From Rhizophagus irregularis (lineage: Eukaryota), in NCBI RefSeq assembly GCF_026210795.1, contig NC_089431.1, forward strand, positions 3,472,001-3,536,000: a stretch of DNA of 64,000 nt. Reading direction: 5' to 3'. Shown here one piece after another: positions 1 through 64,000 of this stretch. Position 1 is the stretch's first letter. Each line of letters opens with the position of its first letter. The notes below the pieces were generated by a model, which worked only from the letters and a program-made list of their open reading frames with translations, made no database searches and was not told the origin of the DNA. A program made the translations under genes and the position numbers.

Positions 1-151
1 ATTAGCCATTAAATTAAAGTGTCATATGATAAATGAAAATCGCAGCCAATAAACTGACCATATGCTTATTGACCTGATCAAAGGCTGAGATAATGGGTTA
101 GACGCAATCTACATAGTGGGACAATGAGTTAGACATGATCTACATGGTTAC

Positions 152-636
152 TGTGACTTACCTAGTAAATTTATTAATTGTGGGGCGCAGTATTATATTT
201 AAGAATTAGTGTATAAATTTTTGTTAAGTAAAATTATATAATGTTACAGATTTTAGCGTCTGGAATGACGTTAAACTATAGAATAAGTAATATTGGGGGT
301 TTGGCGTCCGAAATAACGTTAAACTAGGGATTAGGGAATAATACAGAAAAGTACAAAGAGGTAAAATTACAGAAGGGTTAAAAAGATAAATGTTACAAAA
401 AGATGAATATTACAGGAGGAATATTACAGAAAGAGGAGACTTATTATAAGATTATCAACATATAAAAAGGGGTGATATTTGATGCTGAGTGAGAAACGAC
501 ATGAATTTTTGGGATTTTATTTTTTTTGATATATTTAGTTATACTAAACCAAGCGTAATTATTTATATTACTAATAAAGTACTATTTTGTTAAAACTAAG
601 GTGGCAACGTGATTTATCACGGGCTTAGGTCTTACA
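152..636 (+). mobile_element. Probable solo LTR (~485 bp)
   Basis: Begins TGTGAC and ends CTTACA (TG..CA) with an imperfect terminal inverted repeat. TATAAAAAGG at ~461 followed by AATAAA at ~573 gives U3-R-U5 order. No clean 4-6 bp TSD. Confidence 0.45.
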
Positions 637-640
637 CTGT

Positions 641-1171
641 ACATTTCATTTCACCGAAGGGACGTTTCGCCGAAAATGTATTTTATCGAATCCATTTCAC
701 CGAATCGTACATTTCACCGAATTCCATTTTCACCGAATAGACATTTCACTGAAAATGGTAGTGATTAACATTTTTATAAAAAAAATTCATCGCGCAATGA
801 AAATAAAATTAAATTATTTTTAGAGATTTTTTTTCCAGGATATTATCACTTCAATATTCAAGTAACTAATATTAATTGTTAAGCAATAAATAGGTAACTT
901 TATTTTCCTGGAAAAATTTATTCACGAAAAAGTAAGTAAAGAAAAGATTAATGTATTATAAACGACGAGGTAAATTTTATGATCTGGTATAAAAACAATA
1001 AAATAACCAAATGGAATAAATAATTTTTCTATGAAATGTCCATTTGGCGAAATGTCCATTCGATAAAATGGCTTCGGAGAAATGGAGTTTTGGCGAAACA
1101 TCCTTTTGGCGAAATATCCCTTCAGTGAAATTGCTTCGGTGAAATAGATTTCGGTGAAAAGGCCGGATACC
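641..1171. mobile_element. Foldback/MULE-type MITE with arrays of TTCACCGAA (left) and TTCGGTGAA (right) motifs; left terminus disrupted
   Basis: Multiple TTC(A/G)CCGAA motifs at 645-755 mirrored by TTCGG(T/C)GAA at 1040-1160. Right end ...GGCCGGATACC. GATCTACAT at 137-145 and 1172-1180 could be a 9-bp TSD around LTR+MITE. Confidence 0.6.
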
Positions 1172-2577
1172 GATCTACATAGTTATGGACATTTTTTTTT
1201 TTTAGGAATATGAGAAGAAAATAAATTTTATTTCGGATATGCAGTATACAATATAGTCGATTACTGAAAAAACTAATTGGTTGGCAATAACTCGGACAAA
1301 ATTAAATAATTTCCACTAGCATGAATTTATTACAAAAATAAGTGAAAGCGGCATGAGGTATCGGTTTCAATAATAAGTGGTTGTACATTATTTTAATAAT
1401 TATAGCTATTATTTACTTTTTATATTTACACTTTTTATATACCTACCAGAGATCGATAATGAATTAATGTAGTTTTCTCATTTCTATGAAAATAAAAAAT
1501 ACAAGATAAAAAATTACACAAATATGGCTAGCCGCCATGAAAGCCAAAGGTATATAATTTAATTAGGTATAAAATCGATTAGAAAATTACTGTATCTGAA
1601 TCCCACTATTAGTCAATCGATGTATCAATTTCAATTCCTAGTTAAATAGCATCGTGAATTTTGAAAATTAATCGATCACCGTTTTTCATAATGATAATAA
1701 TATTTTTTTAGAGTAGGAGAATTATCACGTTATGCTCACATCTTTTTATGTTAAATTTACTTATTTTTACCAAATTAATTTTTTGTATATTGTAAATAAA
1801 TTATTTCTGAGCATAGATTGGTTTTAGTTGTTTGCAAAAAAATTTGTCTGTTAATATATTTATCAATAGTTCAAAATTTTATGACAACAAAATATAAAAA
1901 TTATTACGATTATTATGATTATTTGATATGATGATTTTTTTGTGGTTTTTATATTATTAAACATCAAGAGGAAGGAAATATCACGCAATAAACTTTCAAT
2001 TGAGTGTATCATTTAGTTTGAAATATGTAATTTCGCAGGATTATCTAAATGTAATTAAAATACTGATGTTTTCCACCTCATTTTGAAAATGAAGTAATAA
2101 AGTGATTTTTAAAACATAATGTTATACAATTGAAACAGATATCATTAAAGTTTTTTATCGTATTGTGAATGGGTATGAAGTAATATAAGTAATATATACT
2201 AATTTATTTTACTTTTTCTTATCTTTGATTAGAGTCATTAAGTGGGATGGCTTATTTTAGATGCAAAAAATATATTTATAAATTGAACACCTAATTTAAT
2301 GAATGATGCGAAAATTCAAAAATTATGTTTCGTTAATATTTAATAAAAAGCTTATTTACTGATCTTTTAAGACTGTCACGTTATAGCTGATATCATACTA
2401 CTATACTTTTTAAGCTTACCATATTTTATATAATTCAAAAATTTAGTATTTTTGTGATAAATTGGTATGAATTTTATTTCTAGATATATAATATCCCATA
2501 AAAATAAATAAAAATGAAGAATAAAAAAAAAGAATAAATGATGACCTATAGGCTTTAAGATAATTTAAATATAATAT

Positions 2578-4365
2578 TCAAATATCAAAATCGATTTCTA
2601 TCCTATTATTAAATAATAAACATATTAAATTGTAAATTATACAATAGTATTTACTTTATTTGTTACAAATAATCAAAAGAATTTTACCATTATTTTTATT
2701 TTCAATTAGCTTAATCTTTTTAATAATTTTATCTGAAAATATTTCATTTAATTTAGTAAATATTAAATTCATTTGTATTTATATATGAGTTTTGACTTTT
2801 ATCATTCATACCTTCATCAAATCTACTTTCAATTTGATTATCTTCAAATTTTCTTTTATCTTTAAAAGAATAAAATTTATTAATATTACCTAAAATTATA
2901 TTAAAATGATTATATTTAGTTAGATAAACATTTGCCACTAAAGATTACATTGCCTCTTTAATGACACGAAATAAATCTAAATAATAATGAAATACAGTAT
3001 TATTACACTTTTATCAAGTAAAATATTTAATGTTGTATTTACCAACTTCTGCAGTTATAGATTGGCTTCTTAAACTTCTTGTGAACATTGCAGAAAGAAT
3101 CATATCACTTAAAGGTCTACTCTTATAAACAGCACCTGGATTATTTTCTGCTATAGGCCCAATATCCGGTGATACTATAATTTTAGTTGTATTTGGGTTT
3201 TCACTAAACCATATTCCTTTAATTTTTCGATATATATCTTCAGCTGTTGGTCTTTTCTTTGGATCAGAATTCCAGCATTCTTTCATTAATTCAATATATC
3301 CTTCAGGTGCATTTGTAACAATTGGTGGTCTTAAACCATCCCATATTTCAATTATCAGTTCTACATCATGTATTCTATCCCAAAAAGGTCTTCTACCTGT
3401 CATAAATTCCCACATAATCATACCAAAACTATATATATCTGAGGCTGTAGTATATGTTTGTCTTTGAAAAATCTCTGGTGCCATATAAGGAATAATACCA
3501 TAATTCTCTGTAGAATCTGTAGATTCGGTTGCAGATTTACTTATTCCCAGATCACCTATACATGTAACTTCATTTTTAAAAAAGATATTTCCACTGTGAA
3601 AATCTCTGTGTATAATATGTGCACTATGGATATTTTTAAGTCCATATATTATATATCTTAAGTTATTCAACTTTGTATCCCAAATAATATTATAAAAATC
3701 ATTACTTAAATAATGTATCAAATCACCTGAATTATAGTATGCCATAATAATCATTAAATCTTTAGTAACAGGATCTTGAGTAATTCCAAAATATACACTA
3801 ACAAATCCAATATATTTAGAATTTAAAGAAAATTCATGAAATATTTTGAGCTAAATAGAAAGTTTATTAATTACTTATCACATAATTAGGATAATTAATA
3901 ACAAGCAATTACCTCATTAAGTTCTTTAGATGTAATAACTTTAGAATTATTAAGCTTTTTAAGAACAACCGGATGATTTTTTTTATTCATAAAACTTTGC
4001 TTTTTTTTACTCCATCCATGAATTGGACCATCAATCCAAGTAGCCTTATAAATTTTGCTAAAACCTCCTTCAGCAATAAATTTTACATCTTTGAATTGAT
4101 CATAAGGGACAAAGACCATTTTCCCAACTAATCTACTACCAGTGACTAGTGTATGCTTGATAAAATCGTCAATAACCTTGTTCCCACTTGGTGTATATAC
4201 TGATTTCGCTTTATAGCAAACATGGCAAACCTGATTATTTTCATCTAAACGTTCCGTTTTTTGATTACATTCATTGCATAATATCTTTATTTTGCGATTG
4301 CGATTAGATGTGTTGTTTGATAATAAAAAGTCATTTTTGTGTTTATGATTTAATAATTGATCCAT
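2578..4365 (-). CDS. Tyrosine-kinase-like (TKL) protein kinase with N-terminal CxxC..CxxC module, multi-exon
   Basis: IAEGGFSKIYKA, VVLKKL, HRDFHSGN, GDLG, YMAPE, DIYSFG motifs. GT-AG intron 3851-3912 joins ORFs 3895-4371 and 3014-3754. Small 3' exons end EIDFDI* (TGA 2578-2580), homologous to the kinase at 58191-60086. Exact 3' exon choice is uncertain. Confidence 0.9.
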
Positions 4366-5242
4366 TTTCAAATAATCGCTAATTTTTTTTAAAAAATACC
4401 CTTCCAGTTTGAAGCGTTCAAGAAAACTTTCTAATGTGTATATATAAACATTTTGTAATAACTTGTGTAACTTCTAATATAAAATTCTTTTTCTATAAAT
4501 TTCATTCCTTGTAGAAATTTCTTATTATTATAAGAATTATGGAAATGTTAAGCAGAAAGTCCAAATAACAAATCTAAAAGTGTATTTGGAAAAGAATTTT
4601 CGAATGAACTTTTTACAAGAATTCCGGAATTCTATAGATTCGGTATCACGTTTCATCAATTAGCCTCATTAGTGATCATGTGACATATATTTTACGTAAT
4701 TATTTATTAAAATAGTAATTTGGCGTTCATACAAATGACAATTCAAGTTCTTATATAAAAAAGGTATAAATTTCGTAAATAAATTATCATCATTTTTCAA
4801 CATGTGAAAATATTAAAAAAAAAACCATTACCTCAATGAAAAAATTAAATTATTTAACATTATGCTACAAATTGTAAAATTGCTAAAATTGTTTTAAAAT
4901 TAAACTTGGAAAATTTGAATGATAGTAAATATTATTATATTATTGCAAATGTTTAGTATCCTTACGAATTTTTTTTTTTTAAAAAGAGTTTTCGTTCTTG
5001 GCTAATAAAATCAAATTAAAATTTTTTCAGTTACCGTAATTATACAACCAAATATATATGACACTTTAATAATCAGATTCTAAATAACGAATAATATGGT
5101 AAGTAGCGTAAGCTTTTACACAAAAGATATAACAAATTTATATACTCAATTGAATATAGTACATTATTTTATCAGTTTAACATCCATTATTTTATTATTA
5201 AAAGGTTTATATTTTCCCTCTCACTCTTCTATTCTTGCATAT

Positions 5243-6660
5243 TCATTTAATTAGTTCAAATTTTTTAATAATACCCAACTTTTGGTATTTTTCAATTACT
5301 TCCATTATTTCGGTTTTAACCATGATTCCTCCAATAGTAAAAGTAATTGATCTAAATGGTACACGATCTTTCCAAATAATAAAAAAAGATTCTAATTCTT
5401 TTGATTTAAACATTTTAACATCTTCTATATGCAATTCATGAAAATTTTTTGGTGAAAATTTAGAAATAATTTTCAACGCATCACTTACTTTCGTGCGCGT
5501 ATATAACTTAACTTTAAGTTTTCTAATTGTTTACAATTATTTAAAATTTCTTTTAATGTCTCTACTTTACCAATTTTAGTATATAGATATTTTAATTTTA
5601 AACAAAATTATGCTATATCTAAATTTAATGATGTATCAGTTTCAATATATTTACAAAAACAGCATTCAAGACATTCTAAATTCTTTCCATTATTTTCTAA
5701 AAATATATTTAATGAGTTAAATGATTCTCCATATATTCTTAAAACTCTTAATTTTGGAAGAATAGCATATTCTAATTCATAATAATTTCTACTTAATAAA
5801 AAGAGTTCTTGTAAATTTATCAATTCAGTAATAAATAATAATGGCTTTCCATCATAAATTCCATCACTTAAATAAAATTTTGTTAAGGTATTATAATGCT
5901 TCTTTAATGAAGGAATAAGTCCTTTCCAGCAATATGTATCATTACAATTTATTTTTAATTTTTTTAAACAATTTTGTGAATATATTAATTTCATTAATTC
6001 ATATTCACTTCTTATATGATCTCCTCGATAAAAAATATGTAATGATTGTATATTATGACATACAGTTGATAATAGATGAAAAAATTTTGATTCTATACCA
6101 CTTGCACAACTTAATTTTGTAAGATTTTTTAAACAATCTCTTGCTCTAGGAAAATTAATAAAACGTATATTATATGGAATTTTTGTATCAACTTTCAATA
6201 TATAATCTAATCTCTTTAAATTATTAATCTTATTCATATACATTTTTAATATTTCTTTTATTACCAACTTTATCGACTTTTTCATGCCTTTTGATTCTTC
6301 TGATGTTTTTGATTGTTGTTGATTTTTAAAATAAGATATTATAATTACACTAATATCACCAATTGAAAGTGATTTACAAAATGATACATAATCAAATAAT
6401 GGAGGTTTTGAAGTTGGAGTTGGAATGATAATTCCTTTACTATATAAAAGGCATTTTGATGTATTAGGAAGACAAGCAATTAGAGTATTTAAAATTTGTA
6501 ATGATGCATCTGATTGAAGTTTGAATTTCCAAATATTTCTCCATAAAACTTTGACAGTAACTTCACAAAAAAAATAATTAACAAATAAACATGGATATAA
6601 AGTATCTTTATCATTCTCTAAAAATTCTAAAACTTCTTCAATATAAATTTGATAAGTCAT
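5243..6660 (-). pseudogene. F-box-like/RNI-like leucine-rich-repeat protein, disrupted
   Basis: Family-typical motifs LYPCLFVN..FCEVTVKVLWRNIW, PTPTSKPPLFDYVSFCKSL and C-terminal ELESFFIIWKDRVP...LGIIKKF. In-frame TAA at 5608-5610 (the frame continues FCLKLKYL..ETLKEILNNCKQLE) and a frameshift near 5490 before KIISKFSPK. Confidence 0.75.
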
Positions 6661-7487
6661 TTTGTTTTTTTATAGAGTAAGAATTTTAAGGATAAGAATA
6701 TAGAATAGAATGTATAGAATAAGTGTTTTAAAAAAGTATGATATAAGAGTATAGAATAAGAGTTTAAATAAGGTGAGAGTAAGACATTTATTTACCACAT
6801 TTATTAGTAATATTAAAACATTCTGACATCAATATTAGATAGTATGAGTGATTTGTAATAGAATAGGTAATATGTCATGCTAAGTCGAAATTATTAGTTC
6901 ATGCCGAGTCATAAATGATCTGTGTTTATCAACATGAGTAAAATTTCATAAAAATATATTCCATAGTGACTCTAAGAAAGTCCACTTTTTTATATACATG
7001 CAAAAAAAAGACTTGCAATACAATCGACTGACAGTGCAACAAGGTCTGATTAAACCTTCCCATCTTTCAATAAATTTGATACTTTGCAACAATAACCAAC
7101 ATGAATTAATTTAATAGCTGCTAGTGAATTTGGATTTGGCAAACTACTATAATACAATCAACTCAATTGTTATTGCAAATTTTGGTTCAGTATTAAGAAG
7201 GAAAAGAGTCCAAAGATGAGTTTCTCTGGGTTTGTGATATATTTGTTTTCAACACAAATTTCAACTGCGGATCACTGAAATCGAAAAACATAAGGATTTA
7301 AGGTAAGTATTTCCATTGTATGGTTTCTATTTGCTTTATGGGCGTGCTCATTTTTAAGTGTTATGACATAGGGGTTTATGTATTCACAGTACATACATAT
7401 GTTTATATATTTGAAAAAATAAGTAAAAAAAGTACGTTATTTTTTTTAAAAAAATTCTTCATACATTTAAGTTCATATATAACAAAA

Positions 7488-8376
7488 CTATGTTGGCACA
7501 TTGGCCATTTGGCCGGGGTTGGCCGTTGGCCATTTGGCAGTTTGGTGACCAAAATGGCCAAAAAAGTTTTGGCCGCGGCCAAATGCCAACAAGGTACTAA
7601 TACCTATCTAGTTATTTCTTTGGCCGTTTAGCATTTGGCCAGGGTTGGCCGTTGGCCATTTGGCCATTTGAACAGGGCGGACATCCCCATATTATCACGA
7701 TATTGCCGATCATTTTGCCGATCACTTGTCCAATATTATCACATTAAAAAATACCGTTGAATTAGTTTTTTCACAAATTCTACATAATAATGTATAAAAT
7801 TTTGATTTTATTTACTTTATTTTATTTATTGTTAATAAATTAGTTCTTAAAATAATTCATAAAGATTTTGTCAAATATCAGACATATATTAATTTTACAA
7901 TAATTGTAAACATTTATTTAATGATAACTTTTGGGTTATCAAAAATTATCAAGTTTTATTTTAGCCATTGATTCTTGAATACCTAAATAATATACTGTAA
8001 AAGTTTCAAGTTTCGCCCGAAGATCTGTGGCTTCGCCCGAAGCTTCAAAGTCACGTTAGCAGATGATTGGCATATATATAGCATATATATTAATTATTGA
8101 AAATTTGACGTAAAATCTAACTTTGGAAACACACCTTATTTTGCCACAATACTTTTATATTAATTTATTGATAAATGAAACTATTAAATAAAATAATTTA
8201 ACATAAATTGTCAGAACATTTATTGCTTGTAATAAAGCTTCAAATTTAACGATATCACTTATATCATGATCGGCAAGTGATCGACATTGTGATATAATGC
8301 ATGTCCGCCCTGTTGGCCATTTGGCCGTAGCAAAAATAGCCAAAAAAATCTTGGCCACGGCCAAATGCCAACACTG
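7488..8376. mobile_element. hAT-like MITE(s) rich in TTGGCCA motifs (terminus CAGTGTTGGCATTTGGCC), two partial copies
   Basis: TGTTGGCA...TGCCAACA bounds 7491-7591. Second copy runs ~7620-8376, ends CCAAATGCCAACACTG and is split by a nested element. No TSD found. Confidence 0.55.
7671..8314. mobile_element. Nested MITE with TIR AACAGGGCGGACAT
   Basis: Perfect 14-bp TIR (7671-7684 / 8301-8314), GCCGATCA subterminal motifs on both arms, flanked by GGCCATTTG at 7662-7670 and 8315-8323. The host is repetitive, so the TSD length is uncertain. Confidence 0.7.
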
Positions 8377-9235
8377 ATATACACAATCAAAATAATGGTA
8401 ATGCTTCTTAATTTGATCATATCTTCATAACTATTCCAATTAGAACATTACTTTTTATACCAAATTAAACAATGGAATGCTCATTTAAAAAGCAATGAAA
8501 AAAAAAGTAATTTCAAATAAATACTAACATTATTTTTATTTTATTAGTAAAATAGCTTCCATTACAATTAAATTTATTTATGAGTGTTAACTTTTTCTTG
8601 AAACAAATTTTTAGAAATATTATAATTGAATTAGAATTTTTTTTGCATTTCTGTAAGTACATATATTTTATTATTCAATAAATATTTAGTTTGTCCTCTA
8701 TTTGTATCAATATAGGTTTCAATTTGATTCTAATAACCTTGCTATTAATAATTATGCTATTTTCAAAATTATTTTACTATTTTCTAAATAAATTGAGAAA
8801 TGGCTTGTAAAGTTTTTTCTTTTTTTTTTGTATTACCATCTTCTTAACATACTGATTCAAAACAATCCAAAGTTCTTATTATGATTTAAGATTTGGGAAT
8901 AAAAATATTTAGAATTTTGGCATTCTTTATAAAAAAGATAATACTATGCTCCCCAAGCTAAGTGGTCATTACTAGTGCTTCGATCCATTTCTAGTCCATC
9001 CAGATGAATCCGGATGAATCCGGATTTTTTTTTCATCTGGATATCCAGTTTTGATCCAGATTTTGATCCGAATGAAAAATATCTGGATTCATCCGGAATC
9101 CGGATAGAAAAAAAAAATTTTTTCTAATATTTTTTATAGATTTTGTAATAAATAAATAGTCTATTAGTTTCGCAACTGATAAATAATTTTGTAATATACA
9201 AATTTTGTCATGAACAACGATAAATTGATGATTAG

Positions 9236-10054
9236 TACTGGTAAAAAAATGATTTATCCTACACATATCTTACACATATTGGGTACTCAAAATGTAGAAA
9301 ATTATACACAAATAATACACATATCATACACATATCGGGTACTAATATATATATCATACGTATATCAGGTACCTGATAGGTATACTAGGACCCCGAGCAA
9401 TATATATATAGGTAACAAGAAAGGTCAAAATTTTTATAATAGCTCTACGCAAGGTTTTTATTAAGATAAATAAGCAAACTCAACATGTGACTTCACAAAT
9501 TGCCCAAAAATAAGCAATCTAACCATATGACTTTATAATATTATATTTTACAAAAATTATTTGATCAAATTTTCTCGCATTTATGATTTACAATTTCACT
9601 TTTTTCAATAGTAATATCATCTTAACTAAAATATCCGTCTTAGTAATTTTTTTCATCTCCCATTAACTTTTGCATATTAGCATAATACCATCGCTTATAT
9701 AGTTAAATGTTATACAATACATTATTAAATAATACTAAATTTACTCAAAATTATAATATATGACTTTTCAAAAATTCTGTGAAAATAAGCAAATGAAAAA
9801 TATGACATTGGCAAAAAATATCATTAATTTTACGCAAATCTAACCTCTAACTGTGGCTAAAATAGCATGTGACTAAGCAAATGATATTGTTACCTATACA
9901 TATATTGCTCGGGGTCCTGGTATACTATATATATAAGTACCCAATATGTATATGATATGTGTATTATTTGTGTATGATTTTCTACATTTTGAGTACCCGA
10001 TATATGTAAGATATGTGTAGGATATGTGTAGGATAGACCATTTTTTTACTAGTG
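9236..10054. mobile_element. CACTA/EnSpm-type MITE nested in the hAT MITE
   Basis: Right terminus reads CACTAGTAAAAAAA on the minus strand, left TACTGGTAAAAAAA. Imperfect inverted arms of >100 bp. 3-bp TSD TAG (9233-9235 / 10055-10057). Confidence 0.85.
9385..9920. mobile_element. TA(TA)-flanked MITE (Tc1/mariner-like) nested in the CACTA MITE
   Basis: TIR C(T/C)AGGACCCCGAGCAATATAT(A/G)TATAGGTAACAA (~34 bp, 2 mismatches). TATA on both sides. Confidence 0.8.
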
Positions 10055-10810
10055 TAGTAAAAAATTATGTATTTATTATTAATTTATTTAATATAATTAA
10101 AGTGAAAATTATTTTTACATTTTTATTAATCTTATTAAGTAAAATCATAATTTAAGAAGCGATATTGTTTTTTAAGCCTGATTTTATCATAATTTGAATA
10201 AAATTTGTAACTCAGGCCAAATTAATAGTGCCGGCCCAAATTATGATAAAATAAGCTAATTCAAATTCAATAATTAAATCGGAAAAAATGCTACAAAATT
10301 TAAAAAAACCTACCAAATTGTATTAATAAGTACCATTATCTCTAATATGGATCGTCATATGCAATCTAAAAAATTTTATATATGAAATCTGATCCGGATT
10401 CCGGATTTCACCCGGATTTCTGACCCAGATTTCAATCCAGATCAAACCGGATATAATCCGGATTTTTTTTTGTGTAATCCAGATGACGGATTTCATCTGG
10501 ATCGAAGCACTAGTCCTTACTGTTCATAGACCTTTAGTATATCACTGATATCCTAAGTTATCCCAAGCTTGCAAAATAAAAGAATACACACTTTAAGTGG
10601 TTCTTATAAAAATAACAGTAATGATATCTATTAAAAGATGGATAAAAGAAGGTACATAGTTAGTTCCTTTAACAACAACAAACTTAGGACAAACTTAGGA
10701 AAAAGATGGTATTATGCTACCCAAGTTAAGTGGTCCTTACTGCTATAGTCCTTCAGAATACCACTGATATCCTAAGTTACCTAAGTTTGCAAAATAAAAA
10801 ATACCACATT

Positions 10811-11003
10811 ATGGTGAATTAGTGTGTACAGTTAGGCTGCACATTTCAACAAAGGGTCATGGTGTCCTTCTAATGTTCCCTATGAGGCCATTGGCATGTG
10901 CGCAGTCCTGTCCTTAAGGTCACTACTATACCTTGGAGGGGACTTCCTATCCGGATGGTCACTTCATGATACCGCTTGGGTCCTTTAGGGCTAGATGGTT
11001 TTT
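10811..11003. mobile_element. GC-richer ~190-bp insert in one repeat unit; candidate short retroposon/SINE-like element
   Basis: Sharp composition change. It replaces the TTTTCTTTTAAATTCAGTCAG segment present in the other units and ends in a T-run on the + strand. Confidence 0.35.
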
Positions 11004-12323
11004 AAATGGACAAAAACCAATAATAAAGCAGTAATGATATCTATTTAAAGAAAATAAGATATTGGTTAGCACTTAGCAGTGTGAACTTTTATTTTAAATA
11101 AAGGAAGATACATAGCTAGTTCCTTATTGAGAACTAACAGACCTTTATTAACAATAAACATAAGATAATCTTAGGAAAAAGATGATACCATGCTACCAAA
11201 GCTAAGTGGTCCTTACTGTCATGGTCCTTCAGAATACCACTGATATCCTAAGCTATCTAAGTTGCAAAATAAAAAATACACACCTTTTCTTTTAAATTCA
11301 GTCAGTTTCTCAGCTTTTTTTAAAAATTTAAATGGACAAAAACCAATAATAAAGCAGTGATGATATCTATTTAAAGAAAATAAGATATTGGTTAGCAGTA
11401 TGAACTTTTATTTAGAATAAAGGAAGATACATAGCTAGTTCCTTATTGAGAACTAACAGACCTTTATTAACAACAAACTTAAGATAATCTTAGGAAAAAG
11501 ATGATACCATGCTACCAAAGCTAAGTGATCCTTACTGTCATGGTCCTTCAGAATACCACTGATATCCTAAGCTATCTAAGTTACAAAATAAAAAATACAC
11601 ACCTTTTCTTTTAAATTCAGTCAGTTTCTCAGCTTCTTTTAAAAATTTAAATGGACAAAAACCAATAATTAGGCAGTAATGATATCTATTTAAAGAAAAT
11701 AAGATATTGGTTAGCAGTGTGAACTTTTATTTAGAATAAAGGAAGATACATAGCTAGTTTCTTATTGAGAACTAACAGACCTTTATTAACAACAAACTTA
11801 AGATAATCTTAGGAAAAAGATGATACCATGCTACCAAAGCTAAGTGATCCTTACTGTCATGGTCCTTCAGAATACCACTGATATCCTAAGCTATCTAAGT
11901 TGCAAAATAAAAAATACACACCTTTTCTTTTAAATTCAGTCAGTTTTTTAGCTTCTTTTAAAAATTTAAATGAACAAAAACCAATAATTAGGCAGTAATG
12001 ATGTCTATTTAAAGAAAATAAGATATTGGTTAGCAGTGTGAACTTTTATTTAGAATAAAGGAAGATACATAGCTAGTTCCTTATTGAGAACTAACAGACC
12101 TTTATTAACAACAAACTTAAGATAATCTTAGGAAAAAGATGATACCATGCTACCAAAGCTAAGTGATCCTTACTGTCATGGTCCTTCAGAATACCACTGA
12201 TATCCTAAGCTATCTAAGTTGCAAAATAAAAAATACACACCTTTTCTTTTAAATTCAGTCAGTTTTTCAGCTTCTTTTAAAAATTTAAATGGACAGAAAA
12301 TAATAATGAAGCAGTAATGATAT
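11004..12323. repeat. Tandem array, 319-bp unit, ~4 near-identical copies (plus diverged units at 8930-8972/10513-10805)
   Basis: Anchor AAATG(G/A)ACA recurs at 11004, 11330, 11649, 11968 and 12287. Confidence 0.95.
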
Positions 12324-12545
12324 CAGGAACAGGTGCAATTGAAAAAAATTTTGCATTTTGGAAAAAAAATATTTTGAAAGAAAATTACTTTTGCATTTTG
12401 GAAAAAAAAAAATATTTTGAAAAAAAATTACAAAAAAAAATTTTACAGGTCTTTAAATAAAAAAAATTTGACCTTGCTCATTTTTAATAATTATGAGTCA
12501 ATATTTCATTATCTTTATTGATATTGTATCTTACATTTAAAAATG

Positions 12546-12764
12546 ACTCACTGTTAAATGATAATCTTTCTATTGTTTTTCATTATTACTCATAGTTACA
12601 CCAATATTTTTTATTAAACAACTCATAGTTAAATGATAATCTTTCTATTGTTTTTTCATTATTACTTATAGTTACACCAATATTTTTATTAATAACTCAC
12701 AGTTAAATGATAATATTTCTATGTTTTTCATTATTACTCATAGTTACACCAATATTTTTATTAA
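12546..12764. repeat. ~74-bp tandem repeat, 3 copies
   Basis: ACTCA...GTTAAATGATAAT at 12546, 12621 and 12695. Confidence 0.9.
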
Positions 12765-14142
12765 TTTTTTACATGATTACTATATATAATATATATATAA
12801 TAAGTGTCCAATTCATATCATGAAAGTGACAATTTCAAAAACTTTAGCTGAAGAAATATTTTAGCTAAATTTTTTAATCACTTAGTTATAGCGAAATACT
12901 AATTTTAGCCAATATATGGATCATTTTTACTTAATTTGTTGACCAAAAATAAAAATTTACTAATTTCGATTTTGTTATTTTTTTTTATTTTAAAAAAAAG
13001 CCGTTAATAAAAAATCATTTTTTTTTGATCCTAATGAAGAAAAGGAATTGTTTTTTACTATTTTTAATAGAAAATCATTTTTTTTTCGATTTTAATAAAG
13101 AAAAGGAACAATTTTTATCATTTGTTAATAAAAAGTCATTTTTTTTTCAATTTTAATATTAAAATTTTTCTTATTTGTTTTAGAATTTCATATTTATAAA
13201 ATTTTCTCATGAAAAAAATTTCATATCTATTTTGTAACTACCTTCATAAAGAATGACATTATGAAAAAAATTATTACAACTATTTATAAAAAAAAATCTT
13301 CATATCTATTTATGAAAAAAAAATTATTTGTCTATCATATTAACAGTATTCACTAAAATATTTATTATAAATTGTTTTTATTTTATTTTATTAAAGAAAA
13401 AAATTAAATTTATTTACTAATTTATTTATTAGAATTTGCTTACTAACAAAACATATTTACAGAATGATTTACACAATTAAATTAACTATGATAAAAATGC
13501 CATATTAATATATTAATAAATTAGTAATAACAGATAATGAAAAATAAACAGAAAATATTAATTAATAATCAAATAAGACATTATCAAACCTGTTGCAGCA
13601 GTTGATCCATTTGCAACATCCTAAAATAAGGTTGTAAGACCGAACCAAACTATAAAAAAATATATTTAATCTAATTTAATAAATTGGTAAGAATAATAAT
13701 TAATGAATCAAAAAAATCCCCCTGTTATGAATTAGTTGCAGTAGCTGATCCGTTCACCCATCCTGATATGAAACTATAGGGCCAAACCTAATGTTAATTA
13801 ATAACCACCTATTATTGAATTTTCTGCAATAGTAGAATAATAAAAAAAAATTAAAATTTGTTGGTAATCTTGTAGTAAAAAATAATAATAAATAAAAGAT
13901 AAATAAGAAAGAAATTTGTTCGTCCATCCTGACATGAAACCATAAGGACGAACCTAAAATCATGAAAGAAATGATATAATTTAATTAAATTAATAAATTG
14001 ATTCACAAAATAATATAAGAATGAAAAAAAATACTAATAGTATTAATAATTAATAATCAAAAAAAAATTCACCCATTGTAGAACTTGCTGTAGCAGCTGA
14101 TCCAGCTGATCCATTCATCCGCCCAAAACAAAAGCCCACCTA

Positions 14143-14382
14143 CCCTATTAAAAATATTGTCCAAACACTGTTCGGTTTTTTGTTCGGAAAATCGAACCGT
14201 TCCGAACATTTACTTGACATTTATTGGACATTCATCATGATATTGTACGTTTTTTATGTGGTTAAAAATTCTCAATCTCCGCATCTTGTATTAAATTGTA
14301 ACAAATATTGTATAATAGCGTGCGAGTGTACGGAAAATTGAACCCATTCCGAATATTTATTGGACAAAAATTTTTTATAGGG
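14143..14382. mobile_element. CCCTA-terminated MITE (CACTA/CMC-like)
   Basis: Imperfect TIR CCCTATWAAAA..TTGTCCAA. 3-bp TSD CTA (14140-14142 / 14383-14385). Confidence 0.7.
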
Positions 14383-16404
14383 CTAAAATTATAAAAAAAT
14401 GTATAAAATTATTTATTAATAAAAGTGTGATAAAAAATCAATTAAAATTAGCTAGGTAATTTGCAAATATACCGATCTGCTAATTTTTACCGAACTCAGC
14501 CACTAACTCAGCCATGATATTCTTTGGCAATTCCATTAGTTAGAGTTATATAAGTCAAATAATCTATACCATTGTATCATTATTCTTTATTTTGATGCAG
14601 ATACAGACAATGTTCATGAATAATAGAATTAATGTTGAGTGTCATAACTCCGTGTTATTTCATTGTTACTTATGAAATAGTGAATGATAGATTAAACAAG
14701 CATAGCATGTATACAATATGTAAAATTACAAAAAATTGTGGGATTTATGAAGTGAATCCAGGTATCTTATTATCTGACAGAAAAATATCTGCAAAACTAA
14801 GACAATTTGAGGAATGGTGTAGTGAATTTACTTCAATTTAATGATGTGATATTAAGTTGTGATTTCGAGAAATTTGAGACATATAATAGCTCTGTTTTCA
14901 TCATGAGAAAAATGAGAGAATTTGGTAGAAATTTGTCATATTAAAGATATATATTGATATATGCCTTGGCATCCAGATTACTTATACGTCAATTTGAAAA
15001 GTAGTCTTGGTTATTTCTGCCTTATAAAATGGAACTGCTATAGTGTCTTCTAATTCATCCTCTAATTCCAACTCGTCTACAGTCAATGTCATGTTTGGAG
15101 ATCATATGAACCAAATAAATCAATTGAATCATGTACTAAATGAATCAAAAATAATATTAATTTAACTATTTTTTTTCAATACTTTAATTTTAGGAGGAAT
15201 TTATATAAATGTAGCTAAATTAAATTATACTTATTTATAATTAAAAAAATCTTGCTTTTTAATTACTATCAAATAAAATTACTGACTCTGTCATAAAGTC
15301 AGATTGTAAGTAAAACTGATACTGATACATGTTACAATTCTTTTATTATTTACTCAAATATATATTATCCAATTTATTTAACTCAGCTCACTTATGCCCA
15401 AATTGCTCTAGTTAACATGTTAAATTAAATTAATTCACGAGCTTATTTTACTTAGTCATTAATTTTAACTCATAATACTTTAATTCAAATGCTTTATTTA
15501 TTCTCAAATACAATTATTATTGTAAAGTTAAATAAAATAATAATGCTCTAACTATTAAATATTAATAATTAGTAAATACACTAATTCATTAAACTAGATA
15601 AATTCATCACCTGACTGTAGAAGGTTATTTATGCTTTATAAAAAGAAAATTTTAATGAAAGCCTAATTAATAAACTCTAAATATAGGGAACCATATGATA
15701 AATTGATAATTAGATGCAATATTACTTTATTACCGTAACATTATTTTTTTAATCCGGTAAATGGTTGATTTTAAAATATCTATTAAGACTTTGCTTGTCC
15801 AATTTGTTCAATTTTAATTAAATATTTCACCCTTTGTCATTAATAATTTTCGAGTTGGTTTATCATTCTCATAGTTCTCTGGCAGAATCCAAGACTTAAA
15901 TCTAAAATATTATATTCCTTTGTCAAAGTTCAATGACTTAATAAAAAATTAGTTACGTTCTAATTATAATTCTTAAATTAAATGAAGCTTACCATAAAAA
16001 TTAGAAATCTAATCTAATAATTTTTTTTTTAGAAATCGTGTGCATTAAATTTATAATTCATCATTATTTTTATATTGTCCCACTACGTTCTCGGACAAAA
16101 AAAATAATCAACATATAATTTATATATTGATTAATAAATAAAATGATTAAGAAAGTCAAAAAAAAAAATTTTATTATTTTACGCTATTGTGATACATCCC
16201 CACGTGAATTTTCTGTCGGTTGACTCCGCGAGCGTAGAATGAACCAAAATAACGTGTAGATCCTTCCTTTTTTGGTTAATGATAGGCTTTATATGACGGC
16301 ATATGACTTAATTAATTACCGTCACAGTTACGTCTAATAAGTTTGCACCTTTTTATGAGTACGTTACCTATTTATATATTGCATGAGTCCGTACCTATAA
16401 AATT

Positions 16405-16490
16405 ATTTATTCTTTGATGGAACTCTTTTATTCTTTGATAGAATTCTTTTATTTTTTGACGGAATTCTTTTATTCTTTGATGGAATTCTT
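16405..16490. repeat. 21-bp tandem repeat x4 upstream of kinase 2
   Basis: TTTTATTCTTTGATGGAATTC variants. They generate the spurious ORF 16414-16653. Confidence 0.8.
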
Positions 16491-16684
16491 GTTAAATCTC
16501 ATTCAAAAATTCTTCCGAAATAAGCGTCTAGGTTATTTACTTGCAAGAAATGAATGCATAGAATTTTTCATGAAAATTTGGAAAAAGAATTCCGTGTTAA
16601 ATTTTACCACAAATATATATATACTAGAAAGTTTTCTTGAACGTTACAAATGAACGAAATTTTTATTTTAGATAGTTTGAAATA

Positions 16685-18720
16685 ATGGAGCAACCAGTAA
16701 GTTATAAACATAAAACTGATATTTTAATATCGGACAACACACCTTCAACTCAGCCGACACGAAAATCACAAAACATATATAAGAAATGTAATGAATGTAA
16801 TATAAAAAGAAAAATTTTTGATAAAAGTCACGAGATTTGTCACGTGTGTTACAATATAAAGAAAATACTTAAGCCTAAACAAAGTGGAAACAAAGTTATT
16901 GACGATTTTATCAGATATACTCAAAGTAATTATGCCACTATAGATGATGGTAAAATGGAGTTTATTCCTTATGATCAATTCAATAATATAGAATTTATTG
17001 CTGAAGGAGGATTTAGTAAAATTTATAAAGCTACTTGGGTTGATGGTCCTATCAATAATTGGGATGAGATTAAAAATAATCATTGGAATATTACTCGTAG
17101 AAAAAATTATACCGTTGTTCTCAAAAAGCTTAACAATTCTAAAAACATTGCGTCCAAGGAATTAAATGAGGTATAGCACATTTAATAGTTTTAAATATTC
17201 AATACGATGATGATAAACTAATGATTTTTTTATTTAGCTCAAGGTATTTTATCAGATTTTTTCAAATAAGAATGCAAGTAAAAGTTTTATTAGTAATTAT
17301 TTTGGAATTACTCAAGATCCTATTACCAAAGATATTATGATTATTATGCCATATTATAATTCAGGTGATTTGATACATTATATAAGTAATGACTTTTATA
17401 ATATTAATTGGAAAACAAAATTGGGTTATTTAGATAATATAATATATGGACTTAAGAATATACATGAAGCAAAAATTATCCACAGAGATTTACATAGTGG
17501 AAATATCTTTTTTAATTATATCTCTGCATATATAGGTGATCTAGGAATAAGTAAATCTGCAACTGAATGTACAGATAATAGCAATGAGAATTATGGTATT
17601 ATTCCTTATATGGCTCCAGAGATTTTTCAAGGGCAAAAATATATTACAGCCTCAGATATATATAGTTTCGGTATGATTATGTGGGAATTTATGACAGGTA
17701 GAAGACCTTTTTGGGATCGAAATCATGATACAGAACTTATTATTGATATTTATGATGGTTTAAGACCACCAATTGCTACAAATGCACCTGAAGAATATAT
17801 TGAATTAATGAAAGAATGCTGGCATTCTGATCCAAATAAAAGACCCACAGCTGTAGATATACGTATTATATTTAATAGTATGTTTAGTAAAGAATATTAT
17901 GGTAAAACCAAAGTTATAAAATCATCAGATATTGGACCTGTAACAATAAATAATCTAGGCGCCGTTTATAAGAGTAGACCTTTAAGTCAAATGATTCAAT
18001 CCGCAATGTCTTTAAGGAGATCAAGAAGTCAATCTATCGGTAAACATTTTTATTATATTGACGACTGTTTTATTGTAAAGAAAATTCTAACTTTTTTTAA
18101 CAATTACTTAGATCCATTTTATTATTACCAGAAAAATAGCAAGGCATCTGCTGGTAATTACTCAGTTTACGTTTAATGTGACGCTTTGTATTATTATTAA
18201 TAACATTATTCATTTACAGATAAAAGAAAGGTCGATAAAGGTTTTGTTGAAGACAGTAATATCAACGGTATGATAAAGTTAGATTCCATGCATAATTATC
18301 TAATAAAAATTGATAACTCAGTATACTTTATTGGTCTTCAACTATTTTAATTTTCATTTACGATTTTTTTTTAAAAAAATATAATTAGATCAAAGTATTA
18401 AAAGGAGAAAATTATTTGAGAATGAAAATCATGGTAAATAAAATTTTATTTTTACATAAATAACATTTTTATTATTATGTAAATTCTATAAATCAAAATA
18501 AATTTAAATACTTTTTTAGATTATTTTACGAAAGAAATCGAATTAGATATTAACGCAAATATGAATCAACAACAACACAACGGTAAGTAAATACTCTATG
18601 TTTTTCTTTTTATTTATAAATATATAAATAATAGTTTTAATTTTTTTAATTATAGAAATAGAATATGTTACCAAGGAATTTGATATAGACATTAATAATA
18701 TTGATGAGTCAAATTTATAG
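16685..18720 (+). CDS. TKL protein kinase with N-terminal CxxC..CxxC module, ~7 exons
   Basis: Full kinase motif set. Intron 17171-17237, donor at 18040, then five short GT-AG-bounded exons ending ...EFDIDINNIDESNL* at 18720. Confidence 0.92.
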
Positions 18721-19398
18721 TATTAATATTTATATTAACATGTAGTTGTAGTGTAATCCGGTTAATTTAATTTAATAGTTGAATATTAGTCTCAGCACAA
18801 CGTGACCTCGTAACTGCGGCACTATCGTGCCTATATATTTAATATAGCAAATAAAACGAATTTTCTTTACTATTAAGTTTATGTATTCGTAACAAACCCA
18901 ATTTTTTTTCATAAATGACATAAATTTTACGTTAGATACTCATGCCACTTTAAAGGTTTGGTATAAATATAATTTTTATTGGCTCAATGTGAGCACAAAA
19001 TAATTTGTATTTATTGATTGTATAAGATTTCAAATGAAATAATTCTAATATTTTTCGCGAATTTATTTTGAATCGCTATTTTTATAATTATTTAATATGA
19101 TTTTTCTTGTAAATAAAGAGATTGATAATTCACTAATAAGAAAATATTTTATTTGATGGTCATTAGCCATTACTAACTTCAGACGTAATAAGGTTGGTAG
19201 CGTATGTGTCTATTATGTATTGCAATGAAAAAAGTTGACTCCTAACTTTCTAACTTTGATACCCTAGTTGTTCTGGCACAGCTGAACCAATGCACACGTG
19301 ATTAATAATGATTGTCATGACGTCAGAATAAAAAAGAATTGGTTTTTTTTAAAAAAAATAAAAAAAAATAAAAGAAAAGAAAATTATTTTTATATAAT

Positions 19399-19578
19399 GA
19401 TATTTTAAAGAATGATGAATTTTATGATATTACAATTGAAGTTTATAGTAGTCTTACGTTAAGATATTTCTCTCATATGAATATATTATAAATTTTCGTT
19501 CTCCTTATTCCGAAAAATTTTATCAATAGTAATGGAGCTTTACTACTAATATTCTACCAGAAATTTTCCAGATATAAG
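19399..19578 (+). pseudogene. BTB/POZ-domain gene relic
   Basis: Frameshifted pieces ILKNDEFYDITIEV / YVKIF / HMNIL / RSPY / NILPEIFQI match the N-terminus typical of the expanded glomeromycotan BTB family. Confidence 0.65.
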
Positions 19579-20124
19579 ATTTAAAATTTTTAAGTTATGA
19601 CGGTTTTCTAAATTTTTACAATAAAAAATAAACTATACAATTAAAATTATTTATTTTTAGTCTTTAATCAATTAATAATTGTTTTAATTAATTAGATTAA
19701 AAAGCAATAAATAAATAAATAAATAAATAAAACAGTAAAATAGTAAAAACACATTAAAAATTACCTTGAACTGTGCGCTAGACTTTTCTAAGAAAGTCAT
19801 TCTAAGTCTTAAAAAAAAGATTTCAAAAAATAAGAGAACAAAAGAAAAAAAAATAGTACACGAAAAGTGGATGAAAAAAAGATTATCTGCGATAAACAAA
19901 CAGATTAAATATATGCGTGACAAAATCACGTGAAAAAAGAACTGTACTGTACGGAAAAAAAATCGTACAATGATTATTCGTACAGTACAGTTTAGCTGAT
20001 CGTACAGTACAGTTTATATGTATACCCCCTAAATATTATTAATAGTATGAGTGTCAAAATAATGCAACTTTTCTGTCCTTTATTTGTTATCTACGTTGTC
20101 AATTAAATATTTCTATCTCGCAAC

Positions 20125-20945
20125 CTAGGGAATGATTAGATTCCTACACATACTTAACACTATTGAATTCTCATTCCTCCAGTTTATCTTTATCTTTTTT
20201 ATATAATTCCAAAAATTAATCATTGCTCCTGTAAGTTTGTCGATCAAAACTTTGATCGAATCATTACTGGACTTGGTCAGCTCTGCAAGTTCTTTAATGA
20301 AATCATTAATGGAATCATTACCAGACCTGGTCAACTCTATGAGTTCCTTAATATTTTCTAACATTAATTGGCTTCTGCTGATTGTAACCGTTGTATTTCT
20401 AGTTCACTGCAATCATTATGTGAGTAATTTGGACCTGCAACAACTCAACAAAACACTCACTTTACAGTACACCATGCACTGTAACATTGATCTCTTCAAA
20501 CTTCTTCTTTACTTCATATTCAAGAGTATCCCCCTTCACTTGCGTACTTGAAGTGCTAGTTGAAATTTTTTGCGTACAAGTTGATTCATCATGAAATGGG
20601 GTTCTATTATTGCATGGAATATAGGCTTTGTCAATTTCTTTAAAATCAACTGTAAAAGGTCCATCTTCGTCAGACAGGGTTCTGCTCATGTTTTTGTAAT
20701 ATAGTTCCTAGTGATGTTAACTACTTCATCAAGGTCAGATTTAGTATGAAGATAGACGTCATACCACAATATAGGATCAAGACATAACCTTAAATGAGCG
20801 TCTTGAGTATTCTGAAATGACTGCGTCAATTATAGAAGAAGTTGAGAGGTTTTATAAGAGCTGTTGGTTCGAGGGTAGTGTTCAAAGTAAAATAAGGCAA
20901 ACCAGATTCCTCTGGTCCTATTAATTCTGTAGTAGTGGTAGCCAT
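20125..20945 (-). pseudogene. Fragmented gene of unknown function with C-terminal 14-aa helical repeats
   Basis: Coding-like composition across three track ORFs and an intervening open frame (QSFQNTQDAHLRLCLDPILWYDVY...) separated by frameshifts. The C-terminus repeats ELT(R/K)S.NDSI. Confidence 0.5.
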
Positions 20946-21488
20946 TAAAGTACTTGTAATCAAGGGAAAAGTTTTATAAAAAATAATACTTTCGAATATA
21001 AAATGGAAAATTTTATTATCTAAAATAATACTTGCGAATATGAGGGAAGATTTTATGAACAATGATTTAAAATGATTGATTTGATTGATTAATTGAAAAA
21101 AATTCTCGAATTTTTATAATTACGAATATTACCAATCACTTAATCATATGGTTGACCATATTTGACTAAGTATGTACATATATTTTTTCATATGCGCAGT
21201 GCTAAAGATAGAAATGTTGGTAGACAAACTAGACATGTTGGAGAAAAATATAACAACTTACGAGAAAATCAAACAATTGTCTAAAAAAAAATATAAATAA
21301 ATAGTAAAGGAGAAACGGAAATGTGATATTGACGTAATTTCCTTATTATTTAATAGATGCAGGATTGCAGTTGATCTGTTGATGGACTGATGTATCACAT
21401 GATTCAGGATTTAAACTTGTCTAACAAATGTAAGATTCTATAATAATTTTGCAATTCTTAATTAATAATAAGTAATAAGGATTATATT

Positions 21489-21932
21489 GCACATCTGAAA
21501 TGTGTGTCAGGTTGACGGCGCAGTGTGGCGCAGCGATTTTTCCCAAAAAAATTAAATTGCAATTTTTTTTATTTAAAATAAACCTTTAAATTACTGCACT
21601 AGATGTATTTTCGTCCGCTCTACAAATTTACTTAGAGTATATACGGGCGGTTTAGAAGGCCATTTTCGAGTTATTTAACAAAAACCGTTTTTTTGACAAA
21701 TCCAATTTTGGAAATGATCGGCAAAGACGATAAAATCAGTTGTTATATACTAAAGTCAAAATCTACGTCCAAAACCTCCTTCCGTTTATAAGTGAATTTT
21801 GTAAAACAGATGAAAATACATCTAATATGTAAATTTGAAAGCATTATATTAAAAAGAAAATCTTTAACTTAGATTTTTTTTGAATTACTGCGCCACACTG
21901 CGCCGTCAACCTGACACACATTTCAGACGTGC
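21489..21932. mobile_element. Mutator (MULE)-type MITE
   Basis: 45-bp near-perfect TIR GCAC(A/G)TCTGAAATGTGTGTCAGGTTGACGGCGCAGTGTGGCGCAG. Perfect 9-bp TSD GATTATATT (21480-21488 / 21933-21941). Confidence 0.92.
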
Positions 21933-22710
21933 GATTATATTGTCGTATGACGTACAGTATTTTGTTGGTGTTGTGGAACGTAACGACAATTTTTTTTTCT
22001 AAAAAAAATAAAAACATGTATTAAAAACAAATATGATGAATAATGAGAATTCTTTTTAGAAGATTTTTATCAAAAAATTATTGGAACAAAAAATTATAAT
22101 CCTAAAAAAATTTTAATTACTTGTTTGCTTAAAGGAGTCCTGATAATTATATGAGTATGTCCCCTATTTTATTTTATTTTATTTTATTTAACAAAAATAG
22201 AAAAATTATTCTTTTATGCTGTCATCAACCCTAAGTGACGCTGTTATAAAACAATTTACAAATGATAAACTAAGAATTACGGGACAGAAGAAGAAATCAC
22301 TGTGAAGAAAATTATCCACGTGAACGATGTTAAAATGCTGCGGATTTTACATGTGCGTTGTAAAATTCTCATTGATCAGATTATTAGTACGTAACCAACT
22401 GATTCTTTTGTGTGGCCAAGTGAAAGCCATCTCTGATCGCTAATTTTGAAGTCTTTTCAAAATCTATCTTTTCATTTTCATTTTTTTTTTATAGTCTCTC
22501 TCAGTGAATTAATGGTACATTTATGTATTTTTTGTATGTCTGAACCAAATATTAAGAATACATTTTCTTTCACTAAACTGGAAACAAACATGTGTACCCA
22601 AATGAAAATTTATTTTATAAAAGACGGAAATAAGGAAATATTTATACACTTAGTAGTAATGTAGTATCTCACTATTACAAATCACGAAAACAATATAATT
22701 TAGAGCAATA

Positions 22711-24399
22711 CTAGCCGCAACCTATTCTATTTTTGTTTTATATTTAGATAAATTATGATCTTATAATATTAACATGTTTTTTTTTTATTTTAAGTAAGAA
22801 AAAAACATATTTTATTCTAACTAAAAAAATCAAACAAAGTATATTTATTCAATAAAAAAAATATTTTATTTTGATTGTATCGCCGATCAAAACCTAAGAG
22901 GTGATACTTACTGTAGGATTGCAGTGTTACCTGTGAATTTTCTTCCTTTTCTTTAGTTGTTTTTATCTATAAAAACGAATTATTAAAGTAAATTGTATAT
23001 ATTAAATTAACCATGTAGAATCTAGGGAATAAAAAATAATTGTACGTTAAAGGTCCAATCACTGATCTAGATCTAAAAACATATTTGTATAGATTATTAT
23101 AAAGAGAAAAAAACTAGGATGAGAAATATTGAAAATTCAGTTTTAAAAAAATTGACCATATCAGAATTTAATATAGGCTCTTATATTTTTGCGAAATGAA
23201 CTTGATTCAAAACTTGATGAAGTATATAAATCTAGTAAATATGATGGTGGTTCAAGTAGAAGCACAGCACATTGCGAAAGATGGAAAAGTTTGGCTGCTA
23301 TTATGGTTTCTTTCGTCTATCCAAAATTTAGCACCACAATAAGTGCAAATCTGATTCATCCTTCCCAGTTCATGATGTGTTAATATACTGCCCATCTATA
23401 AGACTTACACCCAATTATGTTTGGTCTTTTTTACCTCTTTTCATAGTGATAATGTGCTTGCTTTTCATTATGTAATCTCTTTTTACGTTGTTCAGGTGCT
23501 TCACCTTCAAATATTTCCCTAGGGAGAAGACATATAGATTTTAGTATTAACAATATTAATATTATTACACGTTATATTTGTAGAAAATTGTTTTTTATTT
23601 TTACATAAAAAAAATATCATAGTAACATTATATATAAATTTTCTTTATTAGCATTAATATTATAGTTAATAATAAAAAAAACAATATTTAAATAAGTATT
23701 ATTATATAGTCATATTAATTAAATCTATTTCATTTTAGTTATATAGATTCAAATAAAGAAACCATATATTTATTTTTGATTATTTCGCGGAAATGATCTT
23801 GTAGTAAAAAAAAATCCTAAATTTACCAATAAGAAAAAAAGAAACGAAAAAAATAAGGTGCTTACCGTTGCCTGCAGCACCGATCCGATCCAAACCTAAA
23901 TGGTGAAAAATTCGGTTTGAAAAAAAAAGCCAAACTGAAAAAAAGAAAAAGTGAAAAAAATTTTTTCGGATTGGGAAAAAAGAAAAAGGTTTAAAGAATT
24001 CGAAAAAAACTGGAAAAAAAAAATTGGGAAGAGGGACAAAGTGAAAAATCGGTTGAAAAAAGAAACCAAAAGGGAAAAAGAAAGAAAAAATAATAATAAA
24101 AAAAAATTTGAAATAAATATTGAAAAAAAAATTCTGAAAAAAAAGGACAATAATTCGGTCCAAAAAGATCGAAAAATTTTTTTTTAAAAAAAAAATTAAT
24201 AATCAACAAAAAAATTCCCGATTAACGTTTATAAGGTTAAAATTTCATTAACTGGATTAGGTTAATTGGAATGAGACCATAAATAGATCAGGCGGAAGCA
24301 TGTCACGATTGTCACGGGTTTAATTATATGGCATGTTACACAATTCAAATTATTTATACGGAAACTAATCCAAACGTCAAATTTTTTTAGTTATATAGA
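22711..24399 (-). mobile_element. Internally deleted Helitron retaining the RepHel N-terminal zinc-finger fragment
   Basis: Minus 23165-23530 encodes HELGRMNQICTYCGAKFWIDE..FAMCC..LLEPPSYLLDLY..FRKNIRAY (broken). A|TCTATATAACTAAAA 5' termini at 24399 and 23747. Candidate 3' end GCGGCTAG|T at 22711 (no clear hairpin). Confidence 0.65.
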
Positions 24400-24772
24400 T
24401 TATTGGTTAAATATGAAAAAATTTGAGATTCTCACCCGGACAGGATATGAAAATGAATTTTTTAATAACTTTATGTTACCTAATTTAGGAGTCATTAAAT
24501 TTTCTGATAAAATCTGCATTTTCCCTATTATAAAATATAATTTTTTTATCATTATATTATGATTTTATCAATTTATGGAATACTATATATTTATTCTTCT
24601 AATGAAAGGTTTTGTGCCAATAAATTTGGTTTGTTAATAATACACTAAAGTCCTACACAGTTTCATATTATCATGTGGAAATTTATTTATATTAGCTCAT
24701 TAATAATATAAGCCAAAATGGTGAAATCAAAGATGATCTCACGATAAATTGGATTGATTTACAAAATGTTTA

Positions 24773-24800
24773 TTATTATATATATATATATATATATATA
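24773..24800. repeat. (TA)n microsatellite
   Basis: Visible run of TA units. Confidence 0.9.
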
Positions 24801-25170
24801 CCAATTTAAGAACAATTATTATCCATAATTATAATAATAAAAATAGACAAAGAATTCTTTGAATTCGTAAAATTCATTGGTTTTATTACAAATTTACAAT
24901 ATATATGTACATTAATGTACTGTATAATTTATATATAAATATCGTGCAAAAAGTACCCATTCTTGTAAAAAAAAATTCTAAAAAAAAAATTTTTTTACTT
25001 TCTTAAAACTAATCCACAAAAAATCATCAACACATAACTCGTATTTTCATAAAATTATTTCCATTGATAAAACTTTACATTCTAAGGTTCTACGTGGAGC
25101 TCTCTCTCGTACTGAAAGAAAGAAATAATAAAATTAGAAAAATCCTTATTCAAGAAAAACTTTTACACAA

Positions 25171-25680
25171 ATGGCAGAATACGCACCTAAGAAATTTAGA
25201 GGTTTATCTAGTGAAGATCTGTTACTTTGGGTTCAAAAATTCAGGCAATGGCAGGACTTGATCCCAATGCTAATGCCAGAGCTCGTATTAGGATTCATGG
25301 AGTTTTTGAAACCTGCCTCAAAGATGATTAATGTGAAATCAAAGAATTTGAACTTAAATTTAGATGAAAATATTTCACATATTTGTGCAGGCTATGGAAA
25401 AATGTATTTTAAATTTGATAAATATTTAGAATTGATCTCTGAATTTATTGAAGAAGTAAAGGATGCCATAACTTCAAGAGATCCTCAAAAACTTGTTAAA
25501 ATAACAGAAACTTACGGACAATTCATCCCAACAAGGGATAGTCCATCCGTACTAAATTATTGAAAATGATTGAATCCTTAAAACTTGACAATTCGACACT
25601 CCAATTGGAATTCAAAACCTCGATCTATTATACAACTCTCACATTATGATATTTACATCCTAAAGAAGCTCACGTAGTTA
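25171..25680 (+). pseudogene. Fragment of an expanded glomeromycotan protein family (possibly MACPF-related)
   Basis: ORF 25171-25563 ends with EFIEEVKDAITSRDPQKLVKITETYGQFIPT and then breaks off. The family is recalled from motif only. Confidence 0.4.
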
Positions 25681-27733
25681 CAACATTACGACTCTTCAAT
25701 ATCTATTAGCAAAATACATACTAATTTCTGCTGCCGCGTAAATCGTGGAATTGGTTTGTTCAAACTAAATGGATTCAAAATTACGAGAAGTAATGTCATA
25801 AATGCAGGTTGTTTTGATTTTTTTGTTAGAGGGTTTCTTTTTATTATTATTATTTTATTATCAATATTTTATTTGTCAATAATATTTTATTTTTTTTATC
25901 AATATTTAATTTTTTTTATCTGTTTTATTTTTTTTATCTATATTTTATTTTTTATCTACATTTTATTTTTATCATTGTATTTCTTATCGATATTTTTTTA
26001 TCAATATTTTATTTTATTTTTTTTTAATCGATATTTCATTATCCACGTCTCGTCTATCACTTGTCTATGCTTAGCAAATCCGAAATTTCTCCTGTACATT
26101 ATAAAAATTTATTTTTTTAGAAAATTCATGTCAGAAATTTTTTTTCTAATTAAAAACCAGTAATAATTGTAATTCTACCAGTTCTATTAAGTCTGAGATT
26201 TACACAAACAATAAATTCTATTTGATATTCGTTCGTCTTTTGCATTCTGCACATTCAATTTTTTTCATTTTTCTTTTTCATTAATCGATACTTTTGTCGA
26301 ATCAAAACATTGAAATGGATCATGTAGTGAACTATTACTAATGTCCTTAAGATTGAGTAACTTAAAGCAGAATTAAAATAAACAAATGATACAAACATAA
26401 AAAAATTAAACATTTTTTTTTTTGACTTAGGCTGTAAGATCAATAGTCAAAGGATTCTTTAATAAATAATTTTTAATAAGAAATTTTATTATTCCATAAC
26501 ACCAACATTATGAGTTGAATTGTACTTCGCGGCCAGTGAGTTTGTAAGTTATAGGCAAAACATTATTGATTAAAAATAATTGTTAAGAGCATATATTATT
26601 TGAATAATTTGTTAAGAGTTTAATAATAAATTTAATTATTTACATTACCAAAAAAAAAAGAAAAAAATTTCTATATAGATTAACTAGTACAAGAAATAAA
26701 TTTACTAAACACTTCGCGTTGGTTCTAACCTTCATCATAGACTAATACAATGCCATTTGGCATTTGCATCGAATCGTGAAATTAATTCATCTGTTTTTCC
26801 GCGTACTAATCCAGTATGATCACAACCCTTTCCTTTATACAAAAGCTTCTTTCGAATTTTCTGCTTTTTCATTTTGATACAGTCGAGTAACCAACCCATC
26901 GTGATCGGTCATAGAAAGTGTAGTAATCGTGAACCAGTTTTAGCATCGTAATATTTCAAGGTTTGTTCATTGAAGAACTCTGAGCTTATAATTTGTAGAT
27001 TTAACAGTTAATTTCTTGATTTTCTCTAAAATGGATCAAGCTGTGGACGTTATGAACAAAACTTCACCTTCCAATTCATCCAATATCTCCGTCACAATTG
27101 AAAACTGAGTTCTACAGACAAGGTTTCTGACAACTTTATCTGCATTGGATGAAAAATGAAGACAATTAATTTTCGTTTTAATCAAAATCTTACATATTAC
27201 AGAAACAAATATTAAGCTTTTGCGTAAAGCACTATTGTGGAAATACGGTAATAAATTAAGTGATTTAATCGAATTAAGTATAATCATCTTGATCAATTAA
27301 CAGTTAATCGATAAAATGTTGGTTTCAATTAAAATCGAATAAATTTTGCCCGGTAATTTGTTACCATGATTGATCGATTAAACCTATCATGGTTAATTGA
27401 TTATTAAATTTTCATTGTTTCGTTTATTTTGTAGTTTATTACTGTATTGATACTGTACCAATTAATAAGATTCTTATCGATTGATTTTAATACAATAAAA
27501 ATCAATAAAATAATTTGATTCATCGATCAATTTATATATTTTTTTATTTCGAATAACACGATCGAATAAAAATCCAAAAATCGTTCAAATCAATTTAATC
27601 GATTTGATCATGACTATACGTGATCAATTAATCGATCATGATTTTTGAAACTATAAAATCCCTAAACAAAATAAAATAATAATAAAATAAATTGAAAACC
27701 TAAATTTTACAGCATTATAAAATACTATCTTTA

Positions 27734-29244
27734 TTATATTCTTTCTTCACCAGGCGTAGGAATAACATTCCGATTTCTATAATAACGTCTTATCAAAAAG
27801 AAAGTACATCCAATAATAATCAACAATCCAACAGAACCAAGCGCTGATGCTATTATAATGTTTTTATTAGAAGTAGATTGTTGTGGCGTCGGTGGTACGT
27901 AACCTGGTGGTACAAAGTCTTTGACAGCATTATAAATGTCTCTATTACTTATATCTATAATATCAATTGTATTTATCCTATTATGCGTTAGGTTTTGACC
28001 TAATTATTGTAACAAATGAAATTAAAATTTATATCGTATTATATGCTATAAGTAAAATATGATTATATAGACGCTCGTACCAAATGTAATAATCAAATAA
28101 TTCTCAAATACATGTGAGGTATGATAGATCCTAAATTGGTACAATTGACCAAAGAGCTGAGGAGTGGACCAAGTAAGTTCACCATTAACATACTCAAGAA
28201 CTGCAAATATGGGATCACTTTCATTGGACGCAGTCGCATTGTCATTACCATCAAAACCGCCATATACAAAAATTCGACCATCTGGTGCTTTTATATGAAT
28301 AATTAAAGTTAGAATATTAAACAAGACAAGTCAAGTCAAATAAGAGATGTTACCTATGGATGCCGAATGTCCCTGTCGCGGTGATGGAATTCTACCATTG
28401 GCATTCTAAAATGAAAAAGTTGAAATATTAATCTTATAAAAAAATTATTGATTTTAAATTTTCACAAATAAATAACTTACTCTTGTATACCATGTTGATA
28501 TTTTTGTATTATATACAAGGATCTAAAAAACAATTATATGTTTATGGAAAATATATATGCCGATATCAATTATATTGAATATATTACCTGATTCATTGGA
28601 ATGTTGTTTGTGCCATTACTACCACCAATATACGCAATTTCATCAGTATATAGCGTTACGGCAGCATAATTAAGAATTTTGTAAGGCGCAAAATCGGGAG
28701 AAATATACAAAATATTTCGAAATACGTCAAAAATATGCATGGTGCCATTGTCAAATATAAAAATAGTGTTTAAATTACTATCAGTAACTCCGACAATTTT
28801 GGATGTAGTTCCAACCGGCATACCATTTGGTGTTTCTGGTGTTTCTTCACTCCACTGTTTGAACTTTAGGGAGTATCCGTATATGAGCTCGCCTTTTGGA
28901 TCACCTCGAAAGCCTCCAAAAAGATAAATCATTTCACCTTCTTTACCTACTGCATATACAAGTGCATGTCCATTAGACTTTACGAGAACATTTGGATGCT
29001 CTTCGTAAGGCATATCAGTTGGTGATGACGTAGAAAATGGAACGGTTAAATCTAAAGAAAAAAAATCATCCGAACTAATATTATTATCAGTAGGACCTGT
29101 AATTCCGCCTCCAATATAAAGTTTATTATTTGCTATCGTTGAACCATGACAACAACGTATATTTGTTGATTGAGCGATTGTAAACGTTATAATTGTTACG
29201 CTAACAATTATGATTAATTTTATGACTAGTGTAGTAATTTTCAT
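27734..29244 (-). CDS. Kelch/galactose-oxidase-like beta-propeller type I membrane protein, copy A
   Basis: Signal peptide MKITTLVIKLIIIVSV.., Kelch motifs LYIGGG, IYLFGG, IAYIGG, IFVYGG, ITFG. Five exons with GT-AG introns. Pro/Ser stalk, TM helix, basic tail ending IPTPGEERI*. Confidence 0.88.
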
Positions 29245-30575
29245 ATCCCTAGTTAATTACTAATATTAAATAATGAAAAAAAAGAATTCACTTATTCAGT
29301 TTTAGAATTTTCTTCTTTCACATTTCGTCTGTTATAAACAATAATTTTATTAACTAAAAAGTGTTTGCCGACTGCATGCATTTACGTAAGCATGTGCATG
29401 TTAGCATTTTACTACGTTCTAAAAAGAAAAATCGTCATCAATGCCATTAAAATGTAAAGTTGGAAGCCATTGACAAAATTTAAATTCTATATTTGGAGTA
29501 AATTAAAAATAGTATAAAATACCCCATTGGAATTGAAAGTAAGATTAATCTAGTACTTATGGCGTTAATGTTTGTTGAATAGACGCTTAAATGTTTGTTA
29601 CTAATATTGTTCGATTTTCAATCTAAACTGCATGAATCAACAATCATGTGACGACTGTGACCAGTGTGACTGTGACGTTCTACGGCTATGAGCCTATGAC
29701 ATAGTATATATTTTTCCATGTTTAACGATAGCCGTTTATTTAAAATAGATTATCTTTTTATTTTAATGTAACGCAATTTAGGAGTAACTCGGCCTAAGTT
29801 TCGTTTCGAAACCTCAATTCTATCAATAAAAAAAATTTTTAAGATTGATTTATTTTCAATTAATTCAATTTTGGTAGAATCAATTCCATATTTATTTTCA
29901 ATTTTTAATACACGATTTATATGATTGATTATAAAATTTCATATGAATACGAAATTACTTGCTTAGTTTTGTACGTTAAAAATTATATTATCCTACAACA
30001 AAGTATTGAAAAAAAATATCTTGGAAATCCTTTATATAGCACTTTGAATAAAAAATTGATTTTTGAAAGAATTTTTGTATTTTTGATAGAATGTTAAGTT
30101 CAATTATTTAATCTTTATTATGGGAATTTATGGCGCTAAATGTATTAACCTTGTCAATACATTTTTAAATTAAGTAAGATAATGATGATGTACAACAGTA
30201 CAAATGTACCGTAACCCAGTACGGTATATTAGTATTTACATTATATTAATTGCTAACGCTTCTTAAAATAATCGTATTTGTTGAACATCTTGTCGGTTAT
30301 GCTTTCTAAAATATAATGTAAAATAAGAGACAAAGACATATACATTCTTAAACATTATTATCAAAATAAATTTTTATTCATAACTTAAATATTTACATAC
30401 CGTATGTTCAATAGATATTCATATTGCGATAATAAATAAAATACAAGAAAAATTATAAACACTACCACTTATTAAAAATTCATCGGGTATTAGAAAGGTA
30501 CACACAAAAGGATGTATTATACTTAGACGTGGAAAATACCAATTCTTTTTATTTTGTTTAACTGTATCAATAATA

Positions 30576-30673
30576 CTCAATAAAAAAAATTCTCCGATAA
30601 ATGATCATTTTTCTAGTTTTTATTCCAAAGAAACTCAGACACGTGATCATTTTTCCGAAAAATTTTTATAGGG
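30576..30673. mobile_element. Degenerate short CCCTA-family MITE
   Basis: Right end TTTTTATAGGG as at 14382, degenerate left arm, possible ATA TSD. Confidence 0.35.
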
Positions 30674-30811
30674 ATATATAAAACGAATTAAAGCTATTTA
30701 TTACGTTTCTTAGCTTATTATTTTGGTACTAAATAATCCTATCTTCGAGTTTTTCGTAATTTTTTTTGGGGGTGCGTTAAAATATAATTTGACTAAAACT
30801 GACCCATGTTT

Positions 30812-31774
30812 AACAAACTCAAGAACTTTCATTGGACTTAATTGTATTTTCATCACCATCAAAGCCACCATATACAAAAATCCGATAGTCTGGTGCTATT
30901 ATACAAATAATTATAGTTAGCATAAAAAGTATATGTATCGTCGATGTTACTTATTGATTGTCATGGAACTGGAATTGCATCATTAGCAGCCGTGACATTC
31001 TAAATTGAAAGTTGAAATATTAATCCTATGTATTGTTAGAATTCTCGTAGATAGTAATAATTAGCTTACCTTTATATCCCACTTTGATAATTTTGTATCA
31101 TATATAAGAATCTAAATAATTAAACGTTTATATACTATACTATATGGAAATATTTTGATATAACGATATTGAATATTTTACCTCGTTCGTAGGAATATTG
31201 TACTTATTATTATTTGGTGATTTACCGCCACAAATATACGCAATAACACCAGTATTTAGCGTAACGGTAGCATAATAATAAATGGCAAATTGGGAGAAAT
31301 AAATATACAAATATTTTTTTTTAATGCGTCATGAATGTACATGATGCTATTATCATAATATTATTGTTACTATTCGTAACTCCAACAACTTTAGTTGTAG
31401 ATTCGGAAGGCATCATAGCGCCATTCCTAACTTTAGAGAGTATCTGTATATACTATTACCTTTTGAAACTCCAAAGCAACCAAAAAAATATATACTTCCG
31501 CCTTCATTATCCATTGCCTATACAAGCGTGTGTGAATTGGACTTTTGCATGCATCTCATAAAAACATACAGTATTAAATGTATGGTGATTGCGTAGAAAA
31601 CGGAACGGTTAAATCTAAAGTAAAGGAACCTATGAGGCCACCTCCAATATAAAGTTTATTATTTGCTATCGTTGAACCATAACAACAACGTATACTTGTT
31701 GGTCGAGCGATTGTAAACGTTATTGTTACGTTAACAATTATGATTAATTTTATAACCAATGTAGTGATTTTCAT
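30812..31774 (-). pseudogene. Kelch membrane-protein paralog, copy B (deleted, frameshifted, 3'-truncated)
   Basis: Same start (MKITTLVIKLIII..RCCYGS..LYIGGG) and intron positions as copies A and C, but with internal deletions, an early stop at 31574 and no TM exon. Confidence 0.85.
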
Positions 31775-32034
31775 ACCTCTCGTTAATTACAAGTATTAAT
31801 GTAGTGAAAAAAAGAATTCATTTTAGAATTTCCTTATATCATTATGTTTTGTCTGTTATAAATAATTTTATTAAAAAGTGGTTATTAACCATTTACCGAC
31901 TGTATGTATGTACAGTATTTGCGAGCATTTTTACGAAGAAATATGATCAATACCATTGACAAATGGGCCTGAACTTAATATATTAAAAAATACATTTTTT
32001 TATGGTAATTCTAGTAACTCAATATACATATATA

Positions 32035-32186
32035 TGTTGTAGGTGGAAACGGAATCTATGTGAATTCCGAATTCACATATGTGGATATATACGGGATGTT
32101 GGCCAGAATTAAGCATAGTGCCGGATTAGGATTTCGTAATGCTGGCCAAGATCCGATTCCACCGGTATTCGGAACCACATACGACA
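32035..32186. mobile_element. Small TGT..ACA-terminated element in a TA run
   Basis: TGTTGTAGGTGG vs reverse complement of the right end TGTCGTATGTGG. Flanked by TATA and GC-richer than its surroundings. Confidence 0.45.
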
Positions 32187-33460
32187 TATATATACGCACG
32201 AGATTGACCGAAAAAATGTATAATCAATCACCTACTACTATTAAAAATCACGATGTTCCCCATCTGTTAAATTCTCGCTCTATAGTTGGAGAAAAAAGAA
32301 AACTTCATTATCTGTTATATATATATATATGTACTGTATATCTGATATGTAAAATTAAAATAGTACGTATTCCGTTCGCATGAAAGTGAAAATAATTTAG
32401 TATTTATGGCGTCAATGTTTGTTGGACAGGACAGGCGCTTAATGTTGTTTACGAGTATTGTATGTTTGTTGCTAATATTTATTCGATTTTCTCGATCACC
32501 GTTACAGGTTACACAAACTGATGATTGATCGTTCTGATCGCCATAATAATTTTTATTTAGAAGTTTCGCATCTATATCTTTTGAAAAACCTGATCGACTG
32601 TTTGAAATACCCCAAAACTATATAAAATTTATTAAATACATGAAAATAATACACAATAAAAGAAGAAAACACTATTTTAAAATGCTTTGGCTAAAAATAT
32701 TTATAATTTTTTATTGATATCACAAAAGAAAACATATAATAACTAAGATCAAAGCAACCAATGTTCCAATTTGGATAAAAAACTTCGTCCATATAAAGCT
32801 AATATGAACAACACTAACTTTTCTTTCTTATGTATTGATCAGTGTATGTACCATAAAATTTGATCATATTTCGTAATTGCAATGAATGTAATAATAGTCG
32901 AGAATAAGAAATATTGAAAGTCGTCAAACTTGTCAAATATTCTATAAAATTATGACAATAATTAAACCCAAGTGATAAATGAAGTTATTGTTTATTATGG
33001 AATTTTTGCCGTAAGTAAATAAAATTTATAGAGCAGCTTGGGTTTATTGATCAATTAAAGAGATACTGAAGTGAATGGTTGGATTTCCAAATTAGCTAAG
33101 AAAATAAAAGTTTCTTTGGTATTGACGCAGATTTGTGAGACAATGAAATGAATATATTTATTTTTACTTCAAATTTGATCCAATATATTAAATCGATATA
33201 ACGGTTATTTACTTTGTTATAGATGATAAATTTTTTATTTAATAAAATAAATTAATTAAACTCTATTAATGGTTCTTAAATAGGATTATAATAAGTGAAT
33301 TTATATTTTTCGTTTTAATCAAAATCTTACAAATTGCAGAAAATAAATAAGCTTAATTTAACGCCAAGTCCCACCACCACCCGCCACATCAAAGGTTCTT
33401 TTATAAAATAACATGATCTTCAAAATCAAATGCTGATCATTTTGTTGACAAATTAACTAT

Positions 33461-33552
33461 ACTAGGAAACGGAAGTGCTGTTTAAGAGTGTACTTCGTCA
33501 CGTGCCGGACGGACAGACGAACATTTTTGTGCGGTTAATCATTCTATTGTAT
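33461..33552 (-). mobile_element. Helitron/Helentron-like non-autonomous 3' fragment
   Basis: Minus strand ends ...CCGTTTCCTAGT, identical to the end of the element at 60339-60496, and carries TCTGTCCG motifs. Confidence 0.45.
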
Positions 33553-34191
33553 AAATTGGATAATTTGTATTACTAACTGTTACTAATATCACATGAAAAC
33601 AGATCAAGATTATCTCTCCTTTTTACCTTTGCAGAACCACACAACCTGTATTGGCATCATTTGAAATAAAATTTAACCGTTTAGATATTTTTTTAATCGA
33701 TCTAAATAGAATTGTTTATAACTTTTGACTTTTGTGTTGGCATATTTAAATTTGTGTTAGTTATTAATCACAAATAAATAAGAGATCCCTTGAATTACAT
33801 TTACAGTTGACTTGTTTATTAAATAAAATGATCTTAATGAATAAAATCAGGATAATAAATATTATAAAATGTTGATAATTTGATAGATCAAGTTACCATG
33901 ATTGTTCGATCAAACCATCTGGTTAATTAATTAATGAAAAAAATGTGGTTTTGAAAAAAAATAACTACCAGAGTTACTTTATGCATTGTTTCGTCTATTC
34001 TGCATTTTATGTCTATAGTATTCGAAAAATTAATTAATTATTTAATAATATGCGTTAATCGATCAATGATTTTTAAATTCCCTAAATAAAAAAAATATGG
34101 GCTTAAATTAATTACTTTGTTAGAGTGAAAAATCCAAATTTATCATTAATTCCAATAACATTTAAAATAATACCTCTATTATTAAATTCTT

Positions 34192-35732
34192 TTAACTAGT
34201 AGGAATAACATCTCGATATTTATAATGTCGATAACGTCTTATCAAAAAGAAAGTACATCCAACAACAACCAAACCCACAACGGAACCAATTACTGTTGCT
34301 ATTATGATGTTATTAAGAGATGGTGATGATGGTGGTGATGATGATGATGGTACAGGTGGTACATAACCCTGTGGTGTAAAGTCTGTGACAAATTTATAAA
34401 TATCTCTATTACTTATATCAATCAGATCGATTGTACTCATTCTACCATTCGTTTTATTTTGCCCTAATTATTATAAATAGAAAATAATATTATAACTTAA
34501 TATATTATACATACTGTAAATTTTATACGATTATAGAAACTCGTACCAAATGTAACGATCAAATAATTCTCGAATACATGTGAGGTATGGAAGATCCTAA
34601 AATTACCCGCCAGACCGATGAGTTCAGGAATGGACCACACAAATTCGTTACTAACAAGCTCAAGAACCGCAAATATGGGATAACTTCCATTAAGCTCAAT
34701 TGCATTGTCATTACCATCATAGCCACCATATACAAAAATCCGACCATCTGGTGCTATTATATAAATACTTATTGTCAGCATAAAAGTATATGTATCGTCA
34801 AATAAGTTATATTAGAGATGTTACCTATGGATGCTGAATGACCTTGTCGTGGAACTGGAATTGCGCCATGAGCAACCGTGGCATTCTAAAATGAAAAGTT
34901 GAAAGATTAATCCTATGTAATGTTAGAATTCTCGAATTCTCGTAGATAATAATTAGCCTACCTTTATATCCCATTTTGATAAATATGTATCATATGTAAG
35001 AATCTAGAATAATTATACATTTAATTTACTATATGATAATATTTAATATCGTGATATTGAATATTTTACCTCATTCATAGGAATATTGGACATATTACCA
35101 TTTGGTGCTTTACTGCCACCAATATACGCAATTACACCAGTATTTAGCATAACGGTAGCATAATAATAAATTTTGTAAGGCGCCGAATCGAGAGAAATAT
35201 GCAGAGATTTTTTTAATGCGTCATAAATGTACATGGTGCTATTATCAAATATATAAATATTATTATTACTACTATCCTTAACTCCAATAACTCTAGTTGT
35301 AGATTCAGACGGCATTATAACGCCATTTACTGGTGTTACTTCAGTCCAACCATCTAACTTTATAGAGTATCTGTATATACTATTGCCTCCTGAAACTCTA
35401 AAGCCGCCAAAAAAATATATACTTCCGCCTTCATTATCCATTGCAAATACAAGCGTGTGTGAATTGGACTTTATAGGAACCTTTGTATGCACTTCATAAG
35501 GCACATCAAGTGGTGATGGCGTAGAAAACGGAATAGTTAAATCTAATGAAAAGAAATCATCAGAAGGAAGAGCAATGGTAGAAGGACCTGTGAGGCCACC
35601 TCCAATATAAAGTTTATTATTTGCTATCGTTGAACCATGACAACAACGTAGATTTGTTGGTCGAGCGATTGTAAACGTTATAATTGTTACGTTAACAATT
35701 ATTAATTTTATAATGAATGTAATAATTTTCAT
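34192..35732 (-). CDS. Kelch beta-propeller type I membrane protein, copy C
   Basis: Same five-exon structure. ORFs 35043-35750, 34497-34781 and 34192-34440. TM IIIATVIGSVVGLVVVGCTFFLI followed by RRYR. Confidence 0.88.
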
Positions 35733-36679
35733 AACTCTTATTAATTGCAAAGTATTAAATAATGAGAAATAATTTAATAACTGATGTAGACAATTTTCAT
35801 ACCTCTAGTTAAATTACAAGTATTAAATAATAAAAAAATAAAGAGTTAATTTTAGAATTTTCTTATCATTATGTTTCACCTGTTATAAACAATAATTTCA
35901 TCATAAATTGCTTATTGGTCACTTACCGATTGTATTGCATTTGATAAACATTTTAATTACCTCCTAATAATAAAAAAATATGATATATGCCAAATAAATC
36001 TTCATTATACAGTATATATAATATATAAAAGCGCTTAATGTTTGTTACTTAATATTGTATGCTTATTAACTATTATTGTTCATGAATTAACAATCATGTG
36101 ACGACTGTGACATTACACACCGGCTATGTGCGATAGCCGTTCCACTACATTATTTAAAATGGATCCCCTAGTGTAACGCAATTCCGACCTGCATCATGAC
36201 TTTAACAAAGAAAGTTCATTGAGATTGACTTTATATTCGATTTTCGATTAATTCAATTTTGGTAGAATCGATTCCAATTACTAGAACCATTTTTGTTATA
36301 CGATTATGATTGATTGATTATAAAATTTCAAAATTACTATTTTAGGTTTGTACATTGAAAAATTAAAGATTATATTATTCTACATAAAAGTGTTGAAAAA
36401 ATATTCTTGGAATTTTTATACAATACTTTGTATAATAAAATTAATTTTTGTATCTTATCTAATCTTTATTATGACACAAAATGTATTAGTCTTATCAATA
36501 CGTTACAATCATTTATAGAAAGATAATAAATGATGTACAGCATTTTACTAAATATACATTATATTAATATTTAACATTTCAAGATATCTTATCTGCTGTT
36601 ACGCTATGTAGAGTAAGAGACAAAGACAGATACATTTTAAGTATTATTAACAAATGAACTCATTATTTACATGCCATAT

Positions 36680-37983
36680 TAGGGTGTCACACAGATCAAT
36701 TAATTAAACTATGTTACCGACATTTGATGTAAAACTATAAAGTTTAATTAAATATTCTATTAATAAATTTTAAATAATAAATATAATACAAGATTCTAAA
36801 AGTTTCTTCGAAACTGTTCTTAAAAACTATCCTCAAATATTTACGTGTATTTTTTTTTACAAAGCTTTTAGAATGGTTCGACAGAAGGAATTTACATTCA
36901 AATATCGAGAATTTATATGATAAATAGAAATATTCTTTGTTCTTAAACTATTTATAGATTTGCTGCGGATTTCAATAACGTGGTGAAACATTTTTTTGTT
37001 TATGTTGGACAGAATGCTGAAGATCTCCAAAAGAAAAACACAATTTACGTGAAGAAACATCACACCCCACCGCGTTTTCATTGTTTATATTTATCTCCTT
37101 CCAAAATTATTTTTTTCACGTCTCTTTGAATGTCACTGGTCACGCGGGGTAGAATTTTAATTATAAAATTCTTCAGATTTAATAGAACTTAGAGCCAAAA
37201 AATTCTCCTGACTAGCCTTAAAATAAAGAACTTAGAGCCAAAAAGCGTCGAACTACGAAGCAAACATGTTGTTTGAAACTTAATTGGAAAATAATTTAAT
37301 TAAAAATTTTTAAATTACATTAAAGAATTTAAAATTAAAGAATTTAAAATTACATTAAAGAATTTAAAATCCCTATAAAAACTTTTATCCGTTATTTCTG
37401 TATTTCTGTAAAAACTCCGTAGAAATGAGCCTTTCACAGGACCATTCACGGAAATAAATTCCGTGATATAAGATTATCAATTCAGGAAATATGTGAAAAT
37501 ACATTCACGGAAAAAACATGATAAACAAGGATCAACATTTACGTTAATCCCGAAGTATCTCCTGACTGATTGATTACAGCTGCACGCAATGTCACGCCGC
37601 GTGTACGGCCCCTTTCAAATATTTCAAATATTTTTGTAATAGAGAATTACTATATATATACTTATGTATATTTTTATGCCATGTTTTTCTCGTTTAAAAA
37701 ATTACCTTAAGAGCCTTTTACGGAAAAAAAATGGAATATAAAAGACGTATCTACTTTTTTTTACCGTGAATTGCATTAAATAATTTAAAATTGCATTAAA
37801 GAATTTAAAATTTGCTAAAAATAAATAAAAGTAAACAGTTTGAAAATTTATTTAATAATTTTTAAATTGTGCATTAAAAAAATTCGGAAAAACAAATTAA
37901 AAAAATTGAACATCTGTGTAACATAGATCCGGTCATAATAAAATAATCAATATTGCTGACATAATTAGTTGTGTAACATCCTA
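36680..37983. mobile_element. hAT-type non-autonomous element
   Basis: TIR TAGG(G/A)TGT(C/T)ACACA. Degenerate 8-bp TSD ATGCCATA/ATGCTGTA. The paralogous empty site is present near 30395. Confidence 0.65.
37371..37768. mobile_element. CACTA/CMC-like MITE nested in the hAT element
   Basis: Termini CCCTATAAAAA and (minus) CACGGTAAAAAAA. 3-bp TSD AAT inside the host TTAAAAT-TGCATTAAA repeat. Confidence 0.55.
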
Positions 37984-38492
37984 ATGCTGTATGAGCGGAT
38001 TGGTATTGATAGCGATAATAAATAAAATAATAACTTTAAATGTTTCGTTCCAATAACAAAAAAAGTTACAACGTACATTAAATTAAATATTGTACATATA
38101 AATATATAATTATTTAATTGAAATGGAAACCTTTGTTTAATAAAATATTTTTCGTTTGATAAATAGACTTTTTACGCATTATATTCAGGGATGGGGTTAA
38201 TTAACCGTTACGCGGAATTTTATGAGATTTGTACAGTATTACTAATGTAAAATTAGCACAGATCCCGATAAATTCCTGCAAATTTCATGGGAATCCATCA
38301 CTAATTATATTTTACAAGTGCGAAGGCTTTTTAGTCTACTTAACTGCAACCAATATCAAAATTGTTTAGTTTTGTGCTAATAGTTGTTACAATTGTTAAA
38401 AGATGTAATAAAGTTTAAATGATAATTTGTTAAACCTTTGTTTAATTAACTTTTGTATACAATAAACTTCAAATTTAATATGAATTATATGT

Positions 38493-39505
38493 TATGCTTC
38501 GACCCGTATCCGGATCGATTCGGATATTTTTTTTTTTTCGGATATCCGGATTTTGCGGTTTTCATCCGGATTATAATCCGGATGAAAAATATCCGGTTTA
38601 AACCGGAATCCGGATGAATCTTTATTTATTTATTTTTTTTGCATAGTACCGTAACTTTATATAATACGATTTACAAATTATTTATTAATTAAAGTGCGAC
38701 CATAGACAGACATTTTAAAATGAAAACACCGAAAACACTTGCATCACATGTTGATCAACTGAAGTTTAAAATGTAATAAAGAATCATTTTTTCGCATTCA
38801 AACGTTCAAAAGAAAAAAAATTTATATTATTTTTTTACAATAATTATTATTTTTAAATGAAAAATTATTCAGATCAATTACAAAAAATTGAGATATTATA
38901 AAATTTATATAATATTTTTTTTTTTTTTGTGGAGCTAATGACGTCACAAGGACGATTTTTATTAATTTTGTAGATAAAAGGCCGGTAAATCCAAAAGACT
39001 CGGTGGCAACAAATCATACAAAAAATCTAAGTATACAACTAAACACGTAGAGGTATACCTATAAAATTTATATAATTATAACAACTTTTATTAAAAGTTA
39101 AAATCATAGTGTTATGTAATTTGATTCAAATGATTCTTTAATTTTTGAAAGAAAAAACAAATCCTTTTTAACATTTTAAAAATTGCCTTACTAACCCAAC
39201 ACATTTATCTATAGTAATCTTTAGCTATATCAAAATTTCATAATTAGCTAATTTACAAAGAAATGTTAAACAATAGTCTGAGACAATTCTGAAATAATAC
39301 GAAGTTGTTTAAAAAAAGTATTGAATAAAATTGGAATTATGAAAATTTCGCGGTCTTGGATAATTTTGTAATTCTGGCCGAAATTAATATCACGTGACAC
39401 CAGAAAATAGTTTAGCCGAGCAAAAAATTTTTTATCGGCTATGATACGATAAGAATAGTCAGATTTCGGTTTCTATCCGGATTTTTGTCCCGGATAAAGA
39501 ATCCG
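38493..39505. mobile_element. Truncated relative of the CCGGAT-rich hAT MITE at 8973
   Basis: Left end TGCTTCGACCC followed by clustered TCCGGA motifs. Remnant TCCGGA/CCGGAT motifs at 39476-39505; right TIR missing. Confidence 0.5.
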
Positions 39506-39764
39506 CGCTTTTTTTGAATTTGTTAAACGTCACGTAGTAAACTGGCCGATGGAAGTATTAAGGTACACAGTTTAGAATTTATTTATACAGGTAATCTAAA
39601 CGTTACAAATTTTTTTATAAAATTAATTAATAAAGAAATTTTAACGATTATGATTTTTAAATTCCCTAAATAAACAAACTAATATGGATTAAAATTATTT
39701 TGTTAGAGTGAAAAATCTAATTTCATCACTAATACTAACAACATTTAAAGTACTATTAAATTCT

Positions 39765-41299
39765 TTAACCACTAGGTGTAGGAATAACATTTCGATATCG
39801 ACAACGTCTTATCAAAAAGAAAGTAAATCCAATAACAATCAAACCTCCAACGGAACCAAGTACTGATGCTATTATGATGTTTATACTAGGAGATGGAGAT
39901 GGAGATGGTGGCGGTGATGGTGGCGGTGATGGTGGTGGTGCACCCGGTGGTATAAAGTTTGTGACAAATTTATAAGCAGATTTATTACTTATATCTATCA
40001 GATCGATTGTATTCACCCTATGTTGCGTTTTATTTCGTCCTAATTATTATAGGTAGCAGACAAAATTATAATTTAACATACTATTACATACTGTAAGTTG
40101 CATATGATTATAGATACTCGTACCAAATGTGATGATCAAATAATCCCCGAATACATGTGAGGTGTGAAAGATCCTAAATTTACTCGGCAGACCAATGAGA
40201 TCAGGAGTGGACCATACAAATTTGTCATTAGTAAACTCAAGAACTGCAAATGAGGGATAACTTCCATTGGACTCCTTTGCATTTTCATCACCATCATAGC
40301 CTCCATACATAAAAATTCGACCATCTGGTGCTTTTATATAGTTAATTTAAGTTAGCATATAAACAAAATAAAACAAGATAAGTAAGGGAAATGTTACCTA
40401 TTGATGCTGAATGTCCCTGTCGTGGTTCTGGAATAATACCACTGGCATACTAAATGAAAAGCTGAATATTAATAAAATTATGTATTATTAAATCTTCACA
40501 AATAAATAGCTTACCTTTATATCCCATTTTGATAAATACGTATCATATGTAAGAATCTAAAATAATTATACGTTTAAATTACTATATGATAAATATTTTG
40601 ATATCATGATATTGAATATTTTACCTCATTCATAGGAATATTGTACAGTTTATTTGGTGCTTTACCGCCACCAATATACGCAATTACACCAGTTTTTAGC
40701 ATAGCAGTAGCATAATAATAAATTTGATAAGGCGCCAAATTGGGAGAAATATGCAAAAATTTTTCTGTTGCGTTATAAATGTACATGATACTATTGTCAA
40801 ATATATAAATAGTATTATTGTTACGATCCGTAACGCCAACGATTTTAGTTGTAGATCTAGTCGGCATTTTAATGCCATTTGCTGGTATTGCTTCAGCCCA
40901 ACCATCATACTTTAGGGAGTATCTGTATATACCATTGCCTTCTGAATTCTGGGGATTTCTAAAGCCGCCAAAAAAATATATACTTCCACCTTCATTATCT
41001 ATTGCATATACAAGCGTGTTTGCATCTGACTTTACGATAATATTTGGATGCACTTTATAAGGCATATTAAATGGGGATGACGTATTAAATTGAACGGTTA
41101 AGTCTAAAGAAAAGAAATCATCAGTATAAACAGTTTCATTATCTTCGGGACCTATAGTGCCGCCTCCAATATAAAGTCTATTATTTGCTATCGTTGAACC
41201 ATGACAACAACGTATATTTGTTGGTTGAGCGATTGTAAACGTTATAAGTGTTACGTTAATAATTATGGTTAATTTTATAACTAGTGTAGTAATTTTCAT
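39765..41299 (-). CDS. Kelch beta-propeller type I membrane protein, copy D
   Basis: Same exon structure. ORFs 40604-41299, 40047-40310 and 39765-40016. PPPSPPPSPPPSPSPSPS stalk + TM. Confidence 0.88.
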
Positions 41300-41908
41300 G
41301 ACTCGTTAATTACAAATATAAAATAATGAAAAACAAAAATTCTCTTCCATAATGTTTGTTTGTTATAAATAATAATTTTGTGTTTATTTGGCCATTTGCC
41401 GATTGCATGCATTTTTACTACCAAAAAATATGAACAATGCCATAACAGCATAAAAAATGTAAAGTTGTAAGACATTGATGAAACTTAATTCTAAGTTAGG
41501 AAGAATATCCCGATTTCATGAAAGTAAAGATAATTTAACAGGTGCTACTAATATTTGATCTACATTTCTTGGCATTTTATATTACCAAGGGGTAGAGGGG
41601 CCAACTTGTTTGTTGTGTTACCTTGTATCACAATTTTGTACTGTCCCCCCCTGAAATTATACCTATCGAAAAAAAAAAATGTCGAGCCTAAAACTTTTAA
41701 CATACAACGTTTTTAAAAGCCGATGTTCAAAAGTAGATTAGTATAGTTGAAGACTATTTACTGCCAAAATTTTACAGTTATTTGTGCATTATTGGCTTTC
41801 TCGTTAGTTTAAGAAGCTTTAATATATTATTCATGTATAATCTTAGTAACTTTGACAATAAACTCCACTTTATTTAAAATTTATTTATATTTATTATTTA
41901 TGTTTTCG

Positions 41909-44900
41909 TTATTCCATAAAAATAACCCTTCTTTTAAGAGCTTCTTCGATAAATGGTGTGGAATTTTTTAAGTTGTAAATAATTATAGGCACCAATTTTT
42001 GTTTTCTTTTATATGGCGTTGAAATTCCTAAATGCCCAAATTATCCACAATAATTCCGAAACTAAAAAAAATTTAGAAAATGAGTCTTCTGCTCCTTCAA
42101 GTTGTGCCCATACTCGAAGTTGTTCTAAAGCGTGTAGGTAAATTAGTCTTTTTCATAAGGGGCTTTTTATTTTCTGTTGTTAGGTTGTTTGAGCGCATCG
42201 TTTTCAGGCTTTCTCTTAAACTTGCCGTACCTTTTTCCGGAATGTAATTATTAACGTCTCTCCATGTTTTTTGTCGACTTTTCATATAGATAGTGACGCA
42301 TCTCTCATAAATAAACCCAAATTCTTCATCTTCTAATTCAACACCAGTAATATTATTTGATTTCAATGTTGTAATAAACATTTGATTTAGAGATAAGTTA
42401 ACAAGAAGACTATTTTTCACATAACACAGGATATTTGGTCCTAATTCATTATGTTTCTCGAACAGTTCAATTATTAAAGATTCCAAATAATACATGAACT
42501 GAGTAAATTTGGGTCTAGGTATAATGTTAGTGGTCTGTGATTTTGTTTCTGGCATATATTCAACCTTTTCTTCACAGTGAGCTTTAAGTAAAGTATTCAT
42601 AACTTGAAATTTTGGATGGGAATTCATTACGTGATCTCTTTTGAGCAATTTGAAGAGTACCCAACCAATAATATAAGAAATTTTAGTGATTCTGCCTGGT
42701 TCAAAGTAATAACTTTAGGAATCAAGGTAGGGTCTGCATGTTCTTGTATGTTTTTATTTTTATGAAAGTTTCCTTAAATGTTTCTTCTATCACTTCGTGG
42801 ATCAGGAAGTAGGCAACTAGTCTTTGTGTAGCAGAATGATTTTGGGAAATAATTTCTTGAAATTCTGAGAACCAAATGCCGGAACATAGGTAGTTATTCA
42901 GGCTAATCTCCAAGTGAGAAACCCACACAGTCATCCAAAGACTTCCTTTTTTATTGGGAATTGATTTCAAAGCAATACCTTTAATGTTATTTTTCCATTT
43001 TTCTAATAGAGAAATAATTCTATCATCGTAAAGACATAAATCAAAGAGCTGCTGACGTTCTTTTTGAAGTAATAAAATTGTTTGATTTTGTTGGTTAACT
43101 TCATTACTGAAAGATGATGGTGGAGTTTCAATTTTTCCCATAAACAGATCATTAATAAGAAGATTTTCAAAGATTTGCCGTGTAAAGGGAGATATGCTGG
43201 ATAATCGGGTAAGATGACTCGATAAACTAGGGATATTTTTATCCTTTGATATCTTTGACGTTTTTTTTCTGTAATCACTTTTCAAAACAATTATTAATAA
43301 TTTTATTTATTTAAATATAAAAAAGAATGATTTAAACAGATTTAATTTATAAAAATACCTACTATCAAGTAAGACAATTTAGTTCCATTCCGGCATGATT
43401 TGATTTTCCATAGTTAAGGCTTTTGATTTCAGTAGTTATCTTTGCGGTAACCTGAAATTTGTTTAATGCATGTCCATATCCTTTTAATGTTTGCGTGGAG
43501 GAATCTCCTCCAAGCTGTCGAATCATGCCAAATAGTCCTTCTAACATATCCTGTGATATCCTGCGTGGTTCAATTGTTGAATTTGGATACAATACAAAAA
43601 TCTCCTCAACCATTCCCAAAAAACCTTGAATAGATAAGAGTACGTCAAATTGACATTGTGGGGAGATCCAGTTTATTTTGCTAGCTTTTTGCTTATCTAT
43701 AATCACAAAACCAATCACGTATTTCTTTTAGAGTTTGAATATGAGAATCATTAAGACCTTCCAATGGTTTTTTGCTATGAAACATTTGCCGGTAAAGGTA
43801 CTATGCATAATTGATAAATTCCTAATAAACATTTATAACATTATTATACATTAAATTTTATAACTGATACTTTAATATTAAATATTTTTACTTACTCTTG
43901 TTTTAGCTGATATTTCTTTCAGTTTATCAATTGTTCTCATTGCAACTATAATATCCTTTGATAAAGTCTGTTCAGTGAGATCAACTCTCATTTTGCTCCA
44001 AGATGTAAGCCAAATATGACGCTTTGTGAGTCTTGTAATTTTGCTGTTGAATTTTGTACAGTATAATCATAAACACCTTGAATATGATGCCAACTAACTT
44101 CATTTCCATCTATCATAATTTCTCTAATACTTTGATTTCAGTTTTCTCTAATATGACTTTTTGAAAGATTGTTTGAAGTTTTTTAAAAACATGCATAGGA
44201 TCACTAATGAAAAACCATGGTGTACTGGTAATTGGGTTGATTATTTTATAATTTGTCCAATGTGTTTGGGTATCATAAAGAGGCCTAATGTATATATTTT
44301 GAGATTTATTTACCATGTTCCATTTTTCATTATTAGACAAAATTGTAACAATAAAAGTTTGTGTTTCAGAACCAATATTCGTGATAATAGCTGTATGCCA
44401 TTTATTATCCTTTGGACTTTTAAATTCACAGAAATCATTAATATTCCAATTTTGTTTAGTGGGCATTGGTTGTCTCAATGAGTTACAATTAACTTGAAAT
44501 TCATTAGAAAAGGATGGGTCCAATAAACACACTGTGAATTTACTATGATCAAGGTTAGTTGATGATATGATTCTTGCTTGTTCATAATTGTTTTTACCAA
44601 TATTAACTTCAACAATATCTCCTACAGACCAGAATGAAGCCCACCAGTCAAAACTTTTGATATGATTCCTATTTTCTCCAGCTCCATTACAAACAGATCC
44701 ATAAGTATGTATACAAATACATTCAAGATTAGTCGCGAGATGAAAAAGAATTTTATTAATTTTATGTGCAGTAAGAGTATTAATTCCATAATATGCTATA
44801 GGATATGCAAAGTTACAAGTAGCTGAATGCCAAACAATTTGATGTACTTATGTTGTTAGATTCCGATCATGATCCTTTAAATTAGGTAAATTACTATTAT

Positions 44901-46832
44901 TGTCTGTTTGCAATTCCTTTTCGCATTGCATTGCAAATGATTGTAATTCTTCTTTTTCATTTTCAAAATCCAAATATCCAACATAACAATTATCTTGCTG
45001 ACTCCAAAGTAAACCTATTATTAATATCAAATTCTAATTAATTCTTAAAACAATTTTTTAATAAATATTTATTAGTGTAAATAATGAACCTTTTTGTATT
45101 TTAAATGAATCATGTGAGAAAAATCCAATTCGGCCATAATCTCCAATATTTTCTATAGATATTTTTTCCAGAATATGACAAGCAGTTTTATCTTGCCATC
45201 CTAAATGTTGTTGACTTTCATTTATATAGGTTTTTATTAAAGATATTGAAGGTAATCACATAATGCTTTTCATTGCTTCGTAAGCAGCATGACCTGCACG
45301 GCTATATACAGAAATAGCCCATCGCATAAACCTAAAGAATTATAGTGAATCATTAATAAATTTTATTTTATTTAACCAACTTTTTTATTAGTAGATATAC
45401 TTACATTATGTGATATCTTATTCCATTTGCTTTTCCACTTTGAACTCTAATTAATTCCTGGAAAATTGGATTAAGAGAAGAAAGATCAATTTTATTTTTA
45501 ACAACCTTTCTAGATATATCTTGAGCAATTTGATACAGCTCTTCCAATACTTTTTCTCCTTCTTCTTCCACTTTTTGTTTAATTCGATTTTTCAAGGTAT
45601 GTATAGTTTGATTCTGATTTGCAATTTTCTTTAAAAGTTGCATTAACGTTAATTGCTTATATACATTTTTTATTTAATATCTATTCTATAAATAAATACC
45701 TTTCTTTGAAATTGAACTTTTTTAGATAAAATTTCCTGGGAAGCATGCGCAACTTTAACTGGTAAATCATTCAAAAGATTCTGATTTTTGATTTTTATTA
45801 ACGTATCTTTCAATTTTTTACACTTTTCACATATATTTATTTCAGCTACTAACAAATAACAGTCCAATCTTCTATAGGCTTCATGAGGTTGATTTTGATT
45901 CTCTAGAATTGCAAAGGGTTCATGAACATTATTGGAATTTTTTTGATTTCTCACAAGATGAGTTCCTCGAAACTGAACTACTTTTTCAAATCCTAACTAT
46001 AAAAAAAACTTTAAATCATAATTAATTAAAAATGAAAAAGTAATTAATCACTACCTTCAGTCTTTTGACCCATGCATACTTTTGCTACAGATATGTAACA
46101 AATTGTTTTTTCTATTTCTGAAAGGGTTCGTTCAGTTGCAATTCCCATTTCTATTTCATTTATTTTTTTTACACGTTTTTCTAATATATTTAGTTCGTAA
46201 GAGATTAAGTTTTCTTGCCACTTAATAATTAAATACTTTTTTATTTTCTTGTTCTCTTCCAAAAAATATAACACTAATTCCATCAACATTTTCTCTTATC
46301 AAAACTCTTGTTTCGATGTTTTAAATGATTTTATCAATAATGTAACTTCTGCTATATTTGCAGATTTATTATTTTTCCAATATGGAGTTTGCCTTGTTCT
46401 TAATAATGAAGCTAAATTAGAACCAGAAGAGTTTGGTTCAAAAAAAATTGTAGCAAGTGCTAAACGTTCACCACTAAATATTTTTTTAATTTTGAGAAAT
46501 TTGATCCAAGAAGCAAAAGTATCAAATTTTTCATTAGTTTTTTTATCAAAAATATAAAAAGTTTTGTCTTGCTTATCGTAAATTAAAAGTCCTTCTCTAT
46601 TTTGCAAATATTCAAGATATTTTGATAAAAATTAATATTTAAGTCAGCTTTATTTAAGCTCTTCATTTAACTAAAGTCAAATTATGCTATAAAATTAAAA
46701 ACAAATGTAAAACAATCAACTTTATTTTAAAAAAATATAGATACTTTCTCACAAATATTTAAGCAATATCAATCAATTAATGTTTCCATACCCGTTAAAT
46801 AACACTCTACTTAGTTCACTTAAGACTGTCAT
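41909..46832 (-). mobile_element. P-element superfamily (THAP9-like) transposase gene, multi-intron, inactivated
   Basis: Ordered motifs: RYH.MFMRWAISVY..AYE..LPS (HTH), FFSHDSFKIQKGL (D1, 45109-45111), YPIAYY, GSVC[N]GAGEN (D2 mutated, 44686-44688), FFISDPMHVFKKL (DxxH), WSKMRVDL, ISQDMLEGLFGMIRQLGG (E, ~43540), and a C-terminal YIIGWV. Several stops and frameshifts. TIRs not resolved; start codon tentative. Confidence 0.85.
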
Positions 46833-48378
46833 TTTAAAATTAATAATATAAATTCTAAAAAGAAAGTAAAAAAAAAAGCACAATAAAAATCATTTACAGC
46901 TCCATAAAAGCATTATATGCTTAAGCTTTTCAAAAATTTTTTATTTTAATTATTTAATGAATTTTTAAAACATTATTTAATGTGAAAAAAAGAAAAAGAA
47001 AAGAGGAAGAGAGAGGTAAACAATAAACAAAGCCGATCACGTCACACAAAAGTGACGGGGAGATGTCGTTTACACACGGCTATGTTGTTCATCACATATA
47101 CAGGTATATTTTAGTTTATAATTTAATTTGTTCCCCAATTGTAAAGAAAAGTGTCAAATAATAATTGTTACAAGACTTACCAAATCTTTTTGAGATTCAT
47201 AATAAGGATCTTTATAACCTATTAAATAAATTTAATAACTTGTAAAAATAAGTACTAGTAAGGGTGATTTGATGTAGGTATTTAACTTGTATACTTTGAA
47301 TGCTTCGTTCTAATAACAAAAAAGTTACAGTGTACATGAAAATTAAATACATATAATTAATTGAAGTTTGATAAATAGATTTTTTACGCATTTATGGTAC
47401 AAGTGCGAAAGCTTCTTTCTATAAATTATACAATATAAGCTTAAAATTACTTAATATTAAGCTTTAGCATCATAGTCACTAGTTACTTTTCTAAAATTAG
47501 TGCTAGAATAATACTATGACAACTTATAGAAACATTCTTGAACTACTGTATTGACGGAGATTTATAAGACAATGAAATGGATGAACTTTAAATTTAATTA
47601 ATTAAAAATCCGTCTATTTACTTTGTTATTGATGATTCAACTTAATAAAATTATTTAAACGCTATTAACGCTTCTTAAATATGATTGATTATAAGAGAAT
47701 TTCTATAGAAGCAAACGATTGTTTAAATATTCGTATATTTCTGAAAGTATTTTATTTTTATATCGTTGAATAAATAAATACATTACTACCCAAAAATCTT
47801 AACGAAAATAATAAGCTTTTGTATGAAGCGCCAATGTGATATCTTATGTAAAATTTATTCAAATAAAATTATTTAATGAATTCTTAATAATCGAATCAAG
47901 TATTATCGATCTAATCAGTTAATCGATTAAAAATGTTTGCTACAAATAAATTTTTGACTGATAATTTGATCGATCAAGTTACCATGATTGATCTGATCGA
48001 TCAAATCATCATAATTTATTGATTCTATATAAATACCAAAATTATTTTATTCATTGTTTCTTCTATTTACATTTTGTATTCTGTAATAATATTAAAATAA
48101 TAAAATTTCTTTTATAATTAATTTTTAATATATAATAAAAATCAATAAAAATCGCTTATTAATCGATTAATTTATTATTCGAATAATATATTCGAAAAGG
48201 CATCTTTGATTAAAAATTGATTAAATTAATTGATTTAATCGATTTTTGGTCAATCTTAGCTATGCGGGATCAATTAATTAATCGATCATGATTTTTAAAT
48301 TCCCTAAATAAACGTTTGTTAGAATGAAAAATCAAATTATATAATTAATTCTGTCAGCATTATAAAGTACTATCTCTA

Positions 48379-49929
48379 TTAAATTCTTTCACCACTAGAA
48401 GGTGTAGGAATAACGTTTCGATATCGATAACGTCGTATAAAATAGTAAGTACATCCAATAATAATCAAAGATCCAACGGAAACAACTACTGATGCTATTA
48501 TTATGCTGTTTTTAGATGATGATGATGATGATGGTGATGGTGATGGTGTCGATGATACATAACCTGGTGGTACAAAGTCTGTGATAACTTTATAATTATC
48601 TCTATTACTTATATCTATAATATCAATTGTATTTAACCTATTATGTGTTAAATTTCGTCCTAATTATTGTAAATAATATAATTAAGTATTAAATTATATA
48701 TAAATAATAGATAATAACTAGAAACACACACGTACCAAACGAAATAATCAAATTATTTCCAAATATATGTGAGCTATGATAGATCCTAAATTGGTATAAT
48801 TGACCAAAGAGTTGAGGACTAGACCACGCAAATTCGCCATTATTATACTCAAGAACTGCAAATACGGGATAACTTCCAGTGGACTCAATTGCATTTTCAT
48901 CACCATCAAAGCCACCATATATAAAAATTCGACCATCTGGTGCTTTTATATGAATAATTTAAGTTAGAATATTAAACAAGATAAAACAAGACAAGTAAAG
49001 GAGATGTTACCTATGGACGCTGAATGCCCCTTTCGCGGTGATGGAACCACACCATCAGAAACTTTAGCAGTCTAAAATGAAAAGCTGATATTAGTAAAAT
49101 TATGGATTATTAAAACTTCACAAATAAATAACCTACCTTTGTAGACCATGTTGATATTTTTGTATTATATAATAGAATCTAAAAAATAATTATACGTTTA
49201 TATGTAATATATATAAAAAAATACTTGATATCATTATATTGAATATTTTACCTGATCCATAGGAATGTTGTTCTGATTATCATTATTATCTCTTTTACCA
49301 CCACCAATATACGCAATTTCATCAGTACTCAGCATAACAGTGGCATAATAATAAATTTGGTAAGGCGCCAAATCGGGAGCGATATACAAAGATTTTTGAA
49401 GTGCGTCATAAACGTACATCGTGGCATTGTCAAATACATAAATATTGTTTAAACTACTATCCGTAACTCCAACAATTTTGGTTGTAGATTCAACCGGCAT
49501 ATTAACGCCATTTGTTGGTATTACTTCACTCCAAGCATTTAACTCTAAGGAGTATCCATAAATGGCACTGCCTTTTGGTTCACTTCTAAAGCCTCCAAAA
49601 AGAAAAATCATTCCGCCATTTTTAGTTACTGCATATACAAGTGTATGTCCATTACACTTTACGAGAACATTTGGATTCTCTTTATAAGGCATATCAGTTG
49701 GTGATAACGTAGAAAACGAAACGGTTAAATCTAAAGAAAAGAAATCATCAGTAAAAATATCTTCACCAGCACCTGTGAGACCACCTCCAATATAAAGTTT
49801 ATTATCTGCTATTGCTGAACCATGACAACAACGTATATCTGTTGGTTGAGCGATTGTAAACGTTATAATTGTTATGATAACAATTATGATTAATTTTGTA
49901 ACTAATATAATAATTTTCATCATTCTCAT
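48379..49929 (-). CDS. Kelch beta-propeller type I membrane protein, copy E
   Basis: ORF 49234-49929 plus four downstream exons. Ser/Pro stalk, TM, tail ending VIPTPSSGERI*. Confidence 0.88.
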
Positions 49930-50400
49930 ATATATTATATATAAATAATAAAAAAAAACATTTAGTTTTAGAATTTTCTTCTACCCTATTTGTTTGTTAT
50001 AAATAATAAATTTTATTAGAAAGCCATTTTACTGTATGTATTAGGTATGTTAACATTTTACTACCTTCAACTCTATTACTAATATAACGGGTCATTGGAT
50101 TTGAAGTTTAGAGAATAAATACAGAAAAAGGAAATTACTTAAACATACCGAAAAGGAAATTAATATCAATAGTATAAAACATACATAAAAGGAAATTATT
50201 ATCAATAACTTTAAACATGATTCGGTACATTTTTTCTTTCAAAAAAAGAACTTTAACTTTATGTATCTGGATTACCTCCGATTGAAAATAATCAAGGTTT
50301 ATGGCGTCAATGTTTGTTGAACAGGCGTTTAATGTTTGTACACAATCTAGTGAGATTCAGTTGATCGGATCTAAGCCGAATACAATATGTAATCCATCAG

Positions 50401-50932
50401 CAGGAAGCCACATTTGTACAACTAAGCCACTATTTTTTGTTTATACACAGTAACAATAGTTCTTTTGCGGTTTTTTGTTGAAGTGTTTACGAAGGACTAT
50501 TTATTTTTCTGCGCAATGGTTTCACAAAAGGTTTCACAAAAATATAAGTCAGTCCGCCCGCCCAAAAAATTAAGTCGATGAGTGATCGGTTCATTTATGC
50601 TCCGGACTTAACAACCGTTCCTTTTACTTTTTGTTTACATAAAATTCAGATATGTTTATTTGAAAAAAAAAATAAAAAATTTAAACTTGATTTTTTTTTA
50701 CAGAGCTTATTAAAAAATTAAATATACTGAGGATAATTTATTACAATTTTTTTCAAATATGTATATTTTTATTAAAAAAAAAATTTTTTTTTTTTGCTAA
50801 ATATGAAATAATTGTACTGTTATCAAAAGGAAAATGTTAAAAGTTCAGTATGCTGAATATATATTTTTTGTAAGTTTATATTTTTTTAAAGTTTTTTTGT
50901 ACTTATTACTTTGCCACAGATGTGGCTTTCTG
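50401..50932. mobile_element. hAT-like MITE
   Basis: TIR CAG(G/A)AAGCCACAT(T/C)TGT (15/17). ATACAATA follows the right end and also occurs 13 bp before the left TIR. Contains a fragment (50550-50625) similar to the Helentron-like element at 60339. Confidence 0.5.
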
Positions 50933-52099
50933 ATACAATACAATTCAAATCAATAATTGATGTTGGCTATGTCGATCATTTGAAAAAAAGGGAGACTCTT
51001 CACCAGATGTTAGTTCCTTACAAAGAAAAAAAAATTTGTTGATGTTTTAAATTACCGGTAAAAATTTTATGTAACTAACAATCTAACAATTATTAGATTG
51101 ATAAAGATATTTAGTTTAGCCAAATATGACCAATAATTATCTTTTTTAATCGTACAGTAAATCAGCTCGTGGTATAGGTAGCACAGTAATTTTTAGTAAG
51201 AATTTTTTTACTTCCTTTTTTTTTGCTTGATTATAGATTACTAATCACTATAATATTTTTTTATTAGTTTATTCTCTAGGAAATTCGGAACAGAAATGTA
51301 GAGGTTATTCCGAATAGGCGGCTTGGTACGGAAGTAACGGAATTAGTGGCTTGTAACGAAAGCTAATAATTGAGCCACTAAAATTGCTTGTTTAAAAGTG
51401 GAAAGGTTTAGATCGGTAAATCGATGCTAAATTGTTTTTCATAGCCGTCCACAAAAAAAAAAATAGATTTCCCTTTTTTATTTTTAGTCCAACGTAATTT
51501 CGTGTCAGAATTTTGTAATTCGGGTTATATCTTTTCTAAACTGAAGACTCTGGGCCAGATTCGTAATTTTAGTCATGATCAATCTTAGCAAATTTGACTA
51601 TAAAATGAATTGCTGCGCCATAATTAAAAAGCTTATTTTTATATAATTATTCGATTCGATTTTCGATTAATTCAATTTTGTAGAATCGATTTCAATCCAT
51701 AGAACGATTTTGCTGAAAAATTTTTTTGAAAGCACTAAAAAATAAAATTGTAATATGTCAAAATTGTAAATATTGTGTTATTGATTTAATAAATACGCTC
51801 AACATATTTATTTCCAATTTTTAACATATATGAATTATATTAATTATATTTAAGTTTGTACGCTGAAGATTTTGGTATTTACCTTACGCCAAAAATATTG
51901 TAAAAATATCACTTGAAATTTTTTTATATAGGAAACTAATAAAAAAAATTTGAAGAATTTTTGTCCTTTCGATAGATAGAATATACTAGTATAATCTTTA
52001 CCATGATACTAGATGTATCAATCTTACCAAATTAGTTTTAAAATATTGATTTTGATATTTGAATATATTTTCTAAATCTATTATTTTAATATAATAATA

Positions 52100-52390
52100 T
52101 AAAAAAGTAAATTGTAATAGGTATCAATTATAATTATACGTGGCAGCGGTCTTGGAAAAACTAATTTAAATATAATTGGGAATTGGAAAATTATCGATTC
52201 ATAAAATTATGGAACGGGTAAAGCCGTAAAGGAATAAGTAAAGAAGAACAGAACATTTAAATGGTATTTTAAATCGGCAAATAACGTATATGTAATAATA
52301 ATACGAAATAATTGAGACATTGTTATGAAATGGCGTGTAAGAACGGATAAAAATAATAAAAGCATTTGAATTGTTCTTAACATCAGCTAT
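52100..52390 (+). pseudogene. Sel1-repeat gene relic
   Basis: Broken FKWYFKSA, HCYE and KAFELFLTSA segments. Shares DNA similarity with 56362-56800. Confidence 0.5.
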
Positions 52391-52395
52391 TTGAG

Positions 52396-52530
52396 GATGT
52401 CATTTCACCGACATGAAATTAACCAACACTATTTTGCCGACTTCTAGCTATTTTTATCGATTTGAAAAAATTCCATTTTACCGAAATGTCATTTTATCGA
52501 CATGAAAGTTACCAATTGACCCAACTTGCC
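52396..52530. mobile_element. Single arm of a TTTCACCGAC-rich MULE-like MITE
   Basis: ATTTCACCGACATGAAATTAACC is shared with 60649-60720. Confidence 0.45.
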
Positions 52531-53761
52531 ATTATATTTTAAAAACAATTCTAAAAAGAAAACATATGCTTTTTTTAAAGTCCTACTAATAAATTGGTTA
52601 TCCTTATTTTTTGTCAGCAATTTTTTAAATTTATAAATGATTTAAAAATTCGAGTGTTGTTAAGTATCACCGCTGGTGATTGTCACCTTACCAGAATTAA
52701 GATAGAATTTTGGGCAGATTAAAAATGCCATGAAATTTTGCCCAATAATATTTGCTAATGTTGGTGCGGCGAGATTTAGCAATTTTCAGATATTTCAGAT
52801 ACGAAAATAAAAATATCTATTAGATGAGTCATAGATCATAATTTTTTTTTTGTGCTGGTATATTTTAAATATTTTCAGCATAACAAATGTTCAAAGTATG
52901 GGTAGCCTTGTTATACATGACGACACAGTATCATAGTAACTGCGCCATAAATCACGTGAAGTCAACCCACTATGATCATATTGTTATAGATGTAATGTTA
53001 AGTAACTTCTACAAATAATAACATTCATATAATTTTATGAAATATTATGTCATTTAAATTGTATATTACACAGCGAAGTTAATCTAATAGAAAATTCATT
53101 GAGAGTCATGTGATAGAACGAATCATGAGATGAGATAATTTGGTAACCAATTAATGATGCATATCAACTAATAAATGATACAATGTATATCTAAAATGAT
53201 AATTTTATTCTCGTGTTTCATTTTTTTAATTTTTTTATACCAATAATGAGTCTGACTGACATAAAATGCTTGATTTTTTTCGCATTAAGATGTCAGTCCA
53301 AATCATAATGCTAAATAATATTGGTACTGTTAATGCCGTAACTCCGGCCAAAACTACGATTTATATCAGTTGCATATCATTTAGAGTCATTAGATTGTCC
53401 TATAATAATGACACATAAAATACAGATACGATATTTATGTTGTATTGTACTAATAAAAATCTTTTTTGCCAATTTTTTTGTATAGCCATTATTTGATCGA
53501 TTAATCATGACCGCATGACGACTCTTTATTCAAAATGAATTAATACGTACGGTGTCAAATAGAAATGTGACTTCGTAATAATTATTCATGAGTCGTAATA
53601 TTACGACGCATAAGTTTAAATAGTTGTAATAACTAAAAGCGAGGATAAAAAAAATGGAAATAACCATTTAATAGTGGTCATATACATCTCATGGTGGTTC
53701 ATGTTGGTTGTTCCGATATATATAGGCGCTTGGACTTTTGCATTTTGAAAGCAAGAGCATT

Positions 53762-54962
53762 ATGAAAAACAAAACTGAAAAAAACAAAACTGAAAGCAAG
53801 AGCATTATTAAAAACAAAACTTGCATTAAAGAGCCGACGGTGGACGAAATTAAAAAATATAAAACGAAGGCGCTCATCGACTTCTTGCAGCAGAAGGAGG
53901 ACGACTTGGAACTTGAGGAGGAGGACTTAGAAATTGTTCGCAAGCAAAGGATTAATGGCTGTGACTTTTTAGGGATAACTCAAAGAATGCTTGAAAAATG
54001 GGGTATGTCTGGTGGTCCGGCGGCTAGACTTGCCTACTTTTCCAAGGAATGTAAGGAGAGAAAGTTGCGCTCGTTCTCCTCGTACAAGACCCATAAAGAC
54101 TTGAGTGAGGTGCTTGAGAAATATGGGATCGTTAGCGGTGATATAGCTCGCATTCCACAGTTCATACCACGTAAGTAATCACATGTCATGTTCTTTATTG
54201 AAATATTTTGAACTCACTTATAAAGGATTACAGCTACCCAACCAATCGACGAAAATGCCCCACAATTTGAGCTTTGCATTAACGATATTCTTCGCAGGAT
54301 AAGAAATATGGGACCAGTTATAGATAGTAATGAGGCTATACGTTGTGAGTATATTTCTACAATCTTGCACACGGCAGTAAGTCTTCTCGAGGATTTGATG
54401 ATCACACCTCAGTCAAATATAATCGGTGAAGAGAACACAGGCCGTGTTGATTATGCAATCAAAAAAATTATCAGTGGAATTTTGGAGGAGATAATTTGCA
54501 TAACCGAGGGCAAACCATTTCAGGTGACTTTGGGTGTTTGCCAAAATTTACTGCAGTGTCAAAGTGCGTGTGATGTAAGTATAACAATTTGTTCTACTCC
54601 TTAAGGTTGATCATGGGTATTGCTAACTTGCTTCGCCACCCCAGATGAACATAAAAATGAACAAGAAAAAGCGAAAGGCAAGTGATGCGTTCGATTCCGA
54701 TTACGAATATGTCTATGGTATAGTCAGTACTGGGACTGACTGGTACTTCACTCTTCATAGCACTGAAGGCATCTATAGTACGAGCAGGACTGAATATCGA
54801 ATTCCATTGATGGAAAATACTCTTAAGGACTCAACCGAGTTGCGCAAGAATGTAAAGAGGATTTTGGAGGTTATTGTGGGTTTGTTAATGGATAGGGCAT
54901 CGGTTAGTAGAGAACCTGCAACTAAGAAGCGTCATGTGGAGGAAATAACAAATGTATTATAA
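53762..54962 (+). CDS. Crinkler-like protein: SAM-like N-terminal domain + PD-(D/E)XK restriction-endonuclease-fold domain, 3 exons
   Basis: Introns 54171-54233 and 54575-54644 give an uninterrupted frame. SAM-like LIDFL..KQRINGCDFL..LEKWGMSGGPAARL. REase motifs NEAIRCEYI, GRVDYAI, ITEGK, QNLLQ, YGIVSTGTDWYF. NLS-like KKKRK. Confidence 0.85.
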
Positions 54963-56361
54963 TAAATGTATATTTTTTAAAATAGAAATTGATTTATTGA
55001 TATAATAATAGATGAATCTCGCCTAACTGATGATAATATGTTTGGATTGGTACACTCAATTCCAACCTCTAGCACATATTATTGTGAGTCTTTTTAAGAC
55101 GATAAAAAATGGATAATTAAATTTGTACATATTTTTATAATTATTTGTTTTAATTAAAAATAATATTATGAAGGGATTATTTTACATGGACTTTAAATTA
55201 GAAAATTTTAAATGATATAAATGATATTAGAATCTCAAAGGAAATAATATGCAGCTTCTTCTAAAGAACTTTATTTTTTTAATCTTTATAACAGATGTGT
55301 ATACTAACTTGTTTTTATATAGGTTATAGAATTTTGAACAGTAAGTTGGTTTAATTATGTAATTTTGAAATAACTGAAATTTTAAGAAGTTTTTATTATC
55401 CACAAGAGATAATTACCTCATATAATTTTTCAGAATTAACATGAGCACATCTGAAAGCTACTCTGATTGAAATGGTAAGTCTTGTAAACTGTATTTTTTT
55501 ATGATTAAAAGGTTCAAATTTACCGTCTATTAAAATAATAAGTTCATACAAACCTTTTACTTTGCTTTTAGACGTAATCTCATTATAATTGTTTAAAAAC
55601 TTTTATTATTAAATAATAAATATTAAATATTTGAAATTGACACTTTAATATTTGTGCAAATTTTCTTAGTACAGATTATTTTATTTTGCAATATTTTAAA
55701 ATATTCAATCATATAATTAAAATGAATAATTTTTTAAACTGCTTTAGTTTATTATTTTCTATTACTTTGTATAGTTGTATAAGGATTTTAAATTAATGGG
55801 AATATATAACAATCACGTATGATATGGTTTTTTGTATAGCTTGTATGGTTTTTTGCGCAGCAGTAAGATTAAAAAAGTACTAGTATAGTGATTTTAAATA
55901 AAAGATTTTTTTTTTCACTTTTCTAGATCAAAATCTTTTTTATTATATATATATTTTCATTTCATTTCATTTCATTTTTTTTTTTTTGAACCGAAAGTTT
56001 TTTTTTGATATTTTTTTCAGTGTTTTAAAACCGAAAATTTTAACATTTTTAGTTTTTTAAACCAGAATTTTTTAATCCTTTTTTTATTTATTTTGTCTTT
56101 TAGGCTTGGATCAGTGAGCTATTATTCTGATTTTTAATTTTTATAATATTTTTTTCTTCCTATTTTTTTTTTGCTCTTTCACCTGGATTAAAGTTCAGAT
56201 AATCGAAATAAATTTTTTTATTTTTTTTTATTTGAATAAATATGTTTATATGATAATAAATAGATTTTTTTACTTTGTAGTAAAAATGAAAAGACATATC
56301 CAGCCAAAAAAAAAAATAAAATTATAAATGTTAAATTATATGAAATCAGCAAATAATTTTA

Positions 56362-56800
56362 TAAAAAAGTAAATTGTAACAGGTATCGATTAATTATAAT
56401 ATAACGTGGCATAGAACTTGAAAAATTATCTATAAACGTTAAAAACAATTGGAAATTGGAAAATTATCAAGGAATAAGTAAAGATAAAAAGAAAGCATTT
56501 GTATGGTATTAAATTGAAAAATAATGATATACATACAGTAAGTATTTGAAATCGGCCGTCGCAAGGATGTGTTAATAATGACAATTTATTTAGGTTAATA
56601 ATATAATGCAATAAAAATAGATAGAGTTATAAAATATTATTTGAATGATACTTGAAATAAAGGCAACCGAAAGTGGATTATGGAGCATGATATGGTATAT
56701 AAAAATAATGATAAAGCTGGTACTAAAAAGTTTTAGATAATTAAATTTAATACGGAAGCAAAAAAAAACATATAATATGAATTTAAGCATATAAGCGTTA
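56362..56800 (+). pseudogene. Second Sel1-repeat gene relic
   Basis: DKKKAFVWY and LKSAVAR-type remnants. DNA duplicate of 52100-52260. Confidence 0.45.
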
Positions 56801-57143
56801 TAAATATTTCATATTTAGAGACAATTCTATATTAACAAATTTATTAATTTTACCTGTTGTTTACGCTAGTATTTTGGACGAAAATGTTTCGGATTTTGAA
56901 ACATAATTTCGCCCTAAACTTTTAGTTTACGCATCAAAAAACGTGACAAAATTGCATAAATTCGAGATCATCACAAATATAGCCAATCAAAATTGGCACA
57001 CTTTAGTGTAACAAATAAAAAAAAGGAAAAAAATAATGACGTGAGAGCACTAATGAATGCAATAAGTTAATAAGTTATTATTCTTTATGTTAAATAATAA
57101 CAGTTAAATGAAAATATGAATTTTTTGAAGAATTTTTCTAACT

Positions 57144-57245
57144 ATCACTGGGGGTGATGATCACCGGTGACTGAAATTATGACAATCAAAAAAATATAGT
57201 GCCGGTAAAAATTGATAATTCTGGTGATGATCACCCCCGGTGATT
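57144..57245. repeat. Short inverted repeat (MITE-like)
   Basis: ATCACTGGGGGTGATGATCACCGG / CTGGTGATGATCACCCCCGGTGAT arms with a ~55-bp spacer. Confidence 0.65.
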
Positions 57246-58190
57246 TGAAGTAAAAAACTTTTTTGAATACTAGTACTATTTATACATTTACTTTTAATAT
57301 CTGGTCTAACAAAAAAAAATAAATCATAAATTCCCAAGTAGAAAATTTTTTTAAAAAAATAAAAAAAATTAAATCTTTTTACAAAATTGTCATTATAATC
57401 TATAACTATAACACCAAGAAATAAAGGTGACCTTAGAAATATATTACTTATTATATAAATAAGTATAATATAAAATAGACTATAATATCCAGAAATCTTA
57501 ATTGTTTTAAAAAATTATATAGTGCAGAGCTGCTGTTAGAATATTTATCAATGTTGTTATTATGTTGTAAAGTATTAACTTCGAAATAACACCTGTTAAT
57601 AACCAATAGGACGATTCCCCTACAATCCCCCAACTATATTGCTTTGTTAAGAAAGTGTGTTCCTCTCATCCTCCTATTTGCCGATTAAATTATATTTTTA
57701 TTTGGTGCACAAAATTTTCCTAGTCATTACTTTGTACCAATGAAATAAGTCCAATTAGTCCATATGTTTGTGTTACTAAAGTTGTACACCGATTCTAAAT
57801 TTACCAAAAAATTTTTTACTTTACGTTGCAAATCAACAATCATGCACCAATGAAACTATGCACCAAATTATCCTACATATGTATATGGCTTTTCCTAACT
57901 GGTCGAACCACAACATAATTTCTTGTTGGAATTCTTGCCAAAAAAATTATTTTCTAGATACAGTTTTCAAGTTAGTTATTTAATATTTCCAGATAGAAAC
58001 TTCTACGTATAGAATCTTTAGAATAATCCAGGAGATTTTGTTTATTAAAGTTTGTTACACTATTTTTACTATTAAAAATATATATAAACATTGGATAATT
58101 TACTTAACTTACTCAGATTAAATCGATTTTTCATATTAATCAGCAAAATACTGTATATACGTAAAATTGACCTTTTAAATATCAGAAAAT

Positions 58191-60086
58191 ATGTTTTTAA
58201 ATCATCCAACACAAACCATAGTTAATAAAAGAAAGAGAAAATGTGATGAGTGTAAGAAAATAAGAAATATATATGAAAATCGTCAGACTTGTCAAATGTG
58301 TTATAATATAACAACATTAGTTAAGCCTAAGTCAAGTGGAAACAAAGTTATCGATGATTTTATTACACATACACAGAGAAATTATATTAGAAGTGACGGG
58401 AAATTGGAGTTTGTTCCTCATGATCGATTCAAAGATATAGAATTTATTGCTGAAGGAGGATTTAGTAAAATTTATAAAGCTACTTGGGTTGATGGCCCAA
58501 TTAATTGGCACGGTATTGAACGAGAAAATTGGAGTTTTTTTCGTCTCAAATATAATAATACAGTTGTTCTCAAAAACCTTAATAATTCTAAAAACATTAC
58601 ACCAAAGGAACTGAATGAGGTATAGTATATTCAATATTTTTTTAATCTTCAATGTAACGATGATGGTAGATTAATGATTTTTTATTTAGCTCAAGTTATT
58701 TTATCGGATTTTTTCAAATAGAAAAATTAATGCTTCTTACGTCAGTACTTATTTAGGATTAACACAAGATCCCATTACCAAAGATATTATGATTATTATG
58801 CCATATTATAATAGAGGCGACTTGATACGTTTTTTAAGTAATAACTTTTATAATCTTGATTGGAATTATAAATTGTTAAAATTGAGTACTATATTACTTG
58901 GTCTTCAGAGTATCCATAGTGCACATATTATACACAGAGATTTACATAGTGGAAATATCTTTTTTGATAATATTTTTATATATGTAGGTGATCTGGGAAT
59001 AAGTAAATCTGCAACTGAATCTACAGATTCTATAGAGAATTATGGTATTATTCCTTATATGGCACCAGAGATTTTTCAAGGACAAAAATATACTGAAGCT
59101 TCAGATATATATAGTTTTGGTATGATTATGTGGGAATTTATGACAGGTAGAAGACCTTTTTGGAATAGAGTTCATGATGCAGAACTTATAATTGAAATAT
59201 GTGATGGTTTAAGGCCACCAATTGTTACAAATGCGCCCGAAGGATATATTGAATTAATGAAAGACTGTTGGAATTCAGATCCTAATAAAAGACCAGAAGC
59301 GACTGATATATATAATAGAATTAATAGAATAAACGGTTATAATTGTGAAATTAAGAAATCATCAGAAATTGGACCTGTAACAACAAATAATCCAGGTGCA
59401 ATTTATAAGAGTAGGCCTTTAAGTGATATGATTCAATCTGCAATGTCTACAAGAAGTTTAAGAAGCCAGTTTATAACTGCGGAAGTTGGTAATACAATGT
59501 TAATATTTTTACTTGATAAAACTATAGTTACAATACTGTACTCCACTATTATTTGTTATTATCTACTAGCTTTATTTCATGTTATTAAAGAGGCAATGCA
59601 TCTTTTAATGGCAAAAGTAATTATTTTAATATGATTTTAAATAATTAATATATTTTATATTCTTTTAAAGGTATAAAAAGAAAATTTGAAGATAATCAAA
59701 CTAAAACCCGTTTTGATGAAGGTACGATAAAAAATCGAAAAATTATATGTATAAGTACAAAATGAATTTAATGTTTACTAAATTAAATTGACATATTTTC
59801 AGAAAAAATTAATAAAAAGATTAGGTTAATTGAAAATGAAAGTAATGGTAATACTTTTTGTATCTTTATTAAAAAAAGTATTATTAATTCTTAATTAAAA
59901 TTATTTATTTTCGTTTATTTAGTTTATATTAAGCAAGAATTTGAATTGGATATCGATATAAATTCTATTGATGATGAAAGTAAGTAAATATTAGATTATA
60001 TTTTTATGAATATTTTATTATTTTAACCTAATTTTTTAATTTAAAATATAGGATATATTTCGCAAGAAATTGATTTTGATATCTGA
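58191..60086 (+). CDS. TKL protein kinase with N-terminal CxxC..CxxC module, multi-exon
   Basis: Full kinase motifs. Intron 58620-58689. Short 3' exons GIKRKFEDNQ.., KKIRLIENE.., KQEFELDID.., ending QEIDFDI*. Confidence 0.9.
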
Positions 60087-60338
60087 ATATTGACATCAAA
60101 ATTCTTAAAGCCTATATATAGGTCCTCATTTATCCTTACATTTCATATACGGTAACATTTAGTATTATGATTTTGTTTTTATAAATTTTTTTTATAAATA
60201 AGGTATAAAATATTTTAATTTCAATATAAATTATACCATCCATTACACTTTATTTAAATTTCCTATATCGATTCATATTTTAATTTATTTATTTTTATTT
60301 ATTTATTAAATTTTAATAAATTAATATCATATAATTTG

Positions 60339-60496
60339 TTTATTGTCCGGAGCGAAGCGAAGGACAATATATGTTTACGCACTATGAAAAAAAATCGATC
60401 ACGTGAGTTTCTCTGTCCGCCACGTGATCGTCACCCAATGAATCGGCAAATTTTAGTTTTTCGTTCCGGACTTACAACGGTTCCCGTTTCCTAGTT
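60339..60496 (+). mobile_element. Non-autonomous Helentron/Helitron2-like element
   Basis: T-rich start, hairpin ATTGTCC-GGAGCGAAGCGAA-GGACAAT, end CCGTTTCCTAGTT. Related pieces at 33461 and 50550. Confidence 0.55.
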
Positions 60497-60644
60497 ATAA
60501 TTACAATCATTTCATAATTTAAACTAAATTTCAACCATAATTTACAAAAATATTAAGAAATAATTCCAAGTAACAGGAGTCCTGAACTGATAAAAAAATA
60601 AAAATTGACGAAAAATAATTTTTATTGATTAATAGTATCTAAAT

Positions 60645-61142
60645 TCAGATTTCACCGACATGAAATTAACCGACACCATTTTGTCGACTTTCATTTTACC
60701 GACATGGAAATTACCGAAATTATTTAAATAAATTCATCAGTTAGCTGCGCCTCGCTCGTCATAATTTAAAAAAATTATAGGCTTTGTTTACTTTTAAATT
60801 ACAACAATAAAATTATAAAAAAAAAGAAAATCGAAACGTTAGTAAAACGTTTCGCTAATGAAATAAATTAAAATATATATATATTTTTTTTCGGAAGCCC
60901 TTACCGAAACAATACGCGTCCAAGCTGGATAAATAAATTCCAATTTTTTAATAGTTAAAAAAAAATCTTAGTATAAATCTGATTTCACATGATAAAATAA
61001 ATATTATTCACTGAAAACCTTTTGCTTTTTGTTGATTAGTAAAAATAATTAAAAATAAATAGGATACTTTTAAAGAAAAACTCCATGATCGTGTCGATAC
61101 TATGTTGATCATATCAGCAAAATGGCTATCAGTGAAATGTGT
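60645..61142. mobile_element. Degenerate MULE-like MITE (TTTCACCGAC family)
   Basis: Left arm matches 52396-52530. Decayed right arm TCAGCAAAATG..TCAGTGAAATG. Confidence 0.4.
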
Positions 61143-61176
61143 ATAACAAGTGTTAGTAAAATAGAAAAATACTTTT

Positions 61177-61338
61177 AAAAATATATGTAAAAATTATATT
61201 GATATGAAACTAATAGCTAATAAAAACGCCCTGCCACTACCAAAACCATAAAAAAAAATATATGTAAAAATTATATTGATATGAAACTAATAGCTAATAA
61301 AAACGCCTTGCCACTACCAAAACCATAAAAAAAAATAT
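61177..61338. repeat. 77-bp tandem duplication
   Basis: ATATATGTAAAAATTATATTGATATGAAAC... at 61181 and 61258, nearly identical. Confidence 0.9.
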
Positions 61339-61883
61339 AAAGTAAATTCATCATTATCATGCACACTCGAAACCTTCGAAAGTCGAAACAACTTAAAACA
61401 AAGAATTACTGTTTTCCTGTAAAATATCTTCTGAATTGCTTAAAGTAAAGTTGTAAAGGAAAGTGCAAAAAAAATCATAGCTAAAGAAAATGGAAAAGAA
61501 TCAGAATTTTTAAAAACGGAGAAATAAAGTAAAGATATTATATGATGATTATAAAATAGCACAATTTTATCTCTTTTTTTTGTTTATTAAATTTCTATTT
61601 TAAAAAGTAATGCTATTAATTAAACTTTACCCCTTTCCTTTACCACTTTACGTTAATTATCTCTGATGATCAACGTGAATAAAAAAACTCACATGATGAT
61701 CGCTATTAACTTGTGCCGCGCTCCGACCGCTCCGTGAAAATTACTCATTGTGCAACATTATCAATTAATCATTTCCTTAATAGTTTATGAAAAGTGTAAC
61801 AAATAATATATTACTTTTACAACCACTCATAATTATGAGTAATACTCTAACCTATTCACGACCTTTCTTCAATAAAAAGGAAA

Positions 61884-64000
61884 ATGATTATATATTCAGA
61901 AAATGATGAAATTTTTTTAAAAGAATTTTTAAAAGAATTTTATCGTCAAATTATAAAAATAGAAAATTATGCAAATTTTGAAAATATTTTAAAAGAATGG
62001 ATAAAAGAATTTTTTGATGATAATAATAAAGATTTATATTATTTTTTAAAAATAATGGAATATCATGATGAGAATGAAAATTGGTTTTCAAGTTTAATAG
62101 GATTTTTTTATGAACATGGTATAGGTACTAATGATAATATTATTAATAAAGATAAATCTTTAGAATTATATTTATTATCAATTAATAATAATAATGATAA
62201 TAATAATCAAAAATCATTTTTTTCTATTTATCAATTAATTAATATTATCATTTCAAAATTTTTATTATCATTTTATTATTATAAATTTATTATTTTAGAT
62301 AAAAGAGATTATATTACAAATGATTTTTTATGTTCTGATAATGTACATGTAATGTCACATAATCAATTTGAAAATTTTAATAATTTATTATTAATGATTA
62401 ATTTAAGTAAAGATGAATTAAATGCTATGGAAAATTATTTTAATTCAAAAGATGCTAATAATGAAGAAAATCAATTAAATATTATTAAAAAGAAAGAATT
62501 AATAGAATTGAATAATTTAGGTTATTGTTATCAATTTGGAATAGGAAAAAAGAAAGATGATAAAAAAGCATTTGAATTTTATTTAAAATCTGCAGAAGGA
62601 GGAAATTCTAGTGCAAAAAATAATTTAGGTTATTGTTATAAAAATGGTATTGGAATAATAAAAGATGAAAAGAAAGCATTTGATTTATATTTAAAAGCAG
62701 CTAATGATGGAGATTTATATGCTCAGTATAATTTAGGTGATTCTTACAAAAATGGAATAGGAATAAATAAAGATGATAAAAAAGCATTTGAATGGTTTTA
62801 TAAATCTGCTAAAAATGGATATTTATGTGCTCAATATAGATTAGGTAATTATTATCAAAATGGAATTGGAACATCTAAAGATGAAAATAAAGCATTTGAA
62901 TTATATATGATGGCTGCTAAAGGAGGAATTATAGATGCAGAAATGATTTTGGGTAATTATTATAAGAATGGAACTGGAACTCCTAAAGATGAAAATAAAT
63001 CATTTGATTGGTATATGAAATCTGCTAAAAAAGGAAATGCAAAAGCACAATCTAATGTAGGTTATTGTTATCAAAATGGAATTGGAATAGAAAAAAATGT
63101 TGAAAAATCTATTTATTGGTATAGGAAAGCAGAAGAAAGTGAATGTGAAATAGCACAATATTATTTAGGTTATTGTTATAAACATGGAGTAGGAGTTAAA
63201 AAAAATAAAGTTAAAGCATATGAATATTTTAAAAAATCAGTTGAAAAAGAATATTTAGATGCTCAATTTGAACTTGGATATTGTTATGATAAAGGATTCG
63301 GAATTGGTGTTAATAAAACAAAAGCATGTGAATTATATAAACTAGCAGCTGAGAGAGATCATATTGTTGCACAATGCAATATTGGAATTTTATGTGAACA
63401 TTTTAATAAAGAATTAGATCAAGCTATTTATTGGTATAGTAAAGCAGCAGAAAATGGTGATAAAATAGCACAATATAATTTAGGTGAATGTTACTTTTTT
63501 GCTAAAGGTGTAAAAAAGGATGAAACAAAAGCTTTTAATTATTATGAAAAATCAGCCAATCAAGGATTTTTAAATGCTCAAGTTCAACTTGGTTATTTAT
63601 ATAGTAATGGTCAAGGAACAGTAAAGGATTTAGAGAAAGCTGTTTACTGGCATAGAATAGCTGCAGATAATGGTGATAAAATGGCACAATATAATTTAGC
63701 CCAGTGCTATCTTTCTGCAAAAGGTGTAGAAAAAGATGAAACTAAAGCTCTTGAATATTATAAAAAATCAGCTAATCAAAATAATCTAGATGCTCAAATT
63801 CAACTCGGTTATTTATATTATAGTGGTCATGGAACAAAAAAAGATTTAAAGGAAGCTGTTTATTGGTATCATAAAGCAGCAGAAAATGGTGATGAACTTG
63901 CGCAATATAACATAGGCGAATGTTATGAATTAGGAAATGGTGTAACAAAAGATGAAGTTAAAGCATTCAAATATTATAAGAAATCAGCTGAAAATGGATA
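61884..64000 (+). CDS. Sel1-like repeat (HCP-like) protein, 3'-incomplete
   Basis: Open frame from ATG 61884 (MIIYSENDEIFLKEF...) to the window end; absent from the ORF track because it has no stop. About 13-14 36-aa repeats AQYNLGxCYxxGxGxxKDxxKAFxWYxKxAxxG. Confidence 0.93.
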   Translation, partial: MIIYSENDEIFLKEFLKEFYRQIIKIENYANFENILKEWIKEFFDDNNKDLYYFLKIMEYHDENENWFSSLIGFFYEHGIGTNDNIINKDKSLELYLLSINNNNDNNNQKSFFSIYQLINIIISKFLLSFYYYKFIILDKRDYITNDFLCSDNVHVMSHNQFENFNNLLLMINLSKDELNAMENYFNSKDANNEENQLNIIKKKELIELNNLGYCYQFGIGKKKDDKKAFEFYLKSAEGGNSSAKNNLGYCYKNGIGIIKDEKKAFDLYLKAANDGDLYAQYNLGDSYKNGIGINKDDKKAFEWFYKSAKNGYLCAQYRLGNYYQNGIGTSKDENKAFELYMMAAKGGIIDAEMILGNYYKNGTGTPKDENKSFDWYMKSAKKGNAKAQSNVGYCYQNGIGIEKNVEKSIYWYRKAEESECEIAQYYLGYCYKHGVGVKKNKVKAYEYFKKSVEKEYLDAQFELGYCYDKGFGIGVNKTKACELYKLAAERDHIVAQCNIGILCEHFNKELDQAIYWYSKAAENGDKIAQYNLGECYFFAKGVKKDETKAFNYYEKSANQGFLNAQVQLGYLYSNGQGTVKDLEKAVYWHRIAADNGDKMAQYNLAQCYLSAKGVEKDETKALEYYKKSANQNNLDAQIQLGYLYYSGHGTKKDLKEAVYWYHKAAENGDELAQYNIGECYELGNGVTKDEVKAFKYYKKSAENG

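What the first reader, a model, noticed from the sequence alone, without database searches (positions are those of the whole stretch)
44281..44631. Tandem Tudor/Agenet-like domains inserted inside the catalytic core of a P-element transposase
Seen: about 160 in-frame codons with no intron separate the second catalytic motif (GSVC[N]GAGEN, ~44687) from NP..WFFISDPMH (~44201). They hold two related ~55-aa units: WSVGDIVEVNIGKNNYEQARIISSTNLDHSKFTVCLLDPSFSNEFQVNCNSLRQ and WNINDFCEFKSPKDNKWHTAIITNIGSETQTFIVTILSNNEKWNMVNKSQNIYIRP. Known: in P/THAP9 transposases this interval is only a few tens of residues, and W-x-VGD-x-VE..W-x-x-A-x-I..F-x-V..(L/I)RP is the Tudor/Agenet SH3-like barrel pattern; such domains often read methylated Lys/Arg. 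Inference: a fungal P lineage may have acquired a histone-mark reader next to its active site, which could steer target choice as chromodomains do in chromovirus integrases. I know of no description of this, but cannot check.
Basis: partly seen in the sequence, partly recalled or inferred. Interest (0 to 1): 0.88.

Follow-up and report, generated by a model that had tools for sequence, protein, structure and literature searches.

The report
Transposase with built-in tandem Tudor domains
This is a broken copy of a jumping-gene family found across root-symbiotic (arbuscular mycorrhizal) fungi whose cutting enzyme carries a conserved 125-residue insert, predicted to fold as two Tudor/Agenet barrels, in the middle of its catalytic domain; the insert likely helps the enzyme hold on to chromatin, but it lacks the usual pocket for reading methyl marks.

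Summary
Observation confirmed. The insert is in frame: 162 residues lie between the second catalytic position and DxxH. That spacing is 36 in Drosophila P transposase and 29-58 in 33 insert-free relatives. The window matches Rhizophagus irregularis. The insert marks one family seen in eight Glomeromycotina genera; all 72 proteins hit by the insert profile also carry the transposase core. It is under purifying selection (omega 0.25-0.30, core 0.05-0.07). It is predicted to fold as two barrels (pLDDT 82-89) whose best matches are plant tandem Agenet H3K9me2 readers (Z 10.6), FXR1/FMRP and UHRF1.

New here: no THAP domain; the N-terminus is predicted RAMA-like (MPND, Z 8.6). Relatives have 37-bp terminal inverted repeats. 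The window copy is dead and appears to be transcribed antisense. No sense RNA covered the insert, so splicing is untested directly.

Verdict: an apparently undescribed architecture of a P-superfamily transposase, most likely a cage-independent chromatin tether; targeting is not shown.

The parts
41586..41610 (.). Degenerate 3' terminal inverted repeat (CAAGGGG..GGGGCCAACT; relatives have CTAGGGG..GGGGCCAACT)
   Evidence: L018 aligns to the window down to 41597; no matching 5' repeat found in the window
41912..43282 (-). C-terminal part of the transposase (several exons, with frameshifts)
   Evidence: tblastn of P0024 and P0005
43368..43727 (-). RNase H C-terminal part with catalytic E (SQDMLEGLFG; aligns to E531 of 6P5A)
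   Evidence: (PF21789, E 1.5e-4, below cut-off)
43708..44188 (-). GTP-binding-like insertion domain, broken here by frameshifts and stops
   Evidence: PF21788 above cut-off in relatives
44191..44238 (-). NP..WFFISDPMH: strand beta5 and DxxH signature
44281..44448 (-). Tudor/Agenet-like unit 2 (WNIND...IRP); cage positions S, H, I
44449..44472 (-). Proline-rich linker (PMPTKQN); M and K nearly invariant in the family
44473..44631 (-). Tudor/Agenet-like unit 1 (WSVGD...LRQP); cage positions I, E, L
44632..45330 (-). RNase H N-terminal part with first catalytic D (SHDSF) and second catalytic position (D replaced by N at 44688); stop codons at 45258 and 44850
45404..45993 (-). Cysteine-containing and coiled-coil/HTH-like region (two exons)
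   Evidence: domain labels are inference from sequence pattern and the P transposase layout in PMC7776569
46053..46604 (-). N-terminal exon: predicted RAMA-like domain (about 46604-46390), then an alpha/beta domain of unclear family; stop at 46301; the start of the gene is lost or replaced
   Evidence: model built on relative P0076, 70% identical to the window segment
41699..46351 (+). Likely spliced antisense transcript across the dead element: seven plus-strand GT..AG skips, two of them inside the insert (44228-44336, 44554-44627)
   Evidence: contigs of runs X3, X4, X8 (RNA status is the tool's guess); splice ends checked

Best explanation
The stretch is part of a dead copy of a Glomeromycotina P-superfamily DNA transposon whose transposase carries a conserved, selected insert predicted to fold as a tandem Tudor/Agenet module, which likely acts as a chromatin tether without a methyl-lysine cage. 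Shown: in-frame insert between the second catalytic D and DxxH, family-wide, under purifying selection, inside elements with terminal inverted repeats. Predicted: two face-to-face barrels, and a RAMA-like N-terminal domain in place of THAP. Inferred: a reader-type module was captured once, in the loop before strand beta5, where it would hang off the catalytic domain without disturbing the DDE site. With the RAMA-like domain (non-specific dsDNA and histone binding in MPND) it would hold the transpososome on nucleosomal DNA, unmodified histone tails or a host chromatin protein during target capture.
For: Spacing 158-169 in 15 of 21 family rows against 29-58 in 33 of 33 non-family rows. Of 44 metagenome loci, 24 span both motifs: 23 have the two-unit length, 1 has one unit, none has the short spacing. 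Omega 0.25 and 0.30 for the units against 0.07 and 0.05 for the flanking core (15 sequences, MG model); pairwise NG86 medians 0.52 and 0.57 against 0.16 and 0.14, with 82 of 87 and 70 of 74 usable pairs below 1. AlphaFold pLDDT 82-89 over residues 71-190. Foldseek ranks 1-10 are all ADCP1/AGDP tandem Agenet chains (E 2e-6 to 1.8e-5). VIA: 7yta Z 10.6, rmsd 3.5, 120 aligned; UHRF1 9.8; FXR1 9.6. Insert-bearing proteins form one side of a branch with SH-aLRT 100 (quick tree). RAMA-like match: 7ydw Z 8.6, rmsd 2.7, 86 of 96 residues; CcrM Z 7.5. MPND RAMA binds dsDNA regardless of 6mA, and binds histones (PMC9963953, passages). In AGDP1 the first Agenet unit binds unmethylated H3K4 through acidic residues (PMC6208443, passages), so cage-free units can bind tails.
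Against: No binding or insertion-site data. A shared fold shows no function: KOW, PWWP and other SH3-like folds score Z 7-9 for single units. The insert evolves 3-5 times faster than the core, and one-unit variants exist (Entrophospora, L032), so unit 2 can be lost. Some gene models skip part or all of it (P0024 spacing 58, P0016 86). The RNase H part of the model was low confidence (residues 1-24 and 40-69 under pLDDT 50), so its position relative to the active site was not measured. The RAMA call rests on a predicted structure only: Foldseek E 0.11, no Pfam hit.
Confidence: 0.5

Rival explanations
1. The module is a true methyl-lysine or methyl-arginine reader (for example of H3K9me2) with a reduced or atypical cage, and steers insertions as chromodomains do in chromoviruses.
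For: Top fold matches are H3K9me2 readers. In unit 1, cage position 1 is aromatic in 33 of 50 sequences and position 2 is Y or H in 34 of 50; unit 2 position 2 is Y or H in 49 of 50; an extra W in unit 2 is kept in 49 of 50.
Against: ADCP1 needs Y301, W306 and F323 in the second unit, and double mutants lose binding (PMC6318295, passages). Family unit 2 has S/N, Y/H and I there: 0 of 50 sequences have more than one F/W/Y. Unit 1 has all three in 1 of 50; the window copy has I, E, L. Net charge is about -1, while AGDP1 uses a large acidic surface. The cage mapping comes from a weak HMM alignment to SPF30 (E 0.45), the unit1-unit2 alignment and recalled motif positions, not from a residue-level superposition.
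Confidence: 0.2
2. The barrels bind the element's own end DNA or partner subunits, making up for the lost THAP domain; they have nothing to do with target choice.
For: No THAP hit in any family member scanned, while two outgroup proteins have it. SH3-like barrels of KOW/NusG and DNA-binding Tudor type appear among the matches. Unit 1 is slightly basic (median +1.5).
Against: The best matches cover both units in the tandem reader arrangement. The terminal repeats are well conserved between subfamilies while the insert surface varies.
Confidence: 0.17
3. The insert is a tolerated passenger or an optional, alternatively spliced cassette, kept only because it must fold.
For: Omega is 3-5 times that of the core. 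A GT donor sits right at the start of the insert and gene predictors use it (P0011, P0016, P0024). One-unit variants exist.
Against: None of 24 DNA loci spanning both motifs lacks an insert. It is kept across eight genera, with nearly invariant residues that include charged and linker positions (K, E, N, R, M).
Confidence: 0.13

Closest known systems
Drosophila P element transposase (PDB 6P5A) and the P superfamily (THAP9, Galileo)
   Same: Split RNase H with DDE, DxxH and GTP-binding-type insertion domain (PF21787, PF21788, PF21789); terminal inverted repeats; flank consensus resembling the Galileo GTANTAC site (PMC4168063, passages).
   Different: About 125 extra residues between the second D and beta5, a site distinct from the usual beta5-alpha4 insertion point; no THAP; RAMA-like N-terminus; F443, D444 and N447 of the GTP pocket not kept in P0021; target duplication not demonstrated.
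Plant tandem Agenet readers ADCP1/AGDP1/AGDP3; FMRP/FXR Agenet pairs; UHRF1 tandem Tudor
   Same: Predicted fold, tandem arrangement and proline-rich linker.
   Different: 13-20% identity; cage of the second unit not conserved; not acidic; embedded in a transposase.
Reader-bearing transposons: chromovirus integrases, Tudor-tailed Gypsy-10_Ec32 of Ectocarpus, hAT-chromodomain fusions
   Same: A royal-family domain fused to a DDE enzyme.
   Different: Gypsy-10_Ec32 has a C-terminal Tudor and was called the first reported TE with one (PMC12477816, passages); chromodomain and PHD fusions are surveyed in bioRxiv 10.1101/2021.11.30.470311 (passages). Here the module is tandem, lies inside the catalytic fold and is in a P-type DNA transposase.
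RAMA domain of MPND and CcrM (PDB 7YDT, 7YDW, 6PBD)
   Same: Predicted fold of the N-terminal 100 residues.
   Different: No sequence-level hit. The passage listing eukaryotic RAMA fusions names Tudor, chromo and PHD partners but no transposase and no fungi (PMC4738411, passages).

Membership tests
P superfamily transposon | RNase H fold with D, D, E catalytic residues | tested here: met
   PF21787 above cut-off in 19 of 21 relatives scanned; E aligns to E531 and QD to D528 of 6P5A; the window copy has N for the second D
P superfamily transposon | DxxH signature after the second D | tested here: met
   DPTH/DPMH aligned to D339 of 6P5A; signature as stated in PMC9587614 (passages)
P superfamily transposon | GTP-binding insertion domain between beta5 and alpha4 | tested here: met
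   PF21788 above cut-off in 13 of 21 relatives. Of 8 GTP contacts listed in PMC7776569, K385, V401, S409 and D528 are kept, K400 is R, and F443, D444, N447 are replaced (read). GTP binding itself is not tested
P superfamily transposon | N-terminal THAP domain | tested here: not met
   No THAP hit in family proteins; the N-terminal model matches RAMA instead. THAP was also found in only 2 of the non-family P-like proteins scanned, so it is not universal in this group
P superfamily transposon | Terminal inverted repeats | tested here: met
   37-bp, 97% complementary arms in L002 and L010, 5.3-5.5 kb apart; both ends in L018; only the 3' repeat in the window
P superfamily transposon | 7-8 bp target site duplication | tested here: inconclusive
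   No 7-8 bp duplication in L002 or L018; only CTAG repeats if the ends are drawn 4 bases inward. The 7 bases outside 10 ends form a roughly self-palindromic consensus (R-T-A-W-W-A-Y), as a 7-bp Galileo-like site would; the pattern was chosen after seeing the data and the flanks may be chimeric
Tudor/Agenet (royal family) fold | SH3-like barrel of four to five strands with a short helix | tested here: met
   On a predicted model. Pfam Agenet 28.2 bits (cut-off 27) in P0196; no Agenet or Tudor hit for the window sequence
Methyl-lysine-reading tandem Agenet (ADCP1/AGDP1 type) | Three-residue aromatic cage in the second unit | tested here: not met
   0 of 50 sequences with more than one F/W/Y at the three mapped positions; mapping by sequence alignment
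Methyl-lysine-reading tandem Agenet (ADCP1/AGDP1 type) | Acidic peptide-binding surface | tested here: inconclusive
   Median net charge -1 over the insert; the surface potential could not be computed
Methyl-lysine-reading tandem Agenet (ADCP1/AGDP1 type) | Binding to methylated histone peptide | not testable with these tools
   needs peptide array or ITC
RAMA domain | Fold of the MPND/CcrM RAMA domain | tested here: met
   7ydw Z 8.6 and 7ydt Z 8.4 (rmsd 2.7, 85-86 aligned), 6pbd Z 7.5; these RAMA chains are the only top-50 rows that map to model residues 13-114 alone
RAMA domain | Sequence match to a RAMA profile | tested here: inconclusive
   No Pfam hit at E up to 10 for 13 N-terminal sequences; RAMA sequences are poorly conserved (PMC9963953)
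Kolobok | TTAA target duplication with RR..YY ends | tested here: not met
   No TTAA at the ends; the proteins match P-type Pfam models; definition from PMC9587614

The most novel reading that the evidence does not exclude
An old lineage of P-type transposons in arbuscular mycorrhizal fungi has swapped THAP for a RAMA domain and grafted a tandem Agenet module into its catalytic fold, and uses the two to read host chromatin state (histone-tail state, possibly 6mA) and choose between the gene-rich and repeat-rich genome compartments. It would be a cut-and-paste transposase with two built-in epigenetic sensors.
Probability: 0.25. Interest if true: 0.85.

Novelty: new variant of a known kind. Interest (0 to 1): 0.62.

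Why it matters
P elements were counted as nearly absent from fungi (11 copies, 'single occurrences', PMC5751038), yet this family occurs in eight genera of arbuscular mycorrhizal fungi. It shows a second place where the RNase H fold of a DDE transposase tolerates a whole domain, and a possible replacement for THAP. If the module tethers the enzyme to chromatin, it offers a testable cause for where transposons land in these two-compartment genomes, and a natural graft site for retargeting P-type transposases.

Tried and rejected
No genome is held for the window, so copy number and empty sites could not be counted; six different OCT59 locus tags of R. irregularis among the hits point to several copies per genome. 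The run search listed no holder on record as RNA. Two polyA raw-read runs, about a quarter read, gave zero depth over 44196-44851: no evidence for or against sense splicing. X1 contigs run through introns and look like DNA. No empty-site joint among the rows shown for four other runs (more rows were not shown). The X8 skip 44448-44643 was rejected as a splice because its ends do not give GT..AG on the minus strand.

ESM Atlas: three calls unanswered and one not held (15, 24, 31, 34); two answered with no usable hit (57, 91). Sequence searches of the PDB did not reach ADCP1/AGDP, so there is no residue-level alignment to them; haemagglutinin hits are coiled-coil noise. No stand-alone host donor of the insert was found (proteins of 232-2000 residues, word-seeded, so weak evidence). 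No 5' terminal repeat was found in the window. The careful tree did not finish; the quick tree is quoted. For dN/dS, 5 loci with stops and 1 duplicate were dropped, and L010 as a near-duplicate in the pairwise test. Two papers asked for by recalled PMC id were not held. No complex was predicted: methylated peptides cannot be modelled and no partner is known.

Searches for a prior description and term look-ups in PMC5751038, PMC11952901, PMC8647823 and bioRxiv 10.1101/2025.06.16.659975 found none. Repbase, subscription journals and Supplementary Table 6 of bioRxiv 10.1101/2021.11.30.470311 could not be seen and may bear on novelty. UniRef and JGI already auto-label some members 'Agenet domain'.

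Full report
Observation. The minus-strand frame 44113-44847 is open for 244 codons and holds the second catalytic motif, both units and the DxxH motif. The distance from the second catalytic position (44688) to DxxH (44202) is 162 residues. The two units are homologous to each other (HHalign 85.6, E 5.6e-6; controls under 1). A named R. irregularis protein is 100% identical over 83% of the query.

The enzyme. Relatives match the three P-type Pfam models. P0021 aligns to Drosophila P transposase 6P5A from strand beta5 through E531 (E 0.01). In 6P5A, D303 and the DxxH aspartate D339 are 36 apart (PMC7776569, passages). A profile search of 1.84 billion representatives gave insert-free P-like transposases; in 33 of them the spacing is 29-58, against 158-169 in 15 of 21 family rows and 91-144 in the other 6. 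The insert is therefore about 125 residues. It lies before beta5, whereas the known insertion domain lies after beta5. The 21 insert-bearing rows sit on one side of a long branch with support 100 in a quick tree; one origin is not ruled out, and rooting was by midpoint only.

Distribution. The insert profile found 72 proteins at E up to 10 among 7025 candidates. All 72 also match the transposase core on at least one side, 61 on both. Named sources are Rhizophagus, Glomus, Diversispora, Acaulospora, Gigaspora, Dentiscutata, Entrophospora, Paraglomus and, by a partial match, Ambispora; that these span the orders of Glomeromycotina is recalled. Entrophospora proteins and locus L032 have one unit only; they nest among two-unit members, so loss is more likely than an ancestral single unit.

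Coding or intron. Of 44 metagenome loci, 24 span both motifs: 23 have the two-unit length (two with a one-base frameshift) and one has a single unit; 17 were seen to be stop-free; the other 20 loci end early or lack a motif match. Omega is 0.25 and 0.30 for the units and 0.07 and 0.05 for the flanking core. So the insert was translated and selected, less strictly than the core. RNA could not settle splicing: two polyA runs had no reads over the insert. Contigs from three other runs skip seven plus-strand GT..AG segments, two of them inside the insert. This is most simply a spliced antisense RNA over the dead copy and says nothing on the sense transcript. Some gene models skip the insert at a GT next to its start, so optional splicing is not excluded.

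Fold. AlphaFold with 50 sequences gave pLDDT 82-89 for residues 71-190, two barrels of four long strands with a short helix and closing strand; the RNase H fragments were poor. Foldseek's first ten hits are plant tandem Agenet chains. VIA ranks AGDP3 (Z 10.6, rmsd 3.5, 120 aligned), UHRF1 (9.8), AGDP3 AGD1-4 (9.7), FXR1 (9.6) and FMRP (9.3). One relative passes the Pfam Agenet cut-off, and databases already auto-label a few members as Agenet proteins.

Cage. ADCP1 binds H3K9me2 with Y301, W306 and F323 of the second unit on an acidic surface (PMC6318295 and PMC6208443, passages). I mapped the three positions with the HMM alignment to the SPF30 Tudor (its cage residues are recalled) and the unit-to-unit alignment. 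Among 50 unique two-unit sequences, unit 2 has S/N, Y/H and I, never more than one F/W/Y. Unit 1 has F/I, H/Y/E and Q/L; 12 sequences have two aromatics and one has three. The window copy has none in either unit apart from H. Median net charge is -1. A classical methyl-lysine reader is thus unlikely, though the mapping is by sequence and a partial pocket in unit 1 of one subfamily remains possible.

Rest of the element. No THAP was found. A model of the N-terminal 237 residues of relative P0076 (pLDDT about 90 over 21-80) matches the RAMA domain of MPND (Z 8.4-8.6, rmsd 2.7) and of CcrM (Z 7.5); Foldseek alone is weak (E 0.11, probability 0.96). This exon lies inside repeat-bounded elements. 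MPND RAMA binds dsDNA without sequence or 6mA preference in the structural study, though an earlier pull-down reported 6mA preference (PMC9963953, passages). L002, L010 and L018 are 5.4-5.6 kb elements with terminal inverted repeats starting CTAGGGG. No 7-8 bp duplication is visible in the two independent contigs with both ends. The outer seven bases of ten ends look like a palindromic Galileo-type site, so a 7-bp duplication hidden by chimeric assembly is my preferred reading; a CTAG duplication is the alternative. The window copy keeps only the 3' repeat (41586). It has N for the second D, stops at 46301, 45258 and 44850, and frameshifts, and it sits between tandem paralogous Kelch-like genes.

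Mechanism. Most likely (0.5) the insert is a cage-independent tether that, with the RAMA-like domain, holds the transpososome on chromatin during target capture. By RNase H topology (established knowledge, not measured here) the loop before beta5 lies at the sheet edge away from the catalytic residues, which would explain why a 125-residue graft is tolerated. Rivals: atypical methyl reader (0.2), end-DNA or subunit binding that replaces THAP (0.17), passenger or optional cassette (0.13).

Novelty. I found no description in the searches listed under Tried and rejected. A 2025 paper calls a C-terminal Tudor in a Gypsy element the first TE with one (PMC12477816, passages). Earlier notes of this scan report C-terminal Spindlin-type Tudors on other transposases (unchecked), so reader capture is a recurring theme. 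The internal, tandem position in a P-type enzyme and the RAMA-for-THAP swap are what is new. Papers were seen as search listings, abstract starts and passages only; none was read whole and no supplement was seen. Verdict: new variant of a known kind, interest 0.62.

Noticed in passing
window 46053-46604 (-); model of P0076: N-terminal RAMA-like domain in place of THAP, followed by an alpha/beta domain (residues 120-222) matching Med17, frataxin and RWD-like folds at Z 6-9 with no clear family.
   Followed up: partly
window 41699-46351 (+): Spliced antisense RNA across the dead transposase, seen in contigs of three runs from three studies; it begins near the 3' repeat, divergent from the Kelch-like gene that ends at 41305. 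Could feed silencing; not tested.
   Followed up: partly
window 32500-32850; L002:303-380, L008:336-468, L009:876-1074, L024:3432-3493: A short stretch similar to both the 5' and 3' subterminal regions of subfamily-B elements, without coding sequence: likely a decayed non-autonomous copy of the same family.
   Followed up: no
window 27266-29352, 30824-31878, 34032-35772, 39621-41379, 47888-50023: At least five tandem paralogous genes (69-80% DNA identity) with Kelch-like repeats and a C-terminal transmembrane segment; the element sits in this array.
   Followed up: no
L002, L010, L018 ends; ten flanks: Ends begin CTAGGGG rather than the CA recalled for P elements, and no 7-8 bp duplication is visible; the end chemistry may differ from canonical P.
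   Followed up: partly
P0021 against 6P5A residues 443-447: Three of eight GTP-contact residues (F443, D444, N447) are not kept, so the family may not depend on GTP.
   Followed up: no
P0082, P0087, P0090, P0091, P0093, P0098, P0105, P0107, P0115: A well-supported clade of unnamed P-like transposases with C2H2 zinc fingers before the HTH region and no THAP hit in those scanned; its position next to the insert family is not supported in the tree.
   Followed up: no
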